Assembly (NCBI GenBank): GCA_020137815.1
Contig: CM035353.1
Coordinates: forward strand, 2,914,001-2,978,000
DNA length: 64,000 bases
From: Hormiphora californensis
Taxonomy: Eukaryota; Animalia; Ctenophora
Direction: 5' to 3'
Within the stretch, counting starts at the first letter, position 1. Each line of letters begins with the position of its first letter. Of this stretch, positions 1 to 64,000 are shown in pieces. The notes under the pieces are model-generated. The model ran no database searches. It was not told the origin of the DNA and saw only the letters and a list, made by a program, of their open reading frames with translations. A program made the position numbers and the translations under genes.

Positions 1-208
1 TTTTCGGTTTGAAAATGGATAAATTCGAATGTATGTAACTGACAGATTGTGTGTACATTATAACCAATCAATATATCGTTAGACTAGTCGTGGCCACGTC
101 TAATGATATTTTTAGAATCTCGAGCGCATAAAATAATGTATCTGATATGTTATACATAATGCAAGTTAGAACTATGTTAAATTGTGTAATGAAACCCACC
201 GAGTTTCT

Positions 209-285
<77 letters not shown>

Positions 286-1363
286 CTGATCTCTCTCTCT
301 CAATTAATATTTAATATATTGTATTACATTTAAGAACAATTCAATAAAGTGATCTGAGAAGAAATAGCTGAGAGCGGCTGAGAGAGAAAAGAGAAATAGG
401 AGACTAATTGAACTTAGTAAGAGAGTTGTAAAAAAGAACAATAATTTCAGCAAGTAAAATATTTAAAACTGAAAAAGTGAGAACGACGGCGCCTAAATAG
501 CAGAAGTATGCAGAGAAAAAACGAGTGCTGGTGTTTATAATAAAATTACAGGAAGTAATGGAGTTAAGGTTGTAAAATAAATGTGTGCAAAACAGAAGAA
601 GTAGATGGAAGGAAGAAAGAGAAAGGAAAGATAAGTTTATTAATAAGTAAAAGAAAGAAAAGAGAGATGTTTAAAAGAGAGATGGTTAAATCAAACAGAT
701 AGCTATATAGTGAATTAACTGAATACTCAAGTCAAACAATCACGCAACACAGCCGTGTGCGTGTGTGTGCGTGTGTGTAAAAAGTTAATAAAAATAGTTA
801 CATGTGAGATGCAGCCACAGGTTAACATTATTGATCTCTGCTTTCTCTCTCTCTCTCTCTCACTCTCTCTCTCTCTCTCTTTCTCTCTTTTTCTCTCTCT
901 CTCTTTTTCTCTATCTCTCTCTTTTTCTCTATCTTTCTCTCTCTATCTCTCCCTCTTTCTCTCTCTCAAATTTATTTCCTCTTTTCCTGTCGAACAGTAT
1001 TCAAAGAAGAAGTTAAATTTTCTCAATTTATAAAAAATAAGATGGAGAGATAGATCGAGGCATTAAATATATGGCGGTGGGTCAGCTAGGCTACTGCACA
1101 AAGGAAATGGAGGTAAAATTCTATTAGCAAAGACAAATCCGTTGTTTTCTTGCTGAACCGCAGCTTGTAAATAACGATTTATCTACACGATAAGAAGTAA
1201 ACGAGTTTGAAAGTTTCTCTCTCTCTCCTTTTATTTTACATGTATCTTCTTTTTACTCTTTTCCATTTTTCTCCAACAGCATATGAAGCAATAAAAAAGA
1301 AAAATTGAATTTTACGTTTTATAGCAGTCGTAGAAAACAGAAAATACAAGAGGAAGAGAGAGG

Positions 1364-1470
<107 letters not shown>

Positions 1471-2474
1471 GAGGAAAAGACTAATATATTAATACACAAC
1501 AACCGCTGTATGACTGGTGACTGGTGCGAAATTAATAAACTTTGAGCAATTTTAATAAGCTAGAAAATTAACCAACTCACAGTACTACAATCTATGTCAT
1601 ATAAATAGCAATTCTTTATAATATAGTCAGGGATGTAAAATTAACAGATTTTGATAATTTCTAACATAATATGGAGTGTAACAAAAAAGATGTTTTTGTT
1701 TGTTGATTTGTTTGATTGTTTGTCTTTGGAATCTGGGATATGCGTTTTAGTCCCTGTTTAGCACATTATAGATCAGGGATCAAATTTCAGAGTTTCTGCT
1801 TCTTTTCAATTCTCAAGTTGGTGATGAAATCCCCTATTATATTCGCAGGCTTCGTTTAGCCGCGCTTCGCGCGGCTAGTGTAAGGGGTGACTGTGTCACC
1901 AAATTCTCAAGTGTCATGTCAAGACTTCTTTGCGTTTGTGTAAAGTTGAGTGAAATGTGAATCAAGACAAGGGTTAGCTAATGTTCTAGCTAGCATAGCT
2001 AATGCAAAATTCCTTTTTCACAAAAAAAAATACATAAAACTTCCACATAAATAAGTCGCTTTGTGTACACGAATAATGGCAGCTGATATAAGTGTCCCAA
2101 TACAAATAACGGATATAGTATTTCAAGTCATGGCTGCTCTAAACCGCTTCCAACTTGTACAAAGAACCCCATAACTGCTATATTTCCAAAATCCAATCCT
2201 ATATAATGCTATTATATATAATGCTCAAACAATTTACATATATAATCCCAACTGTTCAACAACAGAACACGGTACGAGTGTGTACAATACACATTTTTAC
2301 AACAAATACCAATGGTAGACAAACACGCGGCAACACTCAACCAGGGAAAAATATTATCACGGCATGGACAATATAAATTCAACACAGTACGTGCAAAAGC
2401 AGCGTGATTGTGTATAAGGGAGTAAAAATAAAACTGTGCAGACTACAATATCAGCATCGCTAACTTTCTCTCTC

Positions 2475-2570
<96 letters not shown>

Positions 2571-3026
2571 TCTCTCTCCCCCCGCACACAGGTAGATAGA
2601 GTTGTGCTAAGTACGTTACAGTTCTTCACATATATTTTATCTAAATCAATGTGTGACATGTATCACACAAATATATTGCATTATTAGAGACCGTTCTAAG
2701 CATATATATATCAGAATCGGGCGATATTACAATGCCCTTTACAGTCACTAAACTGCGACCAACAGTATACACACCCAAACAAAATGTACATAATATTTTC
2801 TTTTCAATTTTCTTCCTTTTCGGTTAAAACATCAAATTCCCAGAATTAATTCCGTTTCTCCCCGGAACACAAACAGCTAAACTCCCAACTCCCAATATAT
2901 GTACATGTAGATAATTCAAACCAAATCGTGTTCCTTGGATTCGGCAAAATAATATGTTATTTAGTTACCTCACTCTGCATGGTATGACGTGATGAATGAC
3001 GTCACTCTATGTTATGACGTCATTGT

Positions 3027-17309
<14,283 letters not shown>

Positions 17310-17762
17310 ATTGAGACGGGGCCCGGGTGTATTATATATCTGGAGCTAGAATAGGATTTTGAGTAAGAGTAATTGTAAACTTCCTATATAATAAAGGGAG
17401 ATCATTATATAGGGAATTAATACCATGTTAATACAGCTAAACTGGTATTACTACTATTATAGGGGTAATAACTACATGATAGGGGAATTAAATGTTAATA
17501 CAGCTAAACTGGTTGTATTACTACTAGGGGTAATAACATGATAATTATCTGGGGGAGCAATAACAGGATGTACATTGCTGTATTATATAACCAAGGGTCA
17601 AGGAAGCAGTGGGAGAGGGGTTAAATCAACAATATATTATATATTAAACACGTGATGTTGTGTGAAGAGAAATAATAAAGAGATAAAGTTTACAATACAT
17701 AAATAGAGCTGACAGTTGGGTTAAATGTATAATAATTTTACCGGCCTGTGTGTGAATAAAAT

Positions 17763-17850
17763 GTACAGGGTGGTCTATAAATTATGAGGCCGGCGGGGGA
17801 GTATCACCCTTTTGGAGGTACGGCCTCATAATTTATGGCCCACCCTGTAT
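17763..17850. mobile_element. Small Tc1/mariner-type MITE
   Basis: TA-CAGGGTGG...CCACCCTG-TA hairpin. Confidence 0.6.
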
Positions 17851-17991
17851 ATAGAGAACACATAAACTCTTTTTGACAAAACAATAATATTGTAATATAT
17901 AAAGCTGAAATAAAATATCTTTAGAGTTCAAAGCTCCGCACCATATACAATATTACGTCATGTAGAAACATGTAGAAACATATATATATAA

Positions 17992-20063
17992 TCACTGCTC
18001 GGCTGTGGCAGCTGGTTCGGGCTCCTGGTTGAGACCTGTAGTTGGATCAGTAGCGAATATCTCCGCTGGTAATTCCTGGTCAGATGACACGGATAAAATA
18101 GCAGATTTATCAAGTGTTATTGTTTCCTCCTCATGTACTGCTGTTGTACAGGGCGGCGTGGAATCTACCTGCCGCCGCTGGTGTTGTGGCTTTAGAAGAC
18201 GGTGTGGAATCTACTGGACATCCTCCCTCATTTGGATCTGGTTGTTGTGATTCTGTTCCATTATTGACTGGTAAGGGTGGCTTGTACTTTTCATCGGGAC
18301 AGTGCACACACGGGATATAGAGACCGCCTGAGGATGAGTCACCGTGACCGATGCACCTCTCTGTTTTTACAATCGGTGGTCGAGCAGGTTGTGAAGTAGG
18401 CGCTGCTGAGGAAGGGGTTGTGGAGGAGGCGCTAGTGGAGCGGGTGCTGAGGAAGGGGGTTGTGGAGGAGGCGCTGGTGGAGCGGCTGCTGAGGAAGGGG
18501 GTTGTGGAGGAGGCGCTAGTGGAGCGGGTGCTGAGGAAGGGGGCTGTGGAGGAGGCGCTGAAACAGGGGTGTTCTCGGTAGCAGGTGCAGGTGTAGCAGG
18601 TGAAATTCTTTGTCTAGTAGCCATTGAGGTGGGAGAGATAGAGGCTGAAGAGGAAGCTGACACCTGGAGTCCGAGGGCAGATAAAACAGGGTTTAGGGAT
18701 ATCGATGTGTTATCTTTGGTTGGTGTGGAGGTAAGGGCTGGTTGGGTGAGAGCCACCCTTGTCCGAGGAGCTTGTCGGGGTTGTGAGGGAGTTAGTGGTA
18801 ATTTCACAGTCGTATCATCCACCATCACAACCTCTAAGGCTGGTGCTGGTTTCCGAGCCACCGGCGGTTTTCGTCCAGCCACACCCTTGGGAGAGCTTCC
18901 TGGTATCATGGTTTTTTTGGAGATCTTAGAGACGAGACTCTTGAGTTGACTGGCATTGGCATGACCCACGGTTAGAACGGGTTTGGGGTGTCCGCGGATG
19001 TTGGTCATTGATCGTGGCCGTTGGTTGGCACGTGCCAATAACGCTGCCCTCTGCTGAGGGCTGGGTACTGCCCGCTGTTGGGGGCTGGGTACTGCCCTCT
19101 GCTGCTGGCTGCCACTTGGGATTGGAGGGGTTAACTGGAGCACTTGAGAGGGCGCCTCAATATCAATGATAACTGTCTCTTGGGAAGGGTTCTTGGAGAC
19201 ACGCACCACATTCTCTGTAACCCCAGGTTGAACTGACTGATTGATTGATTTGGCAGCACCCTCTACGGGAGGATGATGCAGTCGGGATCTTCCTGCTGGT
19301 GATGGCCCAGCTGATGTGGGTGGTTTGTATGTTTTAACAGCTGGGACTGTCTTATTGTTCAACAGGCTAATGCCTTTCAGAAAGTTATTAGAAACGGGCG
19401 CCTTGGATTGTTGGTCTGGCCTGGTGACCTGTTGCGGGGAACTACCAGCACTGCTCGCCCCACTAGTACTTCCCCCAGGGACAGCCTTTTGTAGGTCGTT
19501 TGTCACAAGTTTAACACACTTTTTGATTGAATCCTGGAATTGAGAATCCACAGCCGTACCACGTCGCCTCTTAGCTAGGTTTGCCAAACTTTGTGCCCGT
19601 ATGTTGGTTGCTATCTGACGCTTCTTTCCTGCCGTTAGCGGCGTAACACCTGAAACAATGTCATAGTAACAATTCTACCGGGATTTTCATGAGTAAATTG
19701 AAATAAACCGTACCTGAGGTGGTGGGCAAGGTGGCGAGGTTGTTGTTGGTGAAAAACTTCGTAGCATCGTTCACGGAGACTATACAGGAAGAAAACAACC
19801 GACTTAACTTGTCACCTGACTTAACACATCCCGTACTGTGAAGAGTGCTTATTTCTAGCTGCATTGCCTGCTGCGTATATCCATCTTCATGCAACTGACT
19901 GAAAGTTTGATGAGTTTTAGACCTCCGATTACTGGATTTTGCGAAAACCGGGGTACCGGTTCCGATAACTGGATTAAATAAACTATCACTGTAGTACGGA
20001 GGAATTTATTTACCTTATAATCATATAGTACAGATACTTCTTTTCAGGAGACAGAATCCTCAT
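17992..20063 (-). CDS. Protein with an N-terminal CstF-50(CSTF1)-like dimerization domain and a long Pro/Ser/Gln-rich tail; exons 20063-20014, 19898-19714, 19649-17992; two apparent frameshifts in the last exon
   Basis: Spliced N-terminus MRILSPEKKYLYYMIISQLHEDGYTQQAMQL...GDKLSRLF resembles CstF-50 LYKLIISQLLYDGY...SEQLLHLI and joins in frame to ORF 18367..19587. Confidence 0.7.
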
Positions 20064-21188
20064 TTTCCTTCGTCTAGAAACGGAGAAAAGTCAGAAATTC
20101 AGTTTAAAATTTAAAATTTTTAAAATCTGTAACTTTTGATTTAAAAAAGCGACGCGACTCCACCTCAATATTTTAATTATTGTGCGCTGCTTTTGACGTA
20201 GCGCGCGAAATTTGTTTTATCTGTAAAGCTAAGTCTGTGACGCGCATCGTAAAACTCAATTGAGCTCAGCTGAGGTTAAAAAAGTGGCCAGCGTTAAAAT
20301 CTGAGTGTTTCGTGAGTGCTGACGAACGGTTTTTTAGGGTTAGGGCTAAAGTAGGGATAGGGTTAGGGTTGGGGTTTGGGTGGGGATTAGGCCTTGACAT
20401 TTCCTACCAGATAAACTTTGAATTAGCCAAAACGGTTGAGTGGTTCGGCGGTTATAGCCGTTTTAGTGAATCAACTTTTTTGGCAGCGCACACCTGTAAA
20501 GAGGCCACCAAACACCCAGATCGCAACGGCTCCCGTAAAAAGTGGCTAGCGTTAAAATCTGGGTGTTTCGTGAGTGCTGACATACGATTTTTAGGGTTAG
20601 GGCCAAAGTAGGGTTAGGGTTGGGGTTTAGTTGGGGTTAGGCCTTGACATTTCCTACCAGATAAACTTTAAATTAGCCAAAACGGTTGAGTGGTTTGGCA
20701 GTTAGAGCCATTTTAGTGAATCAACTTTTTTGGCAGCGTGCACTTGTAAACAGGCCACGAAACACCCAGATCGTAACGGTGCCCGTAAAAAATGGCCAGC
20801 GTTAAAATATTATGTAAACCCCCATAATTTTTGAATGAGAGCCTTAATGAAAAATCGCTACACAGGTTTCATACTCATTGGTCTGTAGAACAAGTGTGCC
20901 AAACGACAATGTCCAGATCCTAGCCGTTTTCTCAGAAAGTGGTTAACCATGAGCAAAAATGGGGTTTAGAGGGGACCCATAATGTCGATTTTTCCAGATT
21001 CTGTTAACCCCCAAATAATTCAAAGACCAGTTGGACTTATGGTCTAAAAAATTTGTAGAGTGATTCCTCTTGATAAACGAAGCGTTTTGCACTAAATTGA
21101 ATGTCCCAAACCCTACCAGTCCTAAAATATTGGGGTTTACATTGACATCAGGCCAAAAGTTAATCCCATTTTTCTCCCAGACCGTTAA

Positions 21189-21639
21189 AGGTTGACAAGA
21201 TACCTAAAACTTTTCGTATATCGTCTTATTTTGATTTATCATTAATTTTCAGCATTTTTTCAGCATTTTTTGTCGGCTAGAAAAAAAATTCGAAATAGGG
21301 GGTCTACCGATATTGTCAGCACTGGTTTTACTGGGCACACTCACTGCGTCTCGCAAATTGAAATTCACGTTTCCGGTTCCTCAAAAGATAGCTACTTGAT
21401 CTTGGTTGCGTTGGATTGGTCTCAATAAGACCTTTCCAACGCTACCAAAACGGTTTCTGTATCTCATCAGGAACCGGAGATATTACGGTATCAATTTTTA
21501 AATTGTGCCTCTCGTTTATCAGTATACCCCCTATTTTGCACATATTTCTAGCCGACAAAAAATTCTGAAAAAATGCTGAAAATTAATGATAAATCAAAAT
21601 AAGACGATATACGAAAAGTTTTAGGTATCTTGTCAACCT
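21189..21639. mobile_element. Kolobok-like MITE
   Basis: TTAA|AGGTTGACAAG...CTTGTCAACCT|TTAA; empty site in the duplicate near 23780. Confidence 0.8.
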
Positions 21640-22464
21640 TTAACGAACAATACATTTTGTCATATCCATCTGGTCCGGTATGCCAAGCGCTATCAAATGA
21701 TGGTAACCCCGAAGATGGCCCAAAATGGGGATCAAAAATCGGTCGACCCCCCCCCCCTCTGAATCTCTCTTTTCTTGCTTGTCGGTGCACTACGCACACC
21801 AGGAACATGCCCCAACATTCCTATATATCTCTGTCTGCTGTCACACTTCACACACTGCACTCTGTTAGAGTACTGCTATATCTCTCTGTGAATGACGTTT
21901 TTATTTCCCTGCGACTTCCATAATGTTGTCGCTTTATCCCTGTCATTAAGGTCCGTACGTATAGTACATAAGTTTGTACCAGTCGTATTAGCTGTCGTTA
22001 TTTGGGACTCCACATGCTATCAGATTGTCAAAATCAAGTAAAATCGCCCCACGTCCCCCACCGGGGCTTGCAGCCCATGGACCGTGGACCCTGCTTCTGG
22101 GTGGGGGGCTGTCGGTAAAGCTGTCGCCCCCTACGCCCGGGGTTGTTGCCCCTGGCACGGACGGTTAAGGCAGCTCGTTGCCGAAGACCACGAGCCGCCC
22201 CTGCAAAGCACATGCAAGGCACAAATTTTTACCGAAAAAGATTGCAACGCACGATGGAAACTTTCAGTTTGGAGTGATAAAATTTCGAAATTGCTTGCAA
22301 GGCATACTGATGTTGTTGAACCCTCCCTCTTCTCTTACACTCGTTTTTTGTGCACCTAACACATGTCAACTTGTGGTGCACGGGTCAAAAATCAAACATC
22401 AAAATTGACAATTATCACATGAGTTCGGGGTTGACAAAAATCCGACTATACTTACCTCCTCCCA

Positions 22465-22944
22465 CACGGTGTCCCTTAAGGACGTTCAACCTCGACCGAG
22501 TCCCCCAGCAAAACGAACGGTTGTGTGACCTAAAGGGGACCTCTGGGAACTACGCAGGACCGTGGGGGAAAAAATAAAAAAGTAGCCAAAGGAGAAAATC
22601 ACATTTAGGGCAAAAAAGCACACAAAAAAACCAAAAAACGCCATTTTAACAATGTTGCCGTGGATTTAGAGTTCCAATTCCAGCGGCAATCGATTCGGCT
22701 TGTCAAAAAACCCTGGATTGACTTGATTTTGGTCGAAAAAAAAATAGATTGGAAAATTTGGAATGTTGTGTGAGAAAAATGACCAAATTCTACATTCCAA
22801 ATTTTCCAATCTATTTTTTTTGGCTACTTTTATATCTTTTCCCCCACGGTCCTGCACAGTTCCCAGAGGTCCCCTTTAGGTCACACAACCGTTCGTTTTG
22901 CTGGGGGACTCGGTCGAGGTTGAACGTCCTTAAGGGACACCGTG
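22465..22944. mobile_element. Chapaev-like non-autonomous TIR element
   Basis: CACGGTG...CACCGTG termini, ~125-bp TIRs, 4-bp TSD ccca. Confidence 0.7.
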
Positions 22945-25144
22945 CCCAGTATACGTACATAGTGGTCAAATATGGGGAACATTCACCCCTCTCGTCATGA
23001 GCACCTTTGGCGGCATGGGAGATGAGTTTGAGAAATTCCTCAAGAAGTTATCGAGTCCAGGGTGGAGTACCAGGAGTGGTGGATTGTGAAGCCACTCTTG
23101 TTGTGTCCCTCTCCCATCTTCTCCGTGTGCCAACACAACACTTTAATGGTACACCCGCACAGTCGTGTTCCAGTGCTGACAAACGGTTTTTTAGGGTTAG
23201 GGCCAAAGTAGGGTTAGGGTTGGGGTTTAGGTTGGGGTTAGGCCTTGACATTTCCTACCAGATAAACTTTGAATTAGCCAAAACGGTTGAGTGGTTTGGC
23301 AGTTAGAGCCATTTTAGTGAATCAAATTTTTTGGCAGCGCGCACCTGTAAAGAGGCCACCAAACACCCAGATCGTAACGGTGCCTGTAAAAAATGGCCAG
23401 CGTTAAAATATTATGTAAACCCCCATAATTTTTGAATGAGAGCCTTAATCAAAATTCGCTAAACAGGTTTCATACTCCAAACGTGTGCCAAACGACAATT
23501 TCCAGATCCTAGCCGTTTTCTCAGAAAGTGGTTAACCATGAGCAAAAATGGGGTTTAGAGGGGGGCCATAATGTCGATTTTTCCAGATTCTGTTAACCCC
23601 CAAATAATTCAAAGACCAGTTGGACTTATGGTCTAAAAAATTTGTAGAGTGATTCCTCTTGATAAGACGAAGCGTTTTGCACTAAATTGAATGTCCCAAA
23701 CCCTACCAGTCCTAAAATATTGGGGTTTACATTGATATCAGGCCAAAAGGCAAAAGTTAACCCCATTTTTCTCCCAGACCGTTTACGAACAATACATTTT
23801 GTCATCTCCATCTGGTCCGGTATGCCAAGAGCTATCAAATGATGGTAACCCCGATTGTCAAAATCAAGTAAAATCGCCCCACGTCCCCCACCGGGGCTTG
23901 CAGCCCATGGACCCTGCTTGTGAAAAAGGTATCTGCAAGTAAGGGGAAATCATAGTTGTTCCCCCTTTTCATAGAATTGGTTTTTTGCAATTACAGCAAA
24001 AACGGTTGGAGTTGGAGCAAAATGTCTCTCAGAAGACCCCCCCCCCCCCCAAAAAATCGGACCTTCTGAATCGATTAAGCTTGGTCGCAGGTCTCTACGA
24101 TCATCCGTTTTTGAGATACAGGGAATTTCCCTCTTTTTCAAAAAGACGGGTTTCACAAAACAAGCTCTGTACACCACATCTTTGGCGTTCCAAAATTTTT
24201 GGGCCACATAGATAATCGTTTTGAGCAACTATTTCCAGATTTTCATCTCTAATGAAGCATGGGAACATTCTCAGTCAGCGTGTCAAAGACCCAAAAAAGT
24301 AAGCCGTTCTCATGGCCAGAAATAAGCTTCATTTCAAAAATCCTTGTTTGGGCTTATTCACTTTTATATTCTCTTCAAATTCCAAGAATTTAATGTTTCT
24401 AACTCAAAAAAAGTGGTCCTGAGGTTAAAAATTCCGACAAAAATTGAAAAAACGCCACTTTGAAAATAGGCTGTAGCAAAAATATGAATTCGACTTTAGG
24501 GCTAAAATTGCATATTTGAGGTCCATTTTGTATGGCCTAAACCCTGGTGAAGTCATTTGGTTGGGCAAACTATGTTGAAAAACGCCAGGTATACCCTTAA
24601 TGGCCCCCGAGGGTTCCATTAAATTGGGGGTGCCGTTAAATCGGGGTACTTGAATTGAGTACCTGCCATGTTTTGACATTTCCCAACCTAATCCATCCCA
24701 CATTTAGCTCCAATATCATGTCTGAGGAAGTCTGTGGTAACGCTATGTCCGCACTACACGTGTGTCTAACTGAGAATGGTGTTGAGGGGTGTGCGGAGTT
24801 TGTTGCGGCTTTGACGGAGTGTTGTGCAGCCAATAACAGCTCTACGGGTGTCTGTGAGGTATCAACTGCAGGATCTTAACCCAACAAATGGCAAGAAAGA
24901 TGTTTTCCGAAGTATCTGGGGACTCCTTGTTTGAAGATTGGTTTTTATTTAAATCGGGTTTAATTCCTTCGTCGCGAGAGCATCGTCGGTCAACGTTTGA
25001 CTTATATATTATCCCACTTTGACAAGTTTTTTTAATAACATTTCTTTTCGTAAAATATATAAATTTAGTGTTTTAATTGCCTGATACATATCTCAATATA
25101 GCACATTCCTAACATAACACCACTGTTCCATAGCAAGGTAAACC

Positions 25145-26740
25145 ATGGCTCGGAATCAAGAAAAGGCAATGTGAGTAAATTGTAGAAATTGTGAATATAT
25201 AACTCTTGTAATAAGAATAGTATTCACTTTCGGGTACACCTAAGAATTAATAAGAGTTTTCGGTGTACCTGATCACTGCGCTGGCAAGCGCAAAGGTGGC
25301 CTAGTATTCTAACATTGGGAAATAGGAGTTACCTAAATACAGCTGTATTATTTCGTTGAAATAGGAGTTACCAATTTCTACACGTAAATTAATATTTTGA
25401 TATTTCCAGGTCTCTCCTTGGACGATGGTATACCTATCAGAAGGAATTGGAGAACCCAGGGGCACCGGTGGGTTATTAAAACATGATATAGTCCATTTTT
25501 ATTTCCCTGCCCGGGTGGATGCCCCAAGGGCATCCACCCGGATGATCGTTTTAGCACGTGTGCTAAAAAGATCATAAAGGGTTTAGAAATCTCGGATTTG
25601 AAATAGTAACTCGAGCGTGGTCAAAATCGCGTGTGTCACGGTAGCAGCATAGTAACTGCTCCTTCATAAAATCAAATAACTGTTTTGATGAAATATGATG
25701 TCAGGACGCTTATTTTTCAAAGCTGTGCGCGGCGCTCACAACACTGTTGCTGAAGGGGTGAGGGTAGAGTAAAACAGCTGTGTAACTGCATATACATACA
25801 GGACGCATGCATCTCACATTGTGACCAAGCCTTGATATTGTGATACTGATAGTGTGATACTGATCCTGTCGACGGAGGGCAGGGAAACACCGCATTATGA
25901 ATACATAATGCAATAATTCTTGTTCAATTTTTTCGAACAGTTGAAAAAATGGACTGTTTGAGACAGGGGACTTCTCTTCCCTTCTTATTCCATGAACCAC
26001 GCTCATTAACGTCCAATTACTACTGTAGCTTACAAAGCAATTGAGGCCGATATTGCACCCTTTTTAGTTCTCGGTTCCTACTTTTGAGAAAAGGGCGATC
26101 TTTAGAATTGTCCTCAAGTTGTCACACTTGATTTTTTGACTTTATGTAAGGCGCGGTGACTCCAGTACGAGTGGTCATCAGGAAACCTCGGCGCAATGAG
26201 AGAGCCTGGCTTCTCGCGCGCGCACACATTCCCTCGATCGGACCGGGGTTCAAGTTTTGGAATTTGGTGACTAAAAACTTGCCTTGTATTGTTCGAACAA
26301 AACAACTAAAAACAACCATCCCTTTCAGAAAAAGAGACCATATCTGGCTACACACTGCAACAACCTCAAAGCAGCTGAGAAATGGAGAACCCAAATTATG
26401 AAAGAGATTGGAAAGAAGGTGTCACAGATTCAGAATGCGGGATTGGGAGAGTTCAGGATTAGGGATTTAAATGATGAAATAAACAAACTCATACGAGAAA
26501 AGGCTCATTGGTAAGATATTATGGCGAAAAAAAACGAAAATCCAGTACTCAGTACCGATTATATGACGATGTTTTAGAGTTTTGATGTTTTGATGTTTCT
26601 CACAAAAACATGATTTCAGGCAAGACAGAATCATTGAGTTAGAGGGTCCAAACTACCACAAGATTGGACCCAAAATGTTAGATCGCGAGGGGAAGGAATT
26701 ACCAGGTAAGGTGAAATATCAGATTTATTTATTTCCCTCA

Positions 26741-26813
<73 letters not shown>

Positions 26814-26821
26814 GCTCTCGC

Positions 26822-26901
<80 letters not shown>

Positions 26902-26913
26902 TCTCTCTCTCTC

Positions 26914-26974
<61 letters not shown>

Positions 26975-27992
26975 CACCTTTCTCCCTGTCTCCCCCGGTT
27001 CTTTTTAAAAACCTTTAAACCCACCACCCTCCTTTCCAGGTAACAGAGGGTACAAGTATTTCGGTGCAGCTAAAGATTTGCCGGGTGTCAGGGAATTGTT
27101 TGAAGAGGAACCTTCGAGAGGACCTCGGAAAACTCGGGGTGATTTGATGAAAGATGTCGATGCATATTATTATGGATATTTGGATGATGAGGACGGCCTT
27201 CTGATGGAATTAGAGAAGGAGGTGGAGAAAAAAGGTACACTTTTAGAGAAATAATTGCCTAGCTCGACCCTCTTTCCGTGTGCTGTCGATGTATTAAGGA
27301 GGGTTCAAGCCCAACAAAATATGTTGGTGGAGGAAGATCGAAAAAAAATAACTCCTTTTTTCACTCTTTCCCCACCCCCGTCCATAATCATGTAGATATA
27401 TATCCCCGAACAAGAAAGATTTATTAATTGTAACATCCCTCAGCACGAGCTATCGCCGTAGAGGAGTGGAAGTTAAAGAAGAGAAACGGGAGAGATCGAC
27501 AAGGAACTAGAAGAGCAGGAGAAACAAGAACGAGAGGAAGAAGGAGGAACGGGAACGGGAACGAATTAGAGAGGTTAGTTGTACTGACATGTGGTCTACG
27601 ATCAATACCATCCTATTCCATTTGTTACTACACATCAGAAACAGACCGAATCAGAAAATACTGGTCCCCGATTGGCTGATAACCTGTCACGTGACCTAAA
27701 TAACGAATTCTGATTGGTTGTTTACTTGTTTCGGTCGGTTCCTGCTACACATGTGCAGTACTTTCTAACCATCTCTCCTCAGCGAATGCAGTTAGATGAA
27801 GGAGAGGAAGATACCGAGTTGAAACAACCTGCTGCACGTACTGTCCCACTTGATATTCCATCCCAGCAAGACGTTGAGTTTGAGTTGTTACGAAAAAAGA
27901 AAATGGAGCTTCTACTAAAATACGCCAGTGATGATCTCCAGAAAAGTAGCGAAAATGCAAAAACGCTGCTGGGTCGGGGACTCAACTTTTAG
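25145..27992 (+). CDS. ISY1: Pre-mRNA splicing factor ISY1, 7 exons (approx. 25145-25170, 25410-25467, 26329-26510, 26620-26705, 27040-27234, 27444-27573, 27783-27992)
   Basis: MARNQEKAM, KRPYLAT, IQNAGLGEFRIRDLNDEINKLIREK.HW, GNRGYKYFGAAKDLPGVRELF, IPSQQDVE..LLRKKKMELL.KY. Exon 6 needs an indel correction. Confidence 0.95.
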
Positions 27993-28691
27993 CCATATAT
28001 ATATAACAGGAACCGACCGAATCAGGAAACACTGGTCCCTGATTGGCTGATAACCAGTCACGTGACCTAAATAACGAGTTCTAATTGGTTGTTTACTTGT
28101 TTCGGTCGGTTCCTGATATATAACTAAACTCATTCAGACTCAATGCGTGGACTTTTATCTATTTTTTGTTTTATTTATTTTTATTCTGCCCATGTATGAA
28201 GATTCAAGACGATATATATCAGTAAATATTTAGATCACAATCCACTTTATAAATGCCAATAACCAATAATGCCAACCCAATTCCAGGAATGGTAGGCAGG
28301 TGAAAGGTCATGGTTCCTCAAGTATTTTCCCTCGGAAAGATCTGAAGGCCAAAGGTATCTGTGAAAAGAAGTGAGCCCTAGAATGAAGTTAGGCCAAAAA
28401 GGTCATCCTTTAATCTCTTCTGGTTAAAAGGTATTCTCTCTCTCTCTAATAGACTAATATATCACGCTTTCAACTCTTTCTCTGGGTACAAGTTCTGGAT
28501 CTCGCTCGAGACAGCCTCGTCAGACTCGGCGGGAGATAGAGCGCGTAGAGCCAGAGGGCGTCGGTGAGCGAGTAGCTCGGCAGAGAGCCTCGGTCTCCTC
28601 TAGTCTATCTCTCCATTATATGTCTGAGACTCTGCTCTCTCGATATTATTCGTCTCGTCTCCGTATCTTCTACTCTCTTTCTCTTCGATCA

Positions 28692-28784
<93 letters not shown>

Positions 28785-28799
28785 ATATCTCCATCCTAG

Positions 28800-31700
28800 G
28801 CAGACCCTGAAGAAAATCATCGAGAACAAGCTGGTTATGGGTGATGTAATGAAGGCAGTGTATTTCTCTCTTGCCGAGGCTGCTTACTCTGCTGGAGATA
28901 TCACGTGAGTTACTACTTAGTTACTTATTACTGTAAAACTAGATATTTTCGTGAGATTTTTATTTTCGCGGATTGGCCTAGATTGGCTTCTGGGGGTCCC
29001 TGCAGGGCCCTGACGACTTCACCAGCGTACCAGGAGTCGCTGATGAAGGAGTAGTTCACTCCTGGTACGCTGGTGAAGTCTTCAGGGACCACCAGAAGCC
29101 CTAGTCTAGGCCAATCCGCGAAAATTAATGCCCTCGAAAATATATGGTTTTACTACTTAGTAATCACGTAAGTTGACATTTGTTGAGGGGCCGATTGCAA
29201 TTGGTTACGAAGTCACCCCTATTATTGCACCCGCGAGCTTGCGTGGAGGGGTAATTTCACTATCAAATGGGCCGAAGGGTTGTATTGGTAGAGTAGCAAG
29301 CTAGCTACACTTTTTACCCCGCATCCCAGCACCTGGTTTCGTTTTCAATCCAATATATCTCCCCAATATATCTCCCCAATATATCTCCCCAATATATCTC
29401 TCCCAATATATCTCCCCAATATATATCTCCCCCAATATATCTCCCCCAATATATCTCCCCCAATATATCTCTCCCAATATATCTCTCCCCACACACAGGC
29501 AGACAGTTATCCAGAATGCCGATAAAGCTCAGAACAAGATCAAGTTCCAGAGGGACAACGTGGCGGGGGTCCAGCTGACCAACTTCACAATGCACACTGA
29601 GGGGAGCGACAACTATCAACTGACAGGTGCGGTTCTAAAACTTTCCTAGGTAGTTGGTAATGAAATTACCCCTCTGTTATTATTGCTCAGTATGATGCAA
29701 TAAAAGTGGTGACTTCGTAACCAACCCTGGTAGCTACCCCTTCCTCTCCCGCATACATAGTGCAGTTCTGCAAGTGTCTTCTTCTTGGAGGCCGTCTCTT
29801 CTTGCGTCGAGATGAAGGGCTGGATCCAAAGGGTTTCCTTTCCCGGCCTGGTTTCTCGAGGCCTTATATTTTGTAACTCCCCTACCTCCCCAAATTTAGC
29901 CATGGCGGCTACTAATTTAGTCTTTGTTCCTCCTTTTTTAATACTGATATAGCACCATGATAGCACCACCAAACATCTCAATGCAGGTCTGGGGAAGGGA
30001 GGGCAGACAGTATCACGATGCAAGGACACAGCACAGAAAGCGTTGAAATTGTTGGTTGAACTGGCTAGCCTCCAAACGGCATTTATCACACTGGATGAGG
30101 CCATTAAAATTACCAACAGAAGGGTCAATGGTATTGAATACGTCATCATACCCAGGTAAATATAATAGGAGTCTACACAACCAATCAGAACTCGTTATTT
30201 AGGTCACGTGACTGGTTATCAGCCAATCAGGGACCAGTATTTCCTGATTCAGTCGGTTCCTGAATCTAGTTAGATAGCTCATATATATTTGACCCAAACA
30301 ATATACACATTACATGTTTGGATGGGGGGGGGGACATGTTAATTGTTAATAAATCACCTCTTTTTTCCGATTTTGTTAATTAACGTTAATTAACAAAGTT
30401 AACAAAATTAACAAATGCTAAAATATTGGTGTTATCGGCTGATAATACGACTTTAACTGATTTAATTTTATAGTTTAAAGACTAACGTTTGTATACCCAT
30501 GCAAGGCTTCCTCTGATAACCAAAGTCCGACATACAAGTTTTTTGGCTCCAAATCGATCAAAATTCTAAGAGTACGAATATTTCAATTTAGCGTGTAAAA
30601 TGTCACTTGAATGTAATTTTTTCATTGATAATCCATTATTCAGACGAAAGAAAGTGATGTACAACGTTTCTGTTCGAAAAATACGAAAAAATTCCCAAAA
30701 TTGCTTTTTTTGGTCAAAAATTGAAAATTTGCTTCGCTACAAATCCTTGTGTTTTTTTAGAAAAAATCATTTTTGGGATATTTTTCGATTGAAGGTAAAT
30801 TTTTGAGTCTTATTAAGTTTTTAAGGTTGGAAAATGTGGATTAGTGTCATTTGACCTCAAATGCGGTTCAGGTTGGCTAGTTTTTGTTCGAATTTACAAA
30901 ATGGAACAAATCGTTGTTGGGAAGGCTGTAGTAGACGGCTTGGGGTATGCAAATCATGCAGAAGGAACATCTTTGTTCGCAGAACAACATACAGCAAGTG
31001 TAATACCAAAAAACACGTGCTAAAAGGACTTTAGATCGTATAAATGGCATTTGTTAATGTTTGTTAACTTTTGTTAAATTTGTTAATAAATCACCTGTTT
31101 TTTCGATGTTAATATTAACAAAGTTAACAAAATTAACATGTCCCCCCCCCCCCCCCCCCCCCCCCGTTTGGATATGTATACATTATATATGAACAGTCGG
31201 ACCCCGATTTACCGGGTACCACAATTTACTGCGCAAAACTCTTTCCCCCGAGCATCCCGGTAAATCTACTTTTTTACAATACATTTCTATCTAGGTTCGA
31301 GAACACTATTGCGTATGTCATTGAGGAGCTGGACGAGAGAGATAGGGAGGAGTTTTACCGACTGAAGAAGATTCAGGACAAAAAGAAGGTACATTATATC
31401 ATCTAAATAATTAATAATAATGATGATTAATTAAGGCCAGATGTCCGAGCGAGGGTCAAAAATGTACTTTTCTGAGGTTTACATTCGTGATGTAGCTCGG
31501 AGGTAGGAAAGCTTTGGATAGGGTAGCTGTGCGCCAAGTGTATCAGGAAGCCCTCGAATTCACTACCCAATACCATTCCTTGGTGACATAGACACCTGGC
31601 GCGACCGAGATTGAGCTCACACACGGTCGTCGCGCCAGGTGTCTATATGTCACCAAACCAATACCATTCCTTGTTTAACACTCGTCACTCTCTCCAGATT

Positions 31701-31832
31701 ATCCGTGCAAAACAGAAGAAACTGGCTGATGAGTTGACCGCAAAGGAGGCTGAGAAGGCTATGACACCTGTTGTTGACCAACCCGCGAGGAGTATTCTCG
31801 AACAACAGCATGATCCCGATATCATGTTCTAG
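28800..31832 (+). CDS. ATP6V1D: V-type proton ATPase subunit D; clear exons 28800-28904, 29499-29626, 29987-30155, 31295-31388, 31698-31832; 5' exon(s) garbled around 28280-28400
   Basis: FSLAEA, DNVAGVQL, GLGKGGQ, LVELASLQTAFITLDEAIKITNRRVNGIEYVIIP, ELDERDREEFYRLKKIQ. Confidence 0.95.
29350..29490. repeat. Intronic minisatellite (caatatatctccc)n
   Basis: Direct inspection. Confidence 0.9.
30324..31165. mobile_element. Poly-G/poly-C-ended TIR element with 8-bp TSD
   Basis: gtttggat|G(n)ACATGTTAATT...AATTAACATGT C(n)|gtttggat. Confidence 0.85.
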
Positions 31833-32130
31833 ATACATGCGATCTGATCCTGATATTATGTTCTAGATCTGTGCGATCTGATCCTGATATTATGTTCTAG
31901 ATCTGTGCGATCTGAGGACTCTTTTTGATTTAGAGAGAGAGAAGGAGTGATCTAGGACTCTTGAATTTTCTTTGGGACGTTTTAAGGGAGGACGCTCCTC
32001 CGAGGAGAGATGTGTTTGAGCAATAATTTTAGTGAAAATTAAGAGAGTGCAGTGCAACTTTTCTTGGGGTACAAAATATATAATGACGGATTTTGTGAAT
32101 CTTTTGTAGAGCTCTTGTTTATGTCTTGTG

Positions 32131-32886
32131 GGGGGGTACGTCACCTTTTTTTTTGCCCACTGCCCACATTATTCTTAAATTTTGAATTTGCCCACATGGG
32201 CAAAAGTGGGCAAAAGTAGGCAAAAGTAGGCAAAAGTAGGCAAAAAATTTAAATCCCATAAAAAATATATGCTATCAACCAGGTAATCGTCTGTGACAAA
32301 GGTTTTTCACCACCAATGTCCTCCTAGAGGTCCCCCCTATCGATTCCAACCGATAATTTATTTGCTCAGGGTTGATAAGGCTCCATATCCAACTGGGGAA
32401 AATGGGCAAAATATGTTGGCAAAATTAGGAAAATTGGTCATTTTAGGCACGTTTCTCACATGGTTGGAGTGGAAAATTTTTCTGGTTTTCCTGGGACCCC
32501 ATTGGAGTACAATGCAAGTGGAAAACCTTTGTTATGTATCAGTTCCCTAAATAGCCCCAAAATGACGAAAAATCACTGGCCTTTGCCTAATTTTGCCAAA
32601 ATTTTTTGCCCACTTTTGTCCAGTCGGACATGGAGCCTTATCAACCCTAAGTCATAAGAAAGTACATTAATTATCGGTTGGAATCGATAGAGGGGACCTC
32701 TTGGAAGACATTGGAGGTGAAAAACATTTGTTACAGAGGGTTTTCTGGTAAAGTTTTGATGCTTATAATATTTTTGCCCACTTTTTGCCCACTTTGCCCA
32801 CATTATACCTGTTTTTTGAGATTTCAGTTTGCCCATGTGGGCAAATGTGGGCAAATGTGGGCAAAAAAAAAGGTGACGACCCCCCC
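32131..32886. mobile_element. Poly-G/poly-C-ended TIR element with 8-bp TSD
   Basis: gtcttgtg|GGGGGGTACGTCACCTTTTT...AAAAAGGTGACGACCCCCCC|gtcttgtg; TIR related to 3242-10263. Confidence 0.85.
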
Positions 32887-34095
32887 GTCTTGTGTAAGAA
32901 GTGGGGAGAAGAAAGAGAGATTCTGGTGATGATATAATATGTTTTTGATTTCCCTCTGTAAAAGTATTCAATTTGCTTGACGCTGGACGTCAAATTCTTC
33001 CAAAAACAATTTGTTATTTCGTTTGTTTGTTGGACGGTGGTGGTGAGTGTCTAGGGTGATGGAGTAACGGTAACCCCCCCCCCCATGTCTGACGGTGCCA
33101 GAGCCCGTTTTGTTTCTCAATTACAGCGACAGTGCGTTCAGATGGGGACGGCGGCGCCTTATATGACGCCGCAGACCCCATCTGAGCACACAAATCGGGT
33201 TCTGGCGCCATACAGATGTGTATTGTGATGCTCGGGAAAGGATTTTATTTTTACCCGGTAAATCGGCTCCTATAACAGATAAGAGGGGCTGCAAGATTGC
33301 TCTCTGCAGTCACTGTACAGTGAAACTTGTAGAAAGTGTAGTTGTACCGTGAAACTTGGAAATCATAAATCTGGTGCCGCCAGACCTTGTATTGTTCATA
33401 CGGGGGCGCGGGGGGAGGTGCAACAGCACAAGCCAGACCCTTTTTTGATTCTAAAAACAGTGCGCTCAGATGGGGTCGGCACCGCCAGACAGGAAAAAAC
33501 AGCAGAATTTGCTATGGCAAGAAAAGTTTTTGATTTGAATATCGAACAATCAAAAAATTGTATTAAGTTAAACTTTGGGGCCAAATATTTAAACTCTGTC
33601 ATTATATCAATCCTCTCTTTCAATTTCCACAAGATCGAATCATAAATCTCCAAATAACTGGAAAGGAGAATAACTACATGACACTGACAGTCATTGAACT
33701 TTATTTTATAAAATTGGTGTGGGGGACGCTTGAGTTGCTTGACAATGACAATGTCTTCCGTGCTCCGCATAAAAATAAAGTATGAATAATTCAAGGGGAC
33801 GCCACCTCAGAGCTAAGTCGAAGAGATTTTACTTTAAGGGAAGCTCGAGCTTCCCTTAAAGTAAAATCTCTTCGACTTAATATAACAGTACAATAGCATG
33901 CACAAGTGTATCACATGACATTCACAGTTTCACATCATGATCAAGACCATGGCTATCTGTCAAATCACTGGCCTGACATACAGATGATTATAGTACATTA
34001 CGACAGGGCCAATATGTCGTACACAAAAGACACCTCAAATCAACGTGTTTACAGTTACAACACTACACAGACACGCCTGCCTTTGTGCTCGGTGT

Positions 34096-34665
34096 GCGGA
34101 CTCTAGTGCTACACTCTAAGTCTACAGTGGACTCTATATCTAAATTTAGATTTAGATAAAGAGTCCAAATAAGTCTAAACTCTAGGAGGACTCTTTATCT
34201 AAAAAGTCTACACAGGGCGGACTCTTTATCTAAAAAGTCTAAACAAAGTGGACTCTATATCTACATAAATCTAAATTAGATATAGAGTCCGCCTTTCGCC
34301 GCGAACTCGAGATTTCGGCCGTTAGGCCGGAAACGAGAGTTTGCTCTACCCCTATACTAATTTAGAAGTGTTAGGGCCGTTATTTGGGTTCGAGGTTAGG
34401 GTTAGGTTAGTGTTAGGGTTAGGTTTTGGGTTGGGTTAGGATTTTAGACATAGAGTCCGGGTTGGAGGATTTGGCGCCAAAATGTACTAGAGGACTCTAT
34501 ATCTAAAAATTCTACACAGGGCGGACTCTTTATCTAAAAAGTCTACACAGGGAGGACTCTTTATCTAAACTTTTTTCAAAATCTAACTGTAGATAAAGAG
34601 TCCGTTTTTAGATATAGAGTCCGCCTTGGGTTTAGATAAAGAGTCCGTTAGCACTAGAGTCCGCC
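34096..34665. mobile_element. TIR element with ggactct(a/t)tatcta subrepeats and TTAGGG-like core
   Basis: gcggactctagtgcta / tagcactagagtccgc inverted ends. Confidence 0.6.
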
Positions 34666-34916
34666 AACCTGCCTTGCTCAACCCTCTTTCCGCGCCGTGC
34701 GCAAAGGAGGGTTAGAACAAACAGACATGCCTGCTTAAATCATAACGCCAATCATGAATATGATTCAAATTCATGATTGGCGTCACAAAATTAAACAATT
34801 AAACATGAACAGACGGCAGACATGTCTGGATCGGGACTTTCCGAACAATATTTCTGCATTCCCTAACACATCATTATATACTCAACTCTAAAAACAAAAT
34901 TAGTCCGGCAAACATT

Positions 34917-36647
34917 TCACCGATATCCCCTTTTCTGTCTATTCTCTTGTTTAGTCCGTTCATATTCATCAGAGAACTTGGCCACAATAACCGTGACGGG
35001 CAGGGCGAGAACTATGAGGCCTGCCAACATTGCTAGAGTGCCTACCGCCATCCCGAGAGTGGTCTTGGGGGACATATCTCCGTACCTGCACAGGGGGTGA
35101 ATGGGTTAGCTGGGTATCTTGAGCTGATATATATTGTTTGTGCTACAAGCAGATTGGTTTGTTGGCGGTAGCAATCTTTTTGTGTTTGTCAGGTAAAATT
35201 AAATGTTGGACTTGGTTGTCATTGTTGAGTAAGGTTTTCCATGTCGGCATGTCACTTGTGAATGTGTCTGTGTTCTTTTCAGTTGTAATTGTCTCTCACG
35301 AGAGATTTATGGTAAAGCTAAAGATAACAAAAATGTATTTTGACTAAAATCCAAGCGTGTAGGGAATTGATCTTTTAGCTGTCAGACCAATGCTCTGACC
35401 ACGGTTCTCACCAATGCTCTGACAGCTTTTTCGGGGAATAAATCACTTTGTTCAGCAACAGAATAGCAATTTTACACACGCATGATTAGTAGATCAACAC
35501 TCTAATTACATTCTTCACACCACAAAAATGAGATGCAAACTCGATACACAATAATCACACACGGGAGAGACAGCTGATGAGAGAGCACTTTCTGAACGAG
35601 ACCGGATATCCGCGGATTATAAAAGGAGTAATATCAGGCCTAACTTGGTTAGATTCCTTGCTACATCTTCATATGGTATCACAGTTGTCTCACAAAAGAC
35701 TACCGGCCTGATCTGACCTCTCCGGACCTCGGGGGCGTGACCTTACAGCCTTGTAGTATACCAATGCATGAGATATATGGACCCTTGTTGAGTAGAAACT
35801 CCCTCCCAGATCTAGACTTGGTGATTTAAGTATGAGAGAATCTAGATATGTTTGACTTTAAAAGGACACGAATACATTTGGTAAACTAAACAAAAAGGAA
35901 ACACCATAACTACAGATAAATATGGTACAAATCAAATGACAAAGAGACGATGCACAACGGAATTAGAGATTTCTAGTTTTTTATATGAATCACAGGGAGA
36001 GCGAGGAATCAGCTTCGAAAATGAGAACAAATATTTACTTTCTCTGCAGCTAATATATGCTGATTTTGGGGCTTCGAACGCTGCTTGGGTGCTGCTTTAA
36101 AAGATTAGAAAAGAAGTTGGGTGCAGAATAATTTGTGCCGTTTTTATATACACTATATACACTATGTATACTGTGTATAAAATGTATAAAATGTATATAG
36201 CTAACTCGCCGTGGTAGAGAGAGATGATGCTGCAGTACGATGATGATCATTGTGGTTTAGAACGCTCATACTCGTCACTGAATTTAGCGACTATGATCGT
36301 AACGGGCAGGGCCATTAGGATGAGCCCGAGCATTAGGGCAACCGATCCGACGACCATACCCAACGGGGTCTTGGGACTTAAATCTCCGTACCTAGCAGAC
36401 ATGTGTGCGGGTGTTAGTTATAGTGTGCAGGTTAGTGTGGGGATGTGTGCGGGTGTTAGTTAGTGTGCAGGTTAGTGTGGGGATGTGTGGGGATGTGTGC
36501 GGGTGTTAGTTAGTGTGCAGGTTAGTGTGGGGGATGCAGATGTGTTATTGGTAACATAGACACCTGGTGTCTATGTTACCAAGATGTGTTAGTGTGGGGA
36601 TGTGTGCGGGTGTTTGTTAGTGCAGGTTAGTGCAGGTTAGTGTGGGG

Positions 36648-36680
<33 letters not shown>

Positions 36681-39600
36681 GATGTGTTAGTGTGCAGGTT
36701 AGTGTGGGGATGTGTGGGTGTATGTGTGCGGGTGTTGGTTAGTGCAGGTTAGTGTGGGGGGGGGGGGGGTGTGTGTGTTTGTAGGTTGTGTGTGTGTGTG
36801 TGGGTACTGGGTTGTATAACTGCAGATTTCAAGTGAATGGATCGTTGTGCACACCAATTCTACTGTCAATTTCTACATAATTTCGACTAATATAGAAATA
36901 ACAATTGTTAACTATTATAATATCCGAGTGACGGAAAACAGAAACTACGAAGACTGAAAGATTAAACGGAAACAGTTGAGCGCATGCAAGATTATATAGT
37001 CAACTGCAATATATAAGCAAACAGTTAGGAGAATACTGCCATGTGACATTCTACAGATATACCTATGGCAATTCAACAGATATATTATGAAAAGTAAAGT
37101 ATTGGAAACTGACAACTCCAAAATACCAGAGATAACTTTGTACGATACATATCAAGATCATCAGCTTACCCAACTGTTGTAACAGTGATCACACTCCACC
37201 AGCAGCCGTTCATAATAGAGGTAAACTGAGTTTTACCCTCCGTCGCTGTAGGTCTGTTCAACAGTATACATGATACTACCAAACATTAGCACCACCATGA
37301 ACACCTGCAGAAATTGATTTATAGTATTTCTTGGGTGTAATTAGGTGGTAATTAACATGGGGTGCGCACAGACTGTCCATGCGTGATCATGTCCATTATT
37401 TTGACCAAGTCGCCAGCGTATCAAAATTAGTCGGGTTCAGTGGTTTTCGATATGTTATGAATTAGTTTCAGTTTTTACTCTCCAATCTTAGTCAAATGAC
37501 CAATTTTTGTCAGTCTGTGCGACTTGGTCAAAATCTTGCCCATGCCCCCATAATGAATTGATTCATGGGCGATGACTCACCATGATAAAAAGTACGAACA
37601 GCTCGGTGCTGGTGTTACCCACTGCTTTCAGTAATATCAACAGGTTCTCTGATCTCCTCGCCTGGAAATTAGCATTAAATATTTCCAGGAACCGACCGAA
37701 ACAAGCAAACAACCAATCAGAACTCGTCATTTATGTCACGTGACTGGTTATTAGCCAATCAGGGACCAGTATTTCCTGATTCGGTCGGTTACTGCATACT
37801 TCCCGGCAGTGTCAAGCGACTCAAGGTTACTTGGCTGTAATTGCTGTACACACAAACGAACAATTGGCTGGAACCCCCTCCCCTCCAATTGTAATATAGT
37901 ATCAAAACGGGAGCTGGCGCCCATTATCTGTATGGCGGCGCCATACCCCATTTGATTCTCAGTGCGCTCAGATGGGGTCGGCGGCGCCAGACAGCCCATT
38001 ATAGGGTGACCTGCATGGTAATGCATGATGGCTTAAGGGTACGCTAACCAAATTTTTTTTTCGAGTGCAGGGAAATCTCTCACCGTAGGGTTGTAGGCCA
38101 TACCAAAGAGACCTCAAATATGCAATTTTAGCCCTTAAGTCGAATTCATATTTTTGCTACAGCTGTTTAAAAAATGTCCTGTAAATACGTTTTTGGCATC
38201 TCAAAAATTTTTTTAAAAAAATAGGAGCATGAAAATTTGGGGATTTGAAGAGGACATGAAGGTGAATAACCACAAAAAATTTTATTGCAATCCGAGCTGA
38301 TTTCCGGTCCTGAGATGGATTTCTTTTTTTCCACTTTAACGCCCTATTTGGCAAAGTTCCGAAAACATGTGAAAGCTGTAAATTGGTGAAAAGTTGCGTC
38401 TAACGATTATCTAAGTGGCCATAAATTTTGGGCGTGTCCTTATTTGAGATAAGCTGTACAGAGTTTTTTTTGTGAAAGCCGTCATTTCAGAAATAAATAA
38501 ATTCCCTGTATCTCAAAAACGGCTGATCGTAGAGACCTGAGACTATGCTAAAACGATTCAGAAGGTCCGATTTTGGGGGGGTCTTCTGAGAGACATTTTG
38601 CTCCTACTTCAACCGTTTTTGCTGTAATTGCGAAAAACAAAAACCCATCTTCGCCATCGTGGATTTTTTGTGATTTTGTTTTTGGTGATTATAGGGACCC
38701 ATATGGACCAAATAGTGAAGGAATTAGATTGTTACACATTTTTCCATAGTTTCGGTCCTTTCTTAGCCAAAATTCCCTAATTACAGGATATTGGAGTTTA
38801 GCTTTTGCCCTTTTCATAGAATTTGTTTTTCGCAATTACAGCAAAAACGGTTGAAGTAGGAGCAAAATGTCTCTCAGAAGACCCCCCCAAAATCGGACCT
38901 TCTGAATCGTTTAAGCATAGTCTCAGGTCTCTACGATCAGCCGTTTTTGAGATACAGGGAATTTATTTATTTCTGAAATGACGGCTTTCACAAAAAAAAC
39001 TCTGTACAGCTTATCTCAAATAAGGACACGCCCAAAATTTATGGCCACTTAGATAATCGTTAGACGCAACTTTTCACCAATTTACAGCTTTCACATGTTT
39101 TCGGAACTTTGCCAAATAGGGCGTTAAAGTGGAAAAAAAGAAATCCATCTCAGGACCGGAAATCAGCTCGGATTGCAAAAAAAAATTTTGTTGTTATTCA
39201 CCTTCATGTCCTCTTCAAATCCCCAAATTTTCATGCTCCTATCTTTACAAATGTATTTTTAAGATGCCAAAAACTTATTTTCAGTTCATTTTTCAAGCAG
39301 CTGTAGCAAAAATATGAATTCGACTTGAGAGCTCAAATTGCATATTTGAGGTCTCCTTGGCATGGCCTACAACCCTACGGTGAGAGATTTCCCTGCACTC
39401 GAAAAAAATTTTTGGTTAGCGTACCCTTAATTGATGTACAAAATTAACAACTTACCAGTTTGAAAACCCGTATCACCCTGAAGACCCTGCAGACCCGGAG
39501 AACAACGTACCACCCACCGGTCCCTGCCTGCTCCGTCCCTGAGACTCCACTTGGATCCTGAAAGAAGACAGTGTTAGCATATGTATTGGGATAGTTGATG

Positions 39601-42600
39601 TAGATATAAACACTCATATATGTATCATGCAATGCTATAAGCGATAATTTGCTGCGTTATACAGATCTGTCACACTGCAGGAACCGACCGAAACAAGTAA
39701 ACAACCAATCAGAACTCGTTATTTAGGTCACGTGACTGGTTATCAGCCAATCAGGGACCAGTATTTCCTGATTCGGTCGGTTCCTGTCACACTGGCTATC
39801 TGCTCCACGAGTAGAGAGCTGCGAGCTGTCACGATCTGTGCACATGCAAACTCTATTTCTGATCCTAAGCTACTACTTCTTATCACTGCACTGGGGGAAA
39901 TTAAACAGTCGTAGCAGAGGTTCAGACTGTTTCCCTGAGTGTCTGGCGGCGCCGACCCAATATCTGATCTGAGCGAGAATCTAGTACACACACTCACAGT
40001 GACTGTATATACTCACAGTCACACATTCTAAACTATATAGCTGTTTAATTTCAGTGAAATGGAAGGTGTACTTGCAGAACAACAAGCTGCAGGAGTTCCC
40101 ACGCCCGTTTTGTCGCCGAGAAAAGATCAGGAACAGTTGAATATCACACCAAAAAAAGAGCAAAGAACACGCTAAGATATTTATGAAACATTCAAACGCC
40201 ATCACTGCAGTTATAGTTTATCGTCATACATAGCGACCTTGCTATAATTCGAATCACATATAGTTGGGTCGGTTGTGGGAAGTCGGATCTGGAAATTTAA
40301 AATTGACTTGCTAATATGTTTAGTGACTCTATAAAAAGTCCAAAGCACCATCCCACAGGTCTCTACCACCCCCGGTTCACTAATTATTCGTAATTATGTG
40401 ATTTATGACGTTATGGCCAATTAGCACTAATAATACCAGTTCCTGGTCACTTATAGCTTAGATTTTGATACCAGATGATAGAGGATGACTAGATTAGTGG
40501 GCATACAAAATTTGAGGTCGATCGGATTTATGGTCGAGGAGTTATAGCCGTTTTTCCGTTTGGCTGGCGGTTGGCTGGCACCACGTGGGATTACGGGTTT
40601 AGGTCGTCGTAGGAGGTCGTGGTTGGTCGCATTCGATCGGGCTTGATGAGGTGATCAAAACCTAGTGGGGCCAGACCTTGGCCCCACCCCGTTCTGGGGT
40701 TATTAGGCTTTTTTGGTTTTGGCGGGAAAATATTTTGGCGGGAAACCGAAAAAGCCTAATAACCCCAGAACGGGGTGGGGCCAAGGTCTGGCCCCACTAG
40801 GTTTTGATCACCTCATCAAGCCCGATCGAATGCGACCAACCACGACCTCCTACGACGACCTAAACCCGTAATCCCACGTGGTGCCAGCCAACCGCCAGCC
40901 AAACGGAAAAACGGCTATAACTCCTCGACCATAAATCCGATCGACCTCAAATTTTGTATGCCCACTAATCTAGTCATCCTCTATCATCTGGTATCAAAAT
41001 CTAAGCTATAAGTGGCCAGGAACTGGTATTATTAGTGCTAATTGGCCATAACGTCATAAATCACATAATTACGAATAATTAGTGAACCGGGGGTGGTAGA
41101 GACCTATGGGATGGTGCTTTGGACTTTTTATAGAGCCACTAAACATATCAGCAAGTCAAATTTATAATTCCAGACCCAACTTCCCACAACCGACTCTACT
41201 AATAGTTCACCCCACAGCCAGAAAGAGTTAGAGGAATCTCTTATCACACACACACACACACAAGATAATATATCAAGAGTATCAAGACTCCATACACACA
41301 CAGAGGTGTGATATCACACACACACACAGGTGTGGTACATCACACACAGATCACACACCGTAATATTGGACAGGATTGGTGATGTAAAGTTGTCTGGAGA
41401 TGCCGTGGTCACCATGGCTCCCTTGTTCCTAGTGTTACCAGGGTACATGCTCTGGGGAAATGCCGCGTCAGATGATGCCTCCTCGTTGAAATTGCAGAAT
41501 TTCGCTAATTCTTGATTCGCCCCGCAAATAGCGGCTCGAATTTAGGTGTTTGCCGCGTTTTTACAAAAAAGCAAATTTTTCAGCAGCTGATTTTGAGTGA
41601 AACATTTGCTTTTTTTGGATTCGCTCCGTTATTCGGATCTTCATTCGCCCCACTATTTGCGAATCGAGTCAAGAATTAGGGTGAGTATATAATATGTGTT
41701 GTGTGTTGTTTGATAGATAAAGATAGCAGGGGCACACCTTTATTAAAGGTATATGTGCCTGCTATAAAGTAATCAAGTCCAACACATCCTATGCACCCAT
41801 CGGACGGGCTGTATGCCATATAATATTAACCTATTATTGATGCTTGTTGTTCCTGTATTGATGCTTATATTGATTGATGCTGTTTAGTTGAAAATGCAGG
41901 TGACCATCGTTAAAATGGTTACCATGCATTTTGTTATTTGTACTACACATCACGAGTACAAACATATGCTGAGCTGATATTATCATTTAATTACATATTC
42001 TAGTATTATACAGCGAAACCTCGATTTACTGGTCACCGGGGAGCTCGATTTACCGCACCGAATACAAATTGCCATATTATGATCTATAGCTATATTGAGT
42101 ATTATTTTTCACTTAAAATTAACTCCATTCTCACGAGCACCCGGTAAATCGAGGTTTAACTAATATATTCTGGGTAATCCAACGTGAAACAAGGCATGAT
42201 TGAGACATTTAAAAAAAGCTATGTACATAAATGTAATCGCATCATGAGGAAGTATTGCTTTTCACAGATACGTACTGCAGTAGTGAACAGGTAAAAACAA
42301 TGTATCATATATATGTTTGGAGCTGACAACTATATAGGAACATATGCAGCTGGAATTGTATATACTATACTAATTGTATATACTAATTGTATATACTAAT
42401 ATTATATACCTGTGGGCCATGATAAGCCATTATGGTGAGTTCCATGTAGAAGGGTAGGATCGATAACAAGTCCAACCATGGCAGGATCTGCCTAGAAAGA
42501 AGGAAAATAATTATGATATACCTCCAGAAAGTATTTTATCTTTGTTTTAGTCTGGAAATTATAGACGTCGAAGCATTCCTTTGCCTGATATTGGCAAAAG

Positions 42601-45600
42601 AATACTTCCAAGACGTCCCCTTCCCATTATTTGTGTTTGATCGTGTTCGTTTATTATTATCTCTACTGGAAATGGTCAAATGGATACACCTCCCATCCCA
42701 TCACCTAAGACATCACGGTACCCATCACATCCATGAAAGTCGTATGTTGGTCAGTTTGTATTGTTTGTTGTTCAAATTAGATAACTTATACATATTTATA
42801 TCTGTTATCTGATGATTAAACTTTTGTGTTTGTGAAACAATTGGTCCCATCTCTATTATAATTTTTTTTGGAAAAACAATTAAAAATATATACACAATGG
42901 TATTTACAATGGCAATTTACAATTTTATATTATTAAAAGCATAGGTAAAATCATCAACATTATAATCTCTCATTTTCCTGCTGTTTCTTGACCCACGTAT
43001 ACATAAAAGGCTCAATTTTAAAATGATAAAGGAGAGTCTCACTCTTAAAAAGCTAATAACGTCATTAAAATTCTCATTCTTCTTATTACAAATCTTGTTA
43101 CATAAAAGTTTTAAAAAAGTCTTGCATTCAGGTCCATAGCCTCCTGTTATTGAAAAAATTAAAGGGGTAAAAGTGCCTCTTTCGACATTTAAAATTCTCT
43201 CATTATATTTACACCTTTTCTTAGATTCAAGATATGTAAAAACCTTCTTTGCACTTTTACATTTAGTTATGTAGCTTTTAGAGTTCGGATTAATAAGCTG
43301 CACATCAAAAAATGCATTCTGTCCATCACGATAAAATCCGTGAGCCTTAATGTCAGGTTTAGCCGAATCTTCCGTCGCCGTTGTCCTTGTGGTGAAACTT
43401 TCTCCATCAACAGCTTGAAGGTCCAGCTCCCTCTCTACGTCATTGCACACGGTTGTAAGTTGGTCAGCTAAGAGGTTGCACAGCTTGTTGTGCCTGTAGA
43501 TTACATACCCTCCTCTACCACAATTGATTAAATCTCTATTATAATTTGGAGATGAACGTCGTCGAAGTCGTTCGTTCAGCGGTATCTAAGCGACAGTGCT
43601 CCTTCATAAAACACTTTAAGTGACCAAAGCTGTAAAGCTGTTGTTTACACTTTTGGAACTTCAGTGGAAGTTTGTTAATATTTTCGAATAACTTTGAACA
43701 TAGTTACCAACTCAGTTGTCATGGCAACCGGTGTGACGTATGTTGAAGTTGAAAGGGACGAAAAGAACCGCCCGGCGAGGCCGGGTGGGTTATCAAAAAG
43801 CCCTTACTTGAGGCGCACCCAATGGGTGCGCTAGTCTCTATTATAATTTGGAGATGAACGTCGTCGAAGTCGTTCGTTAGGCGGTATCTAAGCGACAGTC
43901 TGCTCCTTCATAAAACACTTCAATGTGCCCAAAGCTGTAAAGCTGTTATTCACACTTTTGGAACTTCCAGTGGAAGTTTGTTAATATTTTCGAATAACTT
44001 TTAACATGCCAGTTTCCATAGTTACCAACTCAGTTGTCATGGCAACCGTTTTATAGACGTTGAAAGGGATGAAAAGAACCGCCCGGCGAAGCCGGGTGGG
44101 TTATCAAAAAGCCCTTACTTGAGGCGCACCCAATGGGTGCGCTAGTCTCTATTATAATTTGGAGATGAACGTCGTCGAAGTCGTTCGTTCAGCGGTATCT
44201 AAGCGACAGTGCTCCTTCATAAAACACTTTAAGTGACCAAAGCTGTAAAGCTGTTGTTTACACTTTTGGAACTTCAGTGGAAGTTTGTTAATATTTTCGA
44301 ATAACTTTGAACATGCCAGTCTCCATAGTTACCAACTCAGTTGTCATGGCAACCGGTGTGACGTGTGTTGAAGTTGAAAGGGACGAAAAGAACCGCCCGG
44401 CGAAGCCGGGTGGGTTATCAAAAAGCCCTTACTTGAGGCGCACCCAATGGGTGCGCTAGTATACTAAAAGCCACACTTGGCACTTGCATATAATTTCATT
44501 ATTCACTCACTGTCTCCTCAATATACCCGTTTTGATTTGAGCAGTACGTGTGAGCAGTACAACGCAATGTCCGATCTAGCCAACCCGGTGCTCAGTGCAA
44601 CGGTGAAAGGGGAATCACTTGATTCTTTGTTTTCCGATTCGATTGATCTTGAAACGAGGGGTGCATCACACTATTTAACAGGAACCGACCGAATCAGGAA
44701 ATACTGGTCCCTGATTGGCTGATAACCAGTCACGTGACCTAAATAACGAGTTCTGATTGGTTGTTTACTTGTTTCGGTCGGTTCCTGATATTTAATATGT
44801 TATCGGAAAACTATTTATTCTAACAACTTTGATAAAAGAAGGGTAGTGTTGGTATTTATATGTAAACTAAATCTCTAACGCTCTCCCGTTGTTTTCGCAC
44901 CACCCTGCCAGTATCAACATTATATAACAGGAACCGACCGAGACAAGTAAACAACCAATCAGAACTCGTTTTGTTAAAACTGCCTCTTTATTTCGTTAAG
45001 TTGAGATTTACCCCTTTGTATGCGGGTGACTCGCTGCATATAAACCCGGGTTTATTGGTTATATATCAACCCTTTACAACACTATTGTCTAGCTAGACCC
45101 TGTTTCGCGAGCCCCGCCCGCGAAATATAAAGGGAGGGTTAGAACATAACAACTATAACACTACTTAATATTAATTACTATACTTACTTAGTATTAATTA
45201 TATTCAATATCAAGCAGCTCCAAGAGCAATAGATAGAGATATGTCTTGATTATATTTAATAATATATTAATATAATCAACACATATCTCTATCTCTTGTC
45301 CCTGGAGCTACTTGATATTGAATATAATTAATACTAAGTACCTCCACGTACAAGAGGTGGGAGTAAGACCACTCTATGTAGCAGGAACCGACCGACACAA
45401 GCAAACAACCAATCAGAACTCGTCATTTAGGTCACGTGACTGGTTATCAGCAAATCAGGGACCAGTATTTCCCTGATTCGGTCGGTTCCTGCTATGTAGC
45501 CTCCCACAGACTATCATAGTTATATTAGGGTCACCACACACCAAAGTTAAAATTAAAATTAAAATTTTGATTTTAAACCCGCACACACCAGCGGCCGTTA

Positions 45601-48407
45601 AAATTTCTCTCCCCATTCTAAAAGTAACAATCTCACGCACGATTTTGACGGTCGCGTTGGATGACAAAATTTTAACACGCCGTCAAAATCGCGCGCGAGA
45701 TTGTTACTTTTAGAATGGGGGAGAGAAATTTTAACGGCCGCTGGTGTGTGCGGGTTTAAAATCAAAATTTTAATTTTAATTTTAACTTTGGCGTGTGGTG
45801 ACCCTTATATTGCTACCATTATTAGCATTAAATACTACCATTATTTCGACCATCGTCCAATGGTTTACTTTTGTTCTACAGTCGGACCCCGATTTAGGGG
45901 CCCCCGATTTAGTGGCACCCCGATTTAGTAGACAAGAGCCTTTCCCCCGAGGGTGTCCCTAAATCGGGGTCCGACTGTACTTCTATAAGTCCGGTATAAT
46001 ATCATCCCGATACTGCTGCGATCGACAATATTAGTTGGGAGACTCTAGTCTTACTACTAGAATATACTACCGCTTCTCTACTATCTCTTTTATTATTAAT
46101 ACTATTATATTAACATAATCACAATTTTCAATAAGGTATGATAGGTGCCGACCAATCCCTCACACAAAGCTTATGGCACGTGATGGTCCCAGGTCCGAGC
46201 GTGAAAGAGAGCAGCAGGCAAGAGAGCGGGGTAGAGATAGCTATAGATAAAAGGAGAGTAACATGGGAATGAATATTAATTGTTTATAACACAACGGAAG
46301 GCACTATAAAAGTATCAAAAAGCGGTAGCACATCGAGAGGGCAATATTATGTACTTTGGCGGTCTTTATTGTAGATCAGCACCAACTGAATTCGTCAAAA
46401 ACTAGTTTTTAAATGGGCAATTCTAGTTATTTCTTCCCTGGCCATGCAGTTACATGTACCGTATCACGCTACATTGCTCCTCTGCTTCTTTTATTGGTTA
46501 CATCACAGACCAAAAACGTGAACGTGTTGGGTACCTACAGTCAATTACTGGGCCAACACCATGAACAGGCAGCATTGGATAAGAATGTGTGTCAAAAGGG
46601 AGCGGAGAACCAACTTAGGTACTTCCAGAAATGGATGGGAGTTTCCAAAGATGGTTGGGCGTTTCAGAATATAACGGCTCGCAATCGCGTGAATATATCC
46701 TGCACCATGACCTTTGATCTGTTAAGGAAGTTCGATTCGCAACAATTGATGCCCCTGGATGAGGATTTCTCGTTAAAGAACCTCTCCTTCACCTGCACTG
46801 TCATTATGGAGCATAACATGATATCAGCGGGTGATTTGTTATGTTCTGGAAAGAGCGCCTGTCACACTGACGAGTGCCACTGTAACGAGAAGGTGTTCTA
46901 TTGTCCAAGAGGTCCTCGAAGCTGCATTCCATTCTGACCAGGTTTGTGACGGCTTTGCTTGACTGTGAGGGAGGCCTGGATGAGTGTATGTGCATTAGTC
47001 AGACGGTCACCGTGTCCTGCCTTCATGATAAGTCCTTTCAGTACTTGCCTTTCCATGAAAGAAGCGTGCAAACCCAAAACGCAAATGGGCCTTCGGTATT
47101 TGGGGTGTGAGGGGTTCAATGCGACCAATCACAACTGTTCTCAGAACGTTATTAAACCAGCTGGAAGGGTGGGGAGTGTTCTGGAAAACTCCTACGACGA
47201 TCTTTACGACGCCTGGCTAGCAGGATCAGGGGATCTGCTCGAGCAGCCTACTCAGGAGGGAAGCAGTCATTGAATATCCGGAACAGGAAGAATGCAAACG
47301 GATCCTAATCCAAGAGTTCGACCTTCCAACAGAGGGAACAGAATGGTCAAACGGCTTGTGCAACCGTATAGCCATGGTAGACTACCTACGAGGGCGTTTT
47401 ATTTAGCCAAGTATTCTTTTGTGATCCAGACAGTAGATTGCTTACGAATTTTCTTGCGTATGGAACTAGGATTTGTGACGAGAAGAGGGACTGTCCAAAT
47501 GGACACGATGAGTTGTTTTGTCCGGCTCGGTTCTACTGTAGCAAAAGCGATGACGACATAGCTTGGATAGATGAAGATAAGGTATGTGATAGGGTCCGTA
47601 GACTGCAAGAACGGGATGGATGAGTGCTCTGGTTGCGAGTTGGGTGCCCTTAGCAACAGCAAATTCCTCATCCGCAACAACATTCTTGCAATATTGGCAA
47701 TGGTCGGGGGGATAACCATATTTCTCTTCAACTTGAATGTAGGTTACCGAATCTTCAAAGAGTCTCCTGAAAGCAAATGTGGCAAAATAGATCGGATCTT
47801 CAGGATGCAGGTAGCGATGTATGACCTAATGATGGGTCTCTATCTCGTCTTGCTTGTCATAGTTTCTGTCGGCCTGCGCCTAACCGATGACTACTGTCAG
47901 TTGGACGCACAGTGGAGATCCAGTAAGTTGTGTGCCATGCTTGGATGTGTCTTCTCCGTCTCCAGTCATGGGTCATTCCTTCTGATCACCGCCATGAGTT
48001 TCGTCAGGTTTCTCAACTGCCTCAACCTGGTAAAAAACATGCGGATGCGTGTGATATGGATCGGAATCCTCGTCTCCGGTATTTTCAACTTGGGCCACGC
48101 CCTAGCGCCCATTATACCCCTTTGGCAGGTACAAAAGTTCTTCCGAACCATCATAATCTTGGACTCCAAGTTGGATAACCCCTTTTTTACGACCTATGAC
48201 CAAGACCACCTGGAGCGGATGCACTCCCTGGTATACAACAGCACTCCCGGGGAACAAGGAATCGAGACTGTGCTGCAGGATCTACGAAACATCACTTCGG
48301 AACCGTCCATCTTTAACTATGTGGACATTGGGTACTATGGAAACAGCCCACTGTGCGTCGCTAACGTCTTCAAAAACCAAGCATCCTACCTCCCTTACAA
48401 GGTAGGG

Positions 48408-48465
<58 letters not shown>

Positions 48466-51400
48466 CTCTAGGTTATAGCGTACCAAACTCTGCCGCACGA
48501 CAGAACGGTGTTGCAACCTGTCATAAAGTCTGTGGTCTGTATGAAAGATAATAGCTAAAATATCACGCTCAAAATTACACCAATCAAACAAAATTTCTCA
48601 GGTAGGATACTGTATAACGGTAACGTTTCTCATCGTCATTCTCTCCGTCTCCTACATCGGTATCTTGGTGGAAAGTCACAAGACGAGCACTGAGGCGGGA
48701 GCGGCATCTGCTGAGCACGTGCAGAAGTTGGCTCTAAAGGTGTCCCTTTTGATTGGGAGCCAGCTCGTGGCATGGATGTCCTACGTTCTCACCCTCATCT
48801 ACTTTTCCTGGGTCAACCCCACCGCTCCGAGTGCCATTGTGCAGGAGGTCTTCAGTTTAGTGGTGTTGCCCAGTAACAGCCTCCTGAACCCCATATTCTA
48901 TCAGTACCATCTATCGAGAGTCGCTGATTTCGTAGCAAAATGTTTGAGGAAACCGGAGACAGTTAGGGATCGACGAAGGGTCGACGAAGCAACTACAGGA
49001 AACACACATAGCGTGGGAAACGGGACTCAGTACCAGTAGAGACAATGCAAGCTTAGTTAAAACTACATGGACTTGGCAAGCAACATTGAAATGTTTGGAG
49101 TGTTCCATTATTGAAGATGCTTTTTTTTCAGTTTTTTGAACGCATTGCATTCTTGATACAAACACGGTATCTGGAGATAGACATTTGGAGATATGTGGAG
49201 ATACTAGACATTTTCTGAATGGAAATAATTGGCTACTTTTTCATGATGTTAAGATTCCAAAAAGTTTTTTGAAACGTTAATTGAAATATTTTATTTTTTT
49301 TGCTTAATGTTATAATATGTTTGTCCTTTGTCAGTAATCCTCAAAATCTTAAACTACAATTCGATCAGTCGATTTTACTGGTAGACACTGACCAGTGGGC
49401 TTACAACAATAGGGGTAATATGTGTATTCCTGTGAAGGAATTATATAGATACCTGAGGAATGCATTCTTGTTTTGAGCGGACCACAGTCGAGCAAGGTAA
49501 TCTGCACTGAAGAAGGCCATTATGAATGAATTCAGACCAAACAGGTAGTAGTAGTACTCATTTGAGGGGTCTATAAAATAATCCTGGACCTTCTCTTCTG
49601 TCTCCAATACTGAAATGGATCAGGGTTGAAATTGGAATTGGAGAGGAGTTGAAATTGGAAATGGATCAGGGTTGAAATTGGAATGAGAAAGGAGTTGAAA
49701 TTGGAATAAGAAAGGAGTTGAAATTGGAATAAGAAAGGAGTTGAAATTGGAATTGGAAAGGAGAGTTGAAATTGGAACTAGATAGGAATTGAATTGAACT
49801 TACCAAGAAACGCTATAGAAATGAGAATAAAGAAGCAATCCACTATGGCATAGAGAGCTGCGAGTCGGCTGCTATCTGGATTGTTTATTACACTGTCAAC
49901 ACGGGACTTCCATATACCCGTCCGAGTATTGTCTCTAAATAGAAAGAGATTTTTTATATCTCGAAAAGCAGAGGGTGTAGAAAATATCTACGACCTCGCC
50001 ATGCACTCAAACCTCGAATTTTCTACTCCATGTTTAGGCACACCCTTCATACCCATTGCCCGGCCATTGTACATGTAGTAATCCTCTGCGAGGCAACGTA
50101 AATTATATGGGTTGACGATTAACCAAGATATATCTTTGTCCAGCTGCAATCTCTATTAGTGTCATCCAAGTATGATGGAGTGGAAACTATAATTTATAGT
50201 GTACACTTATACAAATTAAAAACAACGGAAGGTCCACTTATATAGCCATACTTGGATGACACTCAGACACTGTTATATAGTACTAGATAACCGGCCCCCG
50301 TCAAGTATAAAGTACAACACATCCATACTTGGTTTACACCTATTATATACAGCTGGAGGGTCTATAGCAAGCAAAGGTAGAAGCTTGTCGGTCGCGTGGC
50401 CCAATGGCTAAGGCGCCTGCCTACGGAGCAGGAGATTCCAGGTTCGAGCCCTGGCGTGATCGTAGAATCTTTTTGTTACCAAACACGCACATGTTCTCAT
50501 GATATACCTGATTAGTTCTTTTTCTGATTGCGGGCTTCCCTCCATCTCGAACTCTTGAGGGATGAGTGGTATTTTGAAGAACTCAAACTCTCGCGTTATG
50601 AGGCCCTCGTCCATCCGATCACATAAGTACGGGATCTGACCTGAACAATGCAAAACCATATGGTGATCAAACACCAGATCACATTTCACAATTACTGCGC
50701 AACCAGTTGATCAGTTTCCAAACCCCAACAACATAACACTGCCCAATGAAAATTGCATCACCTGTATATAGAACCTTATTAGATCTAATATATTGTGCTC
50801 ACCTGTCTGATAGTAATTTACAATGGCATCAAATGCCTCTCTGTTTCTGTCAAAGTAGTATGCTGATAAGTCCTGACGGTAAAACCGGTTCAACGTATCT
50901 GAACCTGTTAATTAATTAGAGGTCATAGAGTTCAGCTCTGATGTGAAGCTTTGCAAACTAAATCTATATGTCAGAGAAAACTTCAAATTATTTTTTCCCT
51001 GTCAGCGCAATGCATGATCACTCTCGAAATTCTCGAGAATGAGTCGCAGCGCAATACGTGACAAATATATTCGTCCAGCCTAGTTCCAAACTACTGAAGC
51101 AATATAAAGTTTAGTATATTTAGTATACCCCGGTAAATCGGGGTCCGACTGTATTTACTACAAGCTTAACATACCAAGTAGGGTGTCGGGGTATTGCTGT
51201 AACAGCTCCCTGCGCAGAATGAAGGTCGCCCCGGCCACGTTGATGTTAACCCATGTACTGGTGTGATCGTTGTGATCAGTTAAACCATCCACTGCAGTAG
51301 GAGTGGGGGTTAGGGGTGGGGGAGTGGGGTTAGGGCTGGGGGAGTGGGGGTGAGCATGGGGGAGTGATGGTTGGAGTGGGGGAGTGGGAGTTAGAATGGG

Positions 51401-52584
51401 GGTGAGAATGGGGGAGTGGGGGTGAGAATGGGGGAATGGGGGTTAGAATGGGGGAGTGGGGGTGAGAATGGGGGAGTGGGGGTGAGCATGGGGGAGTGGG
51501 GGTGAGAATGGGGGAGTGGGGGTTAGAATGGGGTAGTGGGGGTTAGAATGGGGTAGTCATATGCATCAGGGCTAGAGAGCAGCCGATCCAACTTTGTCTC
51601 ATATAAGACCGTCCTCTTCGCACCGCGGGCGAGGTTGCGCGGTGTACACTGTACACTGTACAGTCAGTACAGTCAGTGTCTGACAAATCCAACTAATATA
51701 TTTCACTAACTTGTTCTCCCGTTGCCCATAACTGTATCTGCAGCTGCATTGAGACTATTTCCACATTTCCTCTTGCAGTTTATCATATTGTTTCTCCGAG
51801 CCCTGTAAAACACAATGCATTAGAGGGAGGGAGCTTCATTAGAGGGAGTGAGATTTGTAGGGAGAGGGCGCTTTGTAGGGAGAGGGCGCTTTGTAGGGGG
51901 ACAATGAACAATACCGGGAACACACGAGTTGTAGATTAGAGAAATTCAGAGAAATTCAGAGAAATTCAGAGACTATAATTGTCATAGTTGTATCTCTGAA
52001 TCTTTAAAATCTACCCCCTGACCCCCACCCCATTCCCTCTAATGTATAAATGATGATTCCCAAGAACGTTTTAGAGTTTTTCTAAAATCTTTATAACAAC
52101 GAAGTTTCAAACTCAAATTCTTTATTAGCTTATATCATAATTTATAAGGGAGTGGACATCAGATGTGTGGATACTGGATAGCAGGAACCGACCGAATCAG
52201 GAAATACTGGTCCCTGATTAGCGGATAACCAGTCACGTGACCTAAATAACGAGTTCTGATTGGTTGTTTACTTGTTTGGTTCGGTTCCTGCTGGCCGATG
52301 CTCTGACCATGGTTCTCGCGCGCTATAGGGTCAGTCTAATTTGCTCTGACAGCCAGGCCAATGCTCAGACAGCTGCAGGCCATGTAATCAGGATCTCCCT
52401 TAGTTAATTAACAGGAACCGACCGAAACAAGTAAACAACCAATCAGAACTCGTTATTTAGGTCACGTGATTGGTTATCAGCCAATCAGGGACCAGTATTT
52501 CTTGGTTCGGTCGGTTCCTATTAATTAAACTTACTCTGCATATCGGCTTGTGTTAGATGGAGGTAAAGGTGACAGGGGACTCAT
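34917..52584 (-). CDS. Shaker-family voltage-gated K+ channel, ~13 coding exons per isoform, with two alternative last exons (36391-36247 or 35085-34917)
   Basis: T1: INVAG..F...YPDTLLG, YYFDRNREAFDAIVNYYQTG. S3: LDLLSILPFY. S4: LRVCRVFRVIRVFKLARRS. Pore: WWSVITVTTVG|YGD. S6: LPVT. The pore exon 37304-37170 has one extra base. The first two exons are less certain. Confidence 0.92.
36400..36800. repeat. GT-rich intronic minisatellite just upstream of Kv last exon A
   Basis: Repeated gtgcaggttagtgtggggatgtgt. Confidence 0.85.
38037..39426. mobile_element. Intact ~1.39-kb Kolobok-like foldback, same family as 3589-9823
   Basis: TTAA|GGGTACGC...GCGTACCC|TTAA. Confidence 0.85.
40261..41201. mobile_element. 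~940-bp foldback with Academ-like termini
   Basis: ata|TAG...CTA|ata; near-perfect palindrome centred near 40730. Confidence 0.7.
42917..43520 (-). mobile_element. 5'-truncated CRE/R2-group non-LTR fragment (restriction-like endonuclease domain)
   Basis: GGY..YRHN, KPDI, FFDV, KKRCKY, FTPLIFSITGG motifs. Confidence 0.8.
43533..44459 (+). mobile_element. Three head-to-tail copies of a ~305-bp non-autonomous Helitron
   Basis: A|TC...hairpin GCGCACCCAATGGGTGCGC-TAG|T; units 43533-43834, 43835-44145, 44146-44459. Confidence 0.85.
45528..45804. mobile_element. PIF/Harbinger-like palindromic MITE
   Basis: TTA|GGGTCACC...GGTGACCC|TTA. Confidence 0.7.
46413..49039 (+). CDS. Rhodopsin-class GPCR with LDL-receptor class A repeats (LGR/GRL101-like, no LRRs seen), nested antisense in a Kv intron; several frameshifts; one intron 48402-48601
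   Basis: LDLa motifs (CDEKRDCPNGHDELFC, DCKNGMDEC, DCEGGLDEC); WRSSKLC..LG; NSLLNPIFY; seven hydrophobic segments. Confidence 0.82.
49615..49800. repeat. Intron composed almost entirely of (gttgaaattggaat..)n
   Basis: Direct inspection; lies between the Kv S1 and S2 exons. Confidence 0.85.
50390..50462 (+). tRNA. tRNA-Arg(ACG)
   Basis: Acceptor GGTCGCG/CGTGATC, anticodon arm CCTGC-CTACGGA-GCAGG, T loop GGTTCGAGCC, downstream T6 Pol III terminator. Confidence 0.93.
51300..51556. repeat. G-rich ~20-bp minisatellite (gggggtgagaatgggggagt)n, G-quadruplex-prone
   Basis: Direct inspection. Confidence 0.9.
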
Positions 52585-52737
52585 CTGTCCAGCTCCGTTG
52601 CGGGAGAAAAAACCCGCAAAGATTGCAAATGAACTACTGAACATGACTATCTAAACTATATCAATATGTGTGACTGTTGGCAGCAGGTATGATCAGATTT
52701 TTATGGTCTTACTCCATTATAGATATGTTTGACAATC

Positions 52738-55700
52738 GTGAGATGTGAAAAGAAGTGTGGATATGAAACATAACGCGCACGCGACACAAGTGTGTCGTGT
52801 GCGCGGCGCTAAATCGCACCACACTCTCATCCAATCATCCCTCCTTCTCAAAGAAAGTCACAGTCCGCGTGTTACATCCGGTCTCTATCTCTTCGCTCTC
52901 GCAAGTTATATTTTCTACTCGCAGACGGAGGAGGGGCGACAATGTCAATCATCACACTATCAGACGGCTGCCCACTCACGGGAAGGACGGGGTCAGGGAG
53001 AGGGTCAGAACAAGGGTCAGGGGGTTTGGAAATGTCACTGTTACCTGTATACTTACCGTTCCACTTTCTCATGTGGTTGTTTGTCACAAGGGTCTCTCTT
53101 CCATCTGGTCCTCGGACAGTCACGGTGTTCTTCCCTGTCACCTTGGTGATGACGCCCTGGTGCCATGCCTTGTTCCGTCGGAAACGGACCTCCTGTCCAA
53201 CACTGAACTTGTTCTGCTTCTCTTGTACTGGTTCACGTGTTTCAGGAGTTAACAGGGGGTTGGCAAAGTCACTCAACTTGGTGATCTCTCTCCCGAGAAA
53301 GAGTTTTGCGGGAGATGCCCCCTTGCAGCCTGGTGTCGATCTGTGCTGTATCAGCCAATCCTCCAAATTTCCTCTCTTCAGACCCTCCTTCACACGGTTC
53401 ACGTAACTCTCCGCTAAACCGTTTGCTTGGGGCCAGTATGGGGGACTATTCCTCACATCAACTCCCCTCTTCTTCATCCACTCAGTAAACTCCTCACTGA
53501 TGAATTGCGGTCCATTGTCTGATACAAAAACGATCGGGATACCGTATCGGGTGATTAGCTGCTTCATCACTCCGATCAAAGCTGTGGAGGTAGTTGATTT
53601 CATCGGGAAAACCTCCACCCAATTGGAGAATGCATCCACCACCACCAGATACATCTCTTTGTTAAACTCAAAGAAATCCGCATGAACCCGCTCCCAGGGT
53701 TTGGTAGGCTCTGCCCAGGAGTGTAGTTCGGCGGGGGGTAGGCCACGGGATAACTGGCACGGTTCACATCCGCGGACTCGGTCCTCTAACTCTGAGTCAA
53801 TCCCTGGCCACCACACACTGGATCTGGCGTTACGTTTAGACCTCTCAATTCCAGGATGTCCAGTGTGGATCAGCTCAACCATCTGGTTTCTCAACGTCGT
53901 GGGACAAATCACTCTGTGACCCCACACCAACAGACCGGAAACGACTGAAATCTCCGCTCTGCGTCTGAAATACGGCTGCAGTTCCTTCTCAGGACACGTT
54001 CTCGGCCAGTCAGACTGGGTCCACTCCAGGACCTGTGCCAAGATAGGGTCCTTTCTGCTCTCTTCCAGCATCTTCTTCTTTGTTATAGCTCCCTGGGATA
54101 GAAAATGGACTGTTAGTTGTGTGTCACACAAACAAGTTGACAATTTACAACAATCTTCAGCCCGGCCCCTTTTATACTCACCTGCACTTACCAGTCTAGA
54201 ACAAGCATCTGCTACTGGTACCTGCTTGTAGCCAATGGTGTAGCTGTAGCACGACAGGATGAGGGCCCACCTAGTCAACCTTGACAGGGTCATCGTAGGG
54301 AGTTCTCTTGCTGGATGGAAAACGTATTTCAGGGCATCATGGTCTGTCCTGATCTCAAACTGGGTTCCGTAAACGTAGCGGTGGAACTTCTTGACAGCCC
54401 ACACAATAGCCAGTCCTTCCTTCTCGACCATCCCGTAGTTCCTTTCTGCGTCAGTCAACAGTCTAGACGCAAATTCCACTGGTTTCTCACCTTCATCAGT
54501 CACCTGAGACAACACTGCTCCGATAGCATACGCCGATGCATCAGTGGAAAGGATAGTCTTTCTACCATCGTGGTAGGATGTTAGCACTCTTGGTCCTGCT
54601 AACTCTGACTTCAGCTGTGAAAATGCAGCTGTCTGGCGTTTTCCAAACACAAAATCAACGCCGTCTCTGTCAATCTCGTTCAGCGGTGCTGAGATTTCAG
54701 AGAAATTCGGGATAAATCGTCTGTAGTAGTTGGCTGCTCCCAAGAAAGATTTCAACTGCTTTCTGTCTTGAGGGGGTTCCATAGCCACTATCGCTCTGGT
54801 TTTGTCCTCCTTTGGACGGATTCCCTCGCTGGAGATGATGTATCCCAGGTAATCAATCTCCTTGACCATGATACGGCACTTCTCTCGCTTGCACTTCAGG
54901 CCAGCGTCAGACAGTTTCTGCACTACTGTCCTCACACGATCCATGTGTGTCCTCTTGTCCTTGGCCGTAATCACAATGTCGTCTACACGACACTTCACAC
55001 CGGGAACACCTCTCAATATCTCGTCCATGGTCTGCTGCCATAAACCTCCGGCACTGGAAACACCAAACGGTAAACGGGTCGGGGCGAACAAACCTCGGTG
55101 GGTGTTCACTGTCAATCGTAGCTGATCATCTTCTGTCAACTGCAGGTTATTGTAGGCCTGCTGGATGTCAAGCTTGGTGAATAAATCTCCTTCCAGGCCC
55201 TCCAGACATTCCTCGAGACTGGGCAAAGGGTACCTGGTAGTATCCAACATCGGGTTAACTGTTGCCTTGTAATCTCCACAAAGCCGTACCGATCCATCAC
55301 CTTTCCTAACTGGGACCACAGGAGATGCCCACTGTGAGCTGTTGACCGGTTTCCAGGTTCCGTCTGCAACCAACCGATCAATCTCCTGGTCAATGTCGTT
55401 CCTCATACTGATGGGAACTCCCCGAGCCTTGGAGAATCTGGGTGTAGCCTCTGCTCTCCACTCCAGGTGAATCTCCTTCTCGACAGTGCCTATTCCTTCA
55501 TGGAATGCTGGGAGTGTTAGTACCTCCCCCCGGAAATTCTGTATTACCTGATCGATGCTGTTTACATGGTGTATACCCAAGGATTTGGAGACGCTGCTCC
55601 ACCAGTCATGTCCGTACAGCTCGCCCATCCACTCTCTGCCTAGTAGTGGAGGTGTATCCGGGTTCCTCGTGACGTACAGTGGTAGTCTGAAACACTTGTC

Positions 55701-56890
55701 AGGGGGGTTAGCTGAACCTCCTCCCTTCCGGGAGTCTAATGGGCGGGACTTGGGAGAGGGTTTGGGGTAAGGGGAAGGGGACTGATCTCTCACACTTCTC
55801 ACACTGACCCATACACGCCGTGCCTCCTCCGTCTGCCCATTGGCAACCGTAAACTCGACTTCTTCACCCAACTCTCTGTTACTAAGTAAACCTTCAACAT
55901 GTTTCTCACTGACTACTGTCACTGCCGCACCTGTATCAAACTCAAATGGAATACATCTGTAAGAATCACACTCTTCATTTACAATTTCAAGTAAAACTTT
56001 TGGCTCATCTTCCTGAGCACTCTCAAACTCAAACTCTCTCAACCAACGCACGCTTGCGCTGCTCCTACAGTTCTTGCTTGTGTGTCCAATCTTGCCACAT
56101 TTGTAGCACTTCGTCTTACACTCGTCTGCTCCATGGCCCTTGAGGGTACATCGCTTGCACACCGTCGCTGGCTTCTTCTTCTGGTGCTGTTGCCGGGACT
56201 GGTTGGGTCTGAAGCTGTGACAGGCAACTGCAACGTTGTTGCTGTACTGGGTCGCATCAACCTCGCTCATTGTGATGACACGACTGAGAGCCTCTTCAGC
56301 GCTCTTGGATCCTTGTTCGATAATCCAGCCTTTTGCCTTGTCAGACTTCAGGCCAACCATGAATCGGTCTCGGATGGCTTCTTCTTCCGCCTCGGTAGAC
56401 AGGAACTTGCATAACTTTGCTTGCCGTTGCACACGGGTCAGGAACTGGACTACGGTCTCCGTTGTGGTCTGGACCATGCTGTGGAATGTCAATCGCTCAA
56501 GCAACACAGGTTTGGTGGGTGCCTGAACGGTTCTGAGTGACGCGATGACAGTCTTACAATCCGTTGTTAGCAGCTGGTCACCGAAAAGATTTTTTAGCGT
56601 ACCGTATCCTTCAGCACCAATCGATATGCTGAGCAGCTGGACACGTTTCTCTTCTTTGATGTCAAGATATTCACAGGCTATCTGAAATCGTTCCAACCAT
56701 TCTTTTAGGTCCTCAGATTTACCACTCCATTGTTCCATCTGGAGTTTCTTGGATGCTGTAGCCATTGTAGGTTCGGGATCCTCGTCGCCAATTGATGTAT
56801 TCGATACCGGGTTGAGACTTTTTACAAACCCAACAACCACTGTGTTTCAAGTCTCAACCCGGTATCGAATACATCAAAGTGAGATGTGAA
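52738..56890 (-). mobile_element. Ty3/Gypsy (Mag-like) retrotransposon with PBS and PPT but non-repeated ~87-bp termini and a 12-bp terminal direct repeat
   Basis: PBS TGGCGACGAGGAT at 56790-56778 (matches a tRNA-Ser(GCU) 3' end); PPT GAGAAGGAGGGA at 52849-52838; gtgagatgtgaa at 52738-52749 and 56879-56890. Confidence 0.88.
52872..56765 (-). CDS. Gag-Pol polyprotein (Gag with two CCHC knuckles, protease, RT, RNase H, integrase) in a single intact ORF
   Basis: CYKCGKIGHTSKNC; FDTGA; RLPFGVSSA; RVDDIVI; TDAS; HTGHPG..CEPC; VHADF, SDNGPQF, NGLAES. Confidence 0.95.
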   Translation of the reverse strand: MATASKKLQMEQWSGKSEDLKEWLERFQIACEYLDIKEEKRVQLLSISIGAEGYGTLKNLFGDQLLTTDCKTVIASLRTVQAPTKPVLLERLTFHSMVQTTTETVVQFLTRVQRQAKLCKFLSTEAEEEAIRDRFMVGLKSDKAKGWIIEQGSKSAEEALSRVITMSEVDATQYSNNVAVACHSFRPNQSRQQHQKKKPATVCKRCTLKGHGADECKTKCYKCGKIGHTSKNCRSSASVRWLREFEFESAQEDEPKVLLEIVNEECDSYRCIPFEFDTGAAVTVVSEKHVEGLLSNRELGEEVEFTVANGQTEEARRVWVSVRSVRDQSPSPYPKPSPKSRPLDSRKGGGSANPPDKCFRLPLYVTRNPDTPPLLGREWMGELYGHDWWSSVSKSLGIHHVNSIDQVIQNFRGEVLTLPAFHEGIGTVEKEIHLEWRAEATPRFSKARGVPISMRNDIDQEIDRLVADGTWKPVNSSQWASPVVPVRKGDGSVRLCGDYKATVNPMLDTTRYPLPSLEECLEGLEGDLFTKLDIQQAYNNLQLTEDDQLRLTVNTHRGLFAPTRLPFGVSSAGGLWQQTMDEILRGVPGVKCRVDDIVITAKDKRTHMDRVRTVVQKLSDAGLKCKREKCRIMVKEIDYLGYIISSEGIRPKEDKTRAIVAMEPPQDRKQLKSFLGAANYYRRFIPNFSEISAPLNEIDRDGVDFVFGKRQTAAFSQLKSELAGPRVLTSYHDGRKTILSTDASAYAIGAVLSQVTDEGEKPVEFASRLLTDAERNYGMVEKEGLAIVWAVKKFHRYVYGTQFEIRTDHDALKYVFHPARELPTMTLSRLTRWALILSCYSYTIGYKQVPVADACSRLVSAGEYKRGRAEDCCKLSTCLCDTQLTVHFLSQGAITKKKMLEESRKDPILAQVLEWTQSDWPRTCPEKELQPYFRRRAEISVVSGLLVWGHRVICPTTLRNQMVELIHTGHPGIERSKRNARSSVWWPGIDSELEDRVRGCEPCQLSRGLPPAELHSWAEPTKPWERVHADFFEFNKEMYLVVVDAFSNWVEVFPMKSTTSTALIGVMKQLITRYGIPIVFVSDNGPQFISEEFTEWMKKRGVDVRNSPPYWPQANGLAESYVNRVKEGLKRGNLEDWLIQHRSTPGCKGASPAKLFLGREITKLSDFANPLLTPETREPVQEKQNKFSVGQEVRFRRNKAWHQGVITKVTGKNTVTVRGPDGRETLVTNNHMRKWNGKYTGNSDISKPPDPCSDPLPDPVLPVSGQPSDSVMIDIVAPPPSASRKYNLRERRDRDRM

Positions 56891-57772
56891 TAATTTCAGA
56901 ATTTCTCCAAAATGCCCTCATTAGAACTTTGCTCATTGAAAGTCTTACCTTTTCCGAAACAATCTCATATTTCTACCACACCTGATAACTATAGACACAA
57001 CGTACACGACTATACAGTTTAGACAAGTACACACGGTGCTAAAAATACTAATTTTGTACCCCCCCCCCATGACCCAGCTAATTGGACGGTCAATTAAGTA
57101 TCTAAGATATAAGTACAATGGAAATTCCAGACTTTTAATTGGGTCAGAAGTGCAATATAATATGTTGTCATACAGGGTAAATTAACATTTGCAACCATGT
57201 GGTCTGTGGAAACAGCTCTTGAATGTCAGCTGCGACTCAAGAAATCCCCTACTCAACGGAGGAATACCCCCTACATACAGACTGACACTATATAATACAG
57301 GTCTGTATGTAGGGGGGTCAACGGAGCTAACATATCCGAATCAGCAGCTTATACATTTAATATAGTTAGTAAGATAGGTACTGCAGTTGTTCGTATTACT
57401 CATTACTCAATCCCTCTAATCATGTTCCCTTAAACCACCACAAACTTGAATCAAACATGTTAATTTCTGACCAAAGTATAATAATTTGTAGCTACACCAA
57501 AAAGCCAGTCAAAAATCACGTCATCAAACATCAAAATAAAGAAGAAATAAGGGTAGTATGACATAGGACCTTGGGGGTCATTTCGGAGTCATTTCGGGGT
57601 CATTTCGGGGTAATTTCACACATCGGGATCACTTCGGAGAAAAAAGTTCTAAAATTCTAATATTGCAGCACTTCAAAAAAGGGGGCGAGGTAATATAATA
57701 AACCTTTCCAAATTGATTCAACTATTCAGTATTCAGTCTTCTGCTCTACTGAGTAGTGAGTACTGAATCTAA

Positions 57773-59521
57773 TCAATCCCCGGCGTCACTGTTCCTCTCT
57801 ACACTGTTCCTCTCTACACTGTTCCTCTCTACACTGTTCCTCTCTACACTGTTCCTCTCTACACCGTTCCTCTCTACACTGTTCCTCTCTACACTGTTCC
57901 TCTCTACACTGTTCCTCTCTACACTGTTCCTCTCTACACTGTTCCTCTCTACACTGTTCCCCTCTACACTGTTCCTCTCAACACTGTTCCTCTCTACATT
58001 GTTCCTCTCTACATTGTTCCTCTCTCTACACTGTTCCTCTCTACACTGTTCCTCGCTACACTGTTCCTCTCTACACTGTTCCTCTCTACACTGTTCCTCT
58101 ATACACTGCAGTTCCTCTCTACACTGTTCCTCTCTACACTGTTCCTCTCTACAATGTTCCTCTACACTGTTCCCCTCAACACTGTTCCTCTCAACGCTGT
58201 TCCTGGCGTCATTATCTCCATTCTGCCTATTTAAGAGCAGATAAAACTTTTTAATGGTCTGCCCGAGAATTACTAGACACTCGTTCAAGCCAAACTGTAC
58301 CGCAACAACATTATACTGGCTTGGAGAGTGAGCCAGGTTGAAAAGTAGAGGTGAAACCACCCTACAATCACCTGTTAGATCCGTATCAGCTCCCATGTGG
58401 GATCTCATTGTCAGAACCTTAGAGGTCTCCAACACGAGATACCCAAGGGTGAGGGAGTTAGTGACGATTTCCACCGCAGTTTTCATGGTGTTCACCACCG
58501 TTTCCTCGTCCCCATGATCAGGCTCACTACGGTCTATAACAGATCGGGAGGACACACGGTAGTACAGGTAGTAGACGACATATACCGTGGTGGCGACCGT
58601 AGACAGGATGAGAGATGCACCACAAACGACAATGGCGGAGAGCTGCGATCCCTTGAACAGCTGATCTATCATATGGCAATCTGTGGTACTGGCAGTTATA
58701 CCTAACAAAATGGCGAACGGAGTTGCTACAAGAATGATTGCAAGAATCATACCAGCGAGGAGGATTTTCGTTAACTTTTTCTTGTGAGCCCGGAAGTAGA
58801 AAGGCCGTACCACCATGATGAGCTGGAATGTGTAGATTTCTGTGTCGAAAAACTTGAGAATCATGGCGATGCAGAACTCCACCTGACCCGAGACCAAGTG
58901 CACAAACAAGAGGACTGCAAATACCCGGTCATTAGTGGGTAGGAAGAGAATGACACGGTATAGGGCGGAGATAAGTCCAAGGATGAGAGACATGGCGTCT
59001 TTTAGCATTTTAACCGATCGGAACACTTTCGATGTATCTTTTTCGGTGAACTTGATCTCGTACAGACTGGCAGCGGATGAGATGAACATGATGACCCCGA
59101 GAAGAGAGAAGATAAGAGCTGTTTCTTGGAGGCAAGCATTCATCTTGTAGAGTGCAGACATAGTTTCATTCACATGATACACCAAGGTGTGCTCAAAAGA
59201 GTGGAGGCCAGCTGTCATGGTCTGCTTGAACGCGTCAAAGTCCTTGAGATCTTCTCTCAGGAATTTCTCGGCGATCCCCGCTACGAAGCTCACGTTCCTT
59301 TCTACATCTACAAAGCGAACGCTGGCGATGCCATGTGTTTGAAGGTCATCCAGGACATCAACTGTTTTGATGTGTTCCCCGTCTATTGTTATGGTTACCT
59401 CAGCCAGAATGAGGTTTTTATTAACCTGGGAAAACTTCTCCATCAGGCCACCGTCCCTAACTAGGCTCTTTAGCTCCTCTAACGTCTCATTCCACTGATC
59501 TACAGCTGCAGCAGAGGTCAT
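57773..59521 (-). CDS. Intronless orphan multi-pass (about 7 TM) membrane protein, divergent GPCR-like, with a C-terminal 15-bp coding minisatellite
   Basis: 582-aa ATG ORF with seven hydrophobic segments; IMVVRPFYF after TM3; (EQCRE)n/(ERNSV)n tail from 57787-58200. Confidence 0.7.
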   Translation of the reverse strand: MTSAAAVDQWNETLEELKSLVRDGGLMEKFSQVNKNLILAEVTITIDGEHIKTVDVLDDLQTHGIASVRFVDVERNVSFVAGIAEKFLREDLKDFDAFKQTMTAGLHSFEHTLVYHVNETMSALYKMNACLQETALIFSLLGVIMFISSAASLYEIKFTEKDTSKVFRSVKMLKDAMSLILGLISALYRVILFLPTNDRVFAVLLFVHLVSGQVEFCIAMILKFFDTEIYTFQLIMVVRPFYFRAHKKKLTKILLAGMILAIILVATPFAILLGITASTTDCHMIDQLFKGSQLSAIVVCGASLILSTVATTVYVVYYLYYRVSSRSVIDRSEPDHGDEETVVNTMKTAVEIVTNSLTLGYLVLETSKVLTMRSHMGADTDLTGDCRVVSPLLFNLAHSPSQYNVVAVQFGLNECLVILGQTIKKFYLLLNRQNGDNDARNSVERNSVEGNSVEEHCREEQCREEQCREELQCIEEQCREEQCREEQCSEEQCREEQCRERNNVERNNVERNSVERNSVEGNSVERNSVERNSVERNSVERNSVERNSVERNGVERNSVERNSVERNSVERNSVERNSDAGD

Positions 59522-59529
59522 GTTTCCTA

Positions 59530-59875
59530 GCTTTCAGCTCTGCAGACAAGAGATATATATATCGGTCCTCAGCTTTCAGATCTGCAGACAAGAGATATAT
59601 CGGTCCTCAGCTTTCAGCTCTGCCGACAAGAGATATCTCAGTCCTCAGCTTTCAGCTCTGCAGACAAGAGATATATATCGGTCCTCAGCTTTCAGCTCTG
59701 CAGACAAGAGATATATCGGTCCTCGGTTCTTCAAGACAAGATCAGATATCTCAGTCCTCAGCTTTCCTCAAGACAAGATCAGATAGATCTCAGTTCTCAG
59801 CTTTCCTCAAGACAAGCGATATATCGGTCCTCAGCTTTCTTCAAGACAAGATCATATATCTCAGTCCTCAGATAT
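59530..59875. repeat. ~36-40-bp tandem repeat immediately upstream of the 7TM ORF
   Basis: Repeated tcctcagctttcagctctgcagacaagagatatatcgg. Confidence 0.9.
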
Positions 59876-60876
59876 CGCCTAGTTGAATGTTGTTGCAAAT
59901 GCAAAGTGTTCAAAATGGTCTGCTGCTCAGGTTCACGACGAACGGAAAGTGAAAAAAAATAACTTACTTTATTCCGGTGAATTTGTTTATGGATTTAAGA
60001 ATTTATAATTTGAAAGGGTATAAACGTTTTATGTTTTGTATGAACTCTTTGTATTGTTCATACAACATCACAATGAACTATTGTAGAGCTGTGGGGGACT
60101 TGCAGCCGGGAGATATATAATGCAGTTGCAGTACAGTTGACGTCAATATACCACACCTTTAAAAAAGATCTAAATCTATAACGTACTAAACCAAATTAAA
60201 AGTAAACGAAACTATGTTTATGAACCATTGTAGGAGGAGCAGGAGAGAATGAGGGGGATCTAAAAAATGCCTAAATTTCAGATAATTTTTTCACCGTTCC
60301 TGCAGCTCCTGGAGAATGACCATATTTTGACATTGACATAATGAATAAAAAAAGCTTCTCGTCTTATCAGCTATGAAGTTATATTCGTTTGATCCTTACC
60401 ATGAGGCCAGTGTCAGAGACCTGTGACCAGGTAGAGGTGATAAGACTGCATACATAACCCCGATCAGGTATACAATAAAACAACAACTTTAAAGTAACTG
60501 GTAACTACACCACCAATATATATGAGCTAGAAAAAACGGACCGCCGTTTTAATCCAAATCTTTCTCCTCTCTCTCTCTCTCATCTCTCTCTCTCCATTGG
60601 AGAATTATAACTATAACTGCCGACCAGTTATCTCCAGTAACCATGGTAACTGGGATATTTGTATAAAGTGAGAAAGATAGAGAGCGCGTTAGACGTTATA
60701 ATAACGTGGGGTGGTGTTAGTTCATAGTCGCACACTATAACAGGTATACAAAGCAATCCTAATCCATGTAGCTTCCACTAATATTGATATATTATTTATA
60801 TTTCAGCTGAATTTTCATCTAAAGTTTTACCTGCGTAGGACTGTGTGGTAAATTAATAATAATATGAGTGATTAGT

Positions 60877-61140
60877 TTAATGGGATGATAGGGACAAAAG
60901 GAGACTCGTTGATTTATTTAGGAAAACTTTTCGACGTTTCGCCGTGCGACGGCATCATCTGGATCCTCAAATTAATTTGTTTAAAGTAGTGTTGAAAAGT
61001 TTCAAACTTTTCAACACTACTTAAAACACAGTTTCAAACTTTTCAATACCAATTTAATTTGAGGATCTCCAGATGATGCCGTTGCACGGCGAAACGTCGA
61101 GAAGTTTTCCTAAATAAATCAACGAGTCATCCCATTAACC
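60877..61140. mobile_element. Head-to-head inverted pair of short Penelope-like terminal-repeat units, each starting with SL-like sequence and carrying a degenerate hammerhead-like motif
   Basis: SL(-) at 60966-61002; SL(+) relics at ~60998-61028 and 61030-61063. Each arm continues GATC..CAGATGA-TGCCGT.GCACGGC-GAAACGTCG...AATAAA. Confidence 0.65.
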
Positions 61141-61594
61141 TGGTTAATCATGATCATGAGACTAACGTCGCGTGGCAACACATGAACTTGTTAATATGAG
61201 TGATTGTTTGCATGCATTCTTCAGTATATTATTATACTAGTATGAGGATTGTTAGCATTGCTCTGTATACAAACTATGCTATCACGAGGAAGATGGATGG
61301 CTGCAGCATTCATGAGGGTGAAATGAAAGACAAGTATATATTAGGCATTGACAGCATTATTACAAAACAAAGCACTACGACTGTACAGTAGAAATGAAGG
61401 ATCGCGATTGTCGCCAACACAGCTAGTCTGTGTTCAATTACTATCCGTATTACCCCTGCATCTCTGTGCCTTTGTCTCCCTGATCCCTCTCGCTTATAGT
61501 TTCATCAAATCATCGCTCCCCTCTCTCCCTCATGCTATAACACGGGTACAATGGTTTCATCTGCACCACTATATGATTGTCAGTATGAATTGGG

Positions 61595-61676
<82 letters not shown>

Positions 61677-62018
61677 ATCTTCTCTCGTCTCTCTCTCTCT
61701 CGTCTCTCTCTTCCTCTCGCCTCTATCTCTCTCTCTCTCTCCCTCCTTCCCTCTCTCTCCCTCTATCTCTTCATCTCCCTCTATCCCTCTCAATGTCACT
61801 GCAATGATGGAATGACCCCGAAGAGGATCAACAGAGTGGGCAGCTCTGTACAAGATAACATATAAACGAGAATCTGAATTCTGCGGCTTAGCTCTTGCGA
61901 GAGACGCGGTGGTCATGATAGACGGCGGTAGGCTTCCGCAGACGGAGAGATGGAAAAAGTGAGTTGGAGAGAGAAACAAGGAGAAAGAGAGAGGGATACA
62001 AAGAGAGGGAAAGATAGT

Positions 62019-62052
<34 letters not shown>

Positions 62053-62455
62053 AAGAGAGAGAGAGAGGAGAAGAGTCGCTCTCTCGTCCTCTCCGAGTCG
62101 TAGGTATCTCCTCTTCGCGCCTCTTCTTCTCTCTCTCTCTCTCCTCTCTCTCTTCTCCTCTCTCCTCCCTCTCTCTCTCTCTCTCTCTCGCTTCCTCTCT
62201 CCTCCCTTTTCTCTCCCCTTTTCTCCTCTCCCCCTCTCCCTCTCTCTGGTTCGCTCTCTCCCTCCGCCTCTCGCCCTCGTCTTCTTCCTCTCTTCTTTTC
62301 TTTTGTTACCCCTTTCCATATATTCGCTCTAGCCATATTCCTCCCCCTTTTCCCTTGTACCCCTTTTACCCGCCTTTCGCTTATTCCTCTTTTTGCTCTC
62401 TGCTCTCTTTCCTTATTATTATTATCTGTGTGAAATTATTCGTACCGATAGTTTG

Positions 62456-64000
62456 TTTCTATTAGATATGAGCGCCGCTTTTGACACAGTGGACCATGGA
62501 AAGCTGCTAGAAGTTCTGGAAGAACGGTTTGGAGTGAAGGGTTCTGTCTTGGATTGGTTCGCCAACTATCTACAAATGAGGACTTATCGGGTAAACGTGG
62601 AAGGGGAACTTTCGAGGATTGTCTCTCTGATTTGTGGAGTTCCGCAAGGTTCACTGCTTGGACCTGTGTTGTTTTTAACTGTATGTGGAGGAATTGCAAG
62701 ATTTGGCCCAAACCGTATGGCTTAAGGATTAAACTTTATGCTGATGACTCGCAATTGTACATCGTTTTGTTCCAACTGATGAGGAAAACTGGAAACTGGC
62801 AAAGGAGAGGACTGAGGAATGCTTGTCAAGTGTGAAGATGTATGAGTGAGCACTGGCTAAAGTGCAATGAGGCAAAGACTGATTCCTGCTTTTTAGGCAA
62901 AAACAGCGCCCTGGATAAGATGGTCTATCAGCCCACTGTGGACTTTGGTGGAGTGGAGATAAGCCCAGTGGACTTTACGGGAGGACAGAGTACAGGGAAA
63001 ACACAGAGTGTTCCTTGATAGCAACCTCTCTATGGAGAGGCAAATCAACAGTGTTAAGAGGCAATGTGGTTTGTTGTTGAAGAATCTATGGCAGGTAAAC
63101 CGGTGTCTAGATAGATCGACGAAGATTCTCCTTGTTAAGCAGCTCATCATTTCAAGACTGGATTATTGTAATATCCTTTACCATGGCTTACCTAAGAAGC
63201 TTCTCAACAGCCTTCAGAGAGTCTTGAACTCGTGTGTCAGATTTGTTTATGGCCTACATGGTCACCAAGACACCTACATGCCATACTTGAAAGAATTGCA
63301 TGTTCTTCCTGTGGAACAACGAGTCACGTTCAAAGCATGCCTTATGGCGTACAAGATTGTACATGGATTGGCCCCTGACTACCTGCAAGATCAGGTCCCT
63401 GTTGATGATGGACTTCATGTGATCCGGTCTACTAGAGGAAATGCTTGGCCTGATGGCCTCAAGCTGAAGTACCCTAAGCTATCAAGTGTCAACGCGACTT
63501 CCAAGTTGAGAAGAAGACGTCCGTCGGTTTACCTGCCTGAAGTCTGGAATAGGCTTCCCCTTGATCTGAGAGCTGTTGAGTCTGTGGAATCTTTCAAGTC
63601 TAAGCTCAAGACTAGTCTTTTCACTGAGGCTTTTGGTGAGACTGGACTGTCCTCTTAACACTCTCCTTCTTGCTGAGGTATGTGCTCTGGCTGGTACCCG
63701 TTTTTAATTATTTTTCTGTATTTAAGCTCGTGGCGAGCAGAAGTGTGAAGCATAAATTGGGGTTTTTTCATAGCACGAGTGTTTTTCTGTGTTTCCAATA
63801 TACGGACTTTTATATCATTTTTTAGAGTTCCAGGACTCTAACTCAGTCTGTTATGTAATCAGTCACCGATAGTTATGTGAGCCGATAGTAATGTGAGCCG
63901 GTGTAATTTTTCTTTATTATTTTTTGTTCTATTAGGGATAAGTTGGCGAGGTCTTACCAGTATATTAACCGTTCAGATCATCCTTCAGTGACAGCAGCAG
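62456..64000 (+). mobile_element. 5'-truncated second copy of the same L2/CR1 LINE; runs off the window
   Basis: Near-identical to ~7764-9300; indels in its 5' part. Confidence 0.95.

What the first reader, a model, noticed from the sequence alone, without database searches (positions are those of the whole stretch)
60877..61140. SL-headed Penelope/hammerhead-like mini-element in inverted orientation, with tandem relic leaders
Seen: two ~100-bp arms diverge from a palindromic centre at 61003. The minus arm has a perfect 37-nt SL-like match. The plus arm has two successive degenerate SL starts (AGTTTCAAACTTTTCAA twice) ending TTAATTTGAG. Both arms continue into CAGATGA-stem(GCCGT/ACGGC)-GAAACGTC and AATAAA. 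Known: CTGANGA-stem-GAAAC minimal hammerheads and inverted terminal repeats are hallmarks of Penelope-like elements, and tandem relic SLs mark repeated retroposition in dinoflagellates. Inference: a second, independent retroelement class is mobilised from trans-spliced RNA. Its ribozyme core is degenerate (U4 to A), as might be expected if trans-splicing had taken over 5'-end processing. Both this element and the LINE have GATC directly after the SL.
Basis: partly seen in the sequence, partly recalled or inferred. Interest (0 to 1): 0.8.

Follow-up and report, generated by a model that had tools for sequence, protein, structure and literature searches.

The report
Leader-capped Penelope stub, joined head-to-head
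This is a real 318-base insertion in a comb-jelly (ctenophore) genome, made of two back-to-back copies of a ribozyme-bearing repeat that is likely the front end of a Penelope-type jumping gene, and it was likely copied from RNA carrying the host's spliced leader, whose palindromic tip forms the joint: a new twist on a known kind of insertion.

Summary
The structure is in the window, but the leader is the ctenophore spliced leader (SL), not a dinoflagellate one, and the insert is wider than reported: 60874-61191, between 14-bp direct repeats. Each arm holds a minimal hammerhead with A at position 4. Short-read contigs from two samples join both outer ends to their flanks and hold the tandem-leader arm, so this is no chimeric read. 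They do not hold the 'perfect SL' left arm as assembled. The arm belongs to a multi-copy family in two species. Most copies are not SL-headed: they keep a native upstream region, often with an acceptor-like AG at the leader junction, and several begin exactly at the predicted ribozyme cut. So trans-splicing has not replaced the ribozyme. Best reading: a short head-to-head insertion of a Penelope-like element's front end, copied from SL-capped RNA and joined at the SL's own 5' palindrome. No RT/GIY-YIG partner could be searched for. This scan has reported such head-to-head Penelope stubs in other genomes; the SL head is the new part. Verdict: new variant of a known kind, interest 0.4.

The parts
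60860..60873 (+). Left copy of a 14-bp direct repeat; likely target-site duplication
   Evidence: Exact repeat at 61192-61205, only 2 copies in the window; Markov expectation about 1e-4. No empty allele seen; one contig of organism B aligns across it (record 25), so part of it may be element-like.
60874..60932 (-). Left arm, 3' part: from the base after the predicted cut through AATAAA (60918-60913) to the arm end
   Evidence: Joined to the left flank in contigs of two samples (records 9 and 17); family homology stops at 60877 in several contigs.
60933..60961 (-). Minimal hammerhead core and helix II, A at position 4; as assembled only 2 bp of helix I
   Evidence: Window-specific letters of this arm are not found in the contigs.
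60962..61008 (-). GATC plus a full SL as assembled (G instead of C at 61003); 45 of 46 nt identical to the head of the SL-headed LINE at 4517; unconfirmed by short-read contigs
60984..61022 (.). Palindromic joint: 19-nt perfect arms around 61003; its 11-nt middle (60998-61008) is the SL's own 5' palindrome, shared by both arms
   Evidence: two such cDNA ends are predicted to pair at -8.5 kcal/mol, one alone to fold back at -0.8.
60998..61029 (+). Outer leader: 5' 30 nt of the SL, one substitution, 3' end missing
   Evidence: contigs of X2 and X5 hold it (records 10, 11, 22).
61030..61063 (+). Inner degenerate leader: deletions of 3 and 6 nt, one substitution, ends in TTTGAG
   Evidence: same contigs.
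61064..61102 (+). Minimal type I hammerhead: helix I 4 bp, core with A4, extra base between 9 and 10.1, G10.1-C11.1, helix II 5-6 bp, palindromic ACGT in place of helix III, predicted cut after 61098
   Evidence: descriptor from PMC4209133.
61103..61137 (+). Right arm 3' part with AATAAA (61113-61118); lacks 16 nt that the left arm has
61138..61191 (+). 54-nt extension on the right arm only; likely the Penelope 'tail'
   Evidence: Its first 30 nt resemble the sequence that follows the arm in other family copies (loose ends before 60877 in X1 and X11; compared by eye); bridged to the flank (records 13, 14, 23).
61192..61205 (+). Right copy of the 14-bp direct repeat

Best explanation
This is a short head-to-head insertion of a multi-copy hammerhead-bearing repeat, likely the front end (pLTR) of a Penelope-like retroelement, likely reverse-transcribed from RNA onto which the ctenophore spliced leader had been trans-spliced. 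Steps: (1) shown: the family carries a pyrimidine-rich stretch, in several copies ending in AG, 5-6 nt before the core; inferred: this is a splice acceptor, and the host adds SL there. (2) Inferred: an earlier SL-headed retrocopy was transcribed and capped again at the AG at the leader's 5' end, which gives the double leader; slippage is an alternative. (3) Inferred: with A at position 4 the ribozyme did not cut, so the leader stayed on the template, whereas cut RNAs gave the copies that start right after GTC. (4) Inferred: the element's enzyme nicked both strands 14 nt apart and primed at two start sites 54 nt apart (the one-sided tail); the cDNA ends met at the SL's 11-nt palindrome, by pairing of two cDNAs (favoured) or by fold-back of one. 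The insert is likely a dead-end copy present on at least three haplotypes.
For: SL identity. Minimal-hammerhead features met except U4. Inverted pLTR, TSD and a one-sided tail are the described Penelope layout (PMC3846280; PMC8557442). An intron end at the 5' side of helix I is described for Drosophila virilis Penelope. A purified Penelope-like enzyme cuts and extends both strands, with two start sites that define the tail (PMC11167929). Family in two species with non-SL upstream DNA: 6 loose-end rows behind 60963/60964 in all 4 runs. Starts at the cut: 3 X7 contigs leave the alignment at 60929 with a consensus that matches the family for 3 more letters and then departs, and X11 record 12 leaves at the same place. 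An SL-headed copy in organism B, also with a core change (C15.2 to A) (record 31 and joint 60967/61058). Pairing energies. SL-primed fold-back of cDNA is shown in vitro for C. elegans (PMC9984361).
Against: No autonomous RT/GIY-YIG partner was found: no genome is held, and none of the 8 window ORFs scanned is one. The state of position 4 in the other copies could not be read from the tables, so step 3 is untested. One upstream type in organism B has T where the acceptor G would be. No empty allele confirms the TSD, and one organism-B contig aligns across the left repeat (8 differences in 66 nt). The tail (54 nt) is longer than the 30-40 nt in the papers. The frame from the ATG at helix II closes after 14 codons, unlike the lizard element. 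The left arm as assembled lacks contig support and no contig spans the centre. Rfam shows no hammerhead.
Confidence: 0.62

Rival explanations
1. The insertion is real but the leaders were picked up at the DNA or cDNA level, not by trans-splicing of the element's own RNA: the enzyme jumped from the element RNA to an SL-capped RNA (for example the SL-headed LINE, whose head shares GATC), or the stub landed beside one of the many genomic SL copies.
For: The left arm's head matches the LINE head at 45 of 46 nt. SL copies are very numerous (718 reported in PMC8527503; high summed depth). One upstream type lacks the AG.
Against: The junction falls at the register where other copies have AG (6 nt before C3), one organism-B contig has a non-SL AG directly before the same six letters (arithmetic on record 32), and the leaders lie inside the direct repeats with both 5' ends at one palindrome.
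Confidence: 0.17
2. One reading: a distinct class of mini-elements that always travel as SL-capped RNA and have let the ribozyme decay because trans-splicing makes their 5' end.
For: A double leader suggests two rounds through SL-capped RNA; both SL-headed cases seen have a core change; the right arm has higher depth than the left flank in X5 (268 and 186 against 71).
Against: Most core-bearing depth is not SL-headed, native upstream DNA is kept in both species, and several copies start at the cut. In X1 and X5 only one SL-to-core contig was laid.
Confidence: 0.08
3. The repeat is not Penelope-derived: it is a retrozyme- or SINE-like family moved by another enzyme such as the LINE in the window, and the hairpin arose later by DNA rearrangement at the SL palindrome.
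For: No partner shown; no ORF start at helix II; Rfam silent; an SL-headed LINE with intact-looking endonuclease and RT frames lies in the window.
Against: No poly(A) or simple-repeat tail at either outer end; zero-loop minimal hammerhead, inverted arms, one-sided tail and direct repeats all fit Penelope-like elements; a 2026 preprint treats animal retrozymes as Penelope-derived anyway (title, abstract start and passages only).
Confidence: 0.08
4. The head-to-head joint is a misassembly that joins two separate loci at SL repeats.
For: No contig spans the centre; the left arm's inner part lacks contig support.
Against: The same 14-mer flanks both outer ends; the core contig ends exactly where the two arms part, so a second copy runs from it into the left-arm type of 3' end; both junctions occur in two samples.
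Confidence: 0.05

Closest known systems
Endonuclease-bearing Penelope-like element insertions with an inverted pLTR, tail and TSD (Adineta vaga Pen2a/Pen2/Pen3a, PMC3846280; fig. 2 of PMC8557442)
   Same: Head-to-head arms, a palindrome at the joint, direct repeats outside, an extension on one arm only.
   Different: No ORF in the insert; the joint palindrome comes from the host's spliced leader, not from the element; tail 54 nt rather than 30-40 nt.
Minimal hammerheads (min-HHR) of metazoan Penelope-like elements (PMC4209133)
   Same: Helix I 4 bp, extra base between 9 and 10.1, G10.1-C11.1, palindromic 15.2-16.2, pairs on opposite strands 100-700 bp apart, a splice junction at the 5' side of helix I (D. 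virilis).
   Different: A at position 4; the junction carries a trans-spliced leader; some genomic copies start at the predicted cut, whereas no RNA reads began or ended there for the lizard element (PMC11167929).
SL-tagged retrocopies: DinoSL relics (PMC5585692), SL exons merged to transposons in Schistosoma mansoni (PMC5832876), SL-capped transposon transcripts in Hydra (PMC12220107)
   Same: A leader exon in genomic DNA at the head of a retrocopy; repeated leaders read as repeated rounds.
   Different: Ctenophore host, a ribozyme-bearing non-coding stub, inverted rather than direct arrangement; the outer leader lacks its 3' end.
SL hairpin self-priming of cDNA in C. elegans direct-cDNA libraries (PMC9984361)
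   Same: A self-complementary leader tip lets cDNA synthesis continue into an inverted copy.
   Different: Shown in vitro as a library effect; here the product is genomic, and pairing of two cDNA ends is predicted to be more stable than fold-back.

Membership tests
Penelope-like elements (EN+) | pLTR flanks an ORF with PLE-type RT and GIY-YIG endonuclease | not testable with these tools
   No genome held; contigs show only 30 loose letters; none among the 8 of 23 long window ORFs scanned.
Penelope-like elements (EN+) | Inverted 5'-truncated copy adjacent head-to-head | tested here: met
   centre itself not spanned by a contig of this locus.
Penelope-like elements (EN+) | Target-site duplication | tested here: inconclusive
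   14-bp repeat, expectation about 1e-4; no empty allele; record 25 aligns across the left copy.
Penelope-like elements (EN+) | Tail of 30-40 bp on one end only | tested here: inconclusive
   One-sided extension of 54 nt, family-like over its first 30 nt by eye.
Penelope-like elements (EN+) | Dispersed multi-copy family with 5'-truncated members | tested here: met
   many contigs in two species, leaving the alignment at different 5' points.
Minimal hammerhead (min-HHR) | Core CUGANGA ... GAAA, NUH | tested here: not met
   A at position 4 on both arms; all other core positions met.
Minimal hammerhead (min-HHR) | Helix I 4-5 bp, helix II with G10.1-C11.1 and an extra base, palindromic 15.2-16.2 | tested here: met
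   Plus arm; the minus arm as assembled has only 2 bp of helix I.
Minimal hammerhead (min-HHR) | Self-cleavage as a dimer | not testable with these tools
   Indirect only: family copies that start at the predicted cut.
Rfam hammerhead families | Match to a covariance model | tested here: not met
   No hammerhead among 71 matches or 1 match at E up to 10.
SL RNA gene | Leader exon followed by a GT donor (my own knowledge of SL RNA genes) | tested here: not met
   All three leader 3' ends in the window are followed by GATC.
Dinoflagellate-type tandem SL relics | Complete new leader joined at an AG within an older leader | tested here: inconclusive
   The inner leader starts at the SL's 5' AG and is more decayed, but the outer one lacks its 3' end.
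Non-LTR retrozymes | Tandem units, each with a hammerhead | tested here: not met
   No tandem array at the locus; not testable genome-wide.

The most novel reading that the evidence does not exclude
In ctenophores the spliced leader's palindromic tip works as a universal glue for retroposition: a Penelope-type enzyme working on both strands can join the cDNAs of any two SL-capped RNAs head-to-head, and many of the hundreds of genomic SL copies are heads of retrocopies rather than SL genes. That would be dinoflagellate-style RNA recycling in an animal lineage, with a readable record of which ribozyme copies cut in vivo.
Probability: 0.25. Interest if true: 0.7.

Novelty: new variant of a known kind. 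Interest (0 to 1): 0.4.

Why it matters
How Penelope-like elements form their head-to-head insertions, and whether their minimal hammerheads cut in vivo, are open questions (PMC8557442, PMC11167929). Here a host-added leader marks the true 5' end of the template RNA and supplies the joint, so ctenophore genomes offer a direct count: leader-headed copies against copies that start at the cut, and identical arms (fold-back) against different arms (two cDNAs). It also offers an origin for the 718 genomic leader copies that PMC8527503 reports. This single locus is a small dead copy and its layout is known, which limits the score.

Tried and rejected
Whole-genome search: no genome held. Rfam: no hammerhead; the miRNA matches reflect hairpins and simple repeats. 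Monomer folds are not significant (z -0.57 to -1.95) and do not give the hammerhead fold. Metagenome pattern scans: 0 loci and 2 loci, both GC-rich sequence without the core, read as chance. SL pattern in viral contigs: 0. Earlier findings by sequence and by place: none; by SL words: none. No RNA holder listed; the one possible RNA run laid (X12) covered the SL but not the arm, which says nothing on expression. Reading position 4 in other copies: the variant tables seem to list only places 31 or more letters from a piece's end, so it stayed hidden; the identity class of the main X5 contig allows 2-3 differences over 60931-60964 but not their places. Empirical control for the 14-bp repeat: 419 of 19,666 random windows (2%) show such a repeat; the 135 of 6,241 hits of the systematic scan fall in 10 one-kb bins, most of them at tandem arrays, so I use the Markov figure with that caveat. 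Dinoflagellate host, SL RNA gene and chimeric read were rejected. Two papers that may bear on precedent were not held: the Terminon paper and Derelle 2010. I recall that bdelloid Athena/Terminon papers mention SL trans-splicing; this is unverified. Literature searches for SL-headed Penelope elements and ctenophore Penelope elements listed no paper that describes this; I read listings only for most hits and no supplements.

Full report
Observation. The sequence is as described. Around 61003 the arms are perfectly complementary for 19 nt; 60903-60963 and 61068-61128 differ at 2 of 61 positions. The minus arm reads leader, GATC, core; the plus arm reads the 5' 30 nt of a leader, a second leader with two deletions, GATCTC, core. 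The arms differ by a 16-nt indel, the left one ends near 60874-60877, and the right one runs 54 nt further to 61191. An exact 14-mer flanks the whole (60860-60873, 61192-61205); it occurs only twice in the window, with a Markov expectation near 1e-4. An empirical control gave 2%, mostly from tandem arrays.

Host and leader. PMC8527503 (passages) prints the leader of the ctenophore Hormiphora californensis; the 37 nt at 60966-61002 match its 3' part exactly (by eye). The paper reports 718 genomic copies and does not, in the passages seen, discuss retroposition. So the host is a ctenophore. The leader begins with an 11-nt near-palindrome, and this is the centre of the hairpin, shared by both arms. 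A third leader in the window heads a LINE at 4517 (endonuclease and RT domains). None is followed by GT, so none is an SL RNA gene (criterion from my own knowledge).

Ribozyme. Against the minimal hammerhead of PMC4209133 (parts 1-2 of 4 read) the plus arm has helix I of 4 bp, the extra base between 9 and 10.1, G10.1-C11.1, palindromic 15.2-16.2 and C17; position 4 is A. A descriptor with position 4 free finds only these 2 sites in the window, against 0.025 per simulated window (40 simulations). Rfam has no hammerhead match. PMC3088659 (passages) notes that a natural U4C variant strongly lowers activity in vitro yet suffices in vivo; it has no passage on U4A, so loss of activity here is inferred. 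In D. virilis Penelope the intron ends at the 5' side of helix I, the place where the leader is joined here.

Is it real? No genome is held, so I laid short-read contigs: 6 of the 12 runs listed. The tables are cut (one search shows 32 of 2,347 pieces and 24 of 137 loose ends; one search shows 32 of 66 and 24 of 43), and depth is not a copy number. Left flank to left arm is bridged in X2 (60650-60929) and X5 (60706-60914), two samples of organism A. The double leader plus core is held in X2 (two alleles) and X5 (61000-61128). Right arm to right flank is bridged in both. No joint to an empty site appears. X1-X4 may be the source of the assembly; X5 is a different sample. So the insertion is genomic and present on at least three haplotypes. 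The core contig ends at 61128, exactly where the arms part, and is unbroken back to 61053 (X1, X2) or 61000 (X5). I infer (about 65%) that the true left arm equals the right one, double leader included, and that the 'perfect SL' arm, which matches the LINE head at 45 of 46 nt, is a consensus error or another haplotype. A filter may also have dropped such contigs.

The family. The arm is multi-copy in organisms A and B, with two subfamilies that differ by small indels 3' of the cut. Upstream of the core, all 6 loose-end rows shown at 60963/60964 are a related non-leader sequence. In organism A (X1 depth 249.1, and X5) it ends in a pyrimidine-rich stretch and AG, 6 nt before C3, the register of the plus-arm leader junction; one X7 row has AG 5 nt before C3; two rows (X7, X11) have T in place of that G and then GATC, so GATC is native to the element. 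X7 record 32 has 4 differences to the minus arm and 2 to the plus arm over 61062-61122; since the arms differ at 2 places, it must match the AG and the six following letters exactly, and it then departs from the leader. SL-headed depth is 39.2 of 288.4 (X1) and 268.3 of 1622.9 (X5). One organism-B contig joins 35 nt of leader to the arm (7 differences, 8 gap letters) and has C15.2 changed to A. Three X7 contigs and X11 record 12 leave the alignment at 60929; the X7 consensus matches the family for three more letters and then departs, which puts the 5' ends at the base after GTC, the predicted cut. In X5 a contig of depth 381 ends at that base while only about 82 carries on into the core (inferred from contig limits). 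Other copies are cut elsewhere (60920, 60919, 60941), and one is a small fold-back (X1 record 8, X5 record 24). Position 4 in these copies could not be read.

Mechanism. Inverted pLTR, palindromic joint, TSD and one-sided tail are the described Penelope layout (PMC3846280, passages; PMC8557442, passages). A purified lizard enzyme cuts and extends both strands from two RNA start sites that define the tail, does not need ribozyme cleavage, and no RNA reads began at its cut site (PMC11167929, passages and part 2 of the main text). I therefore propose: leader added at the element's acceptor; a second round giving the double leader, as read for dinoflagellates (PMC5585692, passages); an uncut template because of A4; priming at two nicks 14 nt apart; joining at the leader palindrome. 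Two cDNA ends are predicted to pair at -8.5 kcal/mol, one end to fold back at -0.8; fold-back at leaders is shown in vitro for C. elegans (PMC9984361, passages). Shown: anatomy, family, junction register, starts at the cut. Inferred: all enzymatic steps and Penelope membership.

Comparison and novelty. SL-capped transposon RNAs are known in Hydra (about 30% of transposon long reads; PMC12220107, passages) and genomic SL exons merged to transposons in Schistosoma (PMC5832876, passages). PMC7986045 (passages) and the 2026 retrozyme preprint (passages) added little. Searches listed no report of an SL-headed Penelope stub or of a joint at an SL palindrome; two relevant papers were not held and no supplements were read, among them the host list of PMC8557442, which names ctenophores for the hammerhead-less Naiads. 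Earlier notes of this scan describe head-to-head Penelope stubs in other genomes; they are unchecked AI notes. The finding works like a Penelope stub; membership is untested at the defining protein feature. Verdict: new variant of a known kind; interest 0.4.

Noticed in passing
window 4517-9368: An SL-headed LINE: leader, ORF1 (448 aa), endonuclease (258 aa) and RT (767 aa) in separate frames, ending in a TTA-repeat tail. X2 and X5 contigs hold the leader-to-LINE junction (loose ends before 60961). A second, 5'-truncated copy starts near 62460.
   Followed up: partly
window 60966 (loose ends): In three DNA runs 22-24 contigs each continue from the leader's 3' end into sequence with low agreement (0.42-0.45) and no shared GT in the consensus: many genomic leaders may be heads of retrocopies, not SL genes.
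   Followed up: no
window 60966-61046 (X5 records 18-21; X7 records 28-30): Contigs from other loci cross the centre as head-to-head leader pairs in both species; X5 record 19 (depth 101.7) has unaligned flanks on both sides. Only X5 record 18 meets the 31-letter rule for bridging; library fold-backs are not excluded.
   Followed up: partly
window 61000-61400: In X5 the right arm and right flank have higher depth (186-400) than the left flank (71); unexplained: extra copies, a repeat in the flank, or uneven coverage.
   Followed up: no
window 61138-61191: One frame of the tail is open for its 17 codons, and related loose ends in X1 and X11 hold an ATG at a like place; it may be the start of the parent's ORF.
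   Followed up: no
window 52872-56846 (-): An uninterrupted 1,324-aa frame with zinc knuckle, RT, RNase H and integrase domains: an LTR-retrotransposon polyprotein.
   Followed up: partly
window 42917-43585 (-): A 222-aa frame without Pfam match that by eye resembles the restriction-like endonuclease end of a non-LTR element (recalled), next to a 311-bp tandem array at 43533-44460.
   Followed up: no
window 15229-16330 and 40509-40953: Two further inverted-repeat pairs, the first with 163-bp tandem units on each side; 9736 and 39339 are copies of another dispersed repeat.
   Followed up: no
window 57773-59533 (-) and 47571-49039 (+): A 586-aa frame without Pfam match that ends in a 15-bp tandem array lies 1.3 kb from the element on the strand of the left leader; a rhodopsin-like receptor fragment (weak 7tm_1, E 0.00087) lies at 47571.
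   Followed up: no
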